Positions 1 through 64,000 of a stretch of 64,000 nt of DNA are shown here, piece by piece (positions within the stretch are counted from its first letter, which is position 1; each line of letters starts with the position of its first letter). The stretch comes from Minisyncoccota bacterium (GTDB lineage: Bacteria > Patescibacteriota > Minisyncoccia > Phycocordibacterales > JAQTLZ01): the NCBI GenBank assembly GCA_028714635.1, contig JAQTLZ010000002.1, forward strand, positions 121,841 through 185,840, in the 5' to 3' direction. The notes under the pieces are model-generated. The model saw only the letters and a list, made by a program, of their open reading frames with translations. It was not told where the DNA came from and searched no databases. Position numbers and translations under genes: made by a program.

Positions 1-381
1 AACACTACGGTTATTGTTACCGATCCATCCGCGCCTATCATTACTGTGACTGCGCCAAATGGCGGAGAGAATTGGAAAATAAACGCTACGCGGGCGATAA
101 CATGGAGAGACAGTAACTATAATTCCAGCGCAAAAATTGATTTGTACTTGGGCAAACAATTGCCCGTCGTGTGCGTAAAAGCTCCCTGCGGACCTTTCTT
201 TGAATCATCTACGTACGTACTTGATAAAAATATTCCAAATACCGGTGTCTATAATTGGATCGTAGGAACAGACATCGTTAATAACCCTATTCCGCCAGAC
301 AGTTATGGTCTTCGAATTTGTGTAAGCGGGACTGACAATTGCGACTTGAGCGATGAGCCGTTTACACTTATTAATAATTAA
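1..381 (+). CDS. Hypothetical secreted/surface protein, C-terminal fragment (5' end outside window)
   Basis: Frame 1 is open from nt 1 and continues into the listed ORF 46..381. Thr/Ser/Asn-rich, Cys-containing C-terminus. No start codon in the window. Confidence 0.5.
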
Positions 382-392
382 TTATTCATAGT

Positions 393-1151
393 ATGCCCCT
401 TTTTTTTCTCGTTTTTGTCGTCGTCGTATTATTGTTTCTCTCGCTTAAGGTTTTGAAGGAGTACGAGCGGGGAGTCATTTTCTTTCTTGGAAAATCTACT
501 GGTATGCGAGGTCCCGGACTTATTATTCTCGTCCCCATTTTGGAAAAGATGACGCGAGTGGAGCTTCGTACTATCACGATGAATATTCCGTCCCAGAAAA
601 TTATTACCAAAGATAATGTGTCTATTGATATCGCCGCTGTCGCTTATTATCACGTCGTCGATTCAATAAAATCTGTCATTGCTATTGAAAATGTTGCAAG
701 CGCAGTCAATCAAATCAGTCAGACTACGGTGCGAAATGTCGTCGGGCGATTCAAGCTCGATGAGCTTCTTTCGCAGACTTCAGAGATCAATATAGACATA
801 AAAGATACGATAGACAGCCATACCGAGCCGTGGGGAGTGCAGGTCACCGCCGTAGAAATCAAAGACATTACGCTTCCTGATAACATGCAAAGAGCGATGG
901 CAAAAGAAGCTGAAGCAGAACGAGAAAGACGGGCAAAAATTGTTGCGGCAGAAGGAGAATTTCAGGCGGCGGTAAAGCTTGGCGAAGCGGCAGATATTAT
1001 TTCGGCTCACCCCGTAGCATTGCAACTGAGGACACTTCAAACAATGGCAGAGATTGCTACCGAGAGAAATTCTACAATTATTTTCCCAGCGCAATTCATG
1101 ACGACTGTTGCGGATGCGATGGCGACAATTCGACAGGATAACAAGAAATAG
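393..1151 (+). CDS. SPFH/band-7 family protein (stomatin/prohibitin-like)
   Basis: N-terminal TM helix followed by a typical stomatin core ([11 protein letters not shown]..., [38 protein letters not shown]) and a C-terminal Ala/Glu-rich coiled coil. Confidence 0.9.
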
Positions 1152-1220
1152 ATCGATTCTCCTAGATTAAAGCTCGTAACTCTGGTATAACAAAGGGGCT
1201 CATTTATTGAGTTTTTAAAT

Positions 1221-1292
1221 GGTGGCTATGGTGTAGCGGCAGCACAAGAGCTTGTGGAGCTTTTAGTCTGGGTTCAACTCCCAGTAGCCACC
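1221..1292 (+). tRNA. tRNA-His (anticodon GTG) with genome-encoded G-1
   Basis: Manual fold: G-1 pairs with discriminator C1292; 7-bp acceptor stem GTGGCTA/TAGCCAC; D-stem GTGT/GCAC; anticodon stem AGAGC/GCTTT with loop TTGTGGA (anticodon GTG); T-arm CTGGG-TTCAACT-CCCAG. CCA is not fully encoded. Confidence 0.8.
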
Positions 1293-1301
1293 CAAGGAAA
1301 C

Positions 1302-1326
1302 AAAACAGCCGAAAGGCTGTTTTGTC
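1302..1326 (+). terminator. Intrinsic terminator-like hairpin after tRNA-His
   Basis: AAAACAGCC-GAAA-GGCTGTTTT stem-loop (GNRA-type loop) followed by TTTTGTCTT. Confidence 0.65.
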
Positions 1327-1328
1327 TT

Positions 1329-1466
1329 GGGTGGCTAAGTGAGCAACCAAGGTTGCTCACGTCTGGGAGTTGAAGCCCGATTGAGCACACCGCCCTTTTA
1401 AAACAAAAGGGCGGGGTCCAATCGGGGTACTGCTTCTGTAAGAAGCGACATCCCCAGTAGCCACCC
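1329..1466 (+). ncRNA. tRNA-His-derived, highly structured RNA-like element (138 nt), function unknown
   Basis: A 9-bp terminal helix GGGTGGCTA/TAGCCACCC and the helix CTGGG/CCCAG copy the acceptor and T stems of the adjacent tRNA. Three perfect internal hairpins (1339-1360, 1390-1414, 1432-1446) and an 8-bp long-range helix (1376-1383/1419-1426). The 15-nt block CCCAGTAGCCACCCA is identical to the tRNA 3' end. Confidence 0.35.
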
Positions 1467-1545
1467 AAACAAAACATGTAACCAGTCTCTCGGTATTTCG
1501 TCATTTTGAGTAAAGGTCGCATTACTCAATTCTTAGAAAAAAACT

Positions 1546-1803
1546 ATGTTGGGATATTGCGGAGGATATGGCGGGTATAGTTTTGATCTCTTCGGGCTGT
1601 TTTTGTGGATAATGGTCTGGGTGCTCATCATCGGTCTCGTCGTGAGACTTGTCCGCGAGCATCACTGGTTCCATTGGTTCGGCGCGCATCATTTGACTCT
1701 GAAAAATTCAGCCGCTCTTGAAATTCTAGATTCTCGATACGCGAAAGGCGAGATCAGTAAAAACGAATACGAAGAAAAAAAGGCCGACATTATGAAACAA
1801 TGA
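1546..1803 (+). CDS. SHOCT-domain small membrane protein
   Basis: N-terminal hydrophobic helix, then a C-terminal SHOCT-like motif (ALEILDSRYAKGEISKNEYEEKKADI). Confidence 0.75.
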   Translation: MLGYCGGYGGYSFDLFGLFLWIMVWVLIIGLVVRLVREHHWFHWFGAHHLTLKNSAALEILDSRYAKGEISKNEYEEKKADIMKQ

Positions 1804-1814
1804 ATTTGACGACT

Positions 1815-1952
1815 ATGATCCAGAAAAGAAAAAGCGGATATTACGTGCTTTCGGAAAAAACAAAAAAGAATCTCGGAGGTCCGTATAAAACTCATGGAGA
1901 AGCGGTGAAAAGATTGCGGCAGGTCGAGTTTTTCAAGCACAGAGGGAAGTGA
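1815..1952 (+). CDS. Small hypothetical protein (45 aa, below ORF-track cutoff)
   Basis: ATG 1815 to TGA 1950-1952 translates to MIQKRKSGYYVLSEKTKKNLGGPYKTHGEAVKRLRQVEFFKHRGK. Basic, non-repetitive, 12 nt downstream of the SHOCT gene. Confidence 0.3.
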   Translation: MIQKRKSGYYVLSEKTKKNLGGPYKTHGEAVKRLRQVEFFKHRGK

Positions 1953-2142
1953 TCTTGGATTCTGCCTGTGAACAACTCATTTCGCTTGAAAAAAGTCTTG
2001 ATTTTCAAGCACTTTTTGAAGTGCCTTTTGCACTTTTCTTTTTTGACATACAGATGCTATAGGCATACAATTTTTTTGGGCGTCCCTAGAACAACTGTGT
2101 TCCGGGACATAGCGGGGGTTAGTTTTGCAGGAGGGTTCGGAG

Positions 2143-2610
2143 ATGGACAATGGAACAGAGGCAAAGTACGTGGACGTGGCTGATCGGCTTTGGGAGGAGA
2201 GGAATGCAAAAGACACCATTGTCAGGGACGATGGGTCTGTGATGGCGGTCTTCCGCGTCCTCGAAATCAATGCCCGTCGCAAGGCTCGCCGGGTGATCCT
2301 CGGGATCAAGTTTGTCGGCGGGAAGATTTTCCAGCAGCTCTTCGTGGTCAAGAAGGAGAAGGGTGCCACGGATATCTGTCACGGCGACCGCCTGATCGCG
2401 GTTCATTCCAGTTTCATGGACATCGCCGGGCTCGCCAAGGCTTCGTTGTCAGAGCGTCTCGAGAAGGCACTGGCAATTCTCGAAAACGTCGCTCACAGCA
2501 TCAGGCGCGATCCGGGCCTTCTGGAGAAGATTCGCAATCCCAAGGATTGCCGTTCGGTCAACACAGTGGGCGGGCAAAGGTGGGACAGGCGGCGGATAGC
2601 ATACGCCTAA
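2143..2610 (+). CDS. Hypothetical protein in a GC-rich island
   Basis: Globular-looking ORF (ILGIKFVGGKIFQQLFVVKKEKGATDICHGDRLIAVHSSFMDIAGLA). GGAGG RBS 9 nt before ATG 2143; the ORF track lists an upstream ATG at 2125. Local GC is clearly higher than the flanks. A competing Arg-rich frame (2190..2723) was rejected. Confidence 0.5.
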   Translation: MDNGTEAKYVDVADRLWEERNAKDTIVRDDGSVMAVFRVLEINARRKARRVILGIKFVGGKIFQQLFVVKKEKGATDICHGDRLIAVHSSFMDIAGLAKASLSERLEKALAILENVAHSIRRDPGLLEKIRNPKDCRSVNTVGGQRWDRRRIAYA

Positions 2611-2653
2611 TTCGACTCAACCCTTCGGAGGGAACAGATTTTCGTTTCAGTCT

Positions 2654-2695
2654 CCCACGGCGGTCCGCAAGGATTGTCCGTGGGTTTTTATTTTT
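2654..2695 (+). terminator. Intrinsic terminator
   Basis: CCCACGG ... CCGTGGG stem followed by TTTTTATTTTT. Confidence 0.5.
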
Positions 2696-2726
2696 CATGG
2701 GGTATACTTCTTTATATAGATAATCT

Positions 2727-3809
2727 ATGCATCTTCACAGGATTACCCACACTCTCGAGAAATATGAACGGCATATCTCATCAGGAATGCTCGTTTTTGG
2801 ATTTATTTTCGATTCGCTGACGCTTACTCGAATCGATAAATCTCGCGATCATATTATTCTTGCTTTCTATCTACTTCTCGTTCTTCTCTGTATATTTTTT
2901 GTAAATCTTTTTGAAGAGCGCCAATTAAAGGCGGGATTCCTGGAGAAAGCCCAGCCGTGGCTTCTCTTTGCAATCCAGTTTTCTTTCGGAGGACTTTTCA
3001 GCAATTTTATAATTCTTTACGCAAGAAGCGCTTCTTTTCTCTCAAGCTGGCCTTTTCTTCTCCTGCTTTTCGGGCTTCTTGTTGGAAATGAATTTTTCAA
3101 ACGACATTACGCTCGTTTTGCCTTTCACATGAGCGTGTTTTTTGTCGCTCTTTTTTCCTTCCTTATCTTCTTCATTCCTGTTGTCCTGAAACAGATGAGC
3201 GGAAGCATTTTCTTTTTGAGCGGACTTACTACTGTCGTCCTCTTTTTATTTGTCATGTACGAACTGTCTCGGTTTTTTCCGGAAAGGATTGAAGACAGCA
3301 AGAGGACGCTTACATTTAGCATAAGCATCATTTTTCTTCTCATTAACGTTCTTTATATTACAAATATCATCCCGCCTATTCCGCTTTCTTTAAAGGAGAT
3401 TGGTGTTTTTCATTCCATCTATCGCAAAAGCAGTACTGAATTTATAGTGCTTAGCGAAGAGCAAAAAGGATATGCATTCTTGCGTTCCTCCGACACGGTG
3501 AGTTTGAAGGAGGGCGAACCCGCGTATGTGTTATCGGCCGTTTTTGCCCCGACTGGCCTGTCTGTGAAAATCATCCATGATTGGCAATATTATGATGAGA
3601 AAGAGGGATGGGTATCTTCCGCGAAAATTCCTCTTACTGTGGTCGGAGGTCGGGAAGGAGGGTACCGTGTTTATTCAAAAAAGGAGAACATTTCACCAGG
3701 ACTTTGGAGAGTGAACGTAGAGACAGAGCGCGGGCAGGTGGTCGGTAAGATGAAATTTCTTGTTGAAAGAGTAACGACAAGCCCGCAACTCGAGTCTTCT
3801 TTGCGTTAA
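2727..3809 (+). CDS. Polytopic membrane protein with C-terminal DUF2914-like beta domain
   Basis: Multiple hydrophobic helices over ~230 aa, then a soluble C-terminal domain (WQYYDEKEGW...GGREGGYRVYSKK...GLWRVNVETERGQVVG). Confidence 0.8.
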   Translation: MHLHRITHTLEKYERHISSGMLVFGFIFDSLTLTRIDKSRDHIILAFYLLLVLLCIFFVNLFEERQLKAGFLEKAQPWLLFAIQFSFGGLFSNFIILYARSASFLSSWPFLLLLFGLLVGNEFFKRHYARFAFHMSVFFVALFSFLIFFIPVVLKQMSGSIFFLSGLTTVVLFLFVMYELSRFFPERIEDSKRTLTFSISIIFLLINVLYITNIIPPIPLSLKEIGVFHSIYRKSSTEFIVLSEEQKGYAFLRSSDTVSLKEGEPAYVLSAVFAPTGLSVKIIHDWQYYDEKEGWVSSAKIPLTVVGGREGGYRVYSKKENISPGLWRVNVETERGQVVGKMKFLVERVTTSPQLESSLR

Positions 3810-3851
3810 TTTGAGTATTCAAGAACTATTCAATAGGATATACTTTCTCTC

Positions 3852-5030
3852 GTGAAAGATTTCATTCGCATTCTTAAATCGCTCATCTCGAAAAGAAATA
3901 TTGCCGGGATGTGCGGATTATTTCTCTTCGGCCTTTTTTTCTTTGGTTTTAGCGCGTTTCATCCGAAAGTTCCTGTGGTAGCGGAGCAAAAAGAAATTGA
4001 TCTGGAAAAAGAAGATCCGAAAACGCTTGTGAAAGCGGTGCGATCCGCCCAAGCTGTTAAAAAGGAAAAATATCTGGTTTCAGCCTCTACTCCGCAATTT
4101 GTACTCCTTTCTTTTGATGGTTCGAAATCAGTAGATATGCTTCGCGAGACCTTGGATTTTGAAAGTCTTCTCTCTCAAGAAGGAAAACCGCTTCACTTCA
4201 CCTATTTCATCAACGCTGCCTATTTTCTAGGCCAGGGTTCCGCGTACTTGTATCAAGCTCCGGGACAGCCGGCGGGGAAATCGCTCATCGGTTTTTCTGA
4301 TTACGTGGCAGACATCTCCCTGCGAGTGGAGGGGTTTAATAAAGCGCTTGAGATGGGAAATGAAGTCGGCTCGCATCTTGCCGGGCATTTCAACGGCACG
4401 AGCTGGTCTGAAGCAGATTGGAAGCAGGAATTCAATTCTTTCAATCTGCTTCTTATAAATATGCAGAAAAATAATCCTTCAGTTTCCATACCGCAGGTGA
4501 ATTTCGGTCCCGATACTATCGTCGGACTTCGGGCGCCTGATTTGGGCGTGAATGCATCGCTCTATAAAGTGCTTCATGAGTATCATTTTCTGTATGACGC
4601 GAGCGGAGTAGCGTCGCTTTTGTCCCGAGATAATTGGCCGAAGAAAGATGGCTATGGGCTTTGGCATTTTCCGCTTGGCCGCGTATCTCTGGGGAAAAAT
4701 CATGTTTCGACGATTTCAATGGATTATAATTTATGGATGATGCAGTCCAATGTTCAGGAAGAGGCGGTAAAGGGGACAGAGCTTTGGCAAAAATATAAGG
4801 ATGATGTTGTTTCTGCCTATATGGATTATTTCAATTCTAATTTCGCCGAGAATCGCGCACCTGTTATTATTGGGCACCACTTCAATAAATGGAATGACGG
4901 GGTCTACTGGGAAGCGATGAAGACATTCGCCGAGAGTGTGTGCGGGCGGGAGAATGTGCGCTGTGTGACTTTTAAAGAGCTCGTAGAGTATTTAAATACA
5001 GAAGGTCCTCCACCTCTCGCAACTCAATAA
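3852..5030 (+). CDS. Polysaccharide deacetylase family protein (NodB/CE4 fold), membrane anchored
   Basis: N-terminal TM helix; SFDGS (TFDDG-like) motif, GSHLAGHF His motif, LRAPDLG motif. Start uncertain: GTG 3852 or ATG near 3909. Confidence 0.8.
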   Translation: MKDFIRILKSLISKRNIAGMCGLFLFGLFFFGFSAFHPKVPVVAEQKEIDLEKEDPKTLVKAVRSAQAVKKEKYLVSASTPQFVLLSFDGSKSVDMLRETLDFESLLSQEGKPLHFTYFINAAYFLGQGSAYLYQAPGQPAGKSLIGFSDYVADISLRVEGFNKALEMGNEVGSHLAGHFNGTSWSEADWKQEFNSFNLLLINMQKNNPSVSIPQVNFGPDTIVGLRAPDLGVNASLYKVLHEYHFLYDASGVASLLSRDNWPKKDGYGLWHFPLGRVSLGKNHVSTISMDYNLWMMQSNVQEEAVKGTELWQKYKDDVVSAYMDYFNSNFAENRAPVIIGHHFNKWNDGVYWEAMKTFAESVCGRENVRCVTFKELVEYLNTEGPPPLATQ

Positions 5031-5052
5031 AGAGCGGTGGTATACTTCCGTA

Positions 5053-6720
5053 ATGACTCAAGCAGAAGCGCTGAAAATTTTAAAAACGGGAGCAAATATT
5101 TTTCTCACGGGAGAGCCAGGGAGTGGCAAGACGCATACTATAAATGAATATACGCGCTATTTGCGTCAATGCGGGATTGAGCCCGCTATTACCGCTTCGA
5201 CAGGCATTGCCGCGACCCATATCGGAGGAATGACCATTCATTCGTGGAGCGGGATTGGAATTCGGAAATTTCTCAATGGATATGATCTGGATAAAATTGC
5301 GACCAGCGAATATGTGGCAAAGAGGGTCCGCAAAGCCAAAGTGCTGGTGATAGACGAAGTCTCGATGCTTTCTCCGGAAACTCTCTCGATGGTTGACGCG
5401 GTGTGTCGGGAAGTGAAAGGGAATACTGACGCGTTCGGAGGAATGCAAGTGATTTTTGTCGGAGATTTTTTCCAGCTTCCGCCGGTTGTGAAAGCAGATG
5501 TGGAATCTGAAAGCCAGTTATTTGAAGAAGAAGCTCCTCCTCGCTTTGCATATGGTTCGCCTTCGTGGAGAAACGCGAAAGTGCTTACCTGCTATTTGAG
5601 CGAGCAGTACCGCCAGGATGATAGTGATTTTCTCTCGCTTCTCTCTGCGATTCGGCAAAATACTTTCGGCGACGCGCATAAAGAACATCTTGAAGCGAGA
5701 AAGATTGGAGAGAAGAAAATTTCAAAAGATGTGCCTCGGCTTTTTTCTCATAATGCGAATGTTGATCTTTTGAATGACCAGATGCTCGGAGCACTCTCTG
5801 AAGAACCGCATGTATATCTCATGACCTCGAGTGGGAAACCCTTTTTAATTGAGGCGTTAAAAAAGGGATGTCTCTCTCCCGAAAAACTTTCACTGAAAAT
5901 CGGCGCATCGGTGATGTTTACCAAAAATAATCCCAAAGAAGGATTTGTAAATGGAACACTCGGTACTGTTTCCGGATTTGAGTCGAGTTCAAATTTTCCT
6001 ATTGTACAACTTCGAAATGGAAAAAAGATCGTGGTAACTCCGCTCGAATGGTCCGTGGAAGAAAATGGAAAAGTGCGAGCGCAAATTTCACAGCTTCCTC
6101 TTCGTCTTGCATGGGCGATTACGGTGCATAAAAGCCAAGGGATGAGCCTGGACGAGGCGGTGATGGATCTTTCGCAGGTGTTTGAATACGGACAAGGATA
6201 TGTGGCCCTTTCCCGCGTGCGCCGACTTTCAGGATTGCATCTTCTCGGTTGGAATGCAAAAACATTTCAGGTGCATCCGGAAGTGCTCTCGAAAGATGAG
6301 TCATTTCGAATTGCGTCGGATGAGGCGGCAGAAATTTTCGGGAAAATTTCTGCCGCCGAGCTCGACAAAATGCACGACAATTTTGTGAAAATATCTGGAG
6401 GGAACAGGCCAAAGCCAAAGATCGGTAGCTCGGAAGTGAAAGGTGACCCCAGTAGCGAAGCTATGCTCGCTACGGGGCAAGGAAAGAAAACGCTCGAAAA
6501 AATAAGAGAAAAACATCCGAATGCCTATCGTAAATGGGATGAAGCCCAAGATAAACAACTCAAAGATTTATTTGCAGAAAAGAAATCAATCCCTGATCTT
6601 ATGAAATTGCTCGGAAGGAAAAAGGGTGCAATTCAGATGCGTCTTTTGAAATTCGGACTTATCGAGGATGATGGTTTTTCTTTAGCCTTTCAGAAGAAAA
6701 AAGCAAAAAAGAATGGATAA
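5053..6720 (+). CDS. PIF1/RecD-like SF1 helicase with C-terminal HTH-like extension
   Basis: Walker A GEPGSGKTH, VLVIDEVSML (Walker B), FVGDFFQLPPV, ITVHKSQGMSLD motifs. Basic C-terminal ~100 aa tail looks helix-turn-helix-like. Confidence 0.9.
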   Translation: MTQAEALKILKTGANIFLTGEPGSGKTHTINEYTRYLRQCGIEPAITASTGIAATHIGGMTIHSWSGIGIRKFLNGYDLDKIATSEYVAKRVRKAKVLVIDEVSMLSPETLSMVDAVCREVKGNTDAFGGMQVIFVGDFFQLPPVVKADVESESQLFEEEAPPRFAYGSPSWRNAKVLTCYLSEQYRQDDSDFLSLLSAIRQNTFGDAHKEHLEARKIGEKKISKDVPRLFSHNANVDLLNDQMLGALSEEPHVYLMTSSGKPFLIEALKKGCLSPEKLSLKIGASVMFTKNNPKEGFVNGTLGTVSGFESSSNFPIVQLRNGKKIVVTPLEWSVEENGKVRAQISQLPLRLAWAITVHKSQGMSLDEAVMDLSQVFEYGQGYVALSRVRRLSGLHLLGWNAKTFQVHPEVLSKDESFRIASDEAAEIFGKISAAELDKMHDNFVKISGGNRPKPKIGSSEVKGDPSSEAMLATGQGKKTLEKIREKHPNAYRKWDEAQDKQLKDLFAEKKSIPDLMKLLGRKKGAIQMRLLKFGLIEDDGFSLAFQKKKAKKNG

Positions 6721-7771
6721 AGCGCTTATTCAAAGATTGGAAAAAGCAATTTCAGAAAAAACATTTCCCGGATGCGTCTTGGGAATTGTTTCTCGTGATG
6801 GCAAAAGGAGCATTTTTCCAGTTGGGAATTTTACTTATGAAAAAGATTCTCCAAAAGTTACAGAAAACACGATATATGATCTGGCTTCAATTACGAAATC
6901 AATCCCAACTTCTTGTGTTCTTCTGAAACTCCTTGAAAAAGGGAAGGTGAATATCGAGGATAAAGTTACGGATTTCATTCCCGAATTCGGAAATTTTCCT
7001 GAAAAAAAAGAAGTTACAATCAAAAATCTTCTCACCTATACATTGGAGCTTCAAGTTCCTGGACTTTCGTCGCTTAAAGATAAGACTTCGGAAGAAATTG
7101 TTGCGGAAGTCGTGAATGCACCTCTCAAGTCTCGGCCCGGTTCAAGATTTTTCTACAACAACGCAACAGCGCTTCTCATCGGTTTTGTCATCCAGAAAAT
7201 TATAAAAGAACCGCTCGATATCTATGCTGAAAGGGAATTTTTTGCACCGCTCGGTATGAGTCGGACGACATTCCATCCGGAGCGATTTCCGAAAATGGAA
7301 ATCGCTCCAACAGAAATAGACGACTGGCGGGAGAGAGTAATTCAAGGTGAAGTTCATGATGAAAGCACCTTCACGCTCCAGAAAAAATATTTTTTTGGCA
7401 TTGCCGGAGCTTTTTCTACGGTTCCCGATTTTCTCAATTTTCAAGAGATGCTTTTGAATGGGGGAGTCAAAAACGGAAAAAGATATTTCTCTGAAAATAT
7501 GATTCAAAAAATGCATACCAACATGATGCCGGACGCGAAAGGTGAGCCAGTAGGCCTCGGCTGGAATATTTATAATCCTCTGTATATGGGCACCAAAACA
7601 AGCAAAGAAGTATTCGGCAAAACTGGTTTTACCGGCACTCTTGTTCTGACCGATCCAGTGAAAGGTGTTGGATTTACACTTCTTTCAAACAGAACTTTTC
7701 CAAAACGCCCAAAAGATTCAAATCTCATAAACGCCGTCAGAGGCGATATTGCAGACATAATTTTTTCATAA
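6713..7771 (+). CDS. Serine hydrolase of the beta-lactamase/PBP (class C-like) family
   Basis: SITKS (S-x-x-K), YNNATA (Y-x-N) and KTGFTG (K-T-G) triad. Overlaps the helicase stop by 8 nt. Confidence 0.85.
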   Translation: MDKALIQRLEKAISEKTFPGCVLGIVSRDGKRSIFPVGNFTYEKDSPKVTENTIYDLASITKSIPTSCVLLKLLEKGKVNIEDKVTDFIPEFGNFPEKKEVTIKNLLTYTLELQVPGLSSLKDKTSEEIVAEVVNAPLKSRPGSRFFYNNATALLIGFVIQKIIKEPLDIYAEREFFAPLGMSRTTFHPERFPKMEIAPTEIDDWRERVIQGEVHDESTFTLQKKYFFGIAGAFSTVPDFLNFQEMLLNGGVKNGKRYFSENMIQKMHTNMMPDAKGEPVGLGWNIYNPLYMGTKTSKEVFGKTGFTGTLVLTDPVKGVGFTLLSNRTFPKRPKDSNLINAVRGDIADIIFS

Positions 7772-7872
7772 AAAAACAGCTGAAACTAAACTGTTATCTT
7801 GTCGTGTTATACTAAGGGCCGTTCTGTCCTTTTTGCTGTTTGGCCTCGGAATCTCTCTTGAAAGGAGGGGTT

Positions 7873-8958
7873 GTGAAGAATAAAAGTGTCACACACCCTT
7901 CGGAAAGGGTGGTTTTGAAGCGTGTCGCTTCTGTTGTGCTTCATGTTTACGCTCTCATCATGCTTATTGCGGTGGGGCTTAGCATGCAAGCAGTGCTTTC
8001 CGCTGTTTCAGCGTATCTTTTCATAAGATGCGTTATCGTCATCGTCCAGTTCGAGCGTGAAATAAGAAGAACTGACGAGGGCAAGGAGCGCAAGCATTTG
8101 AAAAAAGGAGACCGGGCAAAGCTCGCTCCCATTAACTGGGTGCGCAGTATCGGTTTCTTTAGCGTACACGTCGTCGGAATTGCAGGGCCTTTTGTGGTTG
8201 GCTGGAGTTGGTGGGCGACAGGCCTTGCGGTCTTTCTCTACTACCTCCGGATGTTTTTCATCACCGGTTTTTACCATCGGTATTTTAGCCACAAAAGTTT
8301 CAAGTCATCTCGTCGATTCGTTTGTATTATGGCGCTCTGCGGGGCAAGCGCTCTTCAGAGGTCCGCCACTTGGTGGGCAGCGGTGCATCGATGGCATCAT
8401 GCTCATTCGGATCAAGATGAGTCAGACAGGCACTCTCCAGTCGTTTGGAATATATTTGAGACGCATTTCGGCTGGCTCAACAGAAAGGGCGCAAAAATAT
8501 TCAAGCCTCTTTCTGATGAGTTCATGCAGGACCCAGTCTTTGTGAAAAGTCAGAAGTATCCATGGGTGTATCTCCCGGCCGTCATTATGGCCCTGGGGTG
8601 TTACATCTTGGGCGTGGTCCTTTCACACTGGTTCTATGATGTGAGCGGTGGGCAATTGCTTATCGCGTTCTTCACAAGCACGACAGCTCTCTATCACGGC
8701 ACAGCCTTTGTGAACTCTATCACGCACATGATGGGCGAACGGTCTCATGATACGAAGGACAACAGCGGAGATGTGTGGTGGCTCGTACTCTTCGTTCTCG
8801 GAGAGTGGAAGCATAATAAGCATCATCACGATCCGAGTGCCGCAAAAGAGAGTGAATGCGATCCGACCTATTGGGGGCTCCTTGTCCTCGAAAGGCTGGG
8901 GCTCATTTGGGATTTGATCCCGGAAAAGGAGGAAAGAGATAAGTTAAGGGCTGCTTGA
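7873..8958 (+). CDS. Membrane fatty-acid desaturase (acyl-CoA delta-9 desaturase-like)
   Basis: Three His boxes: HRYFSH, HRWHHAHSD, HNKHHHD. AAAGGAGGGG RBS before GTG 7873; the ORF track lists an alternative upstream start at 7840. Confidence 0.85.
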   Translation: MKNKSVTHPSERVVLKRVASVVLHVYALIMLIAVGLSMQAVLSAVSAYLFIRCVIVIVQFEREIRRTDEGKERKHLKKGDRAKLAPINWVRSIGFFSVHVVGIAGPFVVGWSWWATGLAVFLYYLRMFFITGFYHRYFSHKSFKSSRRFVCIMALCGASALQRSATWWAAVHRWHHAHSDQDESDRHSPVVWNIFETHFGWLNRKGAKIFKPLSDEFMQDPVFVKSQKYPWVYLPAVIMALGCYILGVVLSHWFYDVSGGQLLIAFFTSTTALYHGTAFVNSITHMMGERSHDTKDNSGDVWWLVLFVLGEWKHNKHHHDPSAAKESECDPTYWGLLVLERLGLIWDLIPEKEERDKLRAA

Positions 8959-9014
8959 AAAAGCGCCCTTTTTTCATTCTCTTTATGATATTCTAAATGC
9001 ATATTTTCATTACT

Positions 9015-9632
9015 ATGCCGGAGAAGAAAAAGAAAAAATCGAAACATATCCACGTCAAAGATGTCTATTTTGCGGATATGGGCGGGAAGATGAAAAAGGG
9101 ATTTGGACGCTCTCTCGTTAGGAAAATTTTTCATCGGCCTGTTTTTAAGCGCGAAATTCATCACAAGACTTTCTCGGCAGATTTTAGCGCTACAAAACTT
9201 CGTTGGTACTCCAATCTTTTGAATATGTTCTACTTGAAGCTCGATGGTACCGCTTCCTGTTTTTTTACCGATGAAGGAACGCTCGTGATTATTTTCATGG
9301 TTTGGGGAGATCCCGATGCGGAAGAATTTTTCGAAATGCCGGAGATGAAAGGTGAATTTGTGGAGGATAGGGAAGCGACCCAGAAGAAAAAGAAAAAGAG
9401 TTTGAAGGTGGATAAGGATTCAGTGAAGGAGGAAGTGAAAGATGACGGGTATCACCTTCAATATGAAGAGACGTATAAAGATCACGGAAAAGAAGTGAGA
9501 ATGTTTGAGCATGTGATTTATTCCGGAATTGATAAGCTGGTTTTCCGGGCGATTGTCCCACCGAAAGTTTTGCCGGAGACTCTTGATGATATTTTGGCGA
9601 TTGCAAAGTCGCTTAGAATAAAGGTAACTTAA
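9015..9632 (+). CDS. Hypothetical Lys-rich protein
   Basis: 205-aa ORF with no recognisable motif. Alternative start at 8997. Followed by a strong terminator. Confidence 0.55.
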   Translation: MPEKKKKKSKHIHVKDVYFADMGGKMKKGFGRSLVRKIFHRPVFKREIHHKTFSADFSATKLRWYSNLLNMFYLKLDGTASCFFTDEGTLVIIFMVWGDPDAEEFFEMPEMKGEFVEDREATQKKKKKSLKVDKDSVKEEVKDDGYHLQYEETYKDHGKEVRMFEHVIYSGIDKLVFRAIVPPKVLPETLDDILAIAKSLRIKVT

Positions 9633-9646
9633 TAAAAGACAGAGAA

Positions 9647-9689
9647 GCCCTGCCCGACGAAGTCGGGCAGGGCTGTTGCGTTTTTTTTT
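9647..9689 (+). terminator. Intrinsic terminator
   Basis: GCCCTGCCCGAC-GAA-GTCGGGCAGGGC 12-bp stem followed by T9. Confidence 0.85.
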
Positions 9690-9770
9690 CGTAACGAGTA
9701 GGGTAAAGAGCGGAAGGTAACGGCGAAAACCTTTAATTTCGCTACTGTTTTTTGTGGGAGGGCTAGTAAT

Positions 9771-10526
9771 ATGTCGCCTGTGAATAGTGATAGGGCATAC
9801 GTGCCAATTTACTTGGCACTGGACAAGAAGGACTGGGAGCAAGCATCTCCGCTCCTTCGCACGCTCGGCAATCGCATTGATGGAGTCAAGATCCATCGCA
9901 TCTGGGATGAGCTTGGCGCGAAATCTGTTTCGATGATTCGCGACCTTGGTGTCCCTGATGCCTGGGTTGATCTCAAGCTTTTTGATACGCCGGACACCGC
10001 GGCCGAACGCGCCGAACAGGTCAAGAAAGCTGGCGCCAAAATTTTGACCGTACACGCCAAGGGCGAAGTCGAAATGATGATGGCTGCGGTCAAGAACGGT
10101 CCGGAACTGGTTCTCGCCATCACGGAACTTACTTCGCTTACGGCGGAGCAGGTGGAAGTGGGCGGTGGCCTCACGCCTAAATCGGCCGTGCTTCATTGGG
10201 CGCGTGTTGCCAAGCTGGGGACTGTTGGTGGAGTCGTTACTTCCGCACTGGAAGTGGGCATGCTCTCGAAACGACCGGAACTCAAGGGTTTCGTTCTGGC
10301 TGTCCCGGGCACGCGCTCTGCGGGCGTGGACGTCAACGACCAGAAGCGTTCGGATACGCCTTACAACGCGGTGCTTGCGGGCGCAGGACTTATCGTCGCT
10401 GGTCGGCAGGTGACTGCCGCGGAAGACCCCGTTACCGCTATCGAAGCGCTTCGGGAAGAAGTCAACAAGGCGAGTGATGAGCGGCTTCGTCTCTTGCAGG
10501 AGATGGGAAAGAAGAAAGTCGCGTAA
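9771..10526 (+). CDS. pyrF: Orotidine 5'-phosphate decarboxylase
   Basis: IYLALD motif; DLKLFDTPDT matches the OMPDC DLKxHDIPNT signature; ILTVHAKGEVEMM matches VNVHASGGARMM. GGGAGGG RBS. GC-rich (~58%). Confidence 0.8.
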   Translation: MSPVNSDRAYVPIYLALDKKDWEQASPLLRTLGNRIDGVKIHRIWDELGAKSVSMIRDLGVPDAWVDLKLFDTPDTAAERAEQVKKAGAKILTVHAKGEVEMMMAAVKNGPELVLAITELTSLTAEQVEVGGGLTPKSAVLHWARVAKLGTVGGVVTSALEVGMLSKRPELKGFVLAVPGTRSAGVDVNDQKRSDTPYNAVLAGAGLIVAGRQVTAAEDPVTAIEALREEVNKASDERLRLLQEMGKKKVA

Positions 10527-10555
10527 CAACCCGGCTCACCCCGCCCATCGGCATT

Positions 10556-11431
10556 GTGCCGACGGGCGGGAAAGCCGAAGACAGAAGACAAAGAAAGGAG
10601 AGTACCTTGCATAAGGACCAAATAAGTCAGACGGCGACGTCTCTGATCCATTTCGATCGAGACACGCCTGTGCTGGAAATCCTCCGTCTCTGTGGTGGAG
10701 TCTACCTCTGCCCTAAGGATGCGGCGGGGAAACGTGTCGGCCCGCTCGTTGGGTACGCTGGAAAAAGCCCGCGCCTGAAGACTAATCTCGTGGGGGATAT
10801 CTACGCGAATTTCTCCACGGCCGAGCGCTACTGGCACGTCATGGCTGAGTTCGCGCGGCGTCTCGTCGAGAACCCGAGATTCCAGGAGATTCTTCCGAGA
10901 CTGGACGGTCTCTGTGGGATGCCCATGGGCGGGATTACATATTCGTCGCACCTTGCGCGAGCATGTGATCGTACGGGGATCTTTCTGGAAAAGCTGGTCA
11001 CCGCGGTGGCGAACCCGATCGAGGGGACGAAGGAAGAGTCCATTCTGGTGGCCGGTCGCTGCGAGATTATCCTTGGAGCCAACTACGCGATCGTCGAGGA
11101 CGTTACCAATAACTTTTCCACCACGCTGAAAGCGATCGGTCTGATCGAAAAAGCTGGCGGAAAGGTCATTGCCATCTGCAGTATCCTGAACCGTTCACCG
11201 AAGCATACGTCTGACTTTCCGCTTCCGGACGGTCGGGAAATTCCGGTCATCTCGGCTTACCAAGAGCCGTTCCCGGAATTTGAGACGGATGACGAGGCCG
11301 TTGCGGCGGACATTGCCGCTGGAAACGTGATCTGGAAGCCAAAGGAAAATTGGCCCAAGCTCATGACCGCGATGGATGCTGCGCGTGAGACGGCGCTAGC
11401 GAATCAGTCGGACAAGCCGTCCGGTTCGTAA
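10556..11431 (+). CDS. Phosphoribosyltransferase-like protein with degenerate PRPP motif (possible divergent OPRT)
   Basis: Type I PRTase pattern: ...GGITYSS... then YAIVEDVTNNFSTT in place of VLIVDDVxTTGGT. GC-rich. True start uncertain (10556 to ~10604). Confidence 0.6.
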   Translation: MPTGGKAEDRRQRKESTLHKDQISQTATSLIHFDRDTPVLEILRLCGGVYLCPKDAAGKRVGPLVGYAGKSPRLKTNLVGDIYANFSTAERYWHVMAEFARRLVENPRFQEILPRLDGLCGMPMGGITYSSHLARACDRTGIFLEKLVTAVANPIEGTKEESILVAGRCEIILGANYAIVEDVTNNFSTTLKAIGLIEKAGGKVIAICSILNRSPKHTSDFPLPDGREIPVISAYQEPFPEFETDDEAVAADIAAGNVIWKPKENWPKLMTAMDAARETALANQSDKPSGS

Positions 11432-11459
11432 GTTGTATTCGAATCAATTGTTTCTTAGT

Positions 11460-11494
11460 GCAGAGTCGCTCGCCCGGACTCTGCGCTTTTTTAT
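11460..11494 (+). terminator. Intrinsic terminator
   Basis: GCAGAGTC-GCTCGCCCG-GACTCTGC hairpin followed by GCTTTTTTATTT. Confidence 0.7.
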
Positions 11495-11522
11495 TTGTCT
11501 GAATTTTGTTACAGTTGCCAGC

Positions 11523-12434
11523 ATGAAATCAGAACTCATGAGTTTCCACACGAAAGACAAGCTTGAATTGCCGGGGCTTTTATATGAACCAGCACGAAAG
11601 AGTAATAAAGTAGCCATATTTCTTCATGGAAACGGCAATGGATCTGTTTTTAATAATCCTGTTTTGCAAAATACTATTGGTGACGCGCTGACGAAAAAGG
11701 GTATTGCTTATTTCCCATTCAACAATCGCGGGTCTGGGTATATCAGGAGTTTCAAAAAAATGGTGGACGGAAAGAAAGTCCGCCGGAATCTTGGCATGGC
11801 ATTTGAGCTTATTAAGGATTGTGTGATTGATATAGATGCCGCGCTTGCGGCCCTGCGCAAGCGCGGCTACTCCGAATTCTACTTACTCGGTGTTTCGACG
11901 GGAGCGAACAAAATCTGCGTCTACAACTACTACAAACCGAAAAATATTTTCTCAAAATTTATTTTACTCGCTCCAGGCGACGATGTCGGCGGGTATCTCG
12001 ATATGTGGGGTCCGCAGAAATTCGGCGCAATGCTTAAGATGTCGAAAGATAAGATCAAAGCAGGGAAGGGCGACGAGCTTGTTCCGCAAAATCTTTCCAG
12101 CTACAACTTTATTTCATTTAAATCTCTGTATGACATGATCAATCCCGATGGGAACTACAATGTTTTTCCGTATTTTGAAGTTTTGCATAATCTCGACCTA
12201 ACGAAAAAGAAAAAAATTTGGCGAGAATACCGGAGTCTCAAAAAACCAACCCTTGTTCTTATGCCAGGAAGGGACGAGTATTGTTATGGAAAGATAAAAG
12301 AAGTAGTGAAAATGCTCAAAGGAAATGGCAGCGCCACGAATTTCAATTTCAAAATTCTTCCCGGCTCATTGCACGGATTCTGGAAAAAAGAAAAAGAATT
12401 GGCAAAAATTCTCGCAGATTGGATTTTTGGGTAA
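11523..12434 (+). CDS. Alpha/beta-fold hydrolase
   Basis: GVSTG nucleophile elbow (GxSxG), HGNGNG oxyanion-region motif. ATG 11523 (MKSELMSF) chosen because the upstream listed ATG 11433 lies before the 11460-11494 terminator. Confidence 0.8.
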   Translation: MKSELMSFHTKDKLELPGLLYEPARKSNKVAIFLHGNGNGSVFNNPVLQNTIGDALTKKGIAYFPFNNRGSGYIRSFKKMVDGKKVRRNLGMAFELIKDCVIDIDAALAALRKRGYSEFYLLGVSTGANKICVYNYYKPKNIFSKFILLAPGDDVGGYLDMWGPQKFGAMLKMSKDKIKAGKGDELVPQNLSSYNFISFKSLYDMINPDGNYNVFPYFEVLHNLDLTKKKKIWREYRSLKKPTLVLMPGRDEYCYGKIKEVVKMLKGNGSATNFNFKILPGSLHGFWKKEKELAKILADWIFG

Positions 12435-12441
12435 AAATAAA

Positions 12442-12481
12442 GCGCGCATAAACATCTGGGAACGTAAGGTGCGCGCTTTTT
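12442..12481 (+). terminator. Putative terminator (long loop)
   Basis: AGCGCGCA ... TGCGCGCT 8-bp stem, 19-nt loop, then TTTTT. Confidence 0.4.
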
Positions 12482-12613
12482 CGGAGTTGTGGCCGCGGGG
12501 GCCTCTCGTCCGGTCATAATACGACTGCAAGCTGATCGAGTGGGACTCGATGGGTCTTGCATTTCTATAAAGTACGAAGTCGCGGCGCTCGTAGCTGGGC
12601 TGCTGTGGGTCAT

Positions 12614-13174
12614 TCAGGCCAGAACGACTTGACCGCGGCGGGCCGTCTCGATTGAGATCGGCTCGCACCTTTGCGTCGGCGCGTCTTCAGGCAACCTCGC
12701 ACAGGTGTCTTCCGGGGGCATCGGGATCGTCTCCACCTTGTAATTCTGGTGGAAGACCACCGATTTAGGCTGAATGATCGTGTCGTCGTCGATGGTGATT
12801 GTCGTCTTCGTGGCCGTGACCGACAACTTCGCATTTACGATCGAGATGAGGACCCAATGGAACTCTGCACCCTGTGGCATGAGAGCGATCCCTCGCTTCA
12901 TGATGGCGTCCAGTTCGGCGTGGAAGCTGGACTTTGCCACGATGAAGACCGGTGGCAACTCCTTCGGCTGAACGGCATTGGACGGCTGATGCGGGTTCCA
13001 GTGTGCGATTTCAACCTGGCACATCCTCGCTTCAGCGGGGACCGTTTCTCCGGCTGCGACCCGAATAGGATCCAGGGTGATGCTTCCCCCTGCACCGACG
13101 CCGATGTGGCGCTCTCCGAGCTTCTTTTGCAGCACTACTGCTTGCTGCGATACGGCTAACGATCGTTCCCGCAT
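12614..13174 (-). CDS. Hypothetical protein in a GC-rich island
   Basis: Minus-strand ORF more protein-like than the Arg-rich + frame. ATG (MRERSLAV) preceded by GAAAGG; the ORF track extends to a TTG at 13201. No family recognised. Confidence 0.4.
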   Translation of the reverse strand: MRERSLAVSQQAVVLQKKLGERHIGVGAGGSITLDPIRVAAGETVPAEARMCQVEIAHWNPHQPSNAVQPKELPPVFIVAKSSFHAELDAIMKRGIALMPQGAEFHWVLISIVNAKLSVTATKTTITIDDDTIIQPKSVVFHQNYKVETIPMPPEDTCARLPEDAPTQRCEPISIETARRGQVVLA

Positions 13175-13301
13175 AACTGCCTGCCTTTCTCCCCATGTCA
13201 AGCATGAGGTACTGTAATCTCCCCGTATCGACGGGGCAAACTTCTCTCATAATTCTATCTTTTTATCTCGCCTCACGCTATAGTAGGGGAAATAAATTTT
13301 T

Positions 13302-13889
13302 ATGCACACGCTTCTTGTTTTTGTTCTCCAGTGGAGTTACCTCGGTATTTTTGTCGTTGTCTTTGCCGAATCAGGATTTCTTCTGGGATTTTTTCTTCCT
13401 GGTGACTCACTTCTTTTTACCGCAGGACTTCTCGCTTCGCAGGGAATTTTTAATATTTGGATTCTCGTTCCTCTGATTGTCATCGGCGCAATTCTCGGAG
13501 ACAGTTTCGGTTATTACATGGGCAACAAATTAGGCCCGAAAATTTTCGTGCGGAAAGATTCATTTTTTTTCAAACAAGAGAATGTTGAAAAGACAAATCA
13601 TTTTTATGAAAAATATGGAGTGAAGACGATCATTCTCGCGCGATTCGTGCCGATTGTTCGCACTTTCGCTCCCATCTTTGCTGGTGTGGGTGGAATGAAA
13701 TACGCGACATTTCTTTCTTATAACGTGATTGGAGGATTTCTTTGGGGTGCTGGAGTGACTCTTGCCGGCTTTTTTCTCGGGCGAGCCTTCCCAGGAATTG
13801 AGCACTATCTCACTTATATTATTATCGCGATTATCCTCCTCTCTTTTGTTCCAATTCTCTTAGAGTATTTCAAGAAGCGAACAGCTTGA
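13302..13889 (+). CDS. DedA/SNARE-associated (VTT domain) membrane protein
   Basis: LPGDSLLFTAG, ARFVPIVRTFAPIFAGVGGM motifs typical of the DedA family. Confidence 0.9.
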   Translation: MHTLLVFVLQWSYLGIFVVVFAESGFLLGFFLPGDSLLFTAGLLASQGIFNIWILVPLIVIGAILGDSFGYYMGNKLGPKIFVRKDSFFFKQENVEKTNHFYEKYGVKTIILARFVPIVRTFAPIFAGVGGMKYATFLSYNVIGGFLWGAGVTLAGFFLGRAFPGIEHYLTYIIIAIILLSFVPILLEYFKKRTA

Positions 13890-13894
13890 AAAGT

Positions 13895-13903
13895 TTTATA
13901 AAA
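13895..13903 (+). promoter_or_regulatory. Extended -10-like element TTGTATAAT
   Basis: TGnTATAAT-like sequence ~45 nt upstream of ATG 13951. Confidence 0.35.
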
Positions 13904-13950
13904 GTTGTATAATAATCTCTTCAAAGAGTCCTTTCAGGAGGGTTGAAGAC

Positions 13951-14166
13951 ATGCCAGTAGACAAAGCGAAGTTGGAAAGAGAGATTCTCGCGGCTCTCCT
14001 CTTCAATCGTTGCATGATGACTGAGGGAGCGCTTCGCCAGAAACTTGGCACCTCTATTCCGTTGCCCGACCTTCTTGAGGTCAAACAAGACCTCATCGAG
14101 CGCGGTCTCATTGAAGAAGATCTGGGTGGGAGAAGTCCTACACTCATCCTTCTCGATGGGAAATAG
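13951..14166 (+). CDS. Small hypothetical protein (71 aa), possible winged-helix fold
   Basis: GGAGGG RBS 7 nt upstream. Helical N-half, conserved-looking LPDLLEVKQDLIERGLIEE. Confidence 0.55.
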   Translation: MPVDKAKLEREILAALLFNRCMMTEGALRQKLGTSIPLPDLLEVKQDLIERGLIEEDLGGRSPTLILLDGK

Positions 14167-14205
14167 TTTCCTCGCCATTCCAGGAGCCTCACCGCTTCTG
14201 GATTT

Positions 14206-14937
14206 TTGTTTTTAGCGTTATACTGGTATAAATTTATGACCACTTTCGGCCTCATCCTTCTTTGTTTTTTTCTTTTTGTCGGCTACATTTCTATTTATCG
14301 AAGAAAAGATCTGTTTACTCCTACGCAGGATCGTATATTTTTCACGCATCTCGTTATCATCGTCTTATTTATTGCAGTGAGTATTGTGAATGCCTTTCAT
14401 CTCGTCGATTCGGTGAATGTGGGAGTCCACGATTTTCTGCAAACGTTTTGGAATTCGAGCTTTGATACGCCGATGATAATGGCTAGTTTCCTCGCCAGTC
14501 CTGAAACGCTTGCGATCCTTTCCTGCCTTCTCCTTATCGTCCTTCACTTTAGGCACGAGCGTACACTTTTCTTTTTCACTTTCATTTCGCTAGTAGGTGC
14601 CTTGGTTTCTAATCTCATTTTGAAAGATCTTTTCAAATTGGTTCGCCCTGCAGTTTCTCTCATTCCTGAAACTTTTTGGAGTTTTCCAAGCGGACATTCG
14701 ACGATGATCGTCGTGTTTCTTTCTTGTTTGTATTACTGCTGGACTCGGATGTATCCGAATGTGGGGAAATGGAAAAAGCAGGCCGCGCTCTTTGCCGTTT
14801 TTCTCCTTTCTCTCCTCGTTGGCTTCAGCAGGCTTTATCTCGGTGTTCATTGGCTCTCTGACGTCGTCGCCGGCTTTCTTCTCGGGCTTTTCTGGGTGAC
14901 TTTTGCATATTTGAGTCCTAGGCCAAAGTCTGTATAA
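14206..14937 (+). CDS. PAP2-family phosphatase (undecaprenyl-diphosphatase/phosphatidate phosphatase type)
   Basis: KLVRPAVS (KxxxxxxRP), PSGHS, SRLYLGVHWLSDV (SRxxxxxHxxxD) motifs. Start may be ATG 14236 instead. Confidence 0.85.
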   Translation: MFLALYWYKFMTTFGLILLCFFLFVGYISIYRRKDLFTPTQDRIFFTHLVIIVLFIAVSIVNAFHLVDSVNVGVHDFLQTFWNSSFDTPMIMASFLASPETLAILSCLLLIVLHFRHERTLFFFTFISLVGALVSNLILKDLFKLVRPAVSLIPETFWSFPSGHSTMIVVFLSCLYYCWTRMYPNVGKWKKQAALFAVFLLSLLVGFSRLYLGVHWLSDVVAGFLLGLFWVTFAYLSPRPKSV

Positions 14938-14946
14938 TCTGGCTCA

Positions 14947-15813
14947 ATGATCCTTCTCGACGGAAAAAAAGTAAGTAAAGACAGGGCTCTTGAGCTGAAA
15001 GCGCAAGTTTCGGCTTTTAGAGTTGCTCCAACACTTGCCATTCTTCAAGTGGGGGATGATGAACGTTCGAGCGCCTATATCCGCCAGAAGAAACTTTTTG
15101 GAGAGAAAATTGGGTGCAAAGTGTTGCATGTTACATTTGAAAGCACTGTCTCGCATTCTGACATTATTGAAAAGGTAAGGGAATTGAATGCTGATATATC
15201 TGTCCATGGAATTATTTTGCAGTTGCCAATTCCTACTAATCTCGATTCGCGCTCTATTATTGAGGCGATTGATCCGAAGAAAGATGTAGACGGACTCCAC
15301 TCTGAAAACGCGAAAAAACTTACGGATGGAGATGTAAGCGGATTTATTCCTGCAACAGCCAAAGGGGTGATATCACTTCTTGATGCGTATAAAATTCCAA
15401 TTGCGGGAAAGAAGGCAACGGTAGTGGGACGCTCGGCTCTCGTGGGTACTCCGACAGCACTTTGTCTTACAAATCGCGGCGCGAATGTGACAGTGGTACA
15501 TCGCGCAACTGTGAATATTCCCGCAAAAACAAAACAAGCTGACATCCTTGTGGTTGCGGCAGGACATGCAAAGCTTATCGACGCTCGTCACGTTTCGGCA
15601 GGTCAGAGCGTTATTGATGTAGGAATCAATTTGGTGACGGGAGAAAAACTTGAGGATGAAATTCCCAAGAAAAAGTTGGTGGGTGATGTGGATTTTGATG
15701 AGGTGAAAGATATCGTTGGGGCTATTTCTCCGGTACCGGGAGGAGTGGGGCCGATGACTGTTCTTTCTTTGTTTGAAAATCTTATCCTCGCCTACGAAAG
15801 GGCTATTAATTAG
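14947..15813 (+). CDS. folD: Bifunctional methylene-THF dehydrogenase/methenyl-THF cyclohydrolase
   Basis: Full-length FolD pattern: YIRQKKLFGEKIG, DVDGLH, VVGRSALVGTPTA, PVPGGVGPMTV. Confidence 0.95.
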   Translation: MILLDGKKVSKDRALELKAQVSAFRVAPTLAILQVGDDERSSAYIRQKKLFGEKIGCKVLHVTFESTVSHSDIIEKVRELNADISVHGIILQLPIPTNLDSRSIIEAIDPKKDVDGLHSENAKKLTDGDVSGFIPATAKGVISLLDAYKIPIAGKKATVVGRSALVGTPTALCLTNRGANVTVVHRATVNIPAKTKQADILVVAAGHAKLIDARHVSAGQSVIDVGINLVTGEKLEDEIPKKKLVGDVDFDEVKDIVGAISPVPGGVGPMTVLSLFENLILAYERAIN

Positions 15814-15817
15814 TCGT

Positions 15818-15826
15818 GGTATAATA
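15818..15826 (+). promoter_or_regulatory. Extended -10 promoter element TGGTATAAT
   Basis: Perfect TGnTATAAT 5 nt after the folD stop, ~90 nt upstream of ATG 15914. Confidence 0.45.
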
Positions 15827-15854
15827 GGAGAAAATATATTAGTAGTTAATTCAC

Positions 15855-15905
15855 CCTGTTAAATATCGCACTTCGCGCGATCCCGTAGACGGGATTTAAC
15901 AGGGT
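15855..15905 (+). promoter_or_regulatory. Structured leader element (three-way junction) upstream of the SIMPL gene
   Basis: Outer 11-bp helix CCCTGTTAAAT/ATTTAACAGGG enclosing two hairpins (ATCGC-ACTTCGC-GCGAT and TCCCG-TAGA-CGGGA). Followed by A7 then ATG 15914. Confidence 0.4.
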
Positions 15906-15913
15906 AAAAAAAT

Positions 15914-16726
15914 ATGGACGAAAATAAAATAGGAAGTGGAACGAGTGTAGATCACTCACGAGTAAAAAAAGCTCTCGCGCTTTTTCTGGTAATTGTTTCG
16001 ATATTCTTTGTTATAAAAACAGTCAATGAAGTAAAGAAGGGTGAGCTTATCGGAAGCGGTACAACAGCGACGAATCTCATTTCAGTTTCAGGAACGGGGG
16101 ATGTTTCGGCAGTTCCAGATATCGCAACTTTTTCTTTGACGGTTACGAACTCGAATAAATCCGTATCTGTCGCGCAAGGAGCAACCACAGAAAAAATGAA
16201 TTCGGTTCTCAAAGTTTTGAAGGATACCTATAAGATTGATGAGAAAGATATTAAAACGACGGGCTACGATATTCAGCCGAATTATGATTATGTCCAAAGC
16301 CTTTGTATTCAAGGAGATTGTACTTCAGGGCGGCAAATTCTTCGAGATTATTCAGTATCACAGAGCATAACGGTGAAGGTGCGTGATACTGCGAAGGCAG
16401 GAGATATTATTGCAGCTGTCGGACAACTCAATGTGAATTATCTAAGTGGCCTTACATTTAGCATCGATAACCAAGATGCGCTTAACGAACAGGCTCGAAA
16501 GAAAGCGATTGATCAGGCGAAAGCGAAAGCAGAAGTATTGGCGGGGGATTTGGGCGTGAAGCTTGTGCGAATCGTGAACTTTAGCGAGAACGGAAATTAT
16601 CCGATTGCATTTGATAGAGGAATGATGGCATCTGCGCCGATGATGGAGAAAGCAGTGGCACCCGACATTCCAAAAGGGGAGAACAAGATCACTTCAAACG
16701 TGACGATTACGTACGAGATACGCTAG
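15914..16726 (+). CDS. SIMPL-domain (DUF541/BP26-like) periplasmic protein
   Basis: N-terminal TM/signal anchor, then a SIMPL-type sequence (VSGTGDVSAVPDIATFSLTV...QSITVKVRD...GENKITSNVTITYEI). Confidence 0.85.
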   Translation: MDENKIGSGTSVDHSRVKKALALFLVIVSIFFVIKTVNEVKKGELIGSGTTATNLISVSGTGDVSAVPDIATFSLTVTNSNKSVSVAQGATTEKMNSVLKVLKDTYKIDEKDIKTTGYDIQPNYDYVQSLCIQGDCTSGRQILRDYSVSQSITVKVRDTAKAGDIIAAVGQLNVNYLSGLTFSIDNQDALNEQARKKAIDQAKAKAEVLAGDLGVKLVRIVNFSENGNYPIAFDRGMMASAPMMEKAVAPDIPKGENKITSNVTITYEIR

Positions 16727-16847
16727 AACTAAGGATATTTTTGATAAGAAAAACTGCCGGTTCTGGCAGTTTTTCTTTGTTGACTTCTTTTTTGAAAAGA
16801 GTACTATATATACGAACCCCGCGGGGTGTTTTTTAATCCAAAAAAAT

Positions 16848-17027
16848 ATGTCAAAACTCACTGAATATGTTAAAGACACACAAGCAGAATTGAAGCATGT
16901 AAGCTGGCCGACACGAAGCCAAGCTATTGCTTTTACTGTTGTTGTTATTCTCATTTCTATCGTCGTATCATTTTTCCTTGGACTTTTCGATTCACTTTTT
17001 CAGTATTTGCTTTCACAAATCGTTTAA
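16848..17027 (+). CDS. secE: Preprotein translocase subunit SecE (59 aa, below ORF-track cutoff)
   Basis: Translated by hand: MSKLTEYVKDTQAELKHVSWPTRSQAIAFTVVVILISIVVSFFLGLFDSLFQYLLSQIV. Sits in the canonical position immediately upstream of nusG. Confidence 0.85.
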   Translation: MSKLTEYVKDTQAELKHVSWPTRSQAIAFTVVVILISIVVSFFLGLFDSLFQYLLSQIV

Positions 17028-17042
17028 CTTTTCCTCATAACT

Positions 17043-17588
17043 ATGGCAAAACAAAAAATAGACGAAGGGCGAAATTGGTATGTCATCCACACCTATGCTG
17101 GATATGAAAATGCCGTTGCTCGAAACCTAAAACAGCGCATCGAATCTCTTGGAATGGAGAACAAGATTTTCAACGTGCTCGTTCCAACAGAAAAGAAGAT
17201 CAAAATTAAAGGAGGGAAGCGAGTAGAGGAGGAAGAGAAAATTTATCCCGGATACATTCTTGTGGATATGATCGTGACTGATGATTCTTGGTACGTAGTT
17301 CGAAACACTCCTCGTGTGACCGGCTTCGTCGGCTCTGGAGTATACCCAGTTCCAATCGATCAGAAAGAAGTAGACGCGCTCTTCAAGAGAATGCAATCCG
17401 ATACCGTAAAGCACACGATTGATCTTGCTCCAGAAGACCATGTGATGATCGTTGACGGCCCATTCAAGGATTTGGACGGCAAGGTAAACGAGGTTGATCA
17501 GGAAAGAGGCAAGGTGAAAGTGCTTGTTTCGATGTTCGGACGAGAGACGCCAGTAGAACTCGACTTCCTTCAGGTCAAAAAGGCTTAA
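17043..17588 (+). CDS. nusG: Transcription antitermination factor NusG
   Basis: NGN domain (WYVIHTYAGYENAV) and C-terminal KOW motif (VDGPFKDLDGKV). Confidence 0.95.
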   Translation: MAKQKIDEGRNWYVIHTYAGYENAVARNLKQRIESLGMENKIFNVLVPTEKKIKIKGGKRVEEEEKIYPGYILVDMIVTDDSWYVVRNTPRVTGFVGSGVYPVPIDQKEVDALFKRMQSDTVKHTIDLAPEDHVMIVDGPFKDLDGKVNEVDQERGKVKVLVSMFGRETPVELDFLQVKKA

Positions 17589-17617
17589 AAAAGTTTAGCT
17601 GAAGCAAACTTTTTTAA

Positions 17618-17659
17618 CGTCGGGCTTTTTTCCTGAAATAATGAAAAAAGCCCGACGTA
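17618..17659 (+). terminator. 15-bp perfect hairpin (bidirectional terminator/attenuator) between nusG and rplK
   Basis: ACGTCGGGCTTTTTT-(12 nt)-AAAAAAGCCCGACGT. Preceded by a second A/T hairpin at 17587-17615. Confidence 0.6.
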
Positions 17660-17709
17660 AACTAGTTCAGTTGCAAATAAGAAGAAATTAAGATAACCTA
17701 CACACACTT

Positions 17710-18132
17710 ATGGCAAAGAAAGTAACAAAAAAATTGAAGCTTGTGATCGCCGGGGGAAAGGCAAACCCAGCTCCACCAATTGGCCCTGCGCTTGGTCAGG
17801 CTGGTATTAACATTGGGGAGTTCGTCACCAAGTTCAACGCTGCAACCAAGGATATGATCGGAGACCTCGTTCCCGTACAGGTTTTTGTATACGAAGACCG
17901 AACATTCTCTTTTGTCACCAAGACTCCTCCCGCATCGAGCCTTATCATGAAGGCGATCAAGATCGACAAAGGTTCAGGCAAGCCAAACACCTCAAAAGTA
18001 GGAAAGATCAGCCGAGCGCAGATCAAAGCAATTGCAGAAAAGAAACTTCCTGATTTGAATGCGAATGATTTGGCTGGGGCTATGAAGATTATTGAGGGAA
18101 GCGCCCGCTCAATGGGGGTTGATGTGATCTAA
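17710..18132 (+). CDS. rplK: 50S ribosomal protein L11
   Basis: Canonical L11: [21 protein letters not shown]. Confidence 0.95.
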
Positions 18133-18185
18133 ATCACATCAACCGACCTTTTGAGACAGAATTCCGCGTATGCGCGGAAATTATG

Positions 18186-18213
18186 TCCAAAAGGTGTACT
18201 GCTCCTGTAAGGA
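18186..18213 (+). repeat. Conserved 25-nt motif AAAGGTGTAC(T/A)GCTCCTGTAAGGAG, copy 1
   Basis: 24/25 nt identical to 45005-45032. Contains the small hairpin CTCCT-GTA-AGGAG. Confidence 0.5.
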
Positions 18214-18243
18214 GTTGATGTGATTGGATAAATAATGATAAAA

Positions 18244-18277
18244 AGCCCCGCGCCGTAAGGAGCGGGGCTTTTCTTTT
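18244..18277 (+). terminator. Intrinsic terminator after the rplK region
   Basis: GCCCCGC-(10 nt)-GCGGGGC then TTTTCTTTTT. Confidence 0.85.
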
Positions 18278-18297
18278 TCCTGTGATATAGTATTTTC

Positions 18298-20943
18298 ATG
18301 GAAAATTTTACTCCTAAAAATCCAGCCGAACTCGAACTTCAGCTCCAGAAGGCCAGCCAAACTCTTGGAGAATCTATTGCCGTTCCTTCTAAAATAGCAG
18401 ATACGCTTGGTATTTCTTTAGAAGACCTTAAGGTCAAGTTTCCTCGACGATACGAGGCGTATCTCAAGCTTATCCGAGCTGAGAAAAACAACCAGGAAAT
18501 TCCGCAAGAAGATCTCGAACATTTTCAAAAATGGATTCGAGCACTTAACAATCTTGATCGTTATATAGAATCACAAAAGACCGAAATCGGCAGAACCCTT
18601 CGTGAAAAACAAGTAGGCGTTTTCGAGGATATGAGGGATTTCGTGGAAGAGGGTGGCCAGGCTGGTTACGTTAAATTACCTACGGGATTTGGTAAGACTG
18701 TCATTTTCTCTCAATTCGTAGAGGCTCTTGGCTTACGTACACTTATCGCAGTCCCCAAGAAGAATCTTGTCCACCAAACAGCAAAAAGCCTTGAACGGTT
18801 CACTGATCTTGATGTTGGAAAACTGTATCAATATGCCAAAGAGCACGATAAGCCAGTGACGGTTAGTACATACCAATCGATGATAAAGGAAACTGAAGAT
18901 GGAGGATTAAAGCCGGAAGAGTACGACTGCCTTATCTTGGACGAAGCGCATAAAGCACTTGGGCCAAAAAGTGTTCACACCATTGAAAAGTTTGATCATG
19001 CGCTCCGGCTCGGATTCACAGCCACTCCGCAATATTCTGAAACAAAAGGAGTGCAAGATCTTTTGGAAACAGAAATCCACAGCATCTCGATCAAAGAGGC
19101 TGTGGACGATGGGGCGCTTTCCTCCTTTTCGGTCATTTTAGCAAGAACTAAAGTAGACCTTTCGAAAGTAAAGGTGAAATCTGACGGAGAATATGATGAA
19201 AAAGATTTGGAAAAAGCCATAAACGTAGCTTCCCGCAATATGGCTGCAATCAATCTTTATAAAAAGATGTTTAATGGAAAACACGCAATGGCCTATTGCG
19301 CTGGTGTCGAACATGCCCGGGAAGTTGCACGACTTTTCAACGAAGCTGGCATCAAAAGCGTAGCGGTCGCAGGTGAAGACCATCTTTCGGAAGAAGAAAT
19401 GTTGGATATCTTTGAAAAATTCCGTTCAGGAGAGATCAAAGTGATTACCAATGCTGATATTTTTGTCGAAGGATTCGATGAGCCGAAAGCTTCTGTGTGT
19501 CTCAATTTGCGCCCAACCGCATCACCGGTCGTGGCAGAACAGCGGGGCGGTAGAGTTTTGAGACTAGATCCTTCCGATGAGAATAAGCACGCGTTTATCG
19601 TTGACTTTGTTGATGAGGATGAGAAGGCAGATTCCATAAATATTTCTTTTGCAGAAGTTGCGGAAGCTTCTGAATTTCCTCCGAGGACAAACTCGCGTCT
19701 CGGAGAGGTCACTCCAGATCAAACTGAATCAGTTTCTCGCGAGAAAAGCGATATTGTCATCGAAGGGCTGGAGCTTGTAACTGATCCGAATGAAGTTATG
19801 AGGCTCGTACAGAACAAGGCGTCCAGAAAAAAAGGAACAAATGCCGAGCTAGAAGCTCAGGAAATACCGAAATGCCCGGAAGGATGGCTTGCCGTTTTGT
19901 ATTTTTCTGATGACCAACATAAAAAATATGGTTTAAAAAGATATATGGAACGTTCCATAATTTCTAGGGTAGAGCGCAAAAACGCGCATCTCTTCGGTCA
20001 ATTTAGAAGCGAGCGAAAAACGCAAGATACAGAGTGGTTTTTGTCGCCTGAAGCGCAGGCTCTTATTGAAAAGGATATGGCTTATCATGCGGGGTGGGAC
20101 TTGAAAGAGAGAGGATATACTTCTGGGCTTGAGCTCAGTAAAAGATTCGCTCTTTTTAGAGAAAAATTTCGACATTTGGAAGATGAAATATCAGAGGCGG
20201 ATCCGCAAGCGATAATTACCCGTACCTATCAGAGATTTTATTCTGCGGATGCAATAAAAGAAATTGAGGCTGTTTATGGCAAGTTTGCTCCAGAGGGATG
20301 GATTTATCGGGCGGATATCTTCCGTAAATATTTTGGCGGTAGTAAAACTGGGGGTGACGCAGGGAACAAGTTGGTGGAAAAGTTGAAGAAAGAGATGCCT
20401 GATGAAGTCGATGTGTTTGTGAATAGGCCAACTGGCCATAGTTTAGAGTTCTATTCGCCTCGTTTTGTTGAAGAGTTTGGGAAGAGAGATATAACCAGTG
20501 TCTACAAAAGCAAAGAAGAAAAAGCAAAGCGCATCGAGGATAAGAAGCGGGAAGGTCCTCCTTCGGGGTGGTTTCCTGTGAAAGATATTGTTATTTTGTG
20601 TCGAATTAAGGAACCTTTCCTCAGGCGCAAATTGAATGATATGGAGTTTTTGCACGATAATGAAATTAAAAATCTCGCTTTCGGCTTTAAGACGAACATA
20701 CTCTGTGCCACGGCAAAAATAATTCGCCAAATTATCCTGGATGATTGTAAACGTATCAAAACGGGAGAGCCGCCAGCTGGCTGGCAATCAACAGATGAGA
20801 TTTTACAGGCAAGAAGCTTAGAACTGCAAGATTTCTACTATAAACTTCTTTCTTTGCTGCCGACTCCAGAGACTATGAAGAGATATACAAAGAAAGGTGT
20901 CACTGACTACTATTTCAGTCCTGATTTTTTGGCAAAGTTATAA
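18298..20943 (+). CDS. SF2 DEAD/DEAH-box-type helicase with long C-terminal extension containing repeated PxGW modules
   Basis: Motif I GFGKTVIF, motif II LILDEAHKA, motif III GFTATP, motif VI QRGGRVLRL. C-terminal ~450 aa has four spaced P(E/S/A)GW motifs. Confidence 0.9.
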   Translation: MENFTPKNPAELELQLQKASQTLGESIAVPSKIADTLGISLEDLKVKFPRRYEAYLKLIRAEKNNQEIPQEDLEHFQKWIRALNNLDRYIESQKTEIGRTLREKQVGVFEDMRDFVEEGGQAGYVKLPTGFGKTVIFSQFVEALGLRTLIAVPKKNLVHQTAKSLERFTDLDVGKLYQYAKEHDKPVTVSTYQSMIKETEDGGLKPEEYDCLILDEAHKALGPKSVHTIEKFDHALRLGFTATPQYSETKGVQDLLETEIHSISIKEAVDDGALSSFSVILARTKVDLSKVKVKSDGEYDEKDLEKAINVASRNMAAINLYKKMFNGKHAMAYCAGVEHAREVARLFNEAGIKSVAVAGEDHLSEEEMLDIFEKFRSGEIKVITNADIFVEGFDEPKASVCLNLRPTASPVVAEQRGGRVLRLDPSDENKHAFIVDFVDEDEKADSINISFAEVAEASEFPPRTNSRLGEVTPDQTESVSREKSDIVIEGLELVTDPNEVMRLVQNKASRKKGTNAELEAQEIPKCPEGWLAVLYFSDDQHKKYGLKRYMERSIISRVERKNAHLFGQFRSERKTQDTEWFLSPEAQALIEKDMAYHAGWDLKERGYTSGLELSKRFALFREKFRHLEDEISEADPQAIITRTYQRFYSADAIKEIEAVYGKFAPEGWIYRADIFRKYFGGSKTGGDAGNKLVEKLKKEMPDEVDVFVNRPTGHSLEFYSPRFVEEFGKRDITSVYKSKEEKAKRIEDKKREGPPSGWFPVKDIVILCRIKEPFLRRKLNDMEFLHDNEIKNLAFGFKTNILCATAKIIRQIILDDCKRIKTGEPPAGWQSTDEILQARSLELQDFYYKLLSLLPTPETMKRYTKKGVTDYYFSPDFLAKL

Positions 20944-21024
20944 TTCTCGTCTTCGTCTATACTTATATAGACCAAGAATTTATCGTATATGTTAAACTAA
21001 TTCCATTATCATCTCTTTATTTTT

Positions 21025-22878
21025 ATGAACAAAAAAGGATTTTTGCCGGTTCTCATTGGAATAATTATCGCACTTCTTTTAGTCGGCGGGGGAATATTCT
21101 ATTTTGTTAAAAAACAGCAAACGGTATCTTCCTCTGTTGATGCTGTTTCTACTGCTGATTGGAAAACATATGGAAACGAGAAAGACGGTTTTGAATTTCA
21201 GTATCCCCCAAAATTTAAAATTGACCCAAATGCTTCCGAAGTATTTTTCGACATAACAGGAGAAGATAATCAGGTATTTTTTAGTGCTTCTGCTGACCCG
21301 ATCGTGGATGCACATGGAGTACCTTTGACTTTCGAAAAGTGGCTCAAATATTATGGCTTTGACGAGGGGTACAAAAGAGAAAACAGAACAATCAACGGGA
21401 ATTCATGGCTACGTTTAGAAGGTTCGGGTCGCGGTAGGACTTTTTATATTCTCGTGAAAGGAAATATGATGTACAGCTTTATTATGGGCTATGGAGCTCA
21501 GAATCGGCCGGACTTGCTTTTGTTGCAGGATAAAATTGTTACCACTTTCAAATTTACCTCTAATTCCATCTCCACTTCCGATTGGAAAACATACAGAAAC
21601 ATAAAAGAAAGATTTCAAATGCAGTATCCTCCCAGTTGGAAGGTGGTTGAAAATGTTTCTGCTCCATATCTTGTAAAATTTGTTGATCCTCTTCGTGAAG
21701 CAAAGCCGGGTACCGATCAGTCGGAAGATATGGTCTTAGTAGGTACGGGCACAATAAAACCCGCTGACTGGGAGAAAGGCTCCGGTTCGGTTTTCTGGAA
21801 GCAGGATTATGTAACGGGGGAACGCTACGTAAGAATGTCAGCCTTTGATGAAACTTCAGAAAAAATTGAAGAAAAAATTCAGTCTAGTTTTAGATTTTTA
21901 GAAGAAAAGGCGGGATGGTCTAGCTATCGAAGTACAACAGATCAATTTGATATATCTTATCCCGGCCTCTCGGCTCTGAATTTTTGGAAATTAAAGCAAG
22001 AACCCATAGAAGTTTATACCAATAAGTTACTTTTCGATTCAAGAGGGTGTCTTATAAGTAATCAAAAAAATCCTCTTGAATATATTGGAAGCCCTCTTCT
22101 TGGTGGTATTCAATTTTGTCTTAATCAAAGCATTGATCGTTCGATGGGAAATGTTTCTCTCGATTATTACTACACTACATTTAAATTCGGGAAATTTTAT
22201 GTAATTCACCTCAAGTCTGAAGGTCTTTGCACAGCCGATTCTTCAAAATCCTCTGATATTTGCAGTCTTGATAACCCCTCTGTCCAGTCGCGCATAAGGC
22301 AAGATGGGGATGAAGTTGCACTGTCTTTCAAATTTTTGGAGCCAGATCAATCAAAAGCTGATTGGGATACGTCCCCGGCAGATTGGTTGGTTTATAAGCA
22401 CCCGATTTATGGGTATTCTCTCAAATATCCTAGGAGTTTCTCGAACCATGATAGAGGAGAATCAGGAGAGAATTTAATTCCGCCCAATGATTATTTTGAG
22501 GGAACCACATTTCATGGCGGAGCCAGTTTTATAACCGGTATAAATGATGTTGATGAAAAAAACTGTTCAATGATACCTTATCGTTCCACTCAAGAGCTGG
22601 CCCGTGTTGTGAAGGATGGGCAAGTCTATTATAAAATTCAAACGAGCACTATCATGGCGGGAGATCCAAGGGACAGAGATCTCACTATTCAATACAGCGC
22701 GTTTAAGAATAGGGTATGCTATCAACTTACATTGAGCATGTATATCGTGAATCCTTCATCTGTTTATTCCAATCCTGAAGAAATTCTCAATGCCCAAAAA
22801 CAGAATATTATAGTGGAAGAGAAGTTGAAAAAACTATTTGATGTGATTGCTCAGACTTTTGTTGTACCGGCTAATTAG
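21025..22878 (+). CDS. Membrane-anchored extracytoplasmic protein with ~4 internal repeats
   Basis: N-terminal TM, then repeated modules each opening with a DW(K/D)TY...F(E/Q)(F/M)QYPP.(F/W)K-like signature. Confidence 0.85.
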   Translation: MNKKGFLPVLIGIIIALLLVGGGIFYFVKKQQTVSSSVDAVSTADWKTYGNEKDGFEFQYPPKFKIDPNASEVFFDITGEDNQVFFSASADPIVDAHGVPLTFEKWLKYYGFDEGYKRENRTINGNSWLRLEGSGRGRTFYILVKGNMMYSFIMGYGAQNRPDLLLLQDKIVTTFKFTSNSISTSDWKTYRNIKERFQMQYPPSWKVVENVSAPYLVKFVDPLREAKPGTDQSEDMVLVGTGTIKPADWEKGSGSVFWKQDYVTGERYVRMSAFDETSEKIEEKIQSSFRFLEEKAGWSSYRSTTDQFDISYPGLSALNFWKLKQEPIEVYTNKLLFDSRGCLISNQKNPLEYIGSPLLGGIQFCLNQSIDRSMGNVSLDYYYTTFKFGKFYVIHLKSEGLCTADSSKSSDICSLDNPSVQSRIRQDGDEVALSFKFLEPDQSKADWDTSPADWLVYKHPIYGYSLKYPRSFSNHDRGESGENLIPPNDYFEGTTFHGGASFITGINDVDEKNCSMIPYRSTQELARVVKDGQVYYKIQTSTIMAGDPRDRDLTIQYSAFKNRVCYQLTLSMYIVNPSSVYSNPEEILNAQKQNIIVEEKLKKLFDVIAQTFVVPAN

Positions 22879-22976
22879 AGTCTCTCCAGTGTTACCCTAT
22901 ATCTATCAACAGAAAATACTATCATATATGATAGTATTTTAGGAAAGGGAAAGGTCTACGTATAAGTGCTTTTTGA

Positions 22977-23882
22977 TTACATAGTGAAACCAGATGCAAT
23001 CATCTCACTAAGTTTCTTGCGCAGTATCTCATAACCATCGGGGATTTTTCTTCCTTGTTTTGTCTCCAGCATATGTTTTATGGGTCTTATAAGACCTGGG
23101 AATTTCGATCTTCTCAAGAGATCTTTGTCCTTTTGACCACTATAGAATGAGAAAGTCTGCTCTGCGAAAAGATTTCCATAATCCCACAAGCCAGCAAAAT
23201 CTGCTGCCGGATCTGCGATGTCGATATCTGAAAAATCAATAATGCCGGTTAAGGCTCCTGTGGTTTGGTCAAAAAGTATATGTTTGTTGTTTAAATCATA
23301 ATGAATTATTTTTGGTTCAAAGTCGAAAGACAGACCGAGATATTCATTGAACTGGTGTTCAACCCAGTCAACCTCTTTGTTTGTCAATTCAGGAAAAACT
23401 TTCTCTCGTAACTCTTTTAAAATTGATTCGATATTTCGCTTTCCCCACCAGTGCCCTTTCGGATCAGCCTTGAAACCGCAGTTTCTCAATATCTCCGTCG
23501 GCGTCGAATGTAAATCCGAAATAAATTTTCCTAATGCTTTGGCGATATCAGTTTTTTGAATTTCACTTTGTGAATTGAAAAGTTCAGGTTGCATTTCAGT
23601 ACCAGTCAGCATTTGATATCCACCAAAGCTCCTGTCTTTAGAAAGATAGATATATTTGGGAATGGGTAGCGTTACTTTTGTGAGTAGGTGTTCTAGGAAT
23701 TTTACCTCCACTTGAAAACGTCGAATATAATTCTCCGATTTAGGAAAACGGAAAATGAGCCTATCGTCCAAGACGATCACATTGTTATCCCATCCATGAG
23801 TGATCAATCTGGAATTTTGAAACGAAACTTCGGGGAATTCCTTTTTTATAAGCTCCAGATATTCTTCTTTTGTTCTTTCCAT
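22977..23882 (-). CDS. APH/choline-kinase-family phosphotransferase
   Basis: HYDLNNKHILFD (HxDxxxxN catalytic loop), GIIDFSD (DFxD). ATG (MERTKEEY) 2 nt downstream of the folA stop; the ORF track's upstream ATG 23906 lies inside folA. Confidence 0.85.
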   Translation of the reverse strand: MERTKEEYLELIKKEFPEVSFQNSRLITHGWDNNVIVLDDRLIFRFPKSENYIRRFQVEVKFLEHLLTKVTLPIPKYIYLSKDRSFGGYQMLTGTEMQPELFNSQSEIQKTDIAKALGKFISDLHSTPTEILRNCGFKADPKGHWWGKRNIESILKELREKVFPELTNKEVDWVEHQFNEYLGLSFDFEPKIIHYDLNNKHILFDQTTGALTGIIDFSDIDIADPAADFAGLWDYGNLFAEQTFSFYSGQKDKDLLRRSKFPGLIRPIKHMLETKQGRKIPDGYEILRKKLSEMIASGFTM

Positions 23883-23884
23883 AA

Positions 23885-24376
23885 CTATTTTTCCAAAGTG
23901 ACCCAAGAATATTTCAAATCGCCAAACATTTTTTCTTCTCGGAAAGTTTCTTTCTTGAATTCGTTTTCGTATTCTGGGAAAAATGTGTCGGCTGGGATTT
24001 CAGAGTGAATGATTGTGAGGTAGAGCCTGTCTGCGAAGGGGAGTGCTTGTTTGTAAATTTCTCCTCCACCGATGACGAAGATTTCGGCCGCGCCTCCTTC
24101 AGAGGCGCGGCCTTTTTCGAGCGCCTCTTCGATCGTATTTGTCACAATGCACCCTTCCGCTTTGAAATCTTTATTTCTGGTGACGATGATATTTGCACGG
24201 CCGGGGAGCGCCCGTCCTATGGACTCATACGTTTTTCGTCCCATGATAATGGGATGCCCCATCGTAAGCGCTTTAAACCGCTTCAAATCCTCTGGAATCC
24301 GCCACAGAAGCTTATTTTCCGTGCCGAGGCCACGGGTTTTCTCGCTTATTCCAGCTATCATGTTTACTTTTGACAT
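23885..24376 (-). CDS. folA: Dihydrofolate reductase
   Basis: MIAGISEKTRGLGTENKLLWRIPEDLKRFKALTMGHPIIMGRKTYESIG...IFVIGGGEIY: canonical DHFR. Confidence 0.95.
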   Translation of the reverse strand: MSKVNMIAGISEKTRGLGTENKLLWRIPEDLKRFKALTMGHPIIMGRKTYESIGRALPGRANIIVTRNKDFKAEGCIVTNTIEEALEKGRASEGGAAEIFVIGGGEIYKQALPFADRLYLTIIHSEIPADTFFPEYENEFKKETFREEKMFGDLKYSWVTLEK

Positions 24377-24446
24377 AGTAGGGTAATTTCTTTTCTTATT
24401 ATTTTCAAACTGTAAACCTCTTACGAAATACTATATACTATTATCT

Positions 24447-25040
24447 ATGTCAGAAGCTAATATAAAAAAGATCTTAAGCAATACTGCTGATCTGAAAACT
24501 CGTTTTATCGGTGATTACAAGGAATTAAAGAAAATCGTCGACACATTTAAAAAAATCGGTTATCGAATTGTTTTGACTCAAGGCGTGTATGACCTTATCC
24601 ACGAAGGCCACGCAGCTTATCTTGAAAAAGCTCGCTCTTACGGAGATCTTTTGATTGTCGGCGTTGATTCTGATGAACTCACGAAGCAGAGAAAGGGGCC
24701 GAATCGCCCTATAGTTCCGCAACAAGAAAGAATGAAGATGCTTGTTCATTTACGGCACGTTGATATTGTGACGATACGCGAAGCGCATCACAAGATCGGC
24801 GATCTTATCCGTCTCGTGAAGCCTGATGTGCTCATTGTTTCGAAAAGCACCAGCGATTTTACGAACAAAATGGTCAACGAATATACGCCGTATTGCAAAA
24901 AAATTGTCTCTCTTATGCCGCAGGCAACCACTTCGACATCAGCTCGCGTTAGAAATCTTACTCTCGAAGGAGCAGAGAAACTGGCCGGAGAGATCTCCAA
25001 ACTCACTGAAAATTTCATATTTAAGATCAGGCAAGCGTAA
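24447..25040 (+). CDS. Cytidylyl/adenylyltransferase-like nucleotidyltransferase (HxGH class)
   Basis: LTQGVYDLIHEGH (HxGH) and a Rossmann-like fold pattern. Stop overlaps the next ATG (TAATG). Confidence 0.8.
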   Translation: MSEANIKKILSNTADLKTRFIGDYKELKKIVDTFKKIGYRIVLTQGVYDLIHEGHAAYLEKARSYGDLLIVGVDSDELTKQRKGPNRPIVPQQERMKMLVHLRHVDIVTIREAHHKIGDLIRLVKPDVLIVSKSTSDFTNKMVNEYTPYCKKIVSLMPQATTSTSARVRNLTLEGAEKLAGEISKLTENFIFKIRQA

Positions 25041-25903
25041 TGAAAAAGGTTCTCGTCGCTTTTGTTCCGGTTATCCATCTCGGGTATCTCGATTTTTTCA
25101 AGAAGCATAACTGTCCGCTCTATGTCATTGGGTCGGAATTTTATGCTGAATTTCCAAAGTTGGAACGAGATGTCCGCGCTCTTTCTCCGGAAATAATTTC
25201 TACGGCACTTAAAGCGATAAAAATTCCGAGAGAAGTAGTTCTTCTTACCAAAAAGGATCTTGGAGATTTGAAAAAAGTTTCAATTGTCATGCCGGATGAT
25301 GAGCTCTCGAGGGAATTTGCAGAAAAGTATCTGAAGGGCACGAAAATTGATTTCGAATCAATCTTTTTGCGCTGGAATAAAATTATTACTACGTCGGAAT
25401 TTACAGTGCCTCCCAATCGAACTATTTCCTACGAAACTTTCGATAGAGAAATGTTTCCAAAGGTAAGAAAGGAAGCAAAAAAAAGTTCTGATTGGTGGAG
25501 GCAAAACGGCGCCATCCTTCTTCGAGACGGGAAAATCCTTGTGGAGAGCCATAATCGTCATCTTCCAACGGATTTAAGCATGGATGTTTTCGGCGATCCG
25601 CGGAGCAATTTTGATGCAGGGGAGAAGCTTACGAAAAAAATCGGAGGAATGGAGATAACTCCGAATGATCTCTCCACCGTCATCCATGCAGAAGCATCTG
25701 TTATTGGGATTGCAGCGAAAAAAGGGATTCCTCTCGAAGGGACATCGCTTTATTGCACCACTTTTCCTTGCCCCACTTGCGCGAAATTAGTTGCCGAAGC
25801 CGGAATTAAAAAAGTTTTCTATGAAAAAGGGTATTCAATTCTCGATGCCGAAAGAATTCTCCAGGCTTTCGGGATTGAAATAATTTTAGTAAAAGAAAAG
25901 TAA
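25040..25903 (+). CDS. dCMP/cytidine deaminase fused to an N-terminal degenerate nucleotidyltransferase-like domain
   Basis: C-terminal zinc-dependent deaminase motifs VIHAEASVI (HAE) and TFPCPTCAKLV (PCxxC). N-terminal ~140 aa with VAFVPVIHLGYL resembling a decayed HxGH motif. Confidence 0.85.
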   Translation: MKKVLVAFVPVIHLGYLDFFKKHNCPLYVIGSEFYAEFPKLERDVRALSPEIISTALKAIKIPREVVLLTKKDLGDLKKVSIVMPDDELSREFAEKYLKGTKIDFESIFLRWNKIITTSEFTVPPNRTISYETFDREMFPKVRKEAKKSSDWWRQNGAILLRDGKILVESHNRHLPTDLSMDVFGDPRSNFDAGEKLTKKIGGMEITPNDLSTVIHAEASVIGIAAKKGIPLEGTSLYCTTFPCPTCAKLVAEAGIKKVFYEKGYSILDAERILQAFGIEIILVKEK

Positions 25904-25905
25904 TC

Positions 25906-26358
25906 TCACTCCTTCTCTTCCCATTTGAACCCAAATTGTTTTTCCGCTTTCAGGTCGGGAGAAATAAGATGAGCGTGCAGATGTTGCACCGATGCTCCCG
26001 TGTATCTCGTGTCCCCGAATCTCATATGAAGTATGCCGCCGGGGGTTTTCTTTTTCTGTATAAAATCTTTCATCATACTGCGCAGTTCCTCCCACGCTTC
26101 TTTGGACATTTCTGTTATATCCGAGATATGTTTTCTATGGATAAAAAGGAGGTGAACTTTGGTATTTTTGTACGGATACATATTATCAGTGGCAATCCAG
26201 TAGGCGCCTTTTTGATGTATCGGCCTCTCGTGATGTTTATGGAGTTCTTCTTCGCAAAAAGGGCACACTTTTTGCTTAGCGATCTTTTTGATCACCTCCT
26301 CGTATACTCCACGCTTTGAGTTCGCGATATTTACGAAAGATTTTTTCGTTTTTGCCAT
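25906..26358 (-). CDS. HIT-family nucleotide hydrolase
   Basis: Histidine triad HLHAHLI near the C-terminus; CPFC zinc-ribbon-like motif. Confidence 0.9.
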   Translation of the reverse strand: MAKTKKSFVNIANSKRGVYEEVIKKIAKQKVCPFCEEELHKHHERPIHQKGAYWIATDNMYPYKNTKVHLLFIHRKHISDITEMSKEAWEELRSMMKDFIQKKKTPGGILHMRFGDTRYTGASVQHLHAHLISPDLKAEKQFGFKWEEKE

Positions 26359-26369
26359 ACAGATGATTT

Positions 26370-27281
26370 TTAAACTGGGGTCGGAATAATCATCGCTGGG
26401 TGAGGCTCGTAGTCGGAGAGCGTGAAATGTTCAGGTTTGAAATCAAAAATGTCTTTTATATTTGGGTCGAGTGTTACTGTTGGGAGTCGCTTTGGTTCTC
26501 GTTTCAAAAGTTCCTCGACATAGCTGTATTGGCTTTCGTAAATATGGGCGTCAGAAAAAGTGTGTACCAATTCTTTCATGGTGTAGCCGAGAAGCTGTGC
26601 CACCATCATACCGAATCCTGCATACTGAATGATGTTAAATGGCACTCCGACAGGGAAGTCCGCGCTTCTTTGGAAGTGATGAATAACAATTTCTTTTGTT
26701 TCGGGGAAAGCAAGAATGTGAATCCAGCCGTGGCATGGTGCAACCACTACTTTTCTTTTGAGGGTACTGTGCTGGATGGCGTATTGCGGGATCCATGGGC
26801 TTATAAAATGGGTTCGCAGGTATGGGCGTTCTTTCAGCTGTTTAATTACGTTTTCAATCTGGTTAAAGGGTGTTCCTTCTTTGGTAGGGAAGCTTGCCCA
26901 TGCCGCTCCGTATGAACCGTCTCCCAAATCTCCTTCGGGAAGTCCGAAGATGTCGCACTTTTCTTTGGTTACCCATCGTCCCCACCATTTACAGCCGAAT
27001 TTTTTCAACTCCTCATTGGTGCGAGCACCGTGAAGGAAAGCAATGTGTTCTGCGAGAGCTCCCTGGAAAAATTTTCCAGACAAGTCGCGTTCGGTGATAA
27101 CAGGAAAGCCGTTCTCGATAGGGTAGCGAAGCTGGACTCCCACGAGCATTTTCGCTTTTTCTCCCATTTTTCCGGTAGGAAGCCGGCTATGAATAGGAAC
27201 AATCTCGCGCCCCTCTTTCATTATCCTCCTTAGAATATCTTGATACTGGCTATCAGGAGTTCGGTCTTTGAGTGGTTTCAT
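26370..27281 (-). CDS. thyA: Thymidylate synthase (ThyA type)
   Basis: VAPCHGW (catalytic Cys), QRSADFPVGVPFNI (Arg and Asn of dUMP-specific ThyA), DAHIYESQ. Start set at MKPLKDR (27281) by homology with ThyA N-termini; the ORF extends upstream to 27380. Confidence 0.95.
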   Translation of the reverse strand: MKPLKDRTPDSQYQDILRRIMKEGREIVPIHSRLPTGKMGEKAKMLVGVQLRYPIENGFPVITERDLSGKFFQGALAEHIAFLHGARTNEELKKFGCKWWGRWVTKEKCDIFGLPEGDLGDGSYGAAWASFPTKEGTPFNQIENVIKQLKERPYLRTHFISPWIPQYAIQHSTLKRKVVVAPCHGWIHILAFPETKEIVIHHFQRSADFPVGVPFNIIQYAGFGMMVAQLLGYTMKELVHTFSDAHIYESQYSYVEELLKREPKRLPTVTLDPNIKDIFDFKPEHFTLSDYEPHPAMIIPTPV

Positions 27282-27288
27282 TGCAAGT

Positions 27289-27294
27289 ATTATA
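27289..27294 (-). promoter_or_regulatory. -10 hexamer TATAAT for thyA (leaderless arrangement)
   Basis: On the minus strand, TATAAT lies 7 nt upstream of the thyA ATG. Confidence 0.45.
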
Positions 27295-27345
27295 GAGGGT
27301 TTTAAAAAGAAAAGAAAATCGCCACAATGGGTGCCCTCGCTATAC

Positions 27346-27373
27346 TTGACAATATAATCATATATGTTAAAAT
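27346..27373 (+). promoter_or_regulatory. Sigma70-like promoter TTGACA-16-TAAAAT
   Basis: Consensus -35 TTGACA at 27346-27351; TGtTAAAAT extended -10 at 27365-27373. ~60 nt upstream of GTG 27435. Confidence 0.55.
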
Positions 27374-27434
27374 AATACAAGATTCCGTCCTTTCAAAACG
27401 GAACATTTTGGGGAAACAAACGTGGAGGTGGAGC

Positions 27435-28235
27435 GTGAGAAAGATTCCGTTTGCTGTTGTCATTATTATGGTGGTTGTGGGGTTTGGTGCAGGCGCTTTC
27501 CTGCTCATCTCCCACGACATGGAGCGCGTGGAGAAAATACAAGCATTGGGGTTCAAGGGAAGGCTTGTTGGGGCAGATCGGCACATCGAAATTGCCGAGC
27601 ATCCGCCGGGCCAGTTTCTTCCAGGCTACACGGTCGGCCATATCATGTGCCGATCCTATTTTGAAAAGGACTGGCGTGTTGCTGGGACAGGCACGCAGTT
27701 TCCCGACGAGAGCGTCGTAACCGCTATGCATGTTTTCGGCAAGTGCGAGGAACAGAAGCGCTATTGGGGATTTCGCCCCCTAACTTCGGATACTATTCGA
27801 GGGAAGGGGCTAATCATACCAATCGTCTCGATGTCTCCTACGAAGGCAGGAGACGATTCAGCAATCTGTGTTCTCGGCAAGCCGGGCGAAGACGAATACC
27901 GAAATCCTTTTTGCGGCCTCTTCTCCGAGAAAGAGGACTTGACGGAGTTTCAAGAAGGTAAGGACGGCAAAATCAACGCCGTACCGTACCAGGTCAAAGT
28001 TCGGTTTCTCTCTCGTCCAGATGTCGTCCTACAGGGGCAATATCTCATGGATGCACGCCCTGGAGCACAGTATCTCCTGTTTCCCGTGCAGGGCGGGGTG
28101 GCATCTGGGGAGAGTGGCACTCTCGGTATCATCGAGGGCGATCAAACCAAGTTCCTTTTGCTTACACAGCAAAGGGCGCGTCGGTTTGGGGTCGCGTTTG
28201 TGGTGAACCGAAACCAACTTGTTCCGAAGAAGTAA
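27435..28235 (+). CDS. Membrane-anchored protein (GC-rich), possible distant trypsin-like serine peptidase
   Basis: GGAGGTGGAG RBS then GTG 27435; the ORF track lists an alternative upstream ATG at 27327. N-terminal TM helix. TAMHVFGKC (His-like site) and GESGT (GDSG-like) are suggestive only. GC ~55%. Confidence 0.55.
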   Translation: MRKIPFAVVIIMVVVGFGAGAFLLISHDMERVEKIQALGFKGRLVGADRHIEIAEHPPGQFLPGYTVGHIMCRSYFEKDWRVAGTGTQFPDESVVTAMHVFGKCEEQKRYWGFRPLTSDTIRGKGLIIPIVSMSPTKAGDDSAICVLGKPGEDEYRNPFCGLFSEKEDLTEFQEGKDGKINAVPYQVKVRFLSRPDVVLQGQYLMDARPGAQYLLFPVQGGVASGESGTLGIIEGDQTKFLLLTQQRARRFGVAFVVNRNQLVPKK

Positions 28236-28250
28236 GAAAGTAGAATAAAA

Positions 28251-28295
28251 TCCGCTAAACAGACATCCGATTTGTTTAGCGGATGTTTGTTTTCC
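28251..28295 (+). terminator. Intrinsic terminator
   Basis: TCCGCTAAACA-(11 nt)-TGTTTAGCGGA followed by TGTTTGTTTT. Confidence 0.6.
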
Positions 28296-28396
28296 GGCGT
28301 TTTTTTATACAAAAAACATGCTAATATGGAAGAAATTAAGCATTTCTATGATTTAACTCCCGAAAGCCGAATATTACTCGATAATCAGCCATTTCT

Positions 28397-29668
28397 ATGA
28401 CTCAAAATTTAAAATTCATAAAGAAACAAGATCCGGCGGTCTATAAAGCGATAGTGGGGGAGGAAAAACGGGAAGCGGAAGGGCTTGAGCTCATTCCTTC
28501 GGAAAACTATGTTTCGCAGGCTGTGCTTGAAGCGAATGGCTCTGTTTTCACCAATAAATATTCTGAAGGATATATCGGGCGAAGATATTATGGCGGACAA
28601 GAATTTACTGATACAGTAGAGAAAATTGCTATCGAAAGAGCTTGCAAACTTTTTGGCGCAAAATATGCGAATGTTCAGACGCATTCTGGCGCACCGGCAA
28701 ACATCGGTCTCTATTTTGCTCTCATGAATCCGGGCGATACGATTCTCGGAATGGATCTCTCACACGGAGGGCACCTCACTCACGGACATCCTGTGACTTC
28801 GATTTCGAAAATTTTCAAATTCGTCCGCTACCAGATGAAAAATATCGAGACAGGTGAGATTGATTACGTGGGACTTCGGGAGACTGCGCTCAAAGAAAAA
28901 CCGAAAGTCATTCTCGCCGGCTATTCTGCATATCCGCGTGAGCTTGATTATGCGAAGTTTGTAGAAATTGCACGCGAAGTCGGCGCAGTCTGTGTGATGG
29001 ATATCGCTCATATCGCAGGACTCATTGCAGGCAAGGCGGTCAAGAATCCTTTTGATTATGGATTTGATGTGATGACGAGTACGACACACAAAACTTTGCG
29101 TGGTCCTCGCGGCGGTTTGATTTTGGTACGCGAGAATGAAGAGCTCGCAAAGAAAATTGATAAATCGGTTTTCCCCGGGCTTCAAGGTGGACCGCACATG
29201 CATACTGTCGCAGCAAAAGCAGTAGCGTTTGGTGAAGCACTGAAACCCGCTTTCAAAAAATATGCCGAGCAGATTCTCAAAAACGCGAAAGCAATGGAGG
29301 CGGTTTTCAAGCGAGAAAAAATTCGAATGATTACAGGTGGAACTTCAAATCATCTCATTCTCGCCGATGTGTGGGGCTCGCTCGACGTTTCTGGTAAAGA
29401 AGCGCAAACAGTACTCGATGAAGTGGGAATTACGCTCAATATGAATATGATCGCGGGGGATACAAGAAAGCCAATGGACCCATCAGGAATTCGCTTTGGT
29501 ACGCCAGCAATCACAACACGAGGATTTAAAGAAAAAGAATGTGCACGTGTCGCCGAATTGATTATTGAAACTCTAAAAAATAAAAGTGACGAAAAGAAAA
29601 AGAAAGCAATTCACACGGAAATAATAAAACTGGCAAAAAAGTTTCCGATACCAGATACATTCGTATGA
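28397..29668 (+). CDS. glyA: Serine hydroxymethyltransferase
   Basis: LIPSENY, YSEGYIGRRYYGG, TTHKTLRGPRGG (PLP lysine region). Confidence 0.95.
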   Translation: MTQNLKFIKKQDPAVYKAIVGEEKREAEGLELIPSENYVSQAVLEANGSVFTNKYSEGYIGRRYYGGQEFTDTVEKIAIERACKLFGAKYANVQTHSGAPANIGLYFALMNPGDTILGMDLSHGGHLTHGHPVTSISKIFKFVRYQMKNIETGEIDYVGLRETALKEKPKVILAGYSAYPRELDYAKFVEIAREVGAVCVMDIAHIAGLIAGKAVKNPFDYGFDVMTSTTHKTLRGPRGGLILVRENEELAKKIDKSVFPGLQGGPHMHTVAAKAVAFGEALKPAFKKYAEQILKNAKAMEAVFKREKIRMITGGTSNHLILADVWGSLDVSGKEAQTVLDEVGITLNMNMIAGDTRKPMDPSGIRFGTPAITTRGFKEKECARVAELIIETLKNKSDEKKKKAIHTEIIKLAKKFPIPDTFV

Positions 29669-29715
29669 TGTTATGATTTATAAGTCACTTTAATAACTAA
29701 TAAGTCAAATTAAAC

Positions 29716-30000
29716 ATGGAAGGTTATGAAATGGATCCAAAAGGATATTTAAAGCCCACGAAAGACCCTGGAGCGCCGTATTATATTCCCGGTCAGACGC
29801 CAAGTGGTGTAAAGTTTTTTATAAGTATGCCACTCAGCCCAGATGAACGAGTAGAAGTTCTCATACCAAAAGGAACAAGAGAGGAGGTGGAAGGTTGTAT
29901 TGAAAAGGTCTTTGCCGATATGAAGACTAAGGGAGTAACGATTAATGCTTATGTGATTCGCGAAATGGATTCGGAGCCTGAATCAAAAAAGCGCTTTTAG
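29716..30000 (+). CDS. Hypothetical small protein
   Basis: 94-aa ORF between glyA and tmk, no motif recognised. Confidence 0.45.
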   Translation: MEGYEMDPKGYLKPTKDPGAPYYIPGQTPSGVKFFISMPLSPDERVEVLIPKGTREEVEGCIEKVFADMKTKGVTINAYVIREMDSEPESKKRF

Positions 30001-30048
30001 ATTATTTCTTTTTTCCCAAGAAGTGTCCATTTTGCTAGTATTTTAGGT

Positions 30049-30723
30049 ATGAACAAACTCGGACGACTTATCATAATCGAAGGGCTTGATGGGGCAGGGA
30101 AAGCTGTTCAGACTAAGCTTCTTACCGAAGCTCTGCAAAAAGCTGGTAAAGAAGTGACGCTTTTTGATTTTCCTCGCTACACCACTTCGATGTTTGGAAA
30201 GTTGACCGGCGAAGCGCTTCAGGGCATGTACGGGGATTTCCGGAATATGTCCCCATTTCTTTCTTCGCTTCCGTTCGTGCTTGACCGAGCGACTGCAAAA
30301 AATGATATTGAGAAAGCGCTCGAGAAAGGAGATGTTATTTGCAATCGCTATACGCCTTCGAATCTCGCCTATCAATCTGCGAAACTCCCACCATCGCAGA
30401 GGAAAAAATTTGTAGACTTTTTAGAGAAAGCGGAATACGGGGAAATTGGAATTCCCAAGCCGGATGTTGTTTTCTATCTCTCCGTTCCCGTTGAGACCGC
30501 ACTTGGGCTCAATGCTCAAAAGCCAAAACGGGTGTATTTGAAAAAAGCTGGAGATAAAGACCAGCATGAAGACGACGAAATGTATCAAAAACAAGTAATT
30601 GAAGTTTATATGTCTTTCGCAAAAGAGAAAAAGAACTGGCATATCGTAGAATGTCTGAAGGGAGGCAAGCTTCTTTCACCGGAAGAAATTCATCTGAAAA
30701 TAATGGCAACACTCGCAAATTAA
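30049..30723 (+). CDS. tmk: Thymidylate kinase
   Basis: P-loop IIIEGLDGAGKAVQ, DRY-like CNRYTPS lid region. Confidence 0.9.
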   Translation: MNKLGRLIIIEGLDGAGKAVQTKLLTEALQKAGKEVTLFDFPRYTTSMFGKLTGEALQGMYGDFRNMSPFLSSLPFVLDRATAKNDIEKALEKGDVICNRYTPSNLAYQSAKLPPSQRKKFVDFLEKAEYGEIGIPKPDVVFYLSVPVETALGLNAQKPKRVYLKKAGDKDQHEDDEMYQKQVIEVYMSFAKEKKNWHIVECLKGGKLLSPEEIHLKIMATLAN

Positions 30724-30738
30724 AGGTATCATCTAGCA

Positions 30739-31329
30739 ATGTCAGACCAAAATCTTCGATTCTTATTTGAAATAGCGACGCTCCGAAATCTCGACCGCTC
30801 ATGGAGGCAGTATATCGGTATGGATGTTGAAAGTGTTCTAGAACATATTGTTCGTGTGATGTTTCTCGCGCTTCTTATCGCCCGTAAAGAAGGGGTGAAG
30901 AATGAAGAGAAAATTATGAAAATGGTGCTTGTTCACGATCTTGCGGAAACGAGAACGAGCGATCATATGTATGTTCATAAGGTATATGTGAAAGCGGACG
31001 AGAAAAAGGCCGCCGACCATCTCTTTTTCGGAACGCTTTTTGGAGATTTGCGAAAAGATATCCTTCATGAGTATGAAGAGCGGAAATCTATTGAGGCGAA
31101 AATTGTAAAAGATGCCGATAATCTTGAATGCGATATGGAACTCAAAGAATTGGAAGCGAGGGGGTCTACAGTGCGAAAGAAACTCGCTTCTGGGAGGAGA
31201 CTGGTGCGAGACAAGAAACTCTACACCAAAACCGCACGGAAGCTTTGGGATGCGATTCAAAAAGCAGATGTGGATGAGTGGCATCTTACGAGTAATAAGT
31301 GGCTTAAGATTCCGAATGCTGGGAAATAA
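30739..31329 (+). CDS. HD-domain phosphohydrolase (YfbR-like 5'-deoxynucleotidase type)
   Basis: H...HDLAE...D metal-binding pattern (VHDLAETRTSDH). Confidence 0.85.
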   Translation: MSDQNLRFLFEIATLRNLDRSWRQYIGMDVESVLEHIVRVMFLALLIARKEGVKNEEKIMKMVLVHDLAETRTSDHMYVHKVYVKADEKKAADHLFFGTLFGDLRKDILHEYEERKSIEAKIVKDADNLECDMELKELEARGSTVRKKLASGRRLVRDKKLYTKTARKLWDAIQKADVDEWHLTSNKWLKIPNAGK

Positions 31330-31332
31330 ACA

Positions 31333-33036
31333 ATGAAAGAGAAATTAGAAATTTCGGTAAAGAAAGCTCTGAAAACACTTTCTATTGAAGCGGAAAGTGT
31401 TTCTTTCGAGCACCCAACAGAAATTTCTCACGGGGATTATTCGACGAATATTGCTCTTGCACTTTCGAAACATTCAAAAGAAAATCCTCGGGTTTTGGCG
31501 GAAAAAATTGTGGGGGAAATTAATAAAAAACTTCCCAAAGAGATTCACAAAGTTGAAGTTGCCGGGGCGGGATTTATTAATTTTTTTCTTTCGAAGGAAT
31601 TTTTTGTAGAGCAAACGGCCGAAATTTTGGCGGAAGGCCAAAATTTCGGCCGAAACAGCTCTCTTAAAAAAGAAAAAGTAGTTATTGAATACACAAACCC
31701 AAATCCTTTCAAGCAATTTCATATCGGTCATTTGATGAATAATGCTATAGGCGAATCACTCTCGAGAATCGTCGATGCAAGCGGAGCTAAACTCACTCGC
31801 GTGAATTATCAGGGAGATGTTGGGCTTCATGTGGCGAAAGCTCTTTATGGAATGATGCACTCTTCACGCCCCCTTCCCAAAGAAGAATCACTCGAAAAGC
31901 AGATCGCATATCTTGGTGAATCCTATGTCGCAGGCGCGACTGCATATGAAGAAAATGAGGAAGCAAAAAAAGAAATTCAGGAAATAAATAAAAAAGTTTT
32001 TGAAAAAAGTGATAAGGAAATAAATAAGCTCTATGAATGGGGGAGAAAAATCAGTCTTGAAGATTTTGAGCGTCTGTATCAGAAACTCGGGACAAAGTTT
32101 GAGCATTATTTTTTTGAAAGCGAAGCTGGGGCGATAGGAAAGAAAATTGTGCTTGAATATCTTGAAAAAGGCGTTTTTGAGAAAAGTGATGGAGCTATTA
32201 TCTTTCCTGGTGAGAAACATGCCCTGCATACACGCGTTTTCATTAATTCACAAGGCTTGCCGACATATGAGGCAAAAGAGCTCGGAGTTTCGCAGATGAA
32301 ATATGACATGTATCGTTACGATCTTTCCTTGGTGGTTGCGGGAAACGAGATCAATGATTATTTCAAGGTACTTACAAGAGTGATCGCAATTTTGTACCCA
32401 GAACTTGCAGACAAAATAAAACATATACCAAATGGAATGCTTCGCCTTGCCAGCGGGAAAATGTCCTCTCGAAAGGGAAATGTGATATTAGGGAATGATT
32501 TGATTTCCGATGTCGAGAAATTAGTGGAAGAAAAAATGAAAGACCGCGAACTTCCAGCTGGTCAGAAAAAAGAAATTGTAGAAAAAGTGGCGATCGGCGC
32601 TATCAAGTATTCGATTCTTCGCCAATCACCCGGCAAAGATATTATTTTTGATCTTGATAAATCACTTTCATTCGAAGGAGATTCGGGACCATATCTGCAA
32701 TACACAGCAGTCCGCGCAAATTCTGTGCTAGAAAAAGCGAAAGAGATGAAAATCAAATCGAGCGCTAAAGATGGAGAAGGAGAAGTGAATCTTGTTGAAA
32801 AAATGTTGTATCGTTTTCCCGAAATTGTCGAGCTTTCTCTTAAAGAATACGCTCCACAATACATTGCGACATATCTCATCGAACTTGCGGGAGCTTTCAA
32901 TTCATATTATGGAAATACAAAAATTATCAATACCGATCCGGGTGTGTCATACAGACTTTCCCTTACGGAAGCTGTAAAAATAGTTCTCGCCAACGGCCTT
33001 AACCTTCTAGGCATACAAGTGCCTGAAAAAATGTAA
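31333..33036 (+). CDS. argS: Arginyl-tRNA synthetase
   Basis: Class I HIGH (FHIGHLMN), KMSSRKG (KMSK variant), C-terminal DALR-type anticodon-binding region. Confidence 0.95.
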   Translation: MKEKLEISVKKALKTLSIEAESVSFEHPTEISHGDYSTNIALALSKHSKENPRVLAEKIVGEINKKLPKEIHKVEVAGAGFINFFLSKEFFVEQTAEILAEGQNFGRNSSLKKEKVVIEYTNPNPFKQFHIGHLMNNAIGESLSRIVDASGAKLTRVNYQGDVGLHVAKALYGMMHSSRPLPKEESLEKQIAYLGESYVAGATAYEENEEAKKEIQEINKKVFEKSDKEINKLYEWGRKISLEDFERLYQKLGTKFEHYFFESEAGAIGKKIVLEYLEKGVFEKSDGAIIFPGEKHALHTRVFINSQGLPTYEAKELGVSQMKYDMYRYDLSLVVAGNEINDYFKVLTRVIAILYPELADKIKHIPNGMLRLASGKMSSRKGNVILGNDLISDVEKLVEEKMKDRELPAGQKKEIVEKVAIGAIKYSILRQSPGKDIIFDLDKSLSFEGDSGPYLQYTAVRANSVLEKAKEMKIKSSAKDGEGEVNLVEKMLYRFPEIVELSLKEYAPQYIATYLIELAGAFNSYYGNTKIINTDPGVSYRLSLTEAVKIVLANGLNLLGIQVPEKM

Positions 33037-33045
33037 TATACATAT

Positions 33046-33378
33046 ATGACTGAAGCAATTCCAGGACAAAATAGTGGGAATCCAAGATCGGCGGATAGAC
33101 AGGAGAAAATTAACGAGATGATTTTGGCACGCAATGGGGTGTTAGGATTAGTGAAAACTCCAAAGCAGAGAGAGATTGTTCGAGAAGAGAATCAGCAATT
33201 TATTATTCAACTCAGGAAAAACAACCCAGGGCGCGACACCCTTGCAAAATATCAAGCATGGCAGATTTTCTCAAGTGGCACAGATATCCAGGATGAGAAA
33301 GCTCCGGAGCTTGATTTCCCGGGAGAAGATTCTCTTATTGAATTTTATAAAAGACTTGAAGAAAAGTTGAAATCATGA
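33046..33378 (+). CDS. Hypothetical protein
   Basis: 110-aa ORF; stop overlaps the maf start (ATGA coupling). Confidence 0.5.
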   Translation: MTEAIPGQNSGNPRSADRQEKINEMILARNGVLGLVKTPKQREIVREENQQFIIQLRKNNPGRDTLAKYQAWQIFSSGTDIQDEKAPELDFPGEDSLIEFYKRLEEKLKS

Positions 33379-33953
33379 GAAAAATAATTCTCGCATCAGG
33401 TTCTCCGCGCCGGAAAGAAATTTTAGGAAGGCTCGGCATTCCTTTTGAGGTCGTGCAAAGCGATTTCCAGGAGTTTATTGATCCCAAAATATCTCCGGGT
33501 GCGTTAGCAGAAAAGCTCGCGATCGGAAAAGCAAAAGCGGTCGCTTTCAAATACCCCGACGCAATTATTATCGGAGCGGATACTGTCGTAGCGCTTCATG
33601 GCGAAGCGATGGGGAAACCCAAGACGCCAGAGGAGGCTGTGGCTATGCTCACGCGCCTTTCGGGAGAAACCCATTCGGTATTTACAGGCTTTACCATCAT
33701 GAGTACAAAGACAGGGAGATCAATCACTGACGTTTGTGAATCAAAAGTTACTTTCAAACAGCTTGATCCCGCTAGTATTGAAAAATATGTTATAAGCGGA
33801 GAACCATTAGAGATGGCTGGAGGCTACGCGATACAGAGTGGAGCGAAAGATTTCGTGGAAAAATACGAAGGAGATTACAATAACATTGTCGGACTTCCTC
33901 TTACTCTCGTGCGGAACGCTCTCAAGATGTTTGATGTCAGTGTGTCCTCATAA
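33375..33953 (+). CDS. maf: Maf-like nucleoside triphosphate pyrophosphatase
   Basis: ILASGSPRRKEIL N-terminus, GADTVV, typical Maf length. Confidence 0.9.
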   Translation: MRKIILASGSPRRKEILGRLGIPFEVVQSDFQEFIDPKISPGALAEKLAIGKAKAVAFKYPDAIIIGADTVVALHGEAMGKPKTPEEAVAMLTRLSGETHSVFTGFTIMSTKTGRSITDVCESKVTFKQLDPASIEKYVISGEPLEMAGGYAIQSGAKDFVEKYEGDYNNIVGLPLTLVRNALKMFDVSVSS

Positions 33954-34000
33954 TATTTTTCTTGTTTGCGCAAGAGGTATAACTTGCTACTATTAATGCT

Positions 34001-34450
34001 ATGGAAGGAGATTACGAAAGAGAAGATGTGGAGAAATCGCTCCAGCCGGAGACGCCTCATTACCCTGCACGACCTCATTACTATGGCGATATTGTAAGGC
34101 AGGCACTTTTTGCTATCGGCATCATTATGATCATCGGCATGCCGATTTTTTCAGACAAAATCAGTTTCAGCGGTTTCTTCATCATTTTGGGAATTCTTGG
34201 CGTAAATCTTTTTGCCGGACTTACCAATCCCAAGCAGGCTGTGAGCATCTGGGGTGATTTCATCATCTCTTTTCTCGGTCTTGTTTTCTTTGAGCTCATC
34301 GCTTTTTTTTACTACGCGGCATATCACAGCGTTCTCGATCTCTATTTCTGGTTTAACCAGGTCATCAGCATTCTTTTCTTCGTTTCTCTATATTTTAGTG
34401 TCAAAACGCTCCGCGGAATGCTCACCGGCTCAATTGAGGAGGATAACTAG
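34001..34450 (+). CDS. Hypothetical membrane protein
   Basis: Four predicted hydrophobic helices, acidic N-terminus. Confidence 0.6.
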   Translation: MEGDYEREDVEKSLQPETPHYPARPHYYGDIVRQALFAIGIIMIIGMPIFSDKISFSGFFIILGILGVNLFAGLTNPKQAVSIWGDFIISFLGLVFFELIAFFYYAAYHSVLDLYFWFNQVISILFFVSLYFSVKTLRGMLTGSIEEDN

Positions 34451-34513
34451 TTTTACCTCGTAGAGAGGCTGTTCTTGTGCTAAAATTGCCTAATTGCAGG
34501 CGATTTTTCATCT

Positions 34514-37500
34514 ATGTCCGAGAAAGAAACAGACAAAAAAGTGAAAAGCCCTTTAGCTCTCCGTGAAGAGGAGATTCTTCGATTTTGGCAGGAAAAGAAA
34601 ATTTTTGAGAAGACAGAAGAGGCAGGCAGAGGGCAGAAGGAATTTGTTTTCTATGAGGGACCGCCGACCGCGAATGGTCGGCCGGGAATCCATCATCTCG
34701 AAGCTCGGGCATTTAAAGACATCATTCCTCGCTATAAAACGATGCGAGGATATCACGTGCGCAGAAAAGGCGGCTGGGATACGCATGGGCTTCCGGTTGA
34801 GCTTGAAGTTGAGAAAAAACTCGGTCTCAAATCAAAAAAAGAGATCGAACAGTACGGCATCGCTAGATTTAACGCGGAGTGCAAAGAAAGTGTTTGGAAA
34901 TACGTGGACGAATGGAAACAATTTACCGAGCGAATGGGGTATTGGATCGATCTGAAAAATCCCTACATCACTTACGAGCCTTCGTATATGGAATCGCTTT
35001 GGAATGTGATGAAGACGGTGGATGAGAAAAAACTTCTCTACAAAGATTATCGAATTGTACCGTGGTGTCCGCGTTGTGGAACTGCGCTGTCGAGTCATGA
35101 ACTTGCCCAAGGCTATGCAGAAGTAAAAGATATTTCGGTTTACGCGAAATTTGAGCTCGTCGATGAGCCGGGTACATTTGTGTTGGCGTGGACGACGACA
35201 CCTTGGACATTGCCGGGGAATGTTGCTCTCGCAGTTGGGCCGAAAATCAAATATGTGAAAGTAAAGATTGGGAATGAGTTCTTTATTTTGGCGAAAGAGA
35301 GGCTTTCAATTCTGAAAGACAAAGCGCACGAAATGGTGGAGGAGTTTGATGCCGGAAAGATTATCGGGAAATCCTACAAACCGCTTTTCAATGCTTTTTC
35401 TGACCCAAAAATCCTAAACAAAGAAAATGCGTGGAAAATTTATGGAGCGGATTTTGTCACAACAACTGACGGAACCGGAGTGGTGCATATCGCGCCCATG
35501 TATGGAGCAGACGATTTCGCACTTGCGACGAAAGTAAATTTGCCGAAATATCATACGGTTACTCCAGCAGGCGCTTTTAATGCAGATAAAAATCTTCCGG
35601 GAAACATTTCAGGCATTTCTATTTCTTCCGAAGAGGATCGTAAAAAAGGGAACATTGAGATCCTTAAATATCTTCAGGAAAAAAATCTCTATTTCGATAA
35701 AGAATCTCATGCGCATGAATATCCTTTTTGTTGGCGCTGTAAAACCCCGCTTATCTATTACGCCCGCGATTCCTGGTATATCAAAATGTCTTCTCTTCGC
35801 GACAAATTGGTAAAAGAAAATGAAAAGATAAATTGGGAGCCAGACTATATCAAAGAGGGACGTTTCGGAGAATGGCTTCGCGAAGTGAAAGATTGGGCGA
35901 TCTCCCGCGAGCGCTATTGGGGCACACCTTTGCCTGTGTGGGAGTGCCAAAAATGCAAAAAACGCGAAGTGATCGGCTCAATCGAGGCTCTCAAAGAAAA
36001 AACATCTCGAAAAAATAAATACTTTCTTGTCCGTCATGGGGAAGCGGAATCGAATTTGACTGGGAAGGTAAGCTGTCGGCCAGATGATCCTTACAAGCTT
36101 ACTGACAAGGGAAGGGAACAAGTCGAGACCACAGCTAAGGCCCTTAAAAAGAAAAAAATCGATGTCATTTTTGTTTCTGATTACATTCGGACAAAAGAGA
36201 CAGCAGAAATTATCCGAGAAGCTTTGAATATTTCTCCTGACAAAGTCATCATCGATGCCCGGCTTCGCGAAGATAATATCGGAGTGTACCAAGGCAAGAC
36301 CTGGAAAGAATATCAGGATGAATATCCGTATCTCGAGCGATTCGTAAAAACTCCAGAAGGCGGAGAGACGCTTGCGGAAGTAAGAAAAAGATCTGGAGAT
36401 TTTCTGTTTGATATTGATTCTCGCTTTGCCGGAAAAAATATTCTGATTGTAAGCCATGATACCCCGATGACTCTGATTCTGGCAGTGGCGCAAGGCTGGA
36501 CGAAGGAAAGAATTCTGCTCGGTCACGAGAGAAAAACTCCCGAACCTTTCTATTTTCTGCCAGCAGAGCTTCGAGAGATTTCTTTTTCTCCCTATCCTCA
36601 CAATGATGACTATGAACTCGATCTTCACCGCCCGTTTATCGATGAAATAAAATTTCCTTGCGACTGTGGCCTGCCCCCTGGCCGGGCAGGCGGCCAGGGC
36701 GGAGAGATGAAACGAGTGAATGAAGTAATGGATGTCTGGTTTGATTCAGGCGCAATGCCGTTCGCCGAGGACCACTATCCATTCGAGAATAAAAAGTGGG
36801 TGGAGAAAGAAGGATTTCCGGCAGACTATATTTCTGAAGCGATTGATCAGACTCGCGGATGGTTTTATACGCTTCATGCTGTGGGAGTGCTTATGGGTTT
36901 CGGCAAGGCGTATAAAAATGTTATTTGTCTCGGGCATATTTTGGATAAGGACGGACAAAAAATGTCCAAATCAAAAGGTAACACGGTAAATCCGTGGGAG
37001 ATGATGGACAAGTATGGCGCTGATCCCCTTCGCTTTTGGATGTATGGCGTCAATCAGCCGGGCGAATCAAAAAACTTCGACGAGAAAACAGTTGATGAGG
37101 GAGTGAAAAAAGTATTCAATTTGCTTTTGAACGTTCTTTCTTTTTACGAGATGAATTCTCCCCAAGAGTTCGAAGTAAGCAAGCCGGGCGCAAGCGAGAA
37201 TGTCTTGGATAGATGGATCGAAGCGAAATTTGCCGAGCTCCTCGCTACAGTAGAAACCGGACTCGATGCGTATCGAGTATTTGAGCCTGCCCGCGCAATT
37301 CGCGATTTTATGGCTGACCTTTCGCAGTGGTATTTGAGGCGTTCTCGTGATCGATTTAAAAGTGATGACGTCTTAGATAGGACGAATGCAGTCCAAACAA
37401 CGCGCACGGTCCTTCTTCAATTGGCGAAACTTATGGCTCCGTTCACTCCGTTTGTTGCGGAAGATGTCTATCGAAGACTCAGGGGCGAGAAGGAGAGTGT

Positions 37501-37984
37501 GCATATGGAAAGCTGGCCAAAGAGAGAAAAAATAGATTCCAAACTTCTGAAAGAAATGGAAGCGGTGAGAAATCTTGTGTCACTCGGGCTCGAAGCTCGC
37601 TCGAAAGCGCTTATCAAGGTCCGCCAGCCGCTCGCGAAGATAACAGTGAAGGCCGAGAAAATGTCTCCAGAACTCGTCGGACTTATGAAAGATGAATTGA
37701 ATGTGAAGGAAGTGATGTTTGATGCGAAACTTTCTTCGAATGTTCTTCTCGATATTGTCATAACTCCTGCGTTAAAAGAAGAAGGAGAATATCGAGAACT
37801 TCTGCGAGTTATCCAAGATTTTAGAAAAGAAAAGAAGCTTCAAGCGAGCGACAAAATTTCGCTTTTTCTGACTGCACCGAAAGAGATCCTGGCAATTGTA
37901 AAAAAATTTGAAACTGAAATAAAAAAGGTTTGCAATGTTACCGGCTTTGAAACGAGGGAAGGCGAGTTTGAGCTTAAGCTGTAA
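34514..37984 (+). CDS. ileS: Isoleucyl-tRNA synthetase (type 2) carrying an inserted histidine-phosphatase (PGAM-like) domain
   Basis: PPTANGRPGIHH (HIGH), GWDTHGLPVE, DVWFDSG, KMSKSKGN. Between CQKC and DLHRPFIDEIKFPCDCG lies a ~200-aa module with LVRHGEAESN (RHG) and IVSHDTPM (second catalytic His). Confidence 0.95.
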   Translation: MSEKETDKKVKSPLALREEEILRFWQEKKIFEKTEEAGRGQKEFVFYEGPPTANGRPGIHHLEARAFKDIIPRYKTMRGYHVRRKGGWDTHGLPVELEVEKKLGLKSKKEIEQYGIARFNAECKESVWKYVDEWKQFTERMGYWIDLKNPYITYEPSYMESLWNVMKTVDEKKLLYKDYRIVPWCPRCGTALSSHELAQGYAEVKDISVYAKFELVDEPGTFVLAWTTTPWTLPGNVALAVGPKIKYVKVKIGNEFFILAKERLSILKDKAHEMVEEFDAGKIIGKSYKPLFNAFSDPKILNKENAWKIYGADFVTTTDGTGVVHIAPMYGADDFALATKVNLPKYHTVTPAGAFNADKNLPGNISGISISSEEDRKKGNIEILKYLQEKNLYFDKESHAHEYPFCWRCKTPLIYYARDSWYIKMSSLRDKLVKENEKINWEPDYIKEGRFGEWLREVKDWAISRERYWGTPLPVWECQKCKKREVIGSIEALKEKTSRKNKYFLVRHGEAESNLTGKVSCRPDDPYKLTDKGREQVETTAKALKKKKIDVIFVSDYIRTKETAEIIREALNISPDKVIIDARLREDNIGVYQGKTWKEYQDEYPYLERFVKTPEGGETLAEVRKRSGDFLFDIDSRFAGKNILIVSHDTPMTLILAVAQGWTKERILLGHERKTPEPFYFLPAELREISFSPYPHNDDYELDLHRPFIDEIKFPCDCGLPPGRAGGQGGEMKRVNEVMDVWFDSGAMPFAEDHYPFENKKWVEKEGFPADYISEAIDQTRGWFYTLHAVGVLMGFGKAYKNVICLGHILDKDGQKMSKSKGNTVNPWEMMDKYGADPLRFWMYGVNQPGESKNFDEKTVDEGVKKVFNLLLNVLSFYEMNSPQEFEVSKPGASENVLDRWIEAKFAELLATVETGLDAYRVFEPARAIRDFMADLSQWYLRRSRDRFKSDDVLDRTNAVQTTRTVLLQLAKLMAPFTPFVAEDVYRRLRGEKESVHMESWPKREKIDSKLLKEMEAVRNLVSLGLEARSKALIKVRQPLAKITVKAEKMSPELVGLMKDELNVKEVMFDAKLSSNVLLDIVITPALKEEGEYRELLRVIQDFRKEKKLQASDKISLFLTAPKEILAIVKKFETEIKKVCNVTGFETREGEFELKL

Positions 37985-37991
37985 GTCTCTC

Positions 37992-38585
37992 ATGCATCAT
38001 ATCTACCAAACAGAAGGGTTTGTTATCGGCGGGACGAATGCCGGCGAGGCAAATCGATATCTCAAAATTTTCACACTTGATTTCGGCATGATCTCTGGTT
38101 CTGCTCAAGGAATCAGACATTTAAAATCAAAACTTCGCTACAGCCTCCAGGATTTTTCCTACAGTTCAGTTTCTTTGGTGAAAGGGAAAGATGTTTGGAG
38201 AGTGGTGAACGCAGAAAAAAAGGAAAATCTCTGGGAACTTTTTCGCAAAGAAAAAAGGAAACTTGAAATTTTCGCCCGCTCTCTTTCGCTTCTCAAAAGA
38301 TTTTTACACGGAGAAGAGAAAAATGAGGCATTGTTTCGTCTTTTTTCTTCCAGCTGTTTCTACCTTGCGAAATCAGAGACTCTTTCTCCAGAGGACCTGC
38401 GTAATTTCGAGTATGTTTTAGTGCTTCGAATTTTGCATAATCTCGGCTATCTCAAAAAACTTCCCATACTTTCGCCTTTTTCGGAGACGGACGCGTGGAA
38501 TCAAGACATTCTTCGAGAAATGGAAGGACACAAAGCGCTTGCACTCGCCGAGATAAATCGCTCATTTACAGAAAGTCACCTCTAG
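37992..38585 (+). CDS. recO: DNA repair protein RecO (short form)
   Basis: N-terminal OB-fold pattern matches RecO (EGFVIGGTNAGEANRYLKIFTLDFGMISGSAQGIRHLKSKLRYSLQDFS), later LRILHNLGY. Confidence 0.65.
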   Translation: MHHIYQTEGFVIGGTNAGEANRYLKIFTLDFGMISGSAQGIRHLKSKLRYSLQDFSYSSVSLVKGKDVWRVVNAEKKENLWELFRKEKRKLEIFARSLSLLKRFLHGEEKNEALFRLFSSSCFYLAKSETLSPEDLRNFEYVLVLRILHNLGYLKKLPILSPFSETDAWNQDILREMEGHKALALAEINRSFTESHL

Positions 38586-38590
38586 ATTTG

Positions 38591-38599
38591 TGGTATAAT
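38591..38599 (+). promoter_or_regulatory. Extended -10 promoter element TGGTATAAT
   Basis: Perfect TGnTATAAT ~25 nt upstream of ATG 38625. Confidence 0.45.
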
Positions 38600-38624
38600 C
38601 CACTACAATCGTTTCTTATTCCCC

Positions 38625-40565
38625 ATGAACCAAGAAAAAGAAGAGAAAAGCAAAATAGATCTGCTTGAGAAAAAGCTCTACAATCGCGATGCGAAACCAT
38701 GGGTTCCGCGCCGAAGAGTTTTACCGCACGAATCTTCAGAAACTCCGAAGGAATGGGATGATTCAAAAGACATAGAGCCGGAGCTCGATTCTCGTGAAGA
38801 TACGCCTGATATGACGCACCGAATTCCAATCTTCCAGAAGATATTCATCGCTTCCGTTCTTTTTTTTATTGTTGCCTCCGCTTTTGGATTTTATATGTAT
38901 TTTCTTGGAGGAAATACTGTTTCTGCGGATAATATTTCCATTTCGGTACTCGGCCCCGTATCAGTCGGAGGGGGAGAGCCGCTTCCGCTCGATGTTACAA
39001 TACAAAACAGGAATAAATCGCCCCTGGAAGCTACAAGTTTGGTCATCACCTATCCTGACGGAACAAAATATGCCAAAGATCTCAGCATCGATTTGCCTCG
39101 GGAGCGCGATGATATCGGTGACCTGGCATCGGGAGACATCTCACATTTTAGAATAAATCCGGTTCTTTTCGGCGAAGAGGGCTCAACGAAAGCGATAAAA
39201 TTCAGTCTCGAGTATCGCATCCGGGATTCGAACGGAATTTTCAACAAGGATTTTACGTATAATGTTGGAATCACTTCGACTCCGATCACCCTTACCATCG
39301 ATTCTTTGAAAGAAATAAATTCCGGCCAGAGCGTGGAAATTACCGCAACTTTGGTTTCAAACTCGCCAGGAGTCATTAATCATTTGCTTTTGAGCGCGAG
39401 CTACCCATTCGGTTTCAGTTTCCAAAGCGCAAATCCAAAGCCGGTGTATCAGAATGCTCTGTGGGATTTGGGTGATGTTGAAACTGGCGGGAAGAGAACA
39501 ATAAAGATACGAGGACAATTGGACGGCCAAGATGGCGAAGAAAGGATTTTTAAGTTCAGTGCCGGACTTCCAAGCGGAAAAAATAATAAATCGATTGGAG
39601 TCGCTTTTCTTTCGGCGTCCGATTCGATAACTATCCAGAAGCCGTTCATCGGTCTTAGCTTAGCTCTCGATGGAAACACATCCAAAGACGCGGTTGTGAA
39701 AAGCGGGCAAACAGTCCGGGCGAAAATAAGTTGGTCAAATAATCTCGCTTCTCAAGTGTTGAGCGGTGCGGTGATAGTGAAATTCAGCGGGAATCTTTTG
39801 AACAAGTCTTCCGTGATTCCGGAACAGGGTTTTTATCGCTCGAGCGATAATACGATTACTTGGGATAAAACAACGAACAACGAACTCCTTGCTCTGGATC
39901 CCGGCGCAGAAGGAAGTCTCGCCTTTCAATTTTCAACATTGCCCCTTGTGCAGGGCGGCGTCTCGATAAGAAACCCTGAGCTTCGCATTGAGGTGAGTGC
40001 GAAGGGGAGCCGCGTTTCCGACAGGGATGTTCCGGAAGAAGTTGATGCGCTCGTTACTCGCAATATAAAAATTTCTACTGATTTGAATCTTTCTTCCCGT
40101 CTCGTGTATTCAATCGGTCCGTTTGAAAATTCCGGACCTCTTCCTCCTCGGGCTGATCAGAAGACCACCTATACCGTGCTTTGGGGCGTGACCAATTCTT
40201 CCAACTCGGTATCTGGAGCGAAAGTTTCTGCTGTTCTGCCTTCGTATGTGGATTGGAAAAATTTGGTAAATCCTTCTTCTGAACAGGTCTCTTTCAATCC
40301 CGTGAGCCGTGAGGTAGTATGGAACCTCGGGAATGTGAAAGAAAATACCGGCGTAACCGCTTCGCCTCGTTCTGTCGCTTTCCAAGTTTTTTTCCTTCCA
40401 AGTGTGAGCCAGATCGGTGCAAGCCCCGTCATGATAGGGGACGCGACTCTTTCTGGAGTTGATGACTGGAATGGAGATGATGTTGGTTCAAGAAACAGAG
40501 CGTTGACCACCGAAATCGTAAGCGATCCAAATTATTCCGAGGGACAGCAGAAAGTGGAGCAATAA
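38625..40565 (+). CDS. Large membrane-anchored surface protein with Ig-like/CARDB-type beta domains
   Basis: Charged cytoplasmic N-terminus, one TM helix, then ~550 aa of beta-rich, Ser/Thr/Asn/Gly-rich extracellular sequence. Confidence 0.8.
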   Translation: MNQEKEEKSKIDLLEKKLYNRDAKPWVPRRRVLPHESSETPKEWDDSKDIEPELDSREDTPDMTHRIPIFQKIFIASVLFFIVASAFGFYMYFLGGNTVSADNISISVLGPVSVGGGEPLPLDVTIQNRNKSPLEATSLVITYPDGTKYAKDLSIDLPRERDDIGDLASGDISHFRINPVLFGEEGSTKAIKFSLEYRIRDSNGIFNKDFTYNVGITSTPITLTIDSLKEINSGQSVEITATLVSNSPGVINHLLLSASYPFGFSFQSANPKPVYQNALWDLGDVETGGKRTIKIRGQLDGQDGEERIFKFSAGLPSGKNNKSIGVAFLSASDSITIQKPFIGLSLALDGNTSKDAVVKSGQTVRAKISWSNNLASQVLSGAVIVKFSGNLLNKSSVIPEQGFYRSSDNTITWDKTTNNELLALDPGAEGSLAFQFSTLPLVQGGVSIRNPELRIEVSAKGSRVSDRDVPEEVDALVTRNIKISTDLNLSSRLVYSIGPFENSGPLPPRADQKTTYTVLWGVTNSSNSVSGAKVSAVLPSYVDWKNLVNPSSEQVSFNPVSREVVWNLGNVKENTGVTASPRSVAFQVFFLPSVSQIGASPVMIGDATLSGVDDWNGDDVGSRNRALTTEIVSDPNYSEGQQKVEQ

Positions 40566-40571
40566 AAAGAA

Positions 40572-41876
40572 ATGGCTGATTCAAAAAAAGAGAATAATAA
40601 AATGGAAAATATTATCGCGCTTTGCAAGCGGCGTGGTTTTGTCTATCAGAGTTCAGAGATTTACGGTGGACTTGCTGGGATGTGGGATTATGGACCCTAT
40701 GGAGTGGCACTTCGAAATAATATAAAAAAGCTCTGGTGGAAGAGGTTCGTGGACGATAGAGAGGATATGTATGGAGTCGATGCTTCTATTTTAATGCGAC
40801 AAGAAGTCTGGCAAGCATCTGGGCATGCCCGTGGATTCGCGGATATGCTTGTTGATTGCACGAAATGCAAGCGCCGTTTCCGTGTTGATCATCTCGAAAA
40901 CAAAGAAGTGTGCCCTGAATGTGGAGGGAAGCTCGGTGAAGCGCGCCAATTCTATATGATGCTCGAAACTCATCTTGGGGCAGTGCAGGACGAATCTTCG
41001 CTGTCGTATCTTCGTCCAGAAACTGCCCAGGGGATGTTTGTGAATTTCAAAAACATTGTTGATTCATTTCATCCAAAACTTCCTTTTGGAATGGCACAAA
41101 TTGGAAAAGCTTTCAGGAATGAAATTGCCCCAAGGGACTTCATTTTCCGTCTTCGCGAACTTGAACAAATGGAAATCGAATATTTTGTCAGGCCTACTGA
41201 TTGGGAAAAATATTTCGAAGAATTCCGCCTACAAATGCACGAGTGGGTAAAAGATATCGGTTTGCAAAAACCTCACGTCCATGAGATTGAGATTAACGCA
41301 GAAGATCGAGCCCACTATTCAAAACGCACGATTGATTTTGAGTTCGATTTTCCTTTTGGCCAGAAAGAACTCTATGGCCTCGCATATCGAACGGATTATG
41401 ATCTTACTGCTCATAAGCTGGATTATTTAGATGAAGAGACAAAAACACGCATTATTCCTCATGTAATTGAACCATCTTTTGGACTTGATCGCACGATGCT
41501 TGCCATTCTTTCTGATGCCTATACTGAAGATGAACTTGGCGGGGAAGTGCGAACGTATTTGAAACTTTCGCCAAAAATCGCACCGGTCAAAGTGGCCGTC
41601 TTTCCGCTTCTCAAAAATAAGCCGGAATTGGTGGCGAAAGCACGAGAAGTATTTGCGATGCTTAAAAAAGAAATCGGCGCAGTTGAATTTGACGACAACG
41701 GCAATATCGGCAAGCGCTACCGCAGGCAAGATGAGATCGGCACTCCGTACTGTATCACGATCGATTTTGATACTATTGAAAAAGATGCTGGCGTAACAGT
41801 TCGCGATCGCGATACTGGAAAGCAAGAAAGAGTCGCACTCGAAGAAATTAGCAAAAAATTACAAGGTATTGTATAA
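40572..41876 (+). CDS. glyQS: Glycyl-tRNA synthetase, alpha2 (GlyQS) type
   Basis: RRGFVYQSSEIYGGLAGMWDYGPYG; class II motifs; C-terminal anticodon-binding domain. Confidence 0.95.
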   Translation: MADSKKENNKMENIIALCKRRGFVYQSSEIYGGLAGMWDYGPYGVALRNNIKKLWWKRFVDDREDMYGVDASILMRQEVWQASGHARGFADMLVDCTKCKRRFRVDHLENKEVCPECGGKLGEARQFYMMLETHLGAVQDESSLSYLRPETAQGMFVNFKNIVDSFHPKLPFGMAQIGKAFRNEIAPRDFIFRLRELEQMEIEYFVRPTDWEKYFEEFRLQMHEWVKDIGLQKPHVHEIEINAEDRAHYSKRTIDFEFDFPFGQKELYGLAYRTDYDLTAHKLDYLDEETKTRIIPHVIEPSFGLDRTMLAILSDAYTEDELGGEVRTYLKLSPKIAPVKVAVFPLLKNKPELVAKAREVFAMLKKEIGAVEFDDNGNIGKRYRRQDEIGTPYCITIDFDTIEKDAGVTVRDRDTGKQERVALEEISKKLQGIV

Positions 41877-41941
41877 CTACTCTAGTTAGTCGTTCCTGTG
41901 ATTTTCCTTCCGTTTACCCGTCTTCTTAAGGAGATTCAAGC

Positions 41942-42484
41942 ATGCCTGCCGCATTTTCCGCTCCAGTAAAGTTTGATCAAAAGCTTTGGTTATACCGCCT
42001 AACCGAATGTGTTCTCGGGGAGATTGGGGCTAACGAAGGCGGAGTAGATACCATAATGGATCAGCAGCTAGCGTTTGTGGCGGCCTTAAAAGAGGTCTGT
42101 CTCACGCACTCTGTGAAGTTTGCTCCCGAACTTAATCTTGTTCGGTCGTTTGAAGTCCTCATATCTGGGCGCTTCTACATTTGTGAAATATTTCGGCTCC
42201 TCTCTAATATCGGAACCGAAGGATTGCTCGAAATCGCCCGGGAATACGAGCGCATCCCCACCGGAATGTTGGGTGCCGGGCTTGTAGCGTTGAAACACGC
42301 TCCACAAGTGCCCACCGACAATTGGGTTGTGTGTCCGGGAGAAAGGGAGTCAGCGCCCGAAGAGGGTGGTCATCTTATGACTTATGTGATTCACCGTGAT
42401 GGTGATGGCGCAGAAGTCTACTTGAACTCTCTTGGTAACGGTTGTACCAGAGGCGCTTACGCGATGTTTCTGCGTGAAAAATAA
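41942..42484 (+). CDS. Hypothetical protein (moderately GC-rich)
   Basis: AAGGAGA RBS; 180-aa globular ORF with no motif recognised. Confidence 0.55.
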   Translation: MPAAFSAPVKFDQKLWLYRLTECVLGEIGANEGGVDTIMDQQLAFVAALKEVCLTHSVKFAPELNLVRSFEVLISGRFYICEIFRLLSNIGTEGLLEIAREYERIPTGMLGAGLVALKHAPQVPTDNWVVCPGERESAPEEGGHLMTYVIHRDGDGAEVYLNSLGNGCTRGAYAMFLREK

Positions 42485-42580
42485 CGTGCTTGACTGTTAC
42501 ATGGCTCTCCCATTCCCGGCAAAAGGATTGAGAGAGTTTTTTTCTTGTCTCTTTCTCTATTTTTCTGTAAGCTGAACACT

Positions 42581-43849
42581 ATGAAATATTCTAAAAAAGT
42601 ACTGCCGAACGGTCTTCGGATTATCACAGTGCCGATGAAAGATAATCCCACCGCGACAGTTATGGTGCTTGTTGAAGCCGGCTCGAAATATGAAACGAAA
42701 GACAAAGCCGGGATTTCTCATTTTCTCGAACACATCTGTTTCAAGGGCACGGAAAAACGCCCATCCTCTTTTCACATCACTCGCGAGCTTGATCAGATCG
42801 GAGCGACGTATAATGCATTCACCAGCCAGGAATTTACCGGCTACTACGCCAAAGCTCGTGCTGAAAATCTTCCAGAGATTCTAGATATTATTTCCGATCT
42901 CTATTTGAATCCTGTTTTTCCCGAAAAAGAAATTGAAAAAGAAAAAGGCGTTATCGTCGAGGAGATTAATATGTACGAAGATACTCCTCAAGATCATGTG
43001 CAGGATATGTTCGTAAAGCTCTTGTACGGTGATCAGCCCGCGGGATGGAATGTCGCCGGGACAAAAGAAGTCGTCACGCGCCTTAAACGCGATGATTTTG
43101 TGAAATATCGGAATAAACATTATGTCTCGAGCGCGACGACCATTGTGGTTGCGGGGCATATTGATGAAGAGAAGGTTATCTCCGAAATAGAAAAGTTATT
43201 TAAAAATATTTCTCGTACTCAAAAAGATGGAAAGCAAAAAGTTATAGAGAAACAAAAAGCGCCGGCAATTTTACTCAAAGAAAGAAAAGGCGATCAAGCG
43301 CATCTTGTGCTCGGCGTGCGCACCTTTGATGTGTATGATAAAAAAAGCAGAGTGGCGAATCTCTTGGCAGGAGTCTTGGGCGGGGGAATGAGCTCGCGTC
43401 TTTTCCAGAAACTTCGGGATGATTTGGGAATTTGTTACTACGTTCACGCCGGGAACGACGCTTCGACTGATCATGGGTATTTTTCTGTCTCGGCTGGGGT
43501 AGATGTGAACAGAGTTGAAGAAGCAATCGGAGCCATACTTGCTGAACTCAAAAAAGCAAAAGAGGAGCTTGTCTCTCTCGAGGAATTAAACCGCGTCAAA
43601 GAATACATCATCGGGCATCTCTATCTCGGACTCGAATCCTCGAATTCTCTTGCGAATTTCTATGGTTTTCAGGAGGTCCTCAAGCGTTCAATCCTTCGTC
43701 CAGAGGAAGTAGTGGCAGAACTCAAAGCCATAACGCCAGAACAGATCCAAACTATCGCAAAAGAAATTTTCCGTGATGAGAGGCTCAACCTCGCTCTCAT
43801 TGGTCCATACTCGGATTCCAAAAAATTCTCTTCGGTTGTAAAGTTCTAA
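42581..43849 (+). CDS. M16-family zinc peptidase (insulinase-like)
   Basis: HFLEHICFKGT (HxxEH inverted zincin motif). Start set at MKYSKK (42581); the ORF track lists an upstream ATG at 42545. Confidence 0.9.
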   Translation: MKYSKKVLPNGLRIITVPMKDNPTATVMVLVEAGSKYETKDKAGISHFLEHICFKGTEKRPSSFHITRELDQIGATYNAFTSQEFTGYYAKARAENLPEILDIISDLYLNPVFPEKEIEKEKGVIVEEINMYEDTPQDHVQDMFVKLLYGDQPAGWNVAGTKEVVTRLKRDDFVKYRNKHYVSSATTIVVAGHIDEEKVISEIEKLFKNISRTQKDGKQKVIEKQKAPAILLKERKGDQAHLVLGVRTFDVYDKKSRVANLLAGVLGGGMSSRLFQKLRDDLGICYYVHAGNDASTDHGYFSVSAGVDVNRVEEAIGAILAELKKAKEELVSLEELNRVKEYIIGHLYLGLESSNSLANFYGFQEVLKRSILRPEEVVAELKAITPEQIQTIAKEIFRDERLNLALIGPYSDSKKFSSVVKF

Positions 43850-43890
43850 ATACCTTTGAAAAGGCCTGTCTTGGGTGATATGATACCCGT

Positions 43891-44961
43891 ATGAACAATG
43901 AGCCCCAAAATACCCTCATTCATATCTCCACGGGCACGATCATTAAAAGTCTCCTGTTTATTATCCTTGTCCTCGCCCTCTATTTTTTAAGAGATATCGT
44001 TCTCATTATTTTGACGGCGATCGTCATTGCATCAGCTATTGAACCAGCGACTCGATATCTTGTAGAGAAAAAAATTCCTCGGACGTTCTCTGTCGTTATT
44101 CTCTATGTACTTGTTATTTTTGCTCTTGCAGCTGTCTTTTATTTCCTTCTACCGACCCTTCTTTCAGAGACGACAAGTTTCTTGGAGAGAATAAACTCCA
44201 TCGATGTCCTCGGATCTTTGAAAGAACAAGGAATACTCTCTCCTGACAATCCGCTCCAAGGCCTTTCTTCGCAGTTTAATCTGCAAGGAGTTATCGGCTC
44301 TGTTCGGGGAGTGGTGAACCAGTTTTCGAGCGGGTTCTTTAATACTGCAAGCATCCTTTTCGGTGGAGCGCTTTCTTTCATTCTCATATTCGTGCTCTCT
44401 TTCTATTTTGCGGTGCAGGAAGACGGAGTGGAAGATTTTCTTCAAGTAGCATCGCCTATTCGGTATAAAAATTATGTAACGGATTTGTGGAAGCGTTCAC
44501 AGAAGAAGATTGGCCTCTGGCTTCAAGGCCAGCTTCTTCTCGGGCTTCTTGTCGGAGTTTTGGATTTTCTTGGCCTTACTATTTTCGGAATTAAGCATGC
44601 GCTTCTTCTCGCGGTCCTCGCAGCACTTTTGGAGATCATTCCGCTTTTCGGCCCAATTCTCTCTGCAATTCCAGGTGTTGCTATCGCGTTTGTGAGCGGA
44701 GGTACCCCGCTTGCGCTTTTAGTGCTTGCTTTGTACGTCATTGTTCAGCAGTTTGAGAATCATCTCATCTATCCTTTGGTGGTAAACAAAATAGTGGGTA
44801 TTTCGCCGATTCTTGTTATCATTTCGCTCCTTGTCGGTTGGAGACTTGCGGGATTCCTTGGGGTGCTTCTTTCTGTCCCGGTCGCGGCGGTATTCATGGA
44901 ATACTATTCTGATGTGCGAAAGAATAAATTCGGGCACCTCACCAAGGTGAGGGAAGGGTAG
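43891..44961 (+). CDS. AI-2E family transporter (PerM/UPF0118)
   Basis: Eight hydrophobic segments; conserved GISPILVIISLLVGWRLAGFLGVLLSVP C-terminal region. Confidence 0.9.
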   Translation: MNNEPQNTLIHISTGTIIKSLLFIILVLALYFLRDIVLIILTAIVIASAIEPATRYLVEKKIPRTFSVVILYVLVIFALAAVFYFLLPTLLSETTSFLERINSIDVLGSLKEQGILSPDNPLQGLSSQFNLQGVIGSVRGVVNQFSSGFFNTASILFGGALSFILIFVLSFYFAVQEDGVEDFLQVASPIRYKNYVTDLWKRSQKKIGLWLQGQLLLGLLVGVLDFLGLTIFGIKHALLLAVLAALLEIIPLFGPILSAIPGVAIAFVSGGTPLALLVLALYVIVQQFENHLIYPLVVNKIVGISPILVIISLLVGWRLAGFLGVLLSVPVAAVFMEYYSDVRKNKFGHLTKVREG

Positions 44962-45004
44962 GGACCCGTCCCGCAAGACCTTGAGTGTTTTGTAATCAAA
45001 AAGC

Positions 45005-45032
45005 GAAAGGTGTACAGCTCCTGTAAGGAGGA
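45005..45032 (+). repeat. Conserved 25-nt motif, copy 2
   Basis: GCGAAAGGTGTACAGCTCCTGTAAGGAGG; 24/25 identical to copy 1 at 18186-18213. Lies in the 5' leader of metG. Confidence 0.5.
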
Positions 45033-45051
45033 ATATCAAAGACATAATTTC

Positions 45052-46482
45052 ATGGCAGAAAAGAAATCCTTTTATATCACGACGACTCTTCCGTACGTGA
45101 ATTCTGATCCACATATCGGTTTTGCCGCGGAAATTGTACACGCTGATATTCTGGCTCGCTACGCGCGTCTCATGGGCCAAAGCGTTTTCTTTAATACCGG
45201 TACGGATGAACATGGCATAAAAGTGTATCGAAAGGCCGAGGAAGAGGGAATTTCTACTCAAAAATATGTTGATGAAAAAGCAACGCATTTTGAAAGCCTA
45301 AAACTTTCTCTCAACTTGAGTTTCAATAGTTTTATTCGCACTACGGACGCGAAGCATAAAAAAGCGGCGGGAAGCTTTTGGGAGGCCTGTGCTGCTTCCG
45401 GCGACATCTACAAAAAAGCCTACAAAATTAAATATTGCGTCGGCTGTGAACTTGAAAAGACAGAATCGGAACTTATAAACGGCAGATGCGCGATACACCC
45501 GAATTTAGAGCTCGAGATTATTGAAGAAGAAAATTATTTTTTTAGATTTTCAAAATATCAGAAAGTGCTTCTGGATTTGTATGAAAAAAATCCAGAATTT
45601 GTTGTTCCGGCAACGCGTCTACACGAGATAAAAGCATTTGTTGAAAGGGGACTTGAAGATTTTTCAATTTCCCGTTTAAAAAGCAAAATGCCGTGGGGAG
45701 TGGATGTTCCTGGAGATGAAGAGCATGTTATGTACGTTTGGTTTGATGCACTTGTGAATTATATTGATGTTATCGGCTGGCCAGAAAATGAAACCGAATT
45801 TGCAAAATGGTGGCCAGGAATTCAAATCGCTGGGAAAGACAACCTTCGTCAGCAATCGGCAATGTGGCAGGCGATGCTTCTCTCCGCGGGGCTTCAAAAT
45901 TCAAAACAAATAATCCTTCGCGGGCACATAATTAGCGGCGGGCAAAAAATGTCCAAGTCCCTAGGCAATGTCATAAGCCCTACTGATCTGGTAAAAGAAT
46001 ACGGCACGGATGCTGTGCGCTATTTCCTTGCTAGGGAAGTGAATCCGTTTGAAGATAGTGATGTAACGCTCGAGCGTATTAAAGAAGCCTATAACGCGAA
46101 TCTTGCGAATGGCTTGGGGAATCTCGTCGCTCGAATAATGAAAATGGCACAAACAAATTTAGAAAAGGCGCCGAAAATTCCAGAGGATCCAATCCCAGAA
46201 ATATTTAAAAAAGCCATTGAAAAATACGATATAAAAACCGCGGCGGACTACGTATGGAAAGAAATCGCGGTGCTTGATTCGATCATTCAAGAAGAAGAGC
46301 CGTTCAAGCTTATAAAAACGAACAAAGCAGAGGCGATAACCATTATTGAAGATCTCTGCGTCCGTCTCTACACAATCGGCAGAATGTTAAATTCAATATT
46401 GCCCGAAACGTCAGAAAAAATTAAATCCGCGGTGAAGGCAAACAAAATGCCCGAAGTTTCTCTTTTTCCGAGGAAGGAATAA
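45052..46482 (+). CDS. metG: Methionyl-tRNA synthetase
   Basis: PYVNSDPHIGFA (HIGH-type), zinc knuckle CVGCE...CAIH, KMSKSLGN. Start set at MAEKK (45052); the ORF track extends to 45010. Confidence 0.95.
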   Translation: MAEKKSFYITTTLPYVNSDPHIGFAAEIVHADILARYARLMGQSVFFNTGTDEHGIKVYRKAEEEGISTQKYVDEKATHFESLKLSLNLSFNSFIRTTDAKHKKAAGSFWEACAASGDIYKKAYKIKYCVGCELEKTESELINGRCAIHPNLELEIIEEENYFFRFSKYQKVLLDLYEKNPEFVVPATRLHEIKAFVERGLEDFSISRLKSKMPWGVDVPGDEEHVMYVWFDALVNYIDVIGWPENETEFAKWWPGIQIAGKDNLRQQSAMWQAMLLSAGLQNSKQIILRGHIISGGQKMSKSLGNVISPTDLVKEYGTDAVRYFLAREVNPFEDSDVTLERIKEAYNANLANGLGNLVARIMKMAQTNLEKAPKIPEDPIPEIFKKAIEKYDIKTAADYVWKEIAVLDSIIQEEEPFKLIKTNKAEAITIIEDLCVRLYTIGRMLNSILPETSEKIKSAVKANKMPEVSLFPRKE

Positions 46483-46572
46483 AGCGAATATTGACAACAC
46501 TTTCTTTTTTCTATCTAATCTATCCAGTGAGCTGATGAATCAGCTTTGGCCTTTTGAGGAAGGGATTCCCCC

Positions 46573-47199
46573 ATGTTAGATAATTGGATCGCGGTGCTTT
46601 TCGTGGTAATGGCTGTTGTTCTATGTCTCGTCGTTCTGTACATTACGATCCTTGCCGTGAAGAATCCGAAGCTTACACTGAAGGCAACATTACGATTCCG
46701 GGAGTACGCAGATCTCGGGGTTCTGCAGGTACCGGCGGATTACAATCATAGGACGTATTTGGCATCCTGTGTTCAAAGGAATGGAGACGAGTGGGATTTC
46801 GATTCAGGTGCAACAGACGCTAATTTCCCGACGCCGAGTCGTATCTTGCGTCCAGGAGACAGGCTTCGTGTCCGAATTTGGGAGCAGATAGGAGGTACCA
46901 ACTCCCATACACGGATGGAGTTTCTCGATAGTCTCGGCGCCGTCTATCCGGGCGTTCAGGGTATTTGTCTCTTGTGTGAGGAGATGGAGCCGAAGTTGCC
47001 ACATCACCATTCCAATTTGTGGTTCGGCTCGTATGATCGGCCGGAGAACCTTTTTCAAGACGAGCGTGGTAATCAGATGTTTATGCGCGCGCTTGTCGTG
47101 AAAGATCCCGATTCGATCTTTCTGTGTCTCTGCTCATTCGGTTCCCCTTCGGATGACAATGAGATGGGACTTATCGTTTGTTTTACCGAAGCGGGCTAA
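46573..47199 (+). CDS. Hypothetical membrane-anchored protein (GC-rich island)
   Basis: N-terminal TM helix; Cys/His-containing soluble domain; no family recognised. Confidence 0.5.
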   Translation: MLDNWIAVLFVVMAVVLCLVVLYITILAVKNPKLTLKATLRFREYADLGVLQVPADYNHRTYLASCVQRNGDEWDFDSGATDANFPTPSRILRPGDRLRVRIWEQIGGTNSHTRMEFLDSLGAVYPGVQGICLLCEEMEPKLPHHHSNLWFGSYDRPENLFQDERGNQMFMRALVVKDPDSIFLCLCSFGSPSDDNEMGLIVCFTEAG

Positions 47200-47340
47200 G
47201 TGTCGCTTTGTGCACGAAACGTTTACTACTGAACCGCCTTTCCGAAAGGAATAGGAGGTTCTTTTATTTATTGGACAAAACTTCAGTTAGATCCTAGTAT
47301 TCTTAATAGGAAACGTGGTGTTTCCGGAAAGGAGTTTGCA

Positions 47341-47619
47341 TTGGAATACGAAATACAGTTGAAAGACAACTCGGTTCCTGGAACGCATCTGACATTACCA
47401 GGTTCCTACGAGTTCTTTGGCCCGTTCGGTTCCATCCAACAGGCTGAAGATCTTCTGAGAGCAAAAGGTTGGAGGCGGACAGAGCGTCTTGATCCCAACA
47501 TTTTGTGCGAGCCGATTATTGTGGAATGGCTGGGGTTGGCACCTCATTTGGTGATGACCATCAATACTATTCCAGAACGGTCTCGCAAATCTCCGGAAGT
47601 TTTGCCTGCTGCCGCGTGA
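47341..47619 (+). CDS. Hypothetical small protein (GC-rich island)
   Basis: 92-aa ORF followed by a terminator. Confidence 0.4.
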   Translation: MEYEIQLKDNSVPGTHLTLPGSYEFFGPFGSIQQAEDLLRAKGWRRTERLDPNILCEPIIVEWLGLAPHLVMTINTIPERSRKSPEVLPAAA

Positions 47620-47634
47620 AGTCTCAATTTTTCG

Positions 47635-47674
47635 AATGCCTGGCGTGAGTTCATCGCGCTAGGCATTTTATTTT
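47635..47674 (+). terminator. Intrinsic terminator
   Basis: AATGCCTGGCG-(9 nt)-CGCTAGGCATT (one G-U) then TTTATTTT. Confidence 0.7.
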
Positions 47675-47689
47675 GTTAAAATTGAGCGA

Positions 47690-48529
47690 ATGAAATTTCA
47701 ATTTGTAGATATTCATACTCATGTCAATTTTGTTGCGTTTGAGAAAGACCGTGAGGAGGTTATTCAACGTGCCTCGGATGCGGGAGTTGCGATGATAAAT
47801 GTTGGTACGCAGGTTGATACTTCAAAAAAGGCTATTGAGATGGCTGAGAAATATGAGAATTGTTACGCAATTGTCGGGCTTCACCCAGTTCATACTTCCA
47901 GATCTTTTCATGATGAAAAGGAACTAGGTGAAGGTGGAAAAGAATTTACTTCAAGAGGTGAGCAATTTGATACGAGCGTTTATCGAAGCATGCTGAAGCA
48001 TCCGAAAGTAGTGGGGATAGGGGAATGCGGACTCGACTACTATCATCTCGATGAGGAATCAATAAAAATCCAGCGGGAGAATTTCGAAATGCAGATTGAT
48101 TTGGCGAATGAAGCGGGGAAGTCCCTGATGCTTCATGTTCGCTCGAATAAAGAATCGGGGAAAAGTGCTTATAAAGATGCACTGGAGATTTTGAAAGCTC
48201 GGGCAAAAGTAAAAGGAAATTTTCATTTCTTTGCTGGCTCATGGGAAGAAGCAAAAGAAATTCTTGATTTTGGTTACACAATTTCTTTTACGGGGGTAAT
48301 TACGTTTGCCAGAGACTATGACGAAGTGATAAAAAACGCTCCGCTCGATATGATTATGTCCGAAACGGATGCTCCGTACGTTTCTCCCGCGCCATTTCGT
48401 GGAAAAAGAAACGAGCCTGCTCATGTGAGGGAAGTGGTGAAGAAAATTGCTGAAATTCGGGGAGAGGATTATGAGAAAGTACCAGCCCAGCTTGCCGAAA
48501 ACGCGGGACGCGTTTTCGGTCTTTGGTAA
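47690..48529 (+). CDS. tatD: TatD-family metal-dependent DNase/hydrolase
   Basis: DIHTHVNF, GECGLDYYH, LMLHVR, ETDAPY motifs. Confidence 0.9.
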   Translation: MKFQFVDIHTHVNFVAFEKDREEVIQRASDAGVAMINVGTQVDTSKKAIEMAEKYENCYAIVGLHPVHTSRSFHDEKELGEGGKEFTSRGEQFDTSVYRSMLKHPKVVGIGECGLDYYHLDEESIKIQRENFEMQIDLANEAGKSLMLHVRSNKESGKSAYKDALEILKARAKVKGNFHFFAGSWEEAKEILDFGYTISFTGVITFARDYDEVIKNAPLDMIMSETDAPYVSPAPFRGKRNEPAHVREVVKKIAEIRGEDYEKVPAQLAENAGRVFGLW

Positions 48530-48672
48530 TTGCAATAGGCCATTTCCTATGCTAATCTAGTGCCAACTCTCGCTAGATACGCCCTTACAGACGTATCTCA
48601 AAGGTCCATGGTGAGGGTCTTTGTTTTGCCAAAATTCTTGTCAAAACAAAATTAATCTTAACGATAAAACTC

Positions 48673-49182
48673 ATGAGTGAAATAGAAAAAGATGAAGCGG
48701 TAGAAAGTGAGGCGCGGATCTACGAAGTGGGCTACCACATCGTTCCGCTTGTAGCAGAGGAAAATGTTCCCAAAGAAGCAGGAGATGTAAAATTTCTTAT
48801 TGAAAAGCAAAAAGGAGTTATAATCTCTGAAGAGCTTCCAAGACTTCATCCTCTTGCGTACACGATTGCAAAAACGGTAGCAGGAAAGAAGCGTATCTTC
48901 GACAAGGCATATTTCGGTTGGATAAAATTTGAAGCAGACGCGACAGCGCTTCCAGCAATTAAGGAGGCGATGGAAGCAAATGAAAACGTGCTTCGGTTCT
49001 TACTTATTAAGACTGTTCGAGAGAACACGCTTGTATCTATGCAGAAAATCATTTCCCAAGCTCGAATGGATAAGGAAGGAGGGGAGAAGAAAGCTCCGGG
49101 AGTTGGCGCTACGGCGGAAAAAGACAAAAAGCCAGTTTCTGTAGAAGAATTGGATAAATCTATCGACGAACTCCTTAAATAA
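48673..49182 (+). CDS. rpsF: 30S ribosomal protein S6 (with acidic/Lys-rich C-terminal tail)
   Basis: S6 core pattern (YE.GYHIVP...RLHPLAYTIAKTVAGKKRIFDKAYFGWIKFEAD...VLRFLLIK). First gene of an rpsF-ssb-rpsR arrangement. Confidence 0.85.
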   Translation: MSEIEKDEAVESEARIYEVGYHIVPLVAEENVPKEAGDVKFLIEKQKGVIISEELPRLHPLAYTIAKTVAGKKRIFDKAYFGWIKFEADATALPAIKEAMEANENVLRFLLIKTVRENTLVSMQKIISQARMDKEGGEKKAPGVGATAEKDKKPVSVEELDKSIDELLK

Positions 49183-49321
49183 GTATGTATCCCGTAGTAG
49201 AATTTCAGGTTGTTCCAAGTTACTGGCAATAATCTACCACGGGAGTACAATGATGTTATTAAACATAAATTGATTTTGGGGAAGTTTTTGGAACAAAAAC
49301 GACCTAAAATTTCACTACGGG

Positions 49322-49798
49322 ATGTATCTCAACAAAGCATTCGTCATTGGAAATCTTACTCGCGATCCAGAAGTGCGTGCGCTTCCTTCAGGAATTCAGG
49401 TTTGCAGTTTCTCTGTAGCTACCAACTCTCGTTTTAAAGATAAAAGCGGAGCGTGGCAGGATAAAGCGGAATATCACAATATTGTGGTCTTCGGTAGATC
49501 TGCAGAGACAAGCGCACAGTATCTCAAAAAGGGAAGTAATGTGCTTGTGGAAGGCAGAATGCAGACACGAAGCTGGGATGACAAGGCAACAGGAGCAAAA
49601 AAGTATCGAACAGAGATCGTTGCAGAAAGAGTGCAGTTTGGGAATCGGCCAGCTGGCGGTGCAGGTGCTCCAATGGGAGGCTCTGCAGCAAGTACGGTCG
49701 CGCCAAAAGGCAAAGCTCCGGCAGGGGATGATGCTCCACCACTCGATACCATTCAGTATCCAGAAGAAGACATCAATACGGAAGATATTCCGTTCTAG
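49322..49798 (+). CDS. ssb: Single-stranded DNA-binding protein
   Basis: OB-fold N-domain (NKAFVIGNLTRDPEVR...), Gly/Ala/Pro-rich linker, C-terminal acidic tip ending DIPF. Confidence 0.95.
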   Translation: MYLNKAFVIGNLTRDPEVRALPSGIQVCSFSVATNSRFKDKSGAWQDKAEYHNIVVFGRSAETSAQYLKKGSNVLVEGRMQTRSWDDKATGAKKYRTEIVAERVQFGNRPAGGAGAPMGGSAASTVAPKGKAPAGDDAPPLDTIQYPEEDINTEDIPF

Positions 49799-49821
49799 TA
49801 TTAAAAATTAAATTTCAGATT

Positions 49822-50025
49822 ATGAATAAGCAATGTTTTTTCACCAGTAACAATATTAAATATATTGATTACAAGGATACAGAAATTCTCAAGAAATTTT
49901 TGAATCCTCATGCTCGAATGATTTCTCGAAAGAAATCAGGGGTGTGTTCAAAGAGCCAGAGACAGCTTGCAGAGGCTATTAAGCGAGCTCGATTTATGGC
50001 GCTTTTGCCGTATTTGACTCGATAA
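49822..50025 (+). CDS. rpsR: 30S ribosomal protein S18
   Basis: IDYKDTEILKKFLNPHARMISRKKSGVCSKSQRQLAEAIKRARFMALLPY: canonical S18. Confidence 0.9.
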   Translation: MNKQCFFTSNNIKYIDYKDTEILKKFLNPHARMISRKKSGVCSKSQRQLAEAIKRARFMALLPYLTR

Positions 50026-50060
50026 TCGTCAAGAGTAGTGAGAGAAAAAGAAAACGGCAC

Positions 50061-50684
50061 TCAGACGAGCTGCCGTTTTTCGATTTCTTCTGCCCATTTT
50101 TCGTAATGTGCTAGGAGAAGTCCGTCTGCCTTTTTATAGTACCAGAATTGACTGTAGAGAGTTAAAACTATTGCTATGACTCCTCCAATCACGCTGGTCC
50201 AGAATGCGGCAGTATGAATGTACTCTGGCGCGGTACTTCGTAGGACACCAACTGCTCCGATGAAAAGGTATTGAAATACTGCTTTCACTTTTCCCGGCAT
50301 GTCAGCATCGAAACTAATTCCGAGCTTCTCCATTCTCCACCTAAGTACCCCTATCTCTACTTCACGCTGCATTATGATTAGCGCAGTAGGTATTACCGGA
50401 AGGGGGTACTCCCAAGAGTAGTCATACAAGAGTTCAGCAGTGAAGATTTTATCCGAAATGGAATCAATCTGACCGCCAGACTTGCACTTTCCTCCCAGGC
50501 GCTTTGCGACTACGCCATCCAGTATGTCGCTCACCACAACTCCGAGCATTACCAGCAACACTTCCTTCCAACCTGCTTTGTGCAGGTTGAGGTAAATCAT
50601 GTAAGGCCCGAAGAAGACGGGCCGAGAGGCTGAGAGCACGAATGCGATCATTACAGCCACTATCCTGCCCGTCTTCCTTAGCAT
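50061..50684 (-). CDS. CDP-alcohol phosphatidyltransferase family protein
   Basis: DILDGVVAKRLGGKCKSGGQIDSISD fits D-G-x2-A-(R/K)-x8-G-x3-D-x3-D. Multiple TM helices. Confidence 0.85.
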   Translation of the reverse strand: MLRKTGRIVAVMIAFVLSASRPVFFGPYMIYLNLHKAGWKEVLLVMLGVVVSDILDGVVAKRLGGKCKSGGQIDSISDKIFTAELLYDYSWEYPLPVIPTALIIMQREVEIGVLRWRMEKLGISFDADMPGKVKAVFQYLFIGAVGVLRSTAPEYIHTAAFWTSVIGGVIAIVLTLYSQFWYYKKADGLLLAHYEKWAEEIEKRQLV

Positions 50685-50745
50685 TTTTTGGTCTCCGTGG
50701 GTTTTCTGAAAACTAATGTATCACAACAAAAAAATTAGTAAAATG

Positions 50746-50779
50746 AAAAAGCCCCGCCCTGAAAAGGGCGGGGCTTTTT
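50746..50779 (-). terminator. Intrinsic (bidirectional-type) terminator downstream of efp
   Basis: GCCCCGCCCT-GAAA-AGGGCGGGGC flanked by A5 and T5. Confidence 0.8.
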
Positions 50780-50786
50780 GTTCGTG

Positions 50787-51359
50787 TTAGTTATTAGCTC
50801 GCTCTACATAATCTCCTGTCTCGGTATTCACTCGGATAGTTTCACCTTCTTTAATAAAGAGGGGAACATTCACGGTTGCGCCATTCTCCAAAATCGCGAT
50901 CTTATTCGCACCGCTTGAGGTATTGCCTCGCACTGCATCAGGAGCTTCTTTTACTTTGAGTTCCACTTTGATAGGGAGCTTCACTCCGATAATCTTTTCA
51001 TCAAAAACCATCGCTTCAATAGTGGAGTTAGCTTTGAGAAATCTCCCGCCAGGGCCGATCATGTCAGCTGCAAGCTGGAATCGCTTTGAGGGGTCGTTTA
51101 CCTCGCAGAACCAGTACTCGCCCTTGTTCAAATAGAGGAATTTTACATCCTTGTAATCAATTTCCGCCTCTTCCACCTTATCTGTGGTGTGGTAGGAAAC
51201 TTCCGTTACTCGGCCGTTGATAAGGCTTTTGATCTTCACAGCATTCACCGGCTTTCGCTGTTGTTTACGGAAAACGTGAGAATCAATCACTTCAAAAGGC
51301 TCACCATCGTGAATAATGTATTTGTGAACTGTCGCTTCGTTGTATTCAAGCATTGCCAT
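50787..51359 (-). CDS. efp: Elongation factor P
   Basis: Three-domain EF-P pattern (KYIIHDGEPFEVIDSHVF...KIKSLINGRVTEV..., C-terminal OB domains). Confidence 0.9.
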   Translation of the reverse strand: MAMLEYNEATVHKYIIHDGEPFEVIDSHVFRKQQRKPVNAVKIKSLINGRVTEVSYHTTDKVEEAEIDYKDVKFLYLNKGEYWFCEVNDPSKRFQLAADMIGPGGRFLKANSTIEAMVFDEKIIGVKLPIKVELKVKEAPDAVRGNTSSGANKIAILENGATVNVPLFIKEGETIRVNTETGDYVERANN

Positions 51360-51472
51360 GGGAATAGGGTAGGCTTAATTCGTAATGCCAAGAGTTTACA
51401 GGAAAAACAGAAAAAGTCCATTAAAAACTCAAACCCAAGCCTTTTTGAATCCGCCGAGTTTGAAACCGGATT

Positions 51473-51748
51473 TCAGAAAAGGGGAAGTGCACTTGTACAC
51501 TCGAAAGCTCCATAAATCGACGTTTCGATAACTCCAAGTATTAAGAAAAAAAGCACTACACTAAGAAGTCCATAGGCAATGGACGTCGGTATATCTTTTC
51601 TCGAAGAGAACATTCCAAAGAAAACTATACCTAAACTCAAACAAGCAGCGAACACTGGCCAACTTGCACAGGAATGAAAAAAGAATTCTATACTTAAGAA
51701 AATCAATGACAATAATCCTCCAATAACTATCACTATCTTGCCTTTCAT
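51473..51748 (-). CDS. Hypothetical small membrane protein
   Basis: 91 aa with three hydrophobic helices, between recA and efp. Confidence 0.4.
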   Translation of the reverse strand: MKGKIVIVIGGLLSLIFLSIEFFFHSCASWPVFAACLSLGIVFFGMFSSRKDIPTSIAYGLLSVVLFFLILGVIETSIYGAFECTSALPLF

Positions 51749-51781
51749 AAATATGCACGTGAATTACATTCCTCTAATAAA

Positions 51782-52852
51782 CTACTCTTCCTTCTCTTCT
51801 GTACCCGTTGTCGGAGCTCCGTGCATCAAGAGGTAATTCTCATCAGCGAGATTTTTTGTGATTTCTTTGAGGATCGCTCCAGAGACTTTTTTGTTTTCTT
51901 TCAGAAATTGCCTTGTTGCATCATATCCTCGTCCGAGCTTTTCCTCGCCGTAGTTGTAGGATGTTCCGCTTTTTTTGATGATTCCCATTTTCTCTCCGAG
52001 TGCGATAAGTTCGCCTTCACGAGAAATTCCTTCATTGTACATAAGGTCGAATTCTGTTTGTTTGAATGGTGCCGCTACTTTATTCTTTACTACCTTTGCT
52101 CGCACGCGTCCTCCGACGATTTCCTCACCTTTTTTGATCTGGGCGATTCGGCGGATATCGATTCGTACCGATGTGTAGAATTTGAGCGCCTTTCCTCCCG
52201 GAGTTGTCTCTGGATTTCCAAACATGACTCCGATCTGCATTCGGATTTGGTTTATGAAAATGACGATGGTCTTTGAGTGGGCGACAATAGCGGTCAATTT
52301 GCGGAGCGCTTGCGACATAAGTCGAGCTTGCTTGCCGACGTGAGATTGTCCCATGTCTCCTTCAATTTCGTCTTTCGGTGTAAGAGCAGCGACAGAGTCG
52401 ATGACAATGACATCGATCTTTCCGCTTCGCACCAGCGATTCTACAATCTCGAGCGCTTGCTCTCCTGTGTCCGGCTGTGAAAGAAGAAGCTCTTTGATGT
52501 TTACGCCAAGCCGAGCAGAGTACTGTGGGTCCATCGCGTGTTCAGCGTCGATGAATGCGCAGATTCCGCCTTTCTTTTGCGCCTCTGCAATAACGTGAAG
52601 CGAGAGGGTGGTCTTTCCAGATGATTCGGGGCCGAAAATTTCGATGATTCTTCCTCGAGGAAGTCCTCCAATACCAAGTGCTGCATCAAGCCCGATAGAG
52701 CCGGTAGAGATAGCGTCTACGCTCACTTTAGGCCTGTCGCCAAGCTTCATGATCGCCTCATCGCCGAATTTGGTGCGAATCGCGTCCAATGTGTCTTCAA
52801 TATTCACCCCTATCTGTTTTGCCTCCTTTTTCTCCTTTTTTACGAATGCCAT
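51782..52852 (-). CDS. recA: Recombinase RecA
   Basis: Walker [10 protein letters not shown], RecA loops L1/L2 ([29 protein letters not shown]). Confidence 0.97.
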
Positions 52853-52949
52853 GTGTTTGTATGATCTGATAATGATAATAAAAGCTGTCGTTACAATCTT
52901 CCACTATTCTATCAAACGCTCGGTTTACCCGCCATAAATTTTTTCGTAT

Positions 52950-53309
52950 TTAATTTACGGCGGGTTTGTAAACTATTTGCAAAATTTTCTCTGCTGTTTT
53001 CTTAAATTGGTTCTCTACGCGGATTTTTATGATATTCAGTCCAGGCATAAGTACCCGCTCTTCTTTGAAGTTTCCGGCTTCGTCCATAACAATCGGATTA
53101 TCGTCGAGAGAAATATTTGTCGCGTCGGACACTTGTCCGGAAATAGTAATGGTCGAAGAGGCAACGGTCTCTCCGTCAATGGGGGAGGAGATTCTGATCT
53201 CGGGCCCGCTTAAAAGTTTTCTTGATTGATACCCTGCGTAGCCGAGAAATCCTGCCAAGAAGAGTATGACAAGGATCAATTTCACATAGAATTCTATCCC
53301 ACGTTTCAT
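52950..53309 (-). CDS. Hypothetical membrane-anchored beta-rich protein
   Basis: N-terminal TM; start overlaps the ftsK stop (TAATG coupling). Confidence 0.6.
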   Translation of the reverse strand: MKRGIEFYVKLILVILFLAGFLGYAGYQSRKLLSGPEIRISSPIDGETVASSTITISGQVSDATNISLDDNPIVMDEAGNFKEERVLMPGLNIIKIRVENQFKKTAEKILQIVYKPAVN

Positions 53310-55558
53310 TACAGTAGTTCTTTGGGAGTGGCTTCTTCCGAAGTATCGTCTTCTCCGATTTCTTCTCCTGCATCACTCGCGTCTCCTCCCATTACTTCTC
53401 TGGCCTTTGCTCCGCTTCCCGCGCCGATTACTCCGTTTTCTTCAAGCATGTCGATGAGGCGCGCTGCTCTCGCATACCCGACTCGCAGTTTCCTTTGGAG
53501 GTATGAAGTGGAAGCTTTCCCAGCTTTGAGCACTATCTCGCGCGCCTCTTCGTAGAGAGGATCTTCGTCGGCAGGATTTTCACCGTCTTCGAGATTAGAA
53601 GAAAAGGCAACATTTTTTTCAAGAGCTTCCGGAGAAAGGTTTATCTCGTTCGGCAATTCATCTTTGTATTGATCGACGATAAATTTCACCACATTCTTCA
53701 CTTCGCTTTCTGAAATAAAAGGAGATTGAAGCCGGAGCGGTTTGGACATTTCTCCTGAAAGATAGAGCAGGTCTCCGGCACCAAGGAGTTTCTCTGCTCC
53801 TCCCGTATCAAGAATGGTTCGAGAGTCAATTTGCGACGAGACCTGGAGTGCTACTCGAGCGGGGATGTTCGCTTTGATAAGTCCTGTGATGACGTCTACC
53901 GAAGGACGTTGGGTGGAAAGTATAAGGTGAATTCCAACAGCTCGGCTCATTTGCGCGAGGCGAACAATAGACGCTTCAAGTTCTCGTGGATAGGTGGTCA
54001 TGATGTCAGCGAGTTCGTCGAGAACAATGACGATATACGGCATTGTTTCTGGGAGCTGACCCGATTCGACTGGAGCTGTTTCGCCTTTATGTGCTTCCAG
54101 CATTTTTTTCTGTGCTGGAGCAAGGATATTTTTATGGTATGACTCAATGTCACGCACAGACTCCGCCTCAAGAATGTCATAACGGCGATCCATTTCTTTC
54201 GCTGCCCATTTGAGGGAGAGGATGGCTTTCTTCGCTTCGGTAATTACGGGAGTGAGAAGGTGGGGAATTTTGTTATACAAAGTGAGCTCAACACGCTTCG
54301 GGTCTATCATAATAAATCGAAGGCTTTCAGGAGAGTTCCGGTAGAGAAGGGAAGTGATGAGCGCGTGGATCGCCACTGATTTTCCAGAACCAGTCGAACC
54401 GGCGAGGAGGAGGTGTGGCATTTTTGCGATGTTTCCAAAATGTGCTTTTCCAGAAACGCTTTTCCCGAGGCCGACGAGAAGAGCTTTTTCAGAAGACTGA
54501 AATTCTTCCGTGCCGAGAATGGTCCCAAGTCCGACAGTTGTCTTATCGCGGTTTGGTATTTCAATTCCAACGAGCGATTGGCCGGGAATCGGTGCTTCGA
54601 TACGGATGCTTTTTGCTGCAAGCGAGAGCGCAAGATCATTCTGAAGTGCGACGATCTTCGAGAGCTTTACTCCTTCGGCGGGCTTGAGTGAATATCGAGT
54701 GACCGAGGGGCCGATCGATATTTCATCCATCTCCACAGTGATTCCAAAGTTTTGGAGGGTTCTTTTTATGATATTCGCATTCGCTTTTATATCTCCCACT
54801 CCAGGCTTTCCCTTGTCCTCCTCAAGAAGAGAGAGTGGGGGAGGGGTGAAGGGTCGCATGCTTATGTATGACTTATGAGGAGCATCCATTTCCTCCTTTA
54901 CTTTTCGCGATAGTGGAGGAGTGTCTCCGGGCTTTTCAATTTTGTAAACCTTCTCGGCGTCATCATCATTTGGCACTTCTTTCGCGAGCTTCATCCGCAT
55001 TTCGTCCTTTTTGGTGAGTCCAAGCACGCTTACCTTAACTTCCTTCTCCTGCACCTCTCTTTTTTTGAACAAAGAAACAAACCAAGACCACTGAAGCGGA
55101 GTATCGAGAATTACGAGAAGGGAAATAATAATGACCACAAAGAGAAGGAAGACGCTTGCGTAGAAGTCAAAAAATGTAAGGAATGGGGTTGAGACGATTT
55201 TCCCGACGATCCCAGCTCGAAAAGGAGCGAGGAGATCGAGGACTCCGAGACCTGCGAAAAAGAAAAAGAGCGAACCAAGTATTCTCGAAAGGACAAAATG
55301 CCCGGTAGCTTTTTTGATCGAAGAAAATCCGAGAAGGATAAAGAGAAGGGGAATAAGAAAATATCCGATGCCGAGGAGGAAGGCGAAGAGTTCATAGATT
55401 GCTTTGCCTACGGGCCCGGCTTTATCCGCACTCGCGAGCAAAAAGAATACAGCTATAGCAAAAAAAACAAGACCAAGTATTGTTTGGGAGGTCTCTTCCT
55501 TTAATCGCAAGGAAGATCTTTTTTCCTCATTTTTTTTCGCCATAATTCTCATCATCAT
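53309..55558 (-). CDS. ftsK: DNA translocase FtsK/SpoIIIE
   Basis: N-terminal 4-TM domain, Walker A LLAGSTGSGKSV, Walker B IVIVLDELAD, C-terminal gamma winged-helix (YLQRKLRVGYARAARLIDMLE). Exact start among MMMRIMAKK uncertain. Confidence 0.95.
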   Translation of the reverse strand: MMMRIMAKKNEEKRSSLRLKEETSQTILGLVFFAIAVFFLLASADKAGPVGKAIYELFAFLLGIGYFLIPLLFILLGFSSIKKATGHFVLSRILGSLFFFFAGLGVLDLLAPFRAGIVGKIVSTPFLTFFDFYASVFLLFVVIIISLLVILDTPLQWSWFVSLFKKREVQEKEVKVSVLGLTKKDEMRMKLAKEVPNDDDAEKVYKIEKPGDTPPLSRKVKEEMDAPHKSYISMRPFTPPPLSLLEEDKGKPGVGDIKANANIIKRTLQNFGITVEMDEISIGPSVTRYSLKPAEGVKLSKIVALQNDLALSLAAKSIRIEAPIPGQSLVGIEIPNRDKTTVGLGTILGTEEFQSSEKALLVGLGKSVSGKAHFGNIAKMPHLLLAGSTGSGKSVAIHALITSLLYRNSPESLRFIMIDPKRVELTLYNKIPHLLTPVITEAKKAILSLKWAAKEMDRRYDILEAESVRDIESYHKNILAPAQKKMLEAHKGETAPVESGQLPETMPYIVIVLDELADIMTTYPRELEASIVRLAQMSRAVGIHLILSTQRPSVDVITGLIKANIPARVALQVSSQIDSRTILDTGGAEKLLGAGDLLYLSGEMSKPLRLQSPFISESEVKNVVKFIVDQYKDELPNEINLSPEALEKNVAFSSNLEDGENPADEDPLYEEAREIVLKAGKASTSYLQRKLRVGYARAARLIDMLEENGVIGAGSGAKAREVMGGDASDAGEEIGEDDTSEEATPKELL

Positions 55559-55759
55559 ATCATATTTTCTTTTTCTTTTGGCGCGGATTTGCTTTATAAC
55601 TTTAAAACTTTACAACTTTATAACAAAATCTCGTCAATAGACGGGTTTGTTTGTCCGATATATAATGGACACTAAGAATCAGAAAAAAATCTCCAAAAAT
55701 CTCCAAAAATTGATAAAGGACAGGTAAGGGAAGTGTAAAAGACAATAAAAGACACAAGA

Positions 55760-56617
55760 ATGGAAGAAAAAAACAATAGTAATTCAAATAACCGAAGTTA
55801 CGATTCTTCACCCAGGAATGAAGAAAATAAGGGATTTTCGGGTAATGAGATTAAAACGCAAGATGGGCACTTTGATTTCTTGTCTCAGAAGTCTCAAAGA
55901 CTTTCCACTGCCCTTTATATGCTCACTAACCTTTTTGAGCAAAACGACCCTCTTCGTTTCAAGCTCCGGGAGATGGCCGTAAAGCTCGTATCGGACACAA
56001 TGTGTCTCATACATTTATCAATAAAAGAAAGAGATCAGAAAATAAAAACAACATATTTTCTCGCGACAGAGATACTCTCTCTGTGCGAGATTGGTTATGC
56101 ATCCGGAATGATGTCGGAGATGAATCACCTCATCTTGAAGAAGGAATTTGGGCTTTTTACAGAGACTTTGCAGTCGAAAAGAGTTCGAAAAGATGAAGAA
56201 AATACTTTCACTATTCCAAGCAATTTTTTCAGCGTGAATGAAATATCGGACAATCATTCCGGGACGCTTCTGAAAGGAGGCAGTTTCGAAAAGGATATAA
56301 TCAAGAATCTTTCCACGGGAGACAAAAGACCCCTCTTGGGTTATAAAGGACATTATAAAAGACATATAGATGTAAAAGACAATAATGTCCTTTATAAAGA
56401 CATCCAAAGGACAGCGCCTGCTGTTGATAGAAGAGAAATGATATTAAAGGCTTTTAGAGATAGAAAAGAAGGCTCGTTGACCATAAAAGACATTGGGGAG
56501 GTTATAAAGGACTGCAGCGAAAAAACTATTCAGAGACAGCTCATTGATATGGTTAAGAATGGTGTCCTAGAGAAACATGGCGAAAGACGATGGAGTTCTT
56601 ATTCTATTAAGAAATAG
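55760..56617 (+). CDS. Hypothetical protein with C-terminal winged-helix-like DNA-binding domain
   Basis: 285-aa ORF, Asn/Ser-rich N-terminus. The C-terminus (TIKDIGEVIKDCSEKTIQRQLIDMVKNGVLEKHGERRWSSYSI) resembles a wHTH. Confidence 0.55.
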   Translation: MEEKNNSNSNNRSYDSSPRNEENKGFSGNEIKTQDGHFDFLSQKSQRLSTALYMLTNLFEQNDPLRFKLREMAVKLVSDTMCLIHLSIKERDQKIKTTYFLATEILSLCEIGYASGMMSEMNHLILKKEFGLFTETLQSKRVRKDEENTFTIPSNFFSVNEISDNHSGTLLKGGSFEKDIIKNLSTGDKRPLLGYKGHYKRHIDVKDNNVLYKDIQRTAPAVDRREMILKAFRDRKEGSLTIKDIGEVIKDCSEKTIQRQLIDMVKNGVLEKHGERRWSSYSIKK

Positions 56618-57399
56618 GATAGCTTAGAATAAACATCTTGATTGCGCGCTCCCTACCATACATGTTCAAAAGTGATCTTGGTCACAATTTACTCTGTTCT
56701 ACGTCATTAAGGGTAGTCATACCCTATTTGGATTGACTTTAAGCCCCTAAATGAGTAGAATCATTGAATGTTGAAATACAACAAAAAAAGGGCCACATAA
56801 GGCCATTTTGGCGTTTTTCAACAATCCTTCTACGGGTGGTTTAATAAGGTCTTATTTTGGGGAAACTGCAGAAATCAGTTATCCACATAAGCCTTATTTT
56901 ACAGCTACGATATGGGGATATATAATTGAGCGGTGAGATAATTTCGCATTCAATTTGCGCAATTTATCCGGATACTGTTCTGTTATATTTGTCCGAGAGA
57001 ACGAAACAGATCATTGACATTTTCATAGAGAGTCCTATTTACAGAATTCCTTATTCTTCCACTCTTTCTATATGAAAGAGGGACACGACATGTTTACGGT
57101 AAGTATTTCAGACCAAAATTCGTTAACTACTTTTTTCATCTTGTGTCGATATATGAGATGGGGAAAATAGTGTAGTTAGAGAGAGTGCTTTGCAAGAAAT
57201 TGCAAAGTTACATATTGAATCATTATCGTTTCCGCATTGAAAAATGTTGAGACGAGATTGATTAAAAGCGCAAATGCATTTTTAGTTCTTAAGTCGAGAC
57301 TGAAATGTGTTTCGCACATTACGCAATCAGGAATAATTTTTTTCTTCATTCATTATTAATAATCTGAAGAGAAAGGTATTTCCAAAAAATTAATAAAAT

Positions 57400-59343
57400 A
57401 TGAATTATAAAACAAAGAGAGTAGTTGCAGGAGTTCTCGGTTTGGCAATGGCAGTCTCAATGGTTGCTGCTGCTGGAGGAGCTCTTACAGCTTTGGCTTC
57501 GTTCGACGTAAACCTTACTGTCGGCTCAACAGGAGCAGATGTAACGGCACTTCAAAACTGGCTTATTGAGAACGGATTTCTCAGTATCCCAGCTGCGACT
57601 GGCTACTTCGGTCCTTTGACCCAATCAGCAGTTGCTGCTTATCAGACAAGTGTTGGTATTACACCAGCAGCTGGTTATGTAGGTCCAATCACTCGAGCTA
57701 AGCTCAACGCGGGCGGTTCAGTTTCTGGAAACTTCCCAGCAGGTTGTACAAGCGCTTCAGGTTACAGCAGTGTAACAGGATTGCCTTGCGCACCGATTGG
57801 TTTCCCAGCAGGATGTACTTCAGCTTCAGGATTTAGTTCAACAACTGGACAGCCATGTTCGGGTGGTGGATCTTTCCCAGCAGGATGTACTTCAGCTTCA
57901 GGATTTAGCACAACAACCGGAATGTCATGTTCTGGCGGTTCATCAGGAGGTGGTTCACTTTCTGGTGGCGCAGGTGAAATAACAGTAACTGCTAAGACAG
58001 CTGGTACAGAAACCACTGTTGGCGAAGGAAAAGAGGAAAAGGTCCTCGGTATGGAGATAGAGGCTGATGATAACTCTGATGCTGAAATCACTTCTATGCG
58101 ACTTATCGCTACTGTTGACACCGATGGAGCAACAAGATTCAACCGATATGTTGACGAAGTAAAGGTATATATGGGAAGCAAAGAGGTAGGTTCATTGGAT
58201 TCATCTGATTTCTCACGAGATGCAGCTGAATTCACTGGAACCATTTCTCTCCATGGTGCCGTCGTACAGAAAGGCGAGAAAGTTCGATTCTATGTCGCTT
58301 TTGTCGCTAACAACATTATTGATTCTGATGATCTAGACAATACGATCAATCTCGTCGTAAGTCGAATCCGATTTACTGACGCTACAGGAGCAATCCTCAC
58401 AAATGAGGACATTGATACTGATGATGTGACCGTATCTTTCGAAGACGCAACAGAAAGTGATGGAGCAAAGGTGCAATCAGACTCTTCTACACCTGATGCA
58501 CAGATTTTGAAAGTTGAAGATAATAGTAGTTCAGAAGAATACCATATCTTCTCATTCAAGATTAAGTCAGACTCAGGCGCATCTGATATGGAGGTCACAT
58601 CGCTTCCTATCAACCTCTCAATCTACAACGCATCTACTACAGCTATCAACACGGAAGACTTGATTGATGATATGTATGTGATGATTGGTGGAAAGAAGTA
58701 TGATGATTACACATTCGACAACACAAGTATTGCTACAGCTAGTACAGAGACCGCTATAGCTACCTTCACCATAGACGAAGGAGATCTAACAGTTGACGGT
58801 GGTACTACTGAGCAAGCTAAGGTGTACGTCAAATTCGGTAGACAAGAAGACAAATACGCTGCTGCTGATACAACAGTTACAGCTTCTGTCGTCGGTTCTA
58901 CTATTGACGCAGAAAACTCTAACGGTGATACCATTGACTTGACTGGTACTGTCACTGGAAAGACAATGACAGCTGCTATTTCTGCTGCTGAAGTCACAGA
59001 CTTCACTTGGGCAGTAGGAACTGGCGGAACATACATAGACTTCTTCTTCACAGTAACAGCTGGCGATGAAGACTTCGATGTTCTTACAGCAAGCATTGCT
59101 TCTTCTACATCTGGTAATGCAACAACATCTTCTGGAACTCTCACAAAGAGCTCTGGCGATGATGTAACTAGCATTTCAGGAGGATTCACTGTCGCTTCTG
59201 GAGATACAACAACGTTCAAAGTTAGATACTTGGTAACAGGTTCTAACGGAACAATCTCAACAGTAACGATTACTTCTGTGGCTGGACAAGAGGTACCTGA
59301 CAACAAACAGGAATCTCCTACAGCAACAAGAAACGTTTACTAA
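57400..59343 (+). CDS. Cell-surface protein: signal peptide + PG_binding_1-like domain + three Cys-containing 20-aa repeats + Thr/Ser/Asp-rich beta region (S-layer-like candidate)
   Basis: Signal peptide. GSTGADVTALQNWLIENGF...GYFGPLTQSAVAAYQ resembles a peptidoglycan-binding domain. Three FPAGCTSASG(F/Y)S..TG.(P/S)C repeats. Translationally efficient codon choice (GCT/ACT/GGT/GAC). Two tandem terminators follow. Confidence 0.9.
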   Translation: MNYKTKRVVAGVLGLAMAVSMVAAAGGALTALASFDVNLTVGSTGADVTALQNWLIENGFLSIPAATGYFGPLTQSAVAAYQTSVGITPAAGYVGPITRAKLNAGGSVSGNFPAGCTSASGYSSVTGLPCAPIGFPAGCTSASGFSSTTGQPCSGGGSFPAGCTSASGFSTTTGMSCSGGSSGGGSLSGGAGEITVTAKTAGTETTVGEGKEEKVLGMEIEADDNSDAEITSMRLIATVDTDGATRFNRYVDEVKVYMGSKEVGSLDSSDFSRDAAEFTGTISLHGAVVQKGEKVRFYVAFVANNIIDSDDLDNTINLVVSRIRFTDATGAILTNEDIDTDDVTVSFEDATESDGAKVQSDSSTPDAQILKVEDNSSSEEYHIFSFKIKSDSGASDMEVTSLPINLSIYNASTTAINTEDLIDDMYVMIGGKKYDDYTFDNTSIATASTETAIATFTIDEGDLTVDGGTTEQAKVYVKFGRQEDKYAAADTTVTASVVGSTIDAENSNGDTIDLTGTVTGKTMTAAISAAEVTDFTWAVGTGGTYIDFFFTVTAGDEDFDVLTASIASSTSGNATTSSGTLTKSSGDDVTSISGGFTVASGDTTTFKVRYLVTGSNGTISTVTITSVAGQEVPDNKQESPTATRNVY

Positions 59344-59387
59344 TCTCTTGTGACTTATTGGGCCCAAAAGCCTAATGAGATGATTAC

Positions 59388-59420
59388 AAAACCGCCCTTC
59401 GGGGCGGTTTTGTTTTGTCT
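59388..59420 (+). terminator. Intrinsic terminator 1 after the surface-protein gene
   Basis: AACCGCCC-TTCG-GGGCGGTT followed by TTGTTTTG. Confidence 0.8.
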
Positions 59421-59453
59421 GGTTTCTCATATAAAGTTGGAAAGGCCTTAAAA

Positions 59454-59488
59454 GCCCCGCCGAGCTTGCTCTCGGCGGGGCTTTTTTG
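59454..59488 (+). terminator. Intrinsic terminator 2 (tandem)
   Basis: GCCCCGCCGAG-CTTGCT-CTCGGCGGGGC followed by T6. Confidence 0.85.
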
Positions 59489-59526
59489 TGGATGTTTTCT
59501 TCCGAGATGGATGGTACACTATTCGT

Positions 59527-59685
59527 ATGTGGAAATACTTCGATAAGACCTTTTTTAAGTTTCTGATAGGTTTTTTGGTCATTCTGACCGCCAGTTTTCT
59601 CCTCCTCATTTTCACCAACGCCTATAAGATAAAAATCGAAGCGCAATCCCAATTCGCCAATCCTCCTTTAGTGCAAGATCAATGA
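59527..59685 (+). CDS. Small hydrophobic protein (52 aa), translationally coupled to the downstream gene
   Basis: Stop TGA overlaps ATG 59682 (ATGA). One TM helix (FKFLIGFLVILTASFLLLIF). The ORF track lists this as 59488..59685 from an ATG inside the terminator T-run; ATG 59527 preferred. Confidence 0.35.
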   Translation: MWKYFDKTFFKFLIGFLVILTASFLLLIFTNAYKIKIEAQSQFANPPLVQDQ

Positions 59686-62600
59686 GACGGCGAGGGTTAC
59701 AAATTTTTCTCCTCATTTTTTCTTCTCTCTGCATTTTCAATATAAACTCTGTAAAAGCGGAGACCGTCATCACCGATTCAGAAATTTCTGTCGATACCAC
59801 ATGGACAAAAGTAAATAGCCCCTATATTATTTCAGGCGATTTGATTATCGATTCAGGCGTGACTCTCACAATTGAACCAGGAGTTATTGTGAAAATGGAA
59901 AACAGCGCTTTGTATGTAGATGGGAAAATCGTCGCGGAAGGCACTGAAAACGAGAAGATATACTTCACCTCGTTTGCAGACGATTCTCTCGGAGGAGACA
60001 CGAATGGCGACGGTGCTCTCACGACACCATCGGAATTCGATTACGACGGCATCAGGTTGTGGGGAAGCGACCCTGGATCACATTTCTCTCATGCAGTTTT
60101 CCAGTATGCTTCAATAGCTCTCGATTTCGATACCACTACTGCCACACTGGATGCTGTCTCCATCGAGCATGGCAATGGAGGAATCTCTGCCTTTAATGCA
60201 GATATTTCTCTTAAAAATTCTCATCTTTTCGATCTTTCATTTGATGCAGTTGATGGATATGGCGCGAGTAAGATACTCGTTGCTTCAAGCATTATCGAAG
60301 ATCTTCAGGGCTCTGCTTTTGGCATGTATAACGACTCGATGCTCATACTCAAAGACTCGACGATAAAAAATCTTCAAGATGGAACTGGTGTGATCTTATT
60401 CGATTCTTTTGCGGATATTCAAGATTCGACTTTTGAAAATATTACTCGGGATGCGGTGGGTGTCTACAATTCGAAGCTTACTTTCAAGGATTCTTCAGCC
60501 AAAGATAATGATTGGGGTTCTGCAATTTATGCGCAAGGCACAAGCGATGTCACCATTTCAGGAAGTTCATTCGACGGCGGTTTCAATTCGGGCGTTGAAT
60601 TTTATGGAAACAGCTGGAGCGGACAACATTCTTCTTTTTCTGTATCAAACTCGACTTTTCAAAATTATCTTTATGCCGGAATAAGTGCGGGGGATATTGT
60701 TTCCGGGAGTATCGCTTCAAGCACAATTCAGAAAAATTTTATCGGTCTTGATGTGTGGAATATCCCGTTGCTCATAAGCGGAAGTGCAATAAAAGAGAAT
60801 GATCTTCTGGGACTTTGGAATGAATCGGATGAAAAAGTAGTTGATGCAAAAAATAACTGGTGGGGAGATGTAGGAGGCCCGTACGAAGAAGTTGGGAATC
60901 CGCTTGGATTTGGAAATGAGGTAATGGGAGCTGTTAATTACACGCCATGGCTTAGCGAAGATCCATTTTTAGTAATAGAGCCGGAGTGCTGTTCAAGCGT
61001 TGCATTTTTGCCGGGAATCGAGGGAAGTAGGTTGTATAAGCAGGGCCTGATTTTTGAAGACCAGCTTTGGGAGCCGAATTACTATAGCGATGTAGAGGCT
61101 CTTCATTTAGATGCAAATGGAAAAAGCAAAGACCCTTCGGTTTACACAAAGGACGTTATTGATAGTGTAAATATTGCGGGTACAAAAATTTACCGAAGTT
61201 TCATGGATGAGATGGATGGTTTGAAAACCGCAGGCACAATATCAGATTGGGAACCGCTTCCGTATGATTGGCGGCTTTCCGCGGATGATACGGTGGCGAA
61301 TCCTGTGAAGCTCGCAGGCGGGGGTACATATTCGATGGTTGCCCAAATTGAAAATCTGGCGGCAAATTCGAAAACGGGGAAAGTCACGCTCATCGCGCAC
61401 AGTATGGGAGGAATTGTAAGCAAAGCGCTTATCAAAGCACTTGAGGCAAAAGGGGAGGCGGGACTTATCGATAAGTTAATTCTGGTCGCCTCTCCGCAGA
61501 TCGGTACGCCACAGACAATTGGTTCGCTTCTGCACGGATACGGAGAAGAACTTTTCCACGGACTTCTGGCGGGCGCAGCCACAATGCGAACATTTGGCGA
61601 GAATCTTTCCGGAGCGTATCAGCTTTTGCCTTCTGCAGAATATTTTACAAAAGTGTCGGATCCGGTTGTTACATTTGATCCATCAATCGATACCGTTTCA
61701 GATTTCAGACAAAAATATGGAGAAAGTATTTCCACCAAAGCAGGACTTCAGAATTTTCTTCTTGGAGCAGATGGCAGAGCAAAACCATCGGCAGAAGATA
61801 TTACCTTGCCGAATATTTTGAATTCTACAATTCTCACAAATGTAAATACACTTCATGACAATATCGATTCATACCAAATTCCGTCGGACATTGCAGTAAC
61901 GCAAATTGCCGGTTGGGGATTGGATACGATAAAAGGAATTAAATATCAGACGAAAGATGTAACAGTCTGCGCCGATAAAGGAGCCTGTCAGACGAATAAA
62001 GAATTGGACATGCGACCAATCTTTACGGAAGATGGAGATGGGACGGTGGTGGTGCCAAGTGCGGCGAAGTTGAATACGAGTAAATATTTTTTTGATTTTC
62101 CCCTCTATAACTCGCAATTTAATATATCTCTTGAACATAAGAACATTCTCGAGTCTTCTGTAATTCTCGATTTTCTAAAAAACAAAATTATCGAAGCGAC
62201 AAGTTCTGCTGATTTCATTACTTCCACAGAACCAGATCCAGTTGATCTTGGCAAACAGATTCGTCTTTCTGGTCACTCGCCGATTTCACTAGATCTCTAT
62301 GATAGCGACGGTCATCACACGGGCCTTATCTCTATTCCTAATTCAGATTTTAATTACGCAGAAGAACAAATTCCGAATAGTTATTATTTTGAACTTGGCG
62401 ATGGGAAGTATGTAGGATTCCCAGATGATAATTCCACAAATGTAAAAATATCTGGCACTGGTATTGGAACTTTTACCCTCGATATTGAACGAGTGGTAGG
62501 AGGCCAGACAACCACAACTTCTTCATACGCGGATATTCCCGTTTTCCCAACAACGCAAGCCTCTCTTCTCGTATCTGCGACTTCCACCACGCTTTCACTA

Positions 62601-62924
62601 GATCTCGATGGGAATGGTGCAGTGGATTTCAATCTAGCTCCGACGCAAGAGCTTGATTCAATCGCGTATTTCAAAGTAATGAAGAATATCATTGCTTCTC
62701 TCAACTTATCTCCTGGCGTTACCAAGCCTCTTCTTGCTAAAATTGATAATGCGATAAAGATGCTTCAGAAAAGCAAGGTGTCAAATGTCCAGAAAAGAAT
62801 TTCTAGTATGTTGCATCAGATAGAAATAAAAAATAAAAAGAAAGTGAATAAAAAAATTGATTCTATCGACGCACAATTCTTGGTTACTATGCTTACTAAT
62901 TTATTAGATAATCTCCCAAAATAA
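59682..62924 (+). CDS. Secreted multidomain protein: N-terminal right-handed beta-helix repeats + C-terminal alpha/beta-hydrolase (LCAT/PGAP1-like lipase/esterase) domain
   Basis: Signal peptide. ~430 aa of parallel beta-helix-type repeats (Gly/Asp/Ser/Asn-rich, repeated 'S.F.' rungs). Lipase-like region with LIAHSMGGIV (GxSxG) and LVASPQIGTPQ. Confidence 0.9.
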   Translation: MRRRGLQIFLLIFSSLCIFNINSVKAETVITDSEISVDTTWTKVNSPYIISGDLIIDSGVTLTIEPGVIVKMENSALYVDGKIVAEGTENEKIYFTSFADDSLGGDTNGDGALTTPSEFDYDGIRLWGSDPGSHFSHAVFQYASIALDFDTTTATLDAVSIEHGNGGISAFNADISLKNSHLFDLSFDAVDGYGASKILVASSIIEDLQGSAFGMYNDSMLILKDSTIKNLQDGTGVILFDSFADIQDSTFENITRDAVGVYNSKLTFKDSSAKDNDWGSAIYAQGTSDVTISGSSFDGGFNSGVEFYGNSWSGQHSSFSVSNSTFQNYLYAGISAGDIVSGSIASSTIQKNFIGLDVWNIPLLISGSAIKENDLLGLWNESDEKVVDAKNNWWGDVGGPYEEVGNPLGFGNEVMGAVNYTPWLSEDPFLVIEPECCSSVAFLPGIEGSRLYKQGLIFEDQLWEPNYYSDVEALHLDANGKSKDPSVYTKDVIDSVNIAGTKIYRSFMDEMDGLKTAGTISDWEPLPYDWRLSADDTVANPVKLAGGGTYSMVAQIENLAANSKTGKVTLIAHSMGGIVSKALIKALEAKGEAGLIDKLILVASPQIGTPQTIGSLLHGYGEELFHGLLAGAATMRTFGENLSGAYQLLPSAEYFTKVSDPVVTFDPSIDTVSDFRQKYGESISTKAGLQNFLLGADGRAKPSAEDITLPNILNSTILTNVNTLHDNIDSYQIPSDIAVTQIAGWGLDTIKGIKYQTKDVTVCADKGACQTNKELDMRPIFTEDGDGTVVVPSAAKLNTSKYFFDFPLYNSQFNISLEHKNILESSVILDFLKNKIIEATSSADFITSTEPDPVDLGKQIRLSGHSPISLDLYDSDGHHTGLISIPNSDFNYAEEQIPNSYYFELGDGKYVGFPDDNSTNVKISGTGIGTFTLDIERVVGGQTTTTSSYADIPVFPTTQASLLVSATSTTLSLDLDGNGAVDFNLAPTQELDSIAYFKVMKNIIASLNLSPGVTKPLLAKIDNAIKMLQKSKVSNVQKRISSMLHQIEIKNKKKVNKKIDSIDAQFLVTMLTNLLDNLPK

Positions 62925-63337
62925 TGAGTCATCGAAAAATTCTAGGGACACTGGTAGTCATAATAACTTTATTGTTTGGCATCGGTTTGTCATTGATGTA
63001 TCCGAATAATATTGGATTGTGTTCTATTGGAGAAAGGTGTGTTTACGATTCAGTATTTTATCTCTGGAAACCTCTACTCTTCAGTCTAATACCTGTTCTT
63101 TTAGTATTGATCTTATTCCTATTTCTTTCAGATAAATTTTTCAATATTTGGTGGAAATTTGCCCTTGTTTATTTTATTCTCGCTTTTTTGTGGATTTCGA
63201 CAACACCCATAATGTGCCGCAGTCTTATCTGTTTTGACCGTGAATATGTGGCGATAGTTTCTGGAGTCGGATTTCTTATCGTTAGTTTCATTATAATCAT
63301 TACAAAAACTGTTCTTCTTCGCAGGAAAAAGATTTAA
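62924..63337 (+). CDS. Hypothetical membrane protein, coupled to the beta-helix/lipase gene
   Basis: ATG overlaps the upstream TAA by 1 nt; four hydrophobic helices. Confidence 0.55.
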   Translation: MSHRKILGTLVVIITLLFGIGLSLMYPNNIGLCSIGERCVYDSVFYLWKPLLFSLIPVLLVLILFLFLSDKFFNIWWKFALVYFILAFLWISTTPIMCRSLICFDREYVAIVSGVGFLIVSFIIIITKTVLLRRKKI

Positions 63338-63389
63338 AACTCGTACCAAACTTTTGCGCTCAAAGGTTCTTTGTTTGGGTGGGTGAGCG

Positions 63390-63438
63390 TAGTTAACATA
63401 TGTTAACTATTGCAATCTTAGTTAACATAGCATATAAT
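63390..63438 (+). promoter_or_regulatory. Operator/promoter: 20-bp perfect palindrome TAGTTAACATATGTTAACTA + third half-site + TTGCAA-16-TATAAT
   Basis: Palindrome 63390-63409; half-site TAGTTAACATA at 63419-63429 inside the spacer; -10 TATAAT at 63433-63438 only 6 nt before ATG 63445. Confidence 0.6.
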
Positions 63439-63444
63439 CGACCC

Positions 63445-63711
63445 ATGGAAAATAAAGGAACCAAGAAACTCTTATCGACCGCTGAAGTGGCTAAAATCCT
63501 TGGAATTAGTCGTGTTGCTGTATTTAAGAAGATTCAAAGTGGTGAAATAAAAGCCCAAAAAATCGGCCGAAATTATGTTATCGAAAGCACTGATTTGAGT
63601 GCAGCTCTCGGTGTTATTTTATCTCCTGAAAGGAAAAAAGAGATTGAGAAATCAGTTGACAAAACAGTGAAAGAATACGGTGAAGCTCTCAAGATGCTGG
63701 GTAAAGAATAA
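63445..63711 (+). CDS. Excisionase/MerR-like helix-turn-helix DNA-binding protein (putative antitoxin/autoregulator)
   Basis: LLSTAEVAKILGISRVAVFKKIQSGEIKAQKIGRNYVI: typical Xis-type HTH. Leaderless ATG 63445 preferred over the ORF-track ATG 63400, which lies inside the palindrome. Confidence 0.75.
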   Translation: MENKGTKKLLSTAEVAKILGISRVAVFKKIQSGEIKAQKIGRNYVIESTDLSAALGVILSPERKKEIEKSVDKTVKEYGEALKMLGKE

Positions 63712-63716
63712 TTGCC

Positions 63717-64000
63717 ATGAGAATACTTTCAGTCGCCGATGTTGAATATATTGGTTACGATCTGGCAAAGAAGCTTATGGCGTTTGATGAGCCCATTCCC
63801 GATTTTGTCACTCGTTATCCAGATGTTTTGGAACGATGTCTTATTGCCCCTTTCCAAACATATGATAATCGAGATTTGTATCCGACCCTCATAAAGAAAT
63901 CAGCCATTCTTTTTTATCTCATGATTAAAAATCATCCTTTTCAAAATGGGAATAAAAGAATTGCTGTAGCAACATCACTTTTCTTTTTAGCTGATAACGA
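63717..64000 (+). CDS. Fic/Doc-family toxin (death-on-curing type), 3' end outside window
   Basis: HPFQNGNKRIAV matches the Doc/Fic HPFx(D/N)GNKR motif. Starts 5 nt after the HTH gene. Confidence 0.8.
   Translation, partial: MRILSVADVEYIGYDLAKKLMAFDEPIPDFVTRYPDVLERCLIAPFQTYDNRDLYPTLIKKSAILFYLMIKNHPFQNGNKRIAVATSLFFLADN

Follow-up and report, generated by a model that had tools for sequence, protein, structure and literature searches.

The question raised by this locus was what is represented by a 25-nt motif found both downstream of rplK and directly in front of metG. In the window (the whole 64,000-nt stretch of DNA analysed), the pattern AAAGGTGTACWGCTCCTGTAAGGAG had exactly two matches, at 18190-18214 (+) and 45006-45030 (+), which were 24/25 identical and were matched in 0/100 dinucleotide shuffles; the repeat reported in the original prediction was therefore real and located at the right two sites, while its coordinates (18186-18213 and 45005-45032) were off by a few bases. 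The gene names nusG, rplK, SF2 helicase, AI-2E transporter, and metG were confirmed, as were the surroundings of the two copies: copy 1 was flanked by the palindrome CCGCGTATGCGCGG (18164-18177) on one side and by a terminator-like hairpin plus T tract (18245-18278) on the other, and copy 2 lay just 5' of metG, with its 3' end 21 nt before the ATG at 45052. The count of only two visible copies was incomplete: a third one, ATCGGGGTACTGCTTCTGTAAGAAG, was present at 1421-1445 (+), and its hairpin CTTCT/AGAAG represented a compensatory change relative to CTCCT/AGGAG elsewhere. A covariance model of the core recovered exactly these three copies in the window (65, 59, and 51 bits), the runner-up match having 10 bits.

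The conservation was found at the nucleotide rather than the peptide level, as had been proposed. The peptide reading (GTG TAC WGC TCC TGT AAG GAG, in the metG frame in copy 2) was rejected, since copy 3 had no start codon and most copies had a TGA in the metG-type frame (ACCTTTTGAG).

Architecture and covariation of the element

Within a three-stem element that sits where the gene upstream has its 3' end, the 25-mer covers the 3' strand of P2, J23, and P3; it made up the 3' third, and the most conserved part, of this larger unit, and was accordingly no longer regarded as an RNA motif or protein-binding site in its own right. The element was roughly 85-170 nt in length, contained no ORF, and had stems P1, P2, and P3 joined at a junction, with the 5'-to-3' order P1a, loop, IR, J12 (1-4 nt), P2, J23, and P3: (i) P1a duplicated the final 10-35 nt of the target gene (T-loop through 3' end on tRNA targets, and last codons plus stop codon on protein genes); (ii) IR was the inverted complement of P1a, from which it was separated by a spacer of 4 to 12 nt or by whole hairpins; (iii) P2 was a long covarying hairpin; (iv) J23, which was invariant among pattern matches, had the consensus R-N-R-C-N-G, usually GUACWG, with position 3 being usually A in diverged copies; and (v) P3 was a 5-bp stem with a GUA loop, giving the 3' end of the element (...GTAAGGAG). 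The predicted hairpin CTCCT-GTA-AGGAG was borne out, its stem covarying fully in diverged copies around an invariant GUA loop. A second form, exemplified by copy 2 of the window, had P1 as a self-contained hairpin preceded by GGUGAG, and the arrangement GGTGAG-hairpin-CGCAAG recurred in about 32 copies.

Among 54 homologues, P2 displayed both-side changes at 14/16 pairs, and 90% of its cells were paired versus 40-61% when the partners were slid; the observed P2 covariation was reached by 0/500 shuffles. P1 covaried with its target in six rplK loci, and fold z-scores ranged from -3.3 to -9.8. The IR-complementary run was longer toward the upstream than the downstream copy in 66/86 copies, and G-U versus A-C mismatches, counted as a test for RNA-level selection, amounted to 29 versus 20.

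Insertion of the element at three sites in the window

Copy 1, located at the 3' end of rplK, had the following features:

18117-18128 (+): P1a, also DR1, GGTTGATGTGAT; last rplK codons, the element-borne replacement 3' end
18129-18132 (+): P1 loop CTAA, holding the present rplK stop codon (18130-18132); assigned from sequence and fold
18133-18144 (+): P1b or IR, the proposed guide, ATCACATCAACC
18146-18195 (+): P2, ACCTTTTG...CAAAAGGT
18196-18201 (+): J23, GTACTG
18202-18214 (+): P3, CTCCT-GTA-AGGAG, the 3' end of the element
18214-18231 (+): DR2, GTTGATGTGATTGGATAA, the displaced resident rplK 3' end, encoding VDVIG*
18245-18278 (+): terminator-like hairpin GCCCCGC...GCGGGGC plus T tract; context, outside the element

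P1a paired perfectly over 12 bp with 18133-18144, and this P1a/IR arrangement was found, with compensatory changes, in five other genomes. IR was complementary both to 18117-18128 and to downstream 18214-18224 (both folds very stable, z -9.2 and -7.6), and the palindrome noted earlier corresponded to the distal P2 hairpin CCGCG-TATG-CGCGG (18164-18177). The hairpin at 18245-18278 was treated as a terminator stem in Rfam alignments, and its position after copy 1 placed this copy inside the rplK transcription unit. No element was present after rplK in the relatives L122 and L123, whose rplK genes ended with GTGGATGTCATTGGATAA and GTAGATGTGATTGGATAA (best element score there, 9 bits), and these empty sites placed the insert boundary at P1a. 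The L11 proteins of these relatives (96-98% identical, 141 aa) had the C-terminus VDVIG, which is exactly what the relic at 18214-18231 encodes, while the L11 of the window lacked the final Gly present in them. Next to copy 1 lay a distinct helicase insertion of 2.7 kb, itself flanked by repeats, indicating that duplicative recombination of imported DNA also occurs in this genome; such recombination might contribute to the repeats of the element.

Copy 2, located between the transporter gene and metG, was of the second form:

44946-44975 (+): 5' end GGTGAG plus closed P1 hairpin; assigned from recurrence in about 32 copies and from the fold
44976-45017 (+): J12 (AG), P2 (44978-45011, ACCTT...AAGGT), and J23 (GTACAG, 45012-45017); assigned from the covariance-model match
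45018-45030 (+): P3, CTCCT-GTA-AGGAG, 21 nt 5' of the metG ATG (45052)

The covariance-model match spanned 44971-45030 (50.8 bits). The transporter ORF now ended at TAG 44959-44961 within the P1 loop, and its C-terminal Ala was replaced by VREG; in the relatives L124 and L126, with neighbor genes 84-86% identical, the transporter ORFs ended with ..KA* and were followed after 4-14 nt by metG without the element, so that copy 2 could not be upheld as a metG leader feature. Copy 2 had no recognizable displaced repeat, and its right boundary could not be fixed.

Copy 3, located at the tRNA-His gene, had the following features:

1273-1310 (+): P1a, comprising T-loop, T-stem 3' strand, acceptor 3' strand, and trailer of the functional tRNA-His
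1315-1374 (+): IR in two parts (1315-1337 and 1363-1374), with an extra hairpin (1339-1360) between them
1376-1445 (+): core, composed of P2 1376-1426 (CCCGATTG...CAATCGGG), J23 GTACTG 1427-1432, and P3 CTTCT-GTA-AGAAG 1433-1445
1446-1476 (+): DR2, CGACATCCCCAGTAGCCACCCAAACAAAACA, the displaced resident tRNA-His 3' half

The covariance-model match spanned 1369-1445 (58.7 bits), and the P2 base and P3 displayed compensatory changes relative to copies 1 and 2. The probable insert start was C56 at position 1275. Complementarity of IR extended over 1273-1310 and, in part, over 1452-1468 (fold z -9.2 to -9.8); TTCAACTCCCAG of the functional tRNA-His was the exact complement of 1363-1374. DR2 was closer to the resident CGACCCCCAGTAGCCACCCA of STB_34 than to the functional TTCAACTCCCAG of the window: the STB_34 tRNA-His, which carried no element, had the T-loop TTCGACC, and its T-loop and 3' half matched the displaced copy of the window, not the functional one. 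The tRNA-His was the only gene detected by ARAGORN, with no tmRNA or other tRNA-like gene.

All three window copies are insertions, and they were recently acquired at the 3' ends of three genes. Empty sites were found in genomes with 84-98% identical flanking proteins, namely in both relatives for copies 1 and 2 and in one relative for copy 3. As to the conservation at orthologous loci considered in the original prediction, the element was absent from these loci in the closest relatives but present after rplK in five more distant genomes, a pattern pointing to mobility and not to fixed regulation. The copies beside rplK in such distant genomes may be old ones that were inherited vertically and kept by selection. 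Each insertion was precise, in a single orientation, and at the 5' edge of the sequence matching P1a: the element started with a replacement of the 3' end of the target gene, paired to its inverted copy as P1, and the displaced resident end, recognizable for copies 1 and 3, directly followed P3. P1a of copies 1 and 3 differed from the resident ends that had been displaced. That the displaced copies are genuine ends of genes was shown by the DR1-DR2 differences, 18/22 of which fell at third codon positions (P = 4e-6), and by the retention of in-frame stop codons. Presence/absence polymorphism with precise boundaries between close relatives and multiple copies at different sites were thus both observed, as generically expected of a site-specific mobile element. 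An origin of the repeats by simple tandem duplication or by fixed-length target duplication was rejected, because it did not fit (i) the terminator half-sites and the donor-type T-loop of copy 3, (ii) a locus (L063) with unlike tRNA halves flanking one core, and (iii) the bias of repeat differences to third codon positions.

Distribution, targets, and dynamics

The expectation that more copies existed elsewhere was confirmed in related genomes by both the pattern search and the covariance model. The exact-pattern scan gave at least 120 loci versus about 2 expected (our own estimate), and all named loci belonged to Patescibacteria; 2.9 million viral contigs gave 0 matches. The covariance model gave 127 matches in 697 kb, and the density was about one copy per 20-25 kb. 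The copies favored gene 3' ends, and 55/125 had a tRNA gene within 300 nt; the 60 tRNAs near copies were co-oriented with them in 51/60 cases, and 40 were located upstream. Only about 9% of unselected tRNA genes carried a copy. Orientation relative to flanking or downstream protein genes was mixed among 125 copies.

Decayed, nested, and truncated copies were common: L063 represented a nested insertion with different tRNA halves on either side of one core, L019, L056, and L070 contained tandem arrays, and L025 harbored a truncated copy. Comparison of STB_28 with STB_34 revealed a rapid turnover of copies. Saccharibacteria and Paceibacteria shared near-invariant junction bases, which could point to a host function of the RNA rather than a purely selfish nature.

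The 936 ORFs of 120 loci were clustered, and the first 25 clusters, which were the most widely shared, were viewed by eye without profile annotation. No recurrent recombinase family was seen among these 25; they comprised housekeeping families (EF-G/EF-Tu, NusG, L11, and ABC ATPases) and a RAYT-like family present in six loci.

Proposed identity and rival explanations

Taken at a probability of roughly 0.7, this is an apparently undescribed, ORF-less, structured, and site-specific mobile element confined to Patescibacteria and probably targeted by base pairing. The element would insert at the 5' edge of a genomic match to P1a, its own P1a would complete the gene, and the resident gene end would be pushed to just 3' of P3, where it would still be able to pair with IR. 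The architecture suggests that IR acts as a base-pairing guide that chooses the target and positions either boundary at the junction, and that the conserved junction may serve as a recognition or catalytic center. A bolder version, which we put forward tentatively and consider doubtful, would make the element a self-contained guide-directed mobile nucleic acid, a ribozyme-like 'intron carrying its own exon' of ~100 nt and of a class not described before: the junction of the free form would hold the 5' end (P1a start) beside the 3' end (P3 end), IR would leave P1a to pair with a matching sequence in the genome or in a transcript, and the junction, either by its own catalysis or by directly recruiting some minimal activity of the host, would bring about cleavage and joining where the paired strand has its 5' edge.

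A host-serving structured RNA (a self-cleaving ribozyme, a tRNA-like processing or stability module, or a small RNA in tRNA operons or 3' UTRs), the duplication and spread of which would be secondary, is an unlikely account. The phylum-wide conservation of the junction and GUA loop and the covarying stems are typical of functional RNAs and small ribozymes, the two circularly permuted forms recall hammerhead and twister, copy 1 lies within the rplK transcription unit 5' of the terminator, copies are co-oriented with tRNAs, and rplK-downstream copies occur in six genomes; but the orthologous sites of close relatives were empty for all three window copies, which were therefore dispensable in those relatives, and the low occupancy of unselected tRNA genes, the frequent decay, nesting, and truncation, and the lack, at E up to 10, of a match to any ribozyme or other RNA family on record argue in the same direction.

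Tyrosine-integrase elements and their integrase-less derivatives target gene 3' ends, restore the gene, and leave a displaced copy. It is accordingly conceivable, but quite improbable, that the copies are att-site remnants or miniature cis-mobilizable elements of integrase islands at tRNA and ribosomal-protein 3' ends, the repeats being the integrase identity segment. Gene-end targeting, gene restoration, and the displaced copy are classic for such elements, and the tandem arrays in L056 and L070 look like accretion. Against this, (i) the conserved core of 60-80 nt lies between the inverted repeat and the displaced half and not outside a 6-8 bp crossover region, (ii) the P1a-IR spacer varies from 4 to 12 nt or to whole hairpins, (iii) the unit is only about 85-170 nt, (iv) no recombinase family stood out among the ORF clusters viewed by eye, and (v) viral contigs gave no matches.

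Y1 HUH enzymes recognize folded DNA and use short guide pairings, and recognition by structure plus guide is an established property of IS200/IS605. On this account, the copies would be single-stranded-DNA elements of the REP/REPIN type or of IS200/IS605 descent, mobilized in trans by a transposase of this kind (RAYT/TnpA), and the pairing of IR with the tRNA's own 3' half upstream, awkward in RNA, would be harmless in single-stranded DNA; RAYT-like genes were indeed present in 6/120 loci, one of them about 220 nt from the element. This account is nevertheless slightly harder still to sustain, since the RAYT-like gene at the one locus inspected (L065) was flanked by another palindrome, GTACGAGGTCCGACCTCGTAC, no RAYT-like gene was found in the 64-kb window, the guide pairings here span 9-30 nt and not 4-5, and IS200/IS605 elements neither duplicate nor replace target ends.

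A metG cis-regulatory leader or riboswitch, or a promoter/operator DNA site, is hardly credible: the distance of only 21 nt from the end of copy 2 to the metG start and the AAGGAGG within this copy speak for it, but metG of L124 and L126 has no element upstream, the other copies follow tRNA-His and rplK, the genes downstream are in mixed orientation, and a protein-binding DNA site fits poorly with three covarying helices over 60-80 nt.

Implications

Patescibacteria genomes are among the smallest bacterial ones, at about 1 Mb. The densities seen imply dozens of copies of the element per such genome, beside tRNA, ribosomal-protein, and aminoacyl-tRNA-synthetase genes. Duplicated 3' halves of tRNAs, altered C-termini (L11 and the transporter), and intergenic 'conserved motifs' encountered in annotation are accounted for by the element, and its covariance model can be used by annotators. 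It also serves as a marker of recent DNA exchange between lineages; the imported tRNA-His and rplK ends were unlike the resident ends. If the targeting by an IR guide is true, retargeting would take a change of about 10-30 nt, and if the junction is catalytic, the element would represent a new class of small ribozyme and a new mode of mobility.

Comparison with known families and systems

With Rfam 15 at gathering thresholds, only tRNA-His was detected in the window; at E up to 10, the surroundings of all three copies gave only terminator-driven or chance matches, the best being trpB (29 bits versus a threshold of 59). A phage origin was rejected for want of matches in viral contigs. Full-text literature searches gave no published description of the element, the nearest being group I introns in Patescibacteria tRNA genes (PMC13011429).

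MITEs such as Correia elements are likewise non-autonomous repeats of about 100 nt, often co-transcribed with neighbors, but the element has neither terminal inverted repeats nor a short fixed-length target duplication and is conserved by structure across the phylum rather than by sequence within a genus; its ends are GGTGAG... (or the target copy) and ...AAGGAG, and its flanking repeats are gene-end copies of 8-40 nt that can differ, so that assignment to MITEs was rejected. An integron attC site is an imperfect R''-L''/L'-R' palindrome with RYYYAAC and GTTRRRY cores, located in cassette arrays; P1 follows the target gene (tRNA T-arm or rplK end) rather than the attC consensus, and no cassette arrays were found. 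A CRISPR repeat or TnpB/Cas12-type guide scaffold was rejected as well, there being no arrays and no recurrent nuclease neighbor among the inspected ORF clusters; since P3 is followed by a duplicate of the neighboring gene's end, a guide of this type would be self-targeting.

REP/REPIN sequences and PATEs, the miniature derivatives of IS200/IS605, are simple hairpins with a guide of 4-5 nt that flank a Y1 HUH transposase gene or co-occur with one. IS200/IS605 ends, PATEs, and REP/REPINs resemble the element in being ORF-less, structured, multi-copy, intergenic, and recognized by shape, with cleavage sites defined by base-pairing guides and decoupled copies kept for long; the element differs in its three-way junction in place of simple hairpins, its guide of 9-30 nt, its replacement and duplication of the target end, and its phylum-wide conservation of junction bases. 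The att site of a tyrosine integrase has inverted core-binding sites around an overlap region of 6-8 bp, and the integrase is encoded in the element or elsewhere in the genome. Integrative elements targeting tRNA genes, and their integrase-less derivatives (CIMEs and islets), share with the element (i) insertion toward the 3' end of genes for tRNAs or ribosomal proteins, (ii) a replacement end keeping the gene intact, (iii) a displaced direct repeat left behind, and (iv) tandem pile-up; unlike them, the element is ORF-less, has a three-stem core between the inverted target copy and the displaced end, and has an exact boundary at the P3 end with no recognizable recombinase core site.

In the hammerhead, CUGAUGA and GAAA strands and an NUH cleavage site follow one another in this cyclic order around a three-way junction; it was rejected as an identity, since the junction strands of the element are (A)AG, GUACWG, and 0-2 nt, the cyclic order is reversed, and Rfam gave no match. 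Small self-cleaving ribozymes in general (hammerhead, twister, hatchet, HDV-like, and the tRNA-linked 'theta') agree with the element in size, junction-concentrated conservation, circular permutation, many copies per genome, and association with tRNAs and mobile DNA, although no Rfam ribozyme model matches its sequence or structure; in having its boundary where a helix strand has its 5' edge, the element is reminiscent of the sites cleaved in HDV-like and hatchet ribozymes.

In Patescibacteria, tRNA genes commonly harbor group I introns, while group II introns are reported to be absent (PMC13011429). The reading as a tRNA-gene intron, of group I or archaeal type, was rejected after in-silico excision, as ARAGORN detected 0 tRNAs across any junction among 45 boundary variants per copy; at tRNA sites, an intact tRNA lay upstream of the element and did not span the insert. 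A group I or II intron, which would have a conserved catalytic core (P3-P9 with a G-binding site, or domains I-VI), was likewise rejected, the core of the element being only about 50-80 nt and matching no Rfam intron model. The likeness to these introns extends to precise and oriented insertion into conserved genes including tRNAs, repeated invasion and decay, and an internal sequence complementary to the flanking exon; the element is far smaller and its guide pairs 3' of the insertion point, and, because a copy of the downstream 'exon' is carried within it, splicing is not needed.

Distribution of the motif in the window

The repeated 25-mer AAAGGTGTAC(T/A)GCTCCTGTAAGGAG marked an apparently undescribed, phylum-wide, ORF-less mobile element of unusual architecture. 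Its copies in the window were as follows, with NCBIfam confirming the genes around copies 1 and 2 (nusG, rplK, SF2 helicase, AI-2E-family transporter, and metG):

18117-18214: copy 1, after rplK (25-mer at 18190-18214, + strand)
44946-45030: copy 2, before metG (25-mer at 45006-45030, + strand)
about 1275-1445: copy 3, after tRNA-His (25-mer ATCGGGGTACTGCTTCTGTAAGAAG at 1421-1445)

The first two 25-mers shared 24/25 identity and had no match in any of 100 dinucleotide-preserving shuffles; the original prediction was right about this pair and its surroundings, with coordinates a few bases off. It had counted two visible copies, but searching for repeats and with a relaxed pattern recovered the third, the hairpin of which (CTTCT-GTA-AGAAG) displayed a compensatory C-G to U-A change. 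A covariance model recognized exactly three copies in the window (65 bits for copy 1, 59 for copy 3, and 51 for copy 2; runner-up 10 bits).

Structure of the element

Copy 3 lay within a very stable fold immediately 3' of tRNA-His (z = -9.8). Bases at the 5' end of the 25-mer paired with an upstream partner in copies 1 and 3, forming helix P2 (ACCTTTTG/CAAAAGGT and CCCGATTG/CAATCGGG, respectively). The aligned copies shared (i) J12, a short junction reading (A)AG or GAAG; (ii) P2, with its first three pairs conserved (NCC/GGN) and then a variable distal hairpin; (iii) J23, reading GUACWG; and (iv) P3, a 5-bp stem with a GUA loop. Across 54 sequences, 14 of 16 P2 pairs were changed on both sides, 90% of P2 cells were paired versus 40-61% with the partners slid, and the observed covariation was matched by 0/500 shuffles. 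Diverged copies found with the covariance model had a fully covarying P3 (CTCCT/AGGAG, TTCGT/ACGAA, AAACT/AGTTT, GTCGT/ACGAC, and others), an invariant GUA loop, and a J23 reduced to R-N-R-C-N-G with position 3 mostly A. The hairpin CTCCT-GTA-AGGAG noted from the sequence alone was real, and conservation was at the nucleotide level, as originally proposed; a stand-alone binding site had also been proposed, but the 25-mer was part of a larger three-stem structure.

The junction was closed by a third helix, P1, which existed in two permutations: (i) type A (window copy 2), composed of GGUGAG, a closed P1 hairpin, and CGCAAG; and (ii) type B (window copies 1 and 3), in which the inverted repeat IR, immediately 5' of J12, was complementary to the sequence directly after P3. 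At 44937-44952 (CCTCACC-AA-GGTGAGG), the transporter ORF could pair through its end with the GGTGAG 5' end of the element, which would offer copy 2 an alternative to its P1; copy 3 had a comparable hairpin, centred on ACCAAGGT, at 1339-1360.

Duplicated ends of the neighbouring genes

The sequence right after P3 in many copies repeated a sequence 70-170 nt upstream, and this upstream partner was the 3' end of the preceding gene: (i) tRNA 3' halves from the T-loop onward (Phe, Lys, Arg, Thr, Leu, Val, and His), (ii) the final codons of rplK, and (iii) the end of an unnamed ORF at locus L056. IR was the inverted complement of the same gene end. The element was located directly 3' of rplK in five other genomes (L11 57-66% identical to that of the window); in 5/5, IR was perfectly paired with the local last rplK codons, with the stop codon within the loop, and the downstream repeat (DR2) paired less well with IR than these codons did. 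A further locus, L025, contained a remnant of P1 and half of P2 only. In 66/86 copies, IR had a longer complementary run with the upstream copy than with the downstream one. Since IR tracked the upstream copy, the unit comprised P1a (the gene-end copy, DR1), loop, IR, and core (P2-J23-P3), with DR2 as an extra copy behind. DR2 retained reading frame and stop codon; third codon positions accounted for 18 of 22 differences between DR1 and DR2 (P = 4e-6), and both repeats at L101 encoded VKVVD*, five differences notwithstanding. In-silico deletion of the core never yielded a tRNA, which ruled out an intron interrupting an otherwise complete gene.

Empty sites in related genomes

A Candidatus Paceibacterota MAG carried an rplK identical to the window's. 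Orthologous loci for the empty-site comparison were taken from two related MAGs, STB_34 (GCA_028710915.1) and GCA_040384425.1. At the copy 1 site, the relatives' L11 (141 aa, C-terminus VDVIG) was 96-98% identical to that of the window, which ended VDVI; their rplK 3' ends (GTGGATGTCATTGGATAA and GTAGATGTGATTGGATAA) had an AT-rich spacer and a terminator directly behind, and no element was present at these loci (top covariance-model score 9 bits). The window read ...ATGGGG (GTTGATGTGATCTAA-ATCACATCAACC-G-P2-J23-P3) GTTGATGTGATTGGATAA..., i.e., a 96-nt unit ahead of a relic encoding VDVIG*. At the copy 2 site, a metG leader had been suggested, but both relatives carried the transporter gene (353 aa, ...KA*) and metG 4-14 nt on, without the element; the window insert started after ...ACCAAGG, and the transporter ORF now terminated KVREG* within the P1 loop. 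At the copy 3 site, STB_34 had the tRNA-His T-loop TTCGACC without the element; the T-loop of the functional window tRNA-His (TTCAACT) was the exact complement of IR, and the displaced copy CGACATCCCCAGTAGCCACCCA resembled CGACCCCCAGTAGCCACCCA of STB_34. The functional 3' half therefore arrived with the element, and the insertion was placed between T55 and C56. GCA_040384425.1 harbored a more complex, partly decayed element 3' of tRNA-His. STB_34, which lacked all three window copies, had its own at L128 1350-1425 (58.9 bits), 3' of tRNA-Leu and adjoining rplS; close relatives thus differed in their copy sets.

The SF2 helicase gene (881 aa) lay between imperfect 19-nt direct repeats TGTGATATAGTATTTTCAT (18281-18297) and TATGTTAAACTAATTCCAT (20987-21005), with a flanked span of 18298-20943, and was missing from the two close relatives, where the rplK terminator was followed by CTTGTGCTAAACTAATTACAT, a small ORF, and DHFR; this marked the gene as a distinct ~2.7-kb insertion that had duplicated its target. 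A 74-aa GIY-YIG ORF between nusG and rplK in STB_34 (L122 1215-1439), absent from the window, may be a free-standing homing-endonuclease-like insertion. The nusG-rplK spacer of the window had a near-perfect palindromic hairpin CGTCGGGCTTTTTTC...GAAAAAAGCCCGACG (17618-17657) that looked like a bidirectional terminator, and a 72-nt unit (family D1) was duplicated in tandem at 57801-57944 with 86% identity.

Abundance, host range, and genomic placement

An exact scan with GGNGTACWGCTYCTGTAAGRAG across one genome per species gave at least 120 loci, with ~2 expected by chance on our own estimate. All taxon-named loci among the matches listed were Patescibacteria (Paceibacterota, Saccharibacteria, Parcubacteria, and Kaiser-, Nomura-, Zambryski-, Taylor-, Lloyd-, and Azambacteria). 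The covariance model gave 127 matches in 100 fetched loci (697 kb), ~27 of them besides the anchor copies, and the density of model matches in these loci was ~1 per 20-25 kb, i.e., dozens per 1-Mb genome. There were no element matches in 2.9 million viral contigs, and Rfam 15 had no matching family, whether at gathering thresholds or, around each window copy, at E up to 10.

A tRNA gene lay within 300 nt of 55/125 copies; among 60 tRNAs near copies, 51 were co-oriented with and 40 upstream of the copy, and ~9% of the tRNAs not used in selecting loci carried a downstream copy. Flanking protein-coding ORFs were in mixed orientation relative to the element. Mobility was further indicated in L063, where a unit of tRNA-Leu half, IR, and core was nested exactly where P3 met a tRNA-Pro half, and by tandem units in L019, L056, and L070. 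Likewise, the tRNA-Lys-associated copy was wholly different between STB_28 and STB_34, with almost identical flanking tRNAs.

A second repeat family (hairpin, e.g., ATTTTTC-NNCAG-AAAAAT, then ATYYGTGAC) was found in L004, L046, L055, L062, L070, L105, and L110; it adjoined tRNA 3' halves at the T-loop (...GTGAC|CGATTCTC...) and was nested within the three-stem element in L019 (J23 of the second rplK-linked copy) and L069.

Insertion mechanism

Insertion was precise and oriented, at the 5' edge of sequence matching P1a; P1a restored the target gene, the resident gene end was displaced to directly after P3, and a conserved three-way junction was present where both element ends would meet. IR would act as a guide, pairing with P1a or the resident copy, and either pairing would bring the respective boundary to the same spot in the junction, for which the conserved J12, J23, and GUA loop may be the recognition or catalytic centre.

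Counts of G-U versus A-C mismatches did not tell RNA and DNA apart. Copy 1 was preceded by the rplK stop codon and followed by a terminator-like hairpin, as were the copies at three other rplK loci; the element was therefore transcribed at those loci, which kept models acting at the RNA level, and a possible role for the host, viable.

RAYT-like Y1 HUH genes (motifs YHVxNRG, MPNHFHLL, and YIHLNP) occurred in six loci among the 120 matches listed: L065 (3078-4007), L039, L085, L093, L067, and L001. The gene in L065, the one locus inspected, was flanked by a palindrome different from the element; several copies of this palindrome, GTACGAGGTCCGACCTCGTAC, surrounded it (repeats at ~3119-3270 and 4020-4106), and together they resembled a REP/RAYT system of Patescibacteria. 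Inspection by eye of 25 ORF clusters, without profile annotation, turned up no recognisable recombinase, reverse transcriptase, or other nuclease family.

Comparison with known systems

A full-text literature search found no description of the element; the nearest paper dealt with group I introns of tRNA genes in Patescibacteria and reported group II introns as absent from the phylum (PMC13011429). The element resembled (i) tRNA-targeting integrative elements in restoring the target gene and leaving the displaced end, (ii) homing introns in its precise insertion and its recurrent invasion and decay, (iii) IS200/IS605 and REP elements in reliance on structure and a guide, and (iv) small ribozymes in its size, its conserved junction, and its permuted forms; it failed each defining test of a known family that gave a clear result. 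It was rated as belonging among the miniature site-specific mobile elements; that it is both self-catalytic and guide-directed is a real, though less likely, possibility, and it would then be categorically new.

Follow-up and report, generated by a model that had tools for sequence, protein, structure and literature searches.

Within the window analysed here, the whole stretch of 64,000 nucleotides, lies an ileS gene that raises the question of what a histidine phosphatase does inside an isoleucyl-tRNA synthetase (IleRS). Few known enzymes are as conserved as aminoacyl-tRNA synthetases, whose accessory domains have repeatedly revealed new biology such as editing, signalling, and resistance. 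The gene encodes an apparently active second hydrolytic enzyme within the catalytic fold of an essential synthetase, an arrangement shared by much of the Candidate Phyla Radiation (CPR), and it raises a testable question: which phosphorylated species needs removal at a class Ia synthetase? The features of the locus are as follows.

31333 to 33036, + strand: argS, upstream member of the argS-(phosphatase)-ileS-recO block (Pfam tRNA-synt_1d, DALR_1, and Arg_tRNA_synt_N; synteny)
34514 to 37984, + strand: ileS, an uninterrupted ORF of 1156 aa encoding a type 2 isoleucyl-tRNA synthetase with an embedded histidine phosphatase domain
34685 to 34696, + strand: class I signature G58-I59-H60-H61, the non-canonical GxHH form of HIGH
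35945 to 35956, + strand: CP3 zinc knuckle, first half, C478-x2-C481 (cysteines kept in 104-105 of 120 relatives)
36011 to 36601, + strand: inserted histidine phosphatase domain (His_Phos_1, branch 1), residues ~500-696
36032 to 36040, + strand: catalytic R507-H508-G509, the phospho-acceptor histidine motif
36455 to 36457, + strand: second catalytic histidine, H648
36659 to 36667, + strand: CP3 zinc knuckle, second half, C716-x-C718 (kept in 104 of 120 relatives)
36668 to 36697, + strand: private 10-residue G/P/R-rich loop GLPPGRAGGQ, residues 719-728
36959 to 36973, + strand: KMSKS loop of the synthetic site, K816-S820
37935 to 38585, + strand: recO, downstream member of the block (Pfam RecO_N; TIGR00613 for the homologous neighbour)

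A histidine phosphatase domain in the CP3 zinc knuckle of IleRS

The ileS product matched NCBIfam TIGR00392 (ileS) at 879.6 bits against an equivalog cut-off of 621.4; apart from the insert the synthetase is complete. Pfam assigned tRNA-synt_1 in two stretches, His_Phos_1, Anticodon_1, and DUF5915, and the best PDB matches were the IleRS2 of Priestia megaterium (8c8u/8c8v/8c8w) and that of Thermus thermophilus (Tt IleRS, 1ile), at 803-791 bits, with a Foldseek E of 1e-85 and TM of 0.72-0.80. With these solved structures the window IleRS shares its domain order, the CP3 zinc knuckle (as in Tt IleRS), and the DUF5915 C-terminal domains. A CP1 editing domain is present, residues 200-404 matching the isolated IleRS editing-domain structures 1wk8 and 1ue0, as are the anticodon-binding and type 2 C-terminal domains, which were recognised by Pfam (Anticodon_1 and DUF5915) and by a full-length Foldseek alignment to 8c8v. 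The DVWFDSG motif was found at residue 740.

Residue conservation was counted over 120 relatives at 54-60% identity. The class I signature, originally reported as HIGH, is in fact GIHH, and was read as GIHH in 118 of the 120; the variant is as described for IleRS2, in which the G/AxHH form is documented as functional (PMC10485003). In the KMSKS loop, K816, M817, and K819 were invariant, and S818 and S820 were kept in at least 90% of relatives. Because these motifs are conserved and the conserved housekeeping block contains no other ileS, the enzyme is predicted to be active in isoleucylation. In this Patescibacteria (Paceibacteria-type) genome, the ileS product serves as the housekeeping IleRS of type 2. 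It does not belong among the members of the mupirocin-resistance MupA/MupB families, against which it scored 798 and 789 bits (NCBIfam exception cut-off, 1900).

The CP3 nomenclature and the zinc motif follow Tt IleRS (PMC7191050). Along the protein, PVWEC was located at residue 474 (nt 35933), LVRHG at 505 (nt 36026), SHDTP at 647 (nt 36452), and DLHRP at 703 (nt 36620), each where the original prediction had placed it, and FPCDCG at 714. Alignment to the solved IleRS2 structures paired query residues 12-497 and 685-1119 with chain residues 8-478 and 470-904, leaving ~190-200 residues without a counterpart, in agreement with the module of ~200 aa first noticed. Alignment with insert-free CPR and non-CPR IleRS set the insertion at residues ~500-696, nt ~36011-36601. 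The ~197 residues by which the window IleRS exceeds the solved IleRS2 are the histidine phosphatase domain, and it is inserted in CP3 between the CxxC and CxC halves of the knuckle, ~120 residues before KMSKS. These halves had been thought to lie ~20 aa apart in ordinary IleS, a figure that has to be raised to ~35-40 residues, the spacing in insert-free relatives (L018). The possibility that comparable inserts are common at this site did not hold up: none was found in ~65 non-CPR type 2 IleRS loci, whose matches covered only ~370-470 bp across the junction. The GLPPGRAGGQ loop beside the second half of the knuckle is a gap in ~116 of the 120 relatives, and its position is that of site 716|731, which holds a second copy of the phosphatase in other lineages.

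His_Phos_1 (PF00300) matched residues 504-666 of the ileS product with E = 7.9e-37 and 127.3 bits, against a gathering threshold of 21.7, confirming the domain called from its motifs. Conservation was complete (120/120) for catalytic R507, H508, R559, and H648, and nearly so for N514 (119/120) and E586 (117/120); also in the catalytic set, E618 was kept in 120 and R626 in 118, and G509 of the RHG motif was kept in 118. The nearest solved relatives were PspA (4ij5) and PhoE (1h2e/1ebb), with ~155 alignable residues at E = 1e-14 to 1e-15, and the catalytic residues of the insert align to theirs; the RHG and second histidines, two arginines, and an acidic proton donor expected of a branch-1 catalytic core are all present. 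With PspA, PhoE, CobC, and GpmB-like enzymes the insert shares the fold family and the catalytic Arg-His...Arg...Glu...His set; they are free-standing small-molecule phosphatases, whereas the window domain is embedded in a synthetase. The whole-protein AlphaFold2 model (pLDDT 89.9, pTM 0.83) has confident junctions, and the insert is confidently folded as an alpha/beta domain, with block pLDDT of 91-98 apart from one block at 80, and strands at 502-507, 551-554, 578-580, 642-647, and 686-689 alternating with helices. Within the protein, conservation is lowest and evolution fastest in the insert (43% mean pairwise identity vs 75% for the core). Judged by its catalytic residues, the embedded phosphatase is likely to be catalytically active.

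The insert fell below every NCBIfam equivalog cut-off. It was rejected as a PspA phosphoserine phosphatase (71 bits; cut-off 350), as a CobC alpha-ribazole phosphatase (83 bits; cut-off 163), and as SixA (37.5 bits; cut-off 74.5). Assignment to the dPGM families (NF038349, TIGR01258, and others) was likewise rejected, at 79 bits vs 225 for dPGM_arch. An H-G-N motif after the second histidine is specific to dPGM; the insert reads S-H-D-T-P, and the pattern of its family is H-x-x-P.

Embedded and free-standing phosphatases at ileS and in ValRS

The phosphatase-in-IleRS architecture was common to all of the best 120 full-length relatives and recurred in hundreds of independent assemblies. Together with the single uninterrupted ORF and a Pfam score far above threshold, this upholds the original view of a genuine in-frame insertion and not a neighbouring gene. 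Divergences of insert and host are correlated (r = 0.52), which argues for their vertical co-inheritance. Related copies have been inserted independently at other IleRS loops and in the CP3 knuckle of ValRS. The internal sites in IleRS are 497|703, 716|731, 761|770, and 878|895, so that three sites besides that of the window IleRS are used in other lineages. In CPR ValRS, PF00300 was present in 30 of the 120 matches listed, mostly inside the homologous CP3 knuckle, with one further site after SPQWF and with up to four phosphatase copies in a single protein (P0245). The CPR relative P0355 carries a GNAT domain adjoining the phosphatase in CP3, and also an in-frame transposase-like domain. Free, IleRS-embedded, and ValRS-embedded copies have a single active-site signature in common, including the R507-H508-G509 motif. 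In neighbour-joining trees, which carry no support values, the ValRS copies and the site-716 copies formed separate clades, suggesting at least three acquisitions of the phosphatase.

In related CPR genomes, a phosphatase of ~190 aa from the same subfamily has its own gene immediately 5' of an ileS that lacks the insert. This ileS, which matched TIGR00392 at 902 bits, lay directly downstream on the same strand in 35 of the 45 loci with a free-standing phosphatase; among these 35, the gap was at most 13 nt in 30 and the genes overlapped in 8, the typical arrangement being a gap of ~4 nt or an overlap. The free-standing loci have argS upstream and recO downstream; in the window, the recO start overlaps the ileS end by 50 nt. 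No free phosphatase copy was found in 31 embedded loci. The embedded and free states are mutually exclusive and replace each other in one argS-ileS-recO block. The comparative signature is unusually clean: the phosphatase either lies within ileS or has a translationally coupled gene of its own just upstream, with independent insertion in ValRS at the equivalent loop.

Adjacency of the free phosphatase to ileS is kept across divergent IleRS lineages, and points to a phosphatase-synthetase working partnership that has not been described. Adjacency taken alone is weak evidence, since the conserved block order also includes the functionally unrelated recO and smpB. The ~65 non-CPR IleRS2 loci had neither the embedded nor the free form. 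Neither form was found at the ileS locus of some CPR genomes (L018, L032, and L059) either, which suggests that not every genome requires the activity beside ileS.

Possible roles of the phosphatase at class Ia synthetases

From these sequence comparisons, the phosphatase probably works together with class Ia synthetases in a manner that goes beyond mere co-expression. The originally suggested coupling of tRNA charging to a regulatory or phosphotransfer step may hold, with indirect support from the linkage, at operon level, of a free-standing homologue to ileS and from the parallel ValRS insertions. The best explanation overall, on which we are evenly divided, would be an active phosphomonoesterase that works with these synthetases and removes a phosphate that blocks aminoacylation; in the window, it would strip a phosphate that blocks isoleucylation. 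The module may provide the Rossmann fold with another 'service' domain of hydrolytic function, following a logic like that of the CP1 editing domain. In IleRS, ValRS, and LeuRS, CP1 is a hydrolytic domain inserted in the Rossmann fold that serves the tRNA 3' end. Conceptually, it is a precedent for the insertion of a further hydrolytic module, although CP1 is universal in these three synthetases, is unrelated in fold, and cleaves aminoacyl esters by hydrolysis, whereas the phosphatase is CPR-specific and sits in CP3. We infer that the internal placement of the domain reflects a need to sit beside the entrance of the synthetic site.

Three substrates may be considered. The first choice, which we favour only tentatively, would be tRNA-Ile bearing a (pyro)phosphate at the 3' end of A76, with the blocked tRNA being repaired while bound to the synthetase and then charged. 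The second would be a phospho-serine of the enzyme's own KMSKS loop, which seems quite unlikely; the third, also improbable, would be an active-site ligand such as a phosphorylated nucleotide or an adenylate-like compound. Pyrophosphate is attached to the CCA end of tRNA by toxSAS enzymes, and charging is restored by SAH hydrolases (10.1101/2021.04.30.441581; PMC11559606); HipA and HipT phosphorylate a serine of the KLSKR/KMSKS loop in GltX and TrpS (PMC6581861). These precedents indicate that a phosphate block on aminoacylation can be removed enzymatically. We know of no branch-1 histidine phosphatase that acts on an RNA 3' end, and the nearest characterised relatives (PspA, PhoE, CobC, and GpmB) are small-molecule phosphatases; both points count against the overall explanation.

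A more specific proposal, which we consider unlikely as it stands, is that the CPR have a phosphate-removing 'repair' site in or next to class Ia synthetases, which would strip a blocking (pyro)phosphate, for example one installed by toxSAS or Hip enzymes, from the tRNA 3' end or the KMSKS loop. If it were true, IleRS and ValRS would have built-in immunity to, or recovery from, phosphorylation-based translation shutdown; the domain would define a new class, by function, among the accessory domains of synthetases, and branch-1 histidine phosphatases would gain their first role directed at RNA ends or at synthetases. A substrate at the tRNA 3' end or the KMSKS loop would reveal a hitherto unseen level of translation quality control or of defence against toxins. 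With a metabolite as substrate, the striking feature would instead be that permissive loops in reduced genomes have repeatedly taken up a domain.

A rival reading, doubtful but one that we take seriously, is that the domain is an ordinary metabolic small-molecule phosphatase of the PhoE/PspA/CobC kind lodged in a permissive IleRS surface loop, benefiting only from co-expression and from gene economy in a reduced genome, and with no mechanistic link to aminoacylation. The nearest solved and curated relatives act on small molecules, the same subfamily exists as a stand-alone protein with an identical active-site signature, and fusion of neighbouring genes is frequent. CP3 is, moreover, a naturally variable subdomain (PMC7191050) that tolerates other inserts, such as the GNAT domain and the private G/P/R loop. 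However, neighbours with overlapping stop and start codons should fuse end to end, and no such fusion, including N-terminal ones, was seen among more than 250 fused proteins, in which at least four internal IleRS sites were used instead; ValRS carries the domain at the homologous knuckle in copies of a separate clade, and the free gene has stayed beside ileS in divergent lineages. A role as a cis-acting protein phosphatase, reversing inhibition by Hip-like or Hanks-type kinases by dephosphorylating its own KMSKS serine or another IleRS/ValRS site, is rather improbable. The histidine phosphatase superfamily does include protein phosphatases (SixA, PGAM5, and Sts-1), S818 and S820 are conserved, and in sequence no insertion site other than the ValRS one after SPQWF is more than ~120 residues away from KMSKS. 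Class I synthetases are inactivated by HipA and HipT at a KMSKS-loop serine, and resuscitation requires reversal (PMC6581861). However, a cis reaction on one loop does not readily account for the up to four copies in ValRS P0245, and the free-standing form, acting in trans, would need to recognise IleRS specifically.

It is very unlikely that the fold has been retained without phosphatase chemistry, as a structural or tRNA-binding extension of CP3. CP3 topology does vary between IleRS lineages (PMC7191050), and the insert evolves fastest, but its six catalytic residues show little or no variation across the 120 relatives and in nearly all extra copies, a pattern usual for active enzymes rather than pseudo-enzymes. 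There is a negligible chance that the domain stems from a chimeric assembly, from two genes read through as one, or from an insertion of a mobile or intein-like kind. All data come from metagenome assemblies, P0355 has its transposase-like domain, and PHN is conserved at the C-terminal junction; against this, the frame is continuous, the architecture recurs across independent assemblies and sources, no sharp break in base composition was seen, and apparent 'split' genes were traced to indel-ridden long-read assemblies or to calls from the internal Met425. An intein was rejected, as the fold is His_Phos and no HINT domain was found, H696-N697 is followed by D/E, and the N-terminal junction has no nucleophile. 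The artefact or selfish-element reading is largely refuted.

Known enzymes of similar design and database annotation

The domain layout of class Ia synthetases has been described (PMC7191050, PMC11685878). A curated precedent for an IleRS with an accessory catalytic domain, an N-acetyltransferase, is NF040702 ('ileS_w_GNAT'); the window IleRS is not a member (313 bits; cut-off 1999; no acetyltransferase Pfam match). In function, the small alarmone hydrolases ATfaRel and MESH1, which undo the pyrophosphorylation of the tRNA CCA end by toxSAS, offer an analogy to the favoured mechanism, in that they clear a terminal group at the 3' end which prevents aminoacylation, but they have the unrelated HD-domain RSH fold, are free-standing, and act as shown by experiment, whereas the activity of the window domain is hypothesised. 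The bifunctional RNase H/acid phosphatase (NF005567, Rv2228c type) also joins a CobC-like phosphatase to a nucleic-acid-handling enzyme, although end to end and with a different partner; the insert matched its phosphatase half at 85 bits, under the cut-off of 326, and is not a member.

Literature searches found no description of a histidine phosphatase inside IleRS, in agreement with the original impression that the architecture is undescribed. Public databases do already contain the sequences, labelled generically ('class I tRNA ligase family protein' and 'histidine phosphatase family protein, partial'), which hides the phosphatase-synthetase architecture. NCBI holds a protein identical to that of the window (P0121, from a Pacebacteria MAG).

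A histidine-phosphatase domain within the CP3 zinc knuckle

The ileS gene of the window encodes a type 2 isoleucyl-tRNA synthetase (IleRS). The original prediction of a frame without internal interruption was borne out, and the sequence motifs it quoted lie in the protein where it had placed them.

34514..37984, + strand: ileS, a single ORF without interruption, 1156 aa

Pfam analysis identified the class I synthetase catalytic domain in two stretches, an anticodon-binding domain and DUF5915, and NCBIfam assigned the protein as an isoleucine--tRNA ligase (TIGR00392, 879.6 bits against a cut-off of 621.4). The phosphatase domain that had been proposed from motifs was recovered as His_Phos_1 (PF00300), spanning residues 504-666 (E = 7.9e-37; 127 bits, gathering score 21.7). 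The host protein has all testable defining features of type 2 IleRS, and the insert has all those of branch-1 histidine phosphatases.

Residues 12-497 and 685-1119 align to residues 8-478 and 470-904 of the P. megaterium IleRS2, for which structures have been solved, and these two blocks leave approximately 190-200 residues of the window protein without a counterpart. Direct alignment with insert-free relatives, in all of which 'GSIxELKxK' is followed within a few residues by 'DLHRPxID', fixed the insert at residues ~500-696 (nt ~36011-36601). It lies in CP3, the subdomain that follows CP2 and precedes the second half of the Rossmann fold; there it separates C478-x2-C481 from C716-x-C718 of the zinc knuckle, ~120 residues upstream of KMSKS. 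The knuckle halves had been expected to stand only ~20 aa apart in other IleRS, but they are separated by ~35-40 residues in the insert-free relatives. CP3 binds zinc in the T. thermophilus IleRS, and its topology varies among IleRS lineages (PMC7191050). The GC content of the insert (~0.40-0.45) is slightly below that of its flanks (0.46-0.50), with no sharp break. Directly after the insert is the motif 'PHN' (residues 695-697, nt 36596-36604), whose positions are kept in 116, 110 and 108 of 120 insert-bearing IleRS. It is missing from insert-free relatives, is not an intein junction, and may act as a structural cap for the return linker.

An AlphaFold2 model of the window protein was generated with the family alignment (mean pLDDT 89.9, pTM 0.83). 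The insert was modelled as a folded domain, with a regular alternation of strands and helices, confident junctions and block pLDDT values of 91-98, except at residues 671-680 (80). The whole model matched IleRS2 structures (Foldseek E ~1e-85).

The window protein is identical to an NCBI MAG-derived entry, 'class I tRNA ligase family protein [Candidatus Pacebacteria bacterium]', and PF00300 is present in all 120 of its best full-length relatives (1115-1215 aa, 54-60% identity); the same insertion was thus found in related genomes, where the original prediction had suggested looking. A junction-spanning query returned dozens of fragments with both PF00133 and PF00300, nearly all of them labelled Patescibacteria/CPR (Paceibacterota, Uhrbacteria, Nealsonbacteria, Niyogibacteria, Sungbacteria, Magasanikbacteria, Colwellbacteria, Vogelbacteria). 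A scan of species-representative genomes gave a full-length junction match at 11 loci, mostly with Patescibacteria-type labels, among them Saccharibacteria, Peregrinibacteria, Yanofskybacteria and Spechtbacterales. None of ~65 non-CPR type 2 IleRS loci (Clostridia, Ignavibacteria, Chloroflexota, Bacteroidota and others) carries an insert at the junction, since the junction match there spans only ~370-470 bp. Comparable inserts are therefore not common at this site, in agreement with the original reading of a genuine domain insertion.

Two candidate forms of an ileS split at the insertion point were rejected. Three database relatives with short matches on long contigs (P0005, P0049 and P0072) have IleS cut into several collinear ORFs, but other genes in the same long-read, indel-ridden assemblies are cut up too. 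A recurrent class of 720-766-aa ileS products consists of calls that simply begin at a conserved internal methionine, Met425 ('MSxLRDKL').

The free-standing phosphatase gene and the argS-ileS-recO block

An exhaustive search with the insert only identified a clade of free-standing proteins of ~190 aa with 41-48% identity and the same active-site signature. Six of these sequences were used to seed a metagenome scan, which returned 80 loci, 45 with the free-standing gene and 31 with the embedded form. In 35 of the 45 free-standing loci, the phosphatase gene is directly followed on its own strand by an insert-free ileS of ~950 aa (902 bits to TIGR00392 for a representative). The gap between the two genes is <=13 nt in 30 of these 35, with overlapping stop and start codons in 8. 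The free-standing loci have argS upstream, recO downstream and smpB further upstream, and unrelated genomic context was found only for the five most distant homologues (29-35% identity). No free copy is present at the embedded loci, 13 of which have argS directly upstream of ileS. The window has the same neighbourhood, with no second His_Phos gene in its 64 kb.

31333-33036: argS
33375-33953: Maf-like nucleotide pyrophosphatase gene
within 33046-34450: 110-aa ORF, no Pfam match
within 33046-34450: 149-aa ORF, apparently membrane-spanning, no Pfam match
37935-38585: recO

The slot between argS and ileS (33046-34450), where relatives hold the free phosphatase gene, is thus occupied by three ORFs in the window. 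The order argS-ileS-recO is conserved across CPR loci, and the recO ORF as listed begins 50 nt before the ileS stop (overlap 37935-37984).

The free and embedded states form a Rosetta-stone pattern with a twist, in that the phosphatase partner is never fused end to end and is always internal. Apparent N-terminal fusions at three loci (L148, L151 and L012) rested on domain matches near residue 88 that score ~0 and are spurious. On neighbour-joining trees of the IleRS core and of the phosphatase, built without support values, the two states are interleaved, and phosphatase distances correlate with IleRS distances in mixed-state pairs too (Spearman 0.46), which suggests several transitions between states. 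Free phosphatases are mostly each other's nearest neighbours, and the nearest neighbour is of the same state in 57 of 66 sequences. Many of the insert-free IleRS encoded beside a free phosphatase gene (the metagenome loci L088, L096, L134 and a large clade) are of a divergent subtype in which 'NPWLDAGI' replaces 'DVWFDSG' and 'ISKKRYWG' replaces 'ISRERYWG'. Three free-standing proteins of ~404-413 aa (P0292, P0319 and P0362) consist of two His_Phos domains of this subfamily in tandem, 41-43% identical to each other.

Further insertion sites in IleRS and in ValRS

When all copies were mapped to window-protein residues, the canonical site 497|703 was used in nearly all proteins. Additional copies were located at three other sites.

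716|731: immediately behind the second half of the knuckle; P0257, P0348, P0371 and the locus L015 (complete 1472-aa open frame)
761|770: P0257
878|895: before the anticodon-binding domain; P0282, complete, 1419 aa

The core R/H/R/E/H set is intact in all complete copies, and variation is confined to the peripheral N514, G509, E618 and R626. The window protein has a private G/P/R-rich loop, GLPPGRAGGQ (residues 719-728, nt 36668-36697), that is missing in ~116 of 120 relatives; it falls exactly at 716|731, where other lineages have a second phosphatase copy, and the position appears to be another hot spot for indels in CP3, in addition to the first.

One database relative, P0245, is a ValRS (411 and 381 bits to valS models against 199 for ileS) with four phosphatase copies. 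PF00300 was present in 30 of the 120 best matches to a query segment of P0245, which are mostly ValRS. Across P0245 and ~30 further CPR ValRS fragments (P0374-P0483), each protein has one to four His_Phos domains. Most ValRS copies are placed within the homologous CP3 knuckle ('VWYCxxC...[domain]...CxxC...DTLDTWFSS'), and others follow 'DTWFSS...GWP', homologous to IleRS 761|770, or 'SPQWF'. In the phosphatase tree the ValRS copies group apart from IleRS-associated copies in a clade of their own, and the site-716 copies form their own group. These groupings indicate that two paralogous class Ia enzymes acquired the domain independently at least three times, always at internal positions.

A metagenomic CPR IleRS fragment of 1066 aa, P0355, carries a His_Phos domain in CP3 and, after it, a GNAT acetyltransferase domain, at which the fragment ends; it is probably truncated. 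It also carries, in frame in the editing region (residues ~326-472), a domain like REP-associated tyrosine transposases.

Possible role of the phosphatase and other features of the window

Among solved structures, the insert is closest to PspA (4ij5), a metal-independent phosphoserine phosphatase, and to PhoE (1h2e/1ebb), a phosphatase of broad specificity. It scored under all NCBIfam equivalog cut-offs, those for dPGM, PspA, CobC, GpmB and SixA included. Tests of defining features also place the window protein or its insert outside dPGM, PspA, CobC, SixA, MupA/B, the GNAT-bearing IleRS family and inteins. R507, H508, R559 and H648 are conserved in 120 of 120 family members, N514 in 119 and E586 in 117; E618 (120) and R626 (118) are conserved as well. 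From these residues, the domain is inferred to be catalytically active. No other part of the protein is less conserved than the insert, however: its mean pairwise identity is 43%, compared with 75% in the catalytic core. Divergence of the insert rises with that of the host (r = 0.52).

We consider it probable that the phosphatase works with class Ia synthetases and is not merely co-expressed with them, given that its gene remains adjacent to ileS and translationally coupled with it in divergent IleRS lineages, that embedded copies are exclusively internal although the end-to-end route is trivially easy, and that ValRS shows parallel insertions. The module would strip a phosphate that blocks aminoacylation. 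By analogy with toxSAS toxins, which install such a block on the tRNA 3' end, and with the hydrolases that restore charging (10.1101/2021.04.30.441581; PMC11559606), a 3'-terminal phosphate or pyrophosphate on tRNA A76 is our tentative first choice of substrate. The second, a phospho-serine of the KMSKS loop, is suggested by the phosphorylation of that serine in GltX and TrpS by HipA and HipT (PMC6581861) and seems quite unlikely. A phosphorylated nucleotide ligand at the active site, listed third, is doubtful.

The main alternative is a passenger metabolic phosphatase that settled at a permissive loop. Set against the conserved gene adjacency and the ValRS insertions, a passenger is somewhat unlikely. 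A dead scaffold, for a domain with its catalytic residues so widely retained, is very unlikely. Still more improbable is an artefact or selfish element: a ubiquitous architecture in a continuous frame speaks against an assembly chimera or read-through, and the domain has the His_Phos fold and lacks the intein features tested for.

Accessory catalytic domains are already known in synthetases, as in CP1 editing and the NCBIfam family 'ileS_w_GNAT'. Full-text literature searches found no description of a phosphatase within an aminoacyl-tRNA synthetase; recent papers on IleRS evolution never mention phosphatase, Patescibacteria or CPR, and CP3 goes unmentioned in the preprint. The insert-bearing sequences are already public, but under generic names.

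Searches around ileS for a T-box, other leader RNA, promoters and terminators found nothing above chance. The terminator scan of the minus strand did locate a perfect 16-bp inverted repeat with a 5-nt loop in the argS coding region (31616-31652). A tRNA-His (GTG) at 1222-1293 is the only tRNA gene in the 64 kb, and no other Rfam family reached its gathering score there.

The class I signature, originally read as HIGH, is instead GIHH.

34685-34696, residues 58-61: GIHH, the swapped G/AxHH form

This form has been shown to give IleRS2 mupirocin hyper-resistance (PMC10485003). No strict co-variation between GxHH and the phosphatase state was seen in a regular-expression search that missed many sequences. 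GIHH occurs in 118 of 120 family members, and among PDB sequences the window protein matches best not the wild type but an engineered GVHH mutant, 8c8w.

Follow-up and report, generated by a model that had tools for sequence, protein, structure and literature searches.

A candidate S-layer protein of Paceibacteria with a peptidoglycan-binding anchor, three Ig-like domains and a conserved hairpin leader

A striking S-layer on the cells of CPR/Patescibacteria has been known since 2015, and we know of no S-layer subunit from these bacteria that has been proven experimentally. S-layers have been observed on Nealsonbacteria cells (10.1101/2022.04.20.488981). The closest described candidates come from a preprint, in which peptidoglycan-anchored Patescibacteria proteins of 640-730 aa with three Ig-like domains are predicted to form a p6 hexagonal S-layer with a spacing of 13.5 nm, in agreement with a 13-nm lattice seen on such cells by cryo-EM (10.1101/2024.05.28.596244). 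Those named there are Yanofskybacteria GMX57981.1 (692 aa), Nealsonbacteria DGGOD1a UMX47672.1 (727 aa) and Vogelbacteria A0A1G2QP48 (643 aa). The main S-layer family of the preprint, whose proteins were compared there with the S-layer glycoprotein of Haloferax volcanii, has six Ig-like domains (e.g. Nealsonbacteria A0A1G2EN61, 1131 aa) and is predicted to form hexagonal pyramids; two of its members combine a PG-binding domain with high expression (10.1101/2024.05.28.596244, PMC10936435). In a 2024 metatranscriptome study, PG-binding-domain proteins built like the present one ranked within the top five secreted genes by expression in three Paceibacteria (PMC10936435).

Outside this phylum, the S-layer proteins SlpA of Lactobacillus and Sap/EA1 of Bacillus share with the protein described here a two-part design in which the anchor is conserved and the assembly region varies, as well as an acidic, Cys-poor composition. 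Proteins of that type are anchored by SLH, CWB2 or a Lactobacillus C-terminal module, whereas the anchor here is PG_binding_1, and we detected no sequence or specific fold similarity to Gram-positive S-layer proteins. S-layer genes are known for tandem promoters, codon bias and long 5' UTRs with a stabilising effect, and the Gram-positive ones resemble the present gene in having several promoters, a long 5' UTR with structure, codon bias and a strong terminator (PMC3666127). A conserved structured RNA, the SLH RNA motif, also precedes S-layer-type genes of Firmicutes and Synergistetes (PMC6429828).

The gene studied here lies in a 64-kb stretch of DNA (the window) from a Paceibacteria (Patescibacteria/CPR) MAG, and its product is deposited as MDD5356959.1 at NCBI (Table 1). 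An initial annotation made from the DNA letters had proposed a secreted 647-aa protein with a peptidoglycan-binding-like domain, and both elements were borne out. The N-terminus (MNYKTKRVVAGVLGLAMAVSMVAAAGGALTALA/SF), read from the sequence, combines a basic n-region with a hydrophobic core and an A-x-A site, with AF2 pLDDT <50 over aa 1-29; for a comparable protein, a SignalP probability of 0.998 is given in PMC10936435. The PG_binding_1 match (PF01471) exceeded the Pfam gathering score and its three-helix fold is present, so that the protein shows both the secretion signal and the envelope anchor expected of S-layer proteins. PG_binding_1 is also typical of wall hydrolases, and source annotations, including JGI names, call such products 'peptidoglycan hydrolase-like protein', which would make this a hydrolase or wall-remodelling enzyme. 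The sole NCBIfam match was indeed SleB, which scored 29.6 bits (cut-off 236.5) and was limited to aa 36-107. No catalytic domain was found beside PG_binding_1, and on this ground we rejected SleB-, amidase- and lytic transglycosylase-type functions; an enzymatic role is highly improbable.

Table 1 Features of the surface-protein locus (positions in the window; aa, residues of the surface protein).
Feature	Position	Strand	Remarks
HTH285, upstream gene: Avd-like four-helix bundle, disordered linker, C-terminal DeoR-type winged helix	55760..56617	+	
Non-coding promoter/leader, 782 bp	56618..57399	+	
P1, candidate promoter-like site, TTGACT-17-TAGAAT	56733..56761	+	consensus scan, 10/12 matches
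P2, candidate promoter-like site, TTTACA-17-TATAAT	56898..56926	+	consensus scan, 11/12 matches
Conserved TTGACA box, context gaaCgTTGACAAtt..ATAG	57007..57012	+	
HP1, leader RNA hairpin, ~20-bp stem, conserved GUCGAUA loop (57145-57151)	57126..57171	+	~255 nt 5' of ATG
HP2, leader RNA hairpin, stem-loop, GUCGA loop (57293-57297)	57268..57315	+	~107 nt 5' of ATG
Surface-protein CDS	57400..59343	+	647 aa, MDD5356959.1
Signal peptide, aa 1-33, predicted cleavage ALA/SF	57400..57498	+	read from sequence
PG_binding_1 domain, aa 44-102, wall anchor	57529..57705	+	
Three Cys-pair repeats, aa 112-178, then Gly/Ser linker to ~aa 189	57733..57933	+	
Ig-like beta-sandwich domain 1, aa ~190-348	57967..58443	+	AF2 pLDDT >90
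Ig-like beta-sandwich domain 2, aa ~355-526	58462..58977	+	AF2
Ig-like beta-sandwich domain 3, aa ~530-647	58987..59340	+	AF2
Intrinsic terminator 1, hairpin 59386-59413, 12-bp stem, UUCG loop, U-run	59386..59420	+	
Intrinsic terminator 2, hairpin 59450-59485, 15-bp stem, U-run	59450..59490	+	

The anchor is followed by three 20-aa repeats with paired cysteines (aa 112-131, 135-154 and 159-178; pattern FPAGC-x4-G[YF]S-x-(V/T)TG-x2-C), modelled by AF2 at pLDDT 60-74. They had been described as near-identical, which holds for repeats 2 and 3 (72-nt period, 1.9 copies, 88% matches by TRF); the first is more diverged. The motif C-x4-G[YF]S-x-TTG-x2-C occurs in 83 of 245 family proteins, with 0-4 copies and N-terminal every time, and is thus optional in the family; the repeats are probably disulfide-stapled spacer modules. 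What had been taken for a ~450-aa Thr/Ser/Asp/Val-rich beta region proved to be a ~460-aa segment (T 14.7%, S 10.4%, D 10.4%, A 9.1%, V 8.7%; pI 4.05; 0 Cys, 7 Met and 2 His), which single-chain AF2 folded at pLDDT >90 into three Ig-like beta-sandwich domains. The mature protein, of 63 kDa and pI 4.07 with no Cys beyond the repeats, lies within the composition described for S-layer proteins (40-200 kDa; pI weakly acidic; sulphur-containing residues scarce or absent; hydroxy, acidic and hydrophobic residues abundant), and acidic, Cys-poor composition is listed among their typical traits in PMC4232325.

The initial annotation had called for a search for S-layer or adhesin folds. With the AF2 model, only generic Ig-like matches were returned; adhesins led, and no solved S-layer protein was among the best matches. 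The best Foldseek matches were the tandem-Ig adhesins of Gram-positive bacteria, PrgB (8beg, E=9e-13), the C-domains of antigen I/II (4ofq, 3opu) and Cnm, together with integrin legs. Similarity to PrgB and antigen I/II consists in the tandem beta-sandwich domains (E 9e-13 to 1e-6), with an identity of 10-12% and a TM score of ~0.15. These matches raise the alternative that the product attaches the cell to a host, as an abundant adhesin or fibrillar coat protein fixed to the wall, without forming a crystalline lattice. Unlike the Ig-fold adhesins, the protein has no LPXTG sortase signal, and its anchoring would be N-terminal and non-covalent. Its C-terminus (...QEVPDNKQESPTATRNVY), as read from the sequence, lacks an LPXTG motif, a hydrophobic tail and a membrane anchor, which sets it apart from sortase-anchored adhesins of the MSCRAMM or AgI/II type with their C-terminal LPXTG, hydrophobic segment and charged tail.

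In architecture the protein agrees with the published three-Ig candidates, with which it shares the phylum, class, a similar length, the signal peptide, three Ig-like domains and indications of very high expression (10.1101/2024.05.28.596244). It has the signal peptide, wall anchor, three Ig-like domains and length of ~640-730 aa by which these are described, a likeness in architecture. Its PG-binding domain has a counterpart in a Yanofskyibacterium protein, according to PMC10936435; we rejected shared synteny with that Yanofskyibacterium gene (PMX_810_sub_00350), whose neighbours are not ftsK, recA or an HTH gene. The Cys-pair repeats, leader hairpins, winged-helix (wHTH) neighbour and mosaic divergence described here are not mentioned for the three-Ig candidates in the available parts of the preprint and of PMC10936435. 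A homolog search seeded with a Vogelbacteria member, together with cluster look-ups, did not recover GMX57981.1, UMX47672.1 or A0A1G2QP48, and recovered the Vogelbacteria members A0A1G2QEF6, A0A1G2QG06 and A0A1G2QFP9 instead. Two matches of 643 aa (P0379 and P0411) carry no accession. The six-Ig proteins are alike in being chains of Ig-like assembly domains and differ in having double the domain number and a predicted spacing of 18.5 nm as against 13.5 nm for the three-Ig proteins. No six-Ig protein was found within the 64-kb window; one encoded outside it could make the surface protein a second abundant wall protein.

Codon usage points to very high expression. The initial annotation had listed GCT, ACT, GGT, GAC and AAG as distinctive codons, and all except ACT were enriched: the fractions in the gene against the comparison were 0.59 vs 0.24 for GCT, 0.40 vs 0.18 for GGT, 0.40 vs 0.26 for GAC and 0.57 vs 0.28 for AAG, with TTC (0.81 vs 0.37) and AAC (0.75 vs 0.27) behaving alike. 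ACT was unchanged (0.30 vs 0.28), the favoured Thr codon being ACA (0.53 vs 0.26), and NCG and GGG codons were avoided. On an expression axis defined as the log-ratio between translation-type and bulk genes of the window, with a small reference set of seven in-window genes, three of them ribosomal proteins, the gene scored 0.089 (z=4.3), higher than any of the 37 bulk genes (recA, the highest of them, reached 0.024), which upheld the suggested resemblance to highly expressed genes. Its ENC (41.6) and GC3 (0.31) were the lowest in the window, and its KL distance from bulk was 0.258 (simulated 0.033±0.007). In 53 related loci, the family gene had an ENC under the median of its neighbours in every case and the lowest of all in 42; recA and EF-P are among these neighbours. 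The claim of two consecutive strong terminators also stood (Table 1): the region 59340-59500 had a folding energy of -71.2 kcal/mol (z=-7.3), and 0/200 shuffles were equally stable. As a family feature the double terminator was rejected, L002 having a single very strong one and L067 a weak one. Judged from codons, terminators and leader, expression of the gene in this organism is probably very high.

The window-minimum GC3 might instead reflect recent horizontal acquisition, with which the low identity of the Ig region between near-identical genomes (21-39%) would also fit as cassette replacement. The bias, however, runs the same way as in the translation genes of the window (NNC over NNT, CGA for Arg, TCG/NCG avoided), recurs in 50-53 of the 53 loci in genomes of differing composition, and accompanies a conserved syntenic site, leader and anchor. 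Exchange of the exposed part between relatives is possible but leaves the direction of the bias unexplained. We rejected recent acquisition as the source of the codon usage on the translation-gene-like bias, its recurrence across loci and the conserved synteny, and consider it very unlikely.

Comparison with the closest genomes revealed a mosaic. RecA was 98% identical and the anchor 84-88%, while the Ig domains were only 21-39% identical: relative to L002 and L003, domain 1 shared 39-40%, domain 2, the most variable part, 21-22%, and domain 3 24-31%. The exposed Ig domains appear to evolve or to be exchanged very fast, the anchor staying conserved. The wider family comprises at least 3,488 clusters at 50% identity (E<=1e-30) with lengths of 575-770 aa, and all named relatives are Patescibacteria. 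Related loci were identified with an alignment of 13 close sequences. The 1064-aa protein of L058 has only the anchor module in common with the surface protein. Gene order is conserved as EF-P, recA, ftsK, wHTH gene, long leader and surface-protein gene, with the surface-protein gene at this one position, and an Avd-like/wHTH gene upstream of it, in 68 of 80 loci. Its synteny makes HTH285 a candidate regulator of the surface-protein gene.

These data bear on the adhesin alternative from both sides. Hypervariable exposed domains fit host adaptation, and some genomes carry two family copies. Host attachment was moreover proposed for PG-binding-domain proteins by the authors of PMC10936435, where archaea are the hosts reported. 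The fixed syntenic site across very divergent Paceibacteria, together with the extreme codon bias, fits a structural housekeeping coat better than a specialised adhesin, and similarly built proteins have been predicted to form a lattice. Archaea lack murein, and since this applies to the reported hosts, the PG-binding domain is more plausibly an anchor in the cell's own wall. We regard a purely adhesive protein as less likely than an S-layer subunit; the two roles are not mutually exclusive.

The 782-bp leader was far better conserved than the coding sequence 3' of it: among the window, L002 and L003 its mean column identity was 87%, against 45-49% identity between the proteins. Across 63 loci, the gap between the HTH gene and the surface-protein gene had a median of 550 bp. 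No ORF of note was found within the leader, which had no match in Rfam 15 at E<=1 (terminator-like chance matches only); at gathering score, tRNA-His alone matched in the whole window. Across the window, L002 and L003, the candidate promoter P1 was conserved and P2 did not vary; promoter-like sites were no more numerous in the scanned region than expected (9 vs 7.6 from shuffles). With nhmmer, the TTGACA-box region had matches in L027, L073, L042, L032 and L063, each time upstream of the family gene, and TTGACA was present in 35 of 63 upstream regions, where ~0.11 is expected per region. No good -10 element was read at sigma-70 spacing from the box, a candidate -35 element or protein-binding site common to distant loci. 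TTCAGAC and GTGTCGATA were also considered as a sigma-70 -35/-10 pair and rejected because their start-to-start spacing is constant at ~36 nt.

Two hairpins with a GUCGA loop stand out in the leader. HP1 had a dG of -16.8 (z -4.35), and 14 homologous hairpins had z-scores of -3.4 to -6.7 with differing stem sequences. A covariance model (R1) matched 24 times in 953 kb, always on the + strand and always upstream of the family gene. In the alignment of HP1-type hairpins, 90.4% of the cells were paired against 71% in shuffles, and the covariation score was 0.75 against 0.37, values reached by 0/500 shuffles. HP2 (dG -15.7) passed a strict hairpin test that 5.2% of background sites pass, and second hairpins equivalent to it were found in L002, L003, L063, L068 and L073. 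A DNA operator was rejected, as the arms vary yet stay complementary and G.U makes up 18% of the pairs. Folding also favoured the sense over the antisense strand, by ~6.5 kcal/mol, in 40 of 45 cases, a difference somewhat inflated by choosing the set on sense-strand energy. A pseudoknot with the GUCGAUA loop was likewise dropped, a downstream UAUCG complement being present in just 10 of 21 loci at inconsistent positions. Compared with the SLH RNA motif, the leader belongs to another taxon and consists of one or two simple long GUCGA-loop hairpins that match neither this motif nor any other Rfam family. The hairpins and the upstream regulator-like gene appear not to have been described previously. 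As a tentative possibility, the hairpins may represent a cis-acting RNA family not described before and specific to the surface-layer gene of Paceibacteria, which together with the upstream Avd-like/winged-helix protein would form a lineage-wide control of transcription, mRNA stability or translation of the cell's most abundant protein, the loop being recognised by that protein or another factor.

Taken together, the gene probably encodes a major wall-anchored surface protein of the Paceibacteria cell, most likely an S-layer subunit. This surface-coat reading is supported because the secretion signal, anchor, acidic beta region, codon bias and terminators all agree, and every sequence-level proxy computed points the same way, as the initial proposal of a major envelope protein had anticipated. 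The precursor would be exported by Sec and cleaved after Ala33, and the three-helix PG_binding_1 domain would bind the cell's own peptidoglycan non-covalently. The Cys-pair modules and the Gly/Ser stretch may serve as a spacer through or above the wall, exposing the three acidic Thr/Ser/Asp-rich Ig-like domains, which by analogy with the p6, 13.5-nm prediction published for three-Ig Patescibacteria proteins (10.1101/2024.05.28.596244) would assemble by themselves into a lattice in two dimensions. One or more strong promoters, the long GUCGA-hairpin leader, the optimised codons and the tandem terminators would together give a very high output, and the terminators would shield the downstream gene; for the leader hairpins, mRNA stabilisation or the binding of a factor is the most likely role. 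The function of the protein itself is already proposed for similarly built Patescibacteria proteins, and the surface protein adds to this predicted kind. New here are the mosaic divergence of anchor and Ig domains, the covarying GUCGA-loop leader hairpins absent from Rfam, and the upstream Avd-like/wHTH gene.

For the leading three-Ig S-layer candidate family, the locus offers a complete and clean example, and the 53-locus comparison adds family-wide codon evidence of very high expression. Its recA-ftsK-wHTH-leader-gene order provides a fixed genomic address for spotting the gene in any Paceibacteria MAG. The joining of a conserved anchor to hypervariable exposed domains suggests that phages, hosts or predators exert a strong pressure to diversify, and it could serve as a strain marker. 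For S-layer biology, the protein would exemplify anchoring via PG_binding_1 instead of SLH-type modules, and the structured leader with its candidate regulator offers a first handle on gene regulation in these almost unculturable organisms.

The 647-aa product of the surface gene is identical to NCBI MDD5356959.1, annotated as 'peptidoglycan-binding domain-containing protein' in a Candidatus Pacebacteria MAG (195-kb contig). Its N-terminus reads by sequence as a Sec signal peptide with cleavage at ALA|SF (AF2 pLDDT <50 at aa 1-29), and its sole Pfam match is PG_binding_1 at aa 44-102 (E=2.7e-12, 47 bits versus a cut-off of 23). The AF2 model, computed from a 53-sequence family alignment, had a mean pLDDT of 87.3, with just 60-74 in the Cys-pair repeats and >90 over aa 190-647, where it forms three beta-sandwich domains (Ig1, Ig2 and Ig3; ~aa 190-348, 355-526 and 530-647). 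This Ig region is Cys-free and rich in T/S/D/A/V; after maturation the protein has a mass of 63 kDa and a pI of 4.07. The signal peptide-like N-terminus, peptidoglycan-binding domain, three Cys-pair repeats and beta-type C-terminal region described in the initial annotation were all recovered. Foldseek against the PDB returned generic tandem Ig-like matches, namely PrgB 8beg (E=9e-13), integrin alpha legs and AgI/II C-domains, at TM ~0.15. We rejected an enzyme reading, as no catalytic domain was found anywhere in the protein by Pfam, NCBIfam or AF2/Foldseek, and the only NCBIfam match, SleB, is sub-threshold and confined to the PG_binding_1 domain.

Codon usage was compared between 37 bulk genes and seven translation-type genes of the window (SecE, NusG, L11, S6, SSB, S18, EF-P). 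Synonymous usage of the surface gene lies far from the bulk genes and is shifted in the same direction as the translation-type genes; its log-ratio axis score of 0.089 (z=4.3) tops every bulk gene (best, recA, 0.024), its ENC (a codon-bias measure) of 41.6 is the window minimum, and its KL distance from bulk is 0.258 versus 0.033+-0.007 for simulated genes with the same amino-acid sequence. The computation bears out the proposal that its codons differ from those of its neighbours and resemble those of highly expressed genes; the listed codons (GCT, ACT, GGT, GAC, AAG) held except ACT, the favoured Thr codon being ACA. Among the 53 related loci with enough neighbours, ENC of the family gene is under the neighbours' median in all 53 and the lowest of its locus in 42, NNC exceeds NNT in 51, and NCG codons are scarcer in 50. 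A horizontal-transfer reading was rejected. The two strong terminators noted after the gene are also present: the folding energy of 59340-59500 is -71.2 kcal/mol (z -7.3), and the fold consists of two long hairpins with a U-run after each. This double terminator is not kept across the family, as checked in the close relative L002 and in L067.

More than 1,000 relatives were found, the named ones all from Patescibacteria and 575-770 aa long, the closest 55% identical. Species-representative genomes yielded 362 relatives, and 1.84 billion representatives searched by profile gave at least 3,488 clusters at E<=1e-30. The gene order is EF-P(-), recA(-), ftsK(-), HTH285(+), a long gap and the family gene(+). 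The upstream gene HTH285 is kept in 68 of 80 loci and ftsK as well in 62, and this synteny persists where surface protein identity falls to 26-30%. The motif C-x4-G[YF]S-x-TTG-x2-C of the Cys-pair repeats has 0-4 copies per family protein and is present in 83 of 245 of them, invariably in the stretch that separates the anchor from the Ig region; now and then it is seen in other peptidoglycan-binding proteins; hence the repeat is an optional spacer module. Reuse of the anchor module in other proteins, with or without Cys repeats, and genomes with two family copies were also observed (L058:2580-5774; L067:8090-9010; Vogelbacteria OHA59317.1/OHA59318.1; Taylorbacteria A3G52_04330/A3G52_00335). 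One anchor-sharing protein of 1064 aa may be of the six-Ig type, and in one Vogelbacteria genome the two copies adjoin by locus tag, recalling the multiple slp genes of lactobacilli.

The L002 genome is near-identical to the window (RecA 98%, FtsK 93%, HTH285 87%), and the signal peptide, peptidoglycan-binding domain and repeats are 84-88% identical, versus 39%, 21% and 31% for Ig1, Ig2 and Ig3. L003, another close relative, shows a like pattern; over L002:5995-8094 and L003:1399-3519, identity to the surface gene ranges from 64 to 91% in the N-terminal part and from 21 to 40% in the Ig domains. This mosaic points to diversifying selection on the exposed part or to its exchange as cassettes; a surface coat evolving in either way would be expected to keep its anchor conserved and to have hypervariable exposed domains.

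The gap before the gene (the leader; median 550 bp in 63 loci) lies outside the stretch first noted. In the window it holds no credible ORF, and its identity across the window, L002 and L003 is 87%, much above that of the coding region. A portion of it reappears ahead of the family gene at distant loci; the recurring motif G[TA]GTCGATA makes up a hairpin loop, and the stems of this hairpin vary by locus. Fourteen counterparts of the window's hairpin HP1 had z of -3.4 to -6.7. A covariance model searched on both strands of 953 kb gave 24 hits, all on the sense strand and 70-560 nt ahead of the family gene. In its alignment, which is fitted to the model and so favours structure, 90.4% of cells were paired versus 71% when shuffled, double-change cells numbered 49 versus 17, and the covariation score was 0.75 versus 0.37 (reached by 0/500 shuffles; slid controls 0.12-0.42). 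A strict, model-free test (terminal loop of <=12 nt containing GUCGA, enclosed by >=11 pairs, dG <= -14) was passed in 40 of 63 upstream regions, or per motif occurrence ~45-47/84 upstream versus 80/1540 (5.2%) elsewhere; a second hairpin of this kind is present at several loci, among them the window. G.U pairs make up 18% of the total, and folding favours the sense over the antisense strand in 40/45, a figure inflated by selection on sense energy. No Rfam match was found for these hairpins. Since L001, L045 and L076 lack the GUCGA hairpin and share a different, conserved double hairpin that lies ~160-190 nt ahead of the family gene and shows compensatory changes (consensus …CUUGYYUCGGUWRGCAAGG GYUGYGGGGUACGUCCRCARCC), structured leaders seem general for the surface gene and clade-specific in form. 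A Shine-Dalgarno sequence at normal spacing is absent from ~57365-57399 and, at related loci, from the 40 nt that precede the start codon; many loci have a purine-rich block (GAGAAGG-like) ~22-30 nt before the ATG, then an A/U-rich stretch. As precedents, Lactobacillus slpA combines biased codons and two promoters with a long structured 5' UTR to which its mRNA stability is owed (PMC3666127), and the 'SLH' RNA motif precedes S-layer-homology genes in other phyla (PMC6429828).

Features of the surface gene locus (window positions unless given as aa)
Feature	Position	Strand	Remark
HTH285	55760-56617	+	directly upstream of surface gene
Leader gap	56618-57399	+	782 bp
Promoter-like site	56733-56761		candidate
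Promoter-like site	56898-56926		candidate
TTGACA box	57007		candidate; widely conserved
HP1	57126-57171	+	dG -16.8, z -4.35
HP2	57268-57315	+	second hairpin, same strict test
Surface-protein CDS	57400..59343	+	647 aa
Cys-pair repeats (n=3)	aa 112-131, 135-154, 159-178		then Gly/Ser stretch
Downstream gene	59682-62924		1080-aa secreted protein

HTH285 of the window has no Pfam match, and 28 of 61 homologues have an HTH_DeoR match in the C-terminus. In its AF2 model, an Avd/S23-IVS-like four-helix bundle (aa 34-139, pLDDT ~97) is joined by a disordered linker to a winged helix of the DeoR type. Going by synteny, HTH285 may serve the surface gene as a dedicated regulator or as an RNA-binding partner. 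The downstream protein, whose gene comes after the family gene in 21 of 80 loci, combines a right-handed beta-helix with an LCAT/PGAP1-like alpha/beta-hydrolase (lipase-type) domain; it too is fast-evolving (66% identical to its L002 counterpart) and could act on host membranes. Elsewhere, GC rises to as much as 0.54 in an island at ~7800-13200, versus ~0.44 for the window; this island is not rRNA and may be foreign DNA. It encodes a fatty-acid desaturase, an OMP decarboxylase and an S33-type hydrolase, and it has several overlapping ORFs of high GC3 that match no family.

These results support the initial reading of a major envelope protein, and we are confident that the product is, at the least, a wall-anchored surface protein of very high abundance. 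Less securely, its most likely function is that of a peptidoglycan-anchored S-layer subunit of this Paceibacterium. A preprint describes six-Ig and three-Ig families of Patescibacteria S-layer candidates, the latter including Yanofskybacteria GMX57981.1 (692 aa), Nealsonbacteria DGGOD1a UMX47672.1 (727 aa) and Vogelbacteria A0A1G2QP48 (643 aa), for which a p6 tiling of hexagonal pyramids with a 13.5-nm cell is predicted, in agreement with a 13-nm cryo-EM lattice of unidentified Patescibacteria (10.1101/2024.05.28.596244). The surface protein shares architecture, taxon and size with the three-Ig candidates, the features by which it would belong to their family; the Yanofskyibacterium gene is without the family gene's synteny. 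Nealsonbacteria show an apparent S-layer by cryo-EM, and their genome holds three peptidoglycan-binding proteins (10.1101/2022.04.20.488981). In three Paceibacteria, peptidoglycan-binding-domain proteins rank within the top five signal-peptide genes by expression, one being PMX_810_sub_00350 (2079 nt = 692 aa, SignalP 0.998); the authors propose host attachment for them (PMC10936435). The main rival, a non-lattice adhesin or coat, appears rather unlikely. As an S-layer candidate, the surface protein is a further case of a kind already predicted and experimentally unproven. Three observations appear to be new, and each is directly testable: the leader hairpins, the conserved regulator-like neighbour HTH285 and the mosaic of anchor and exposed domains.
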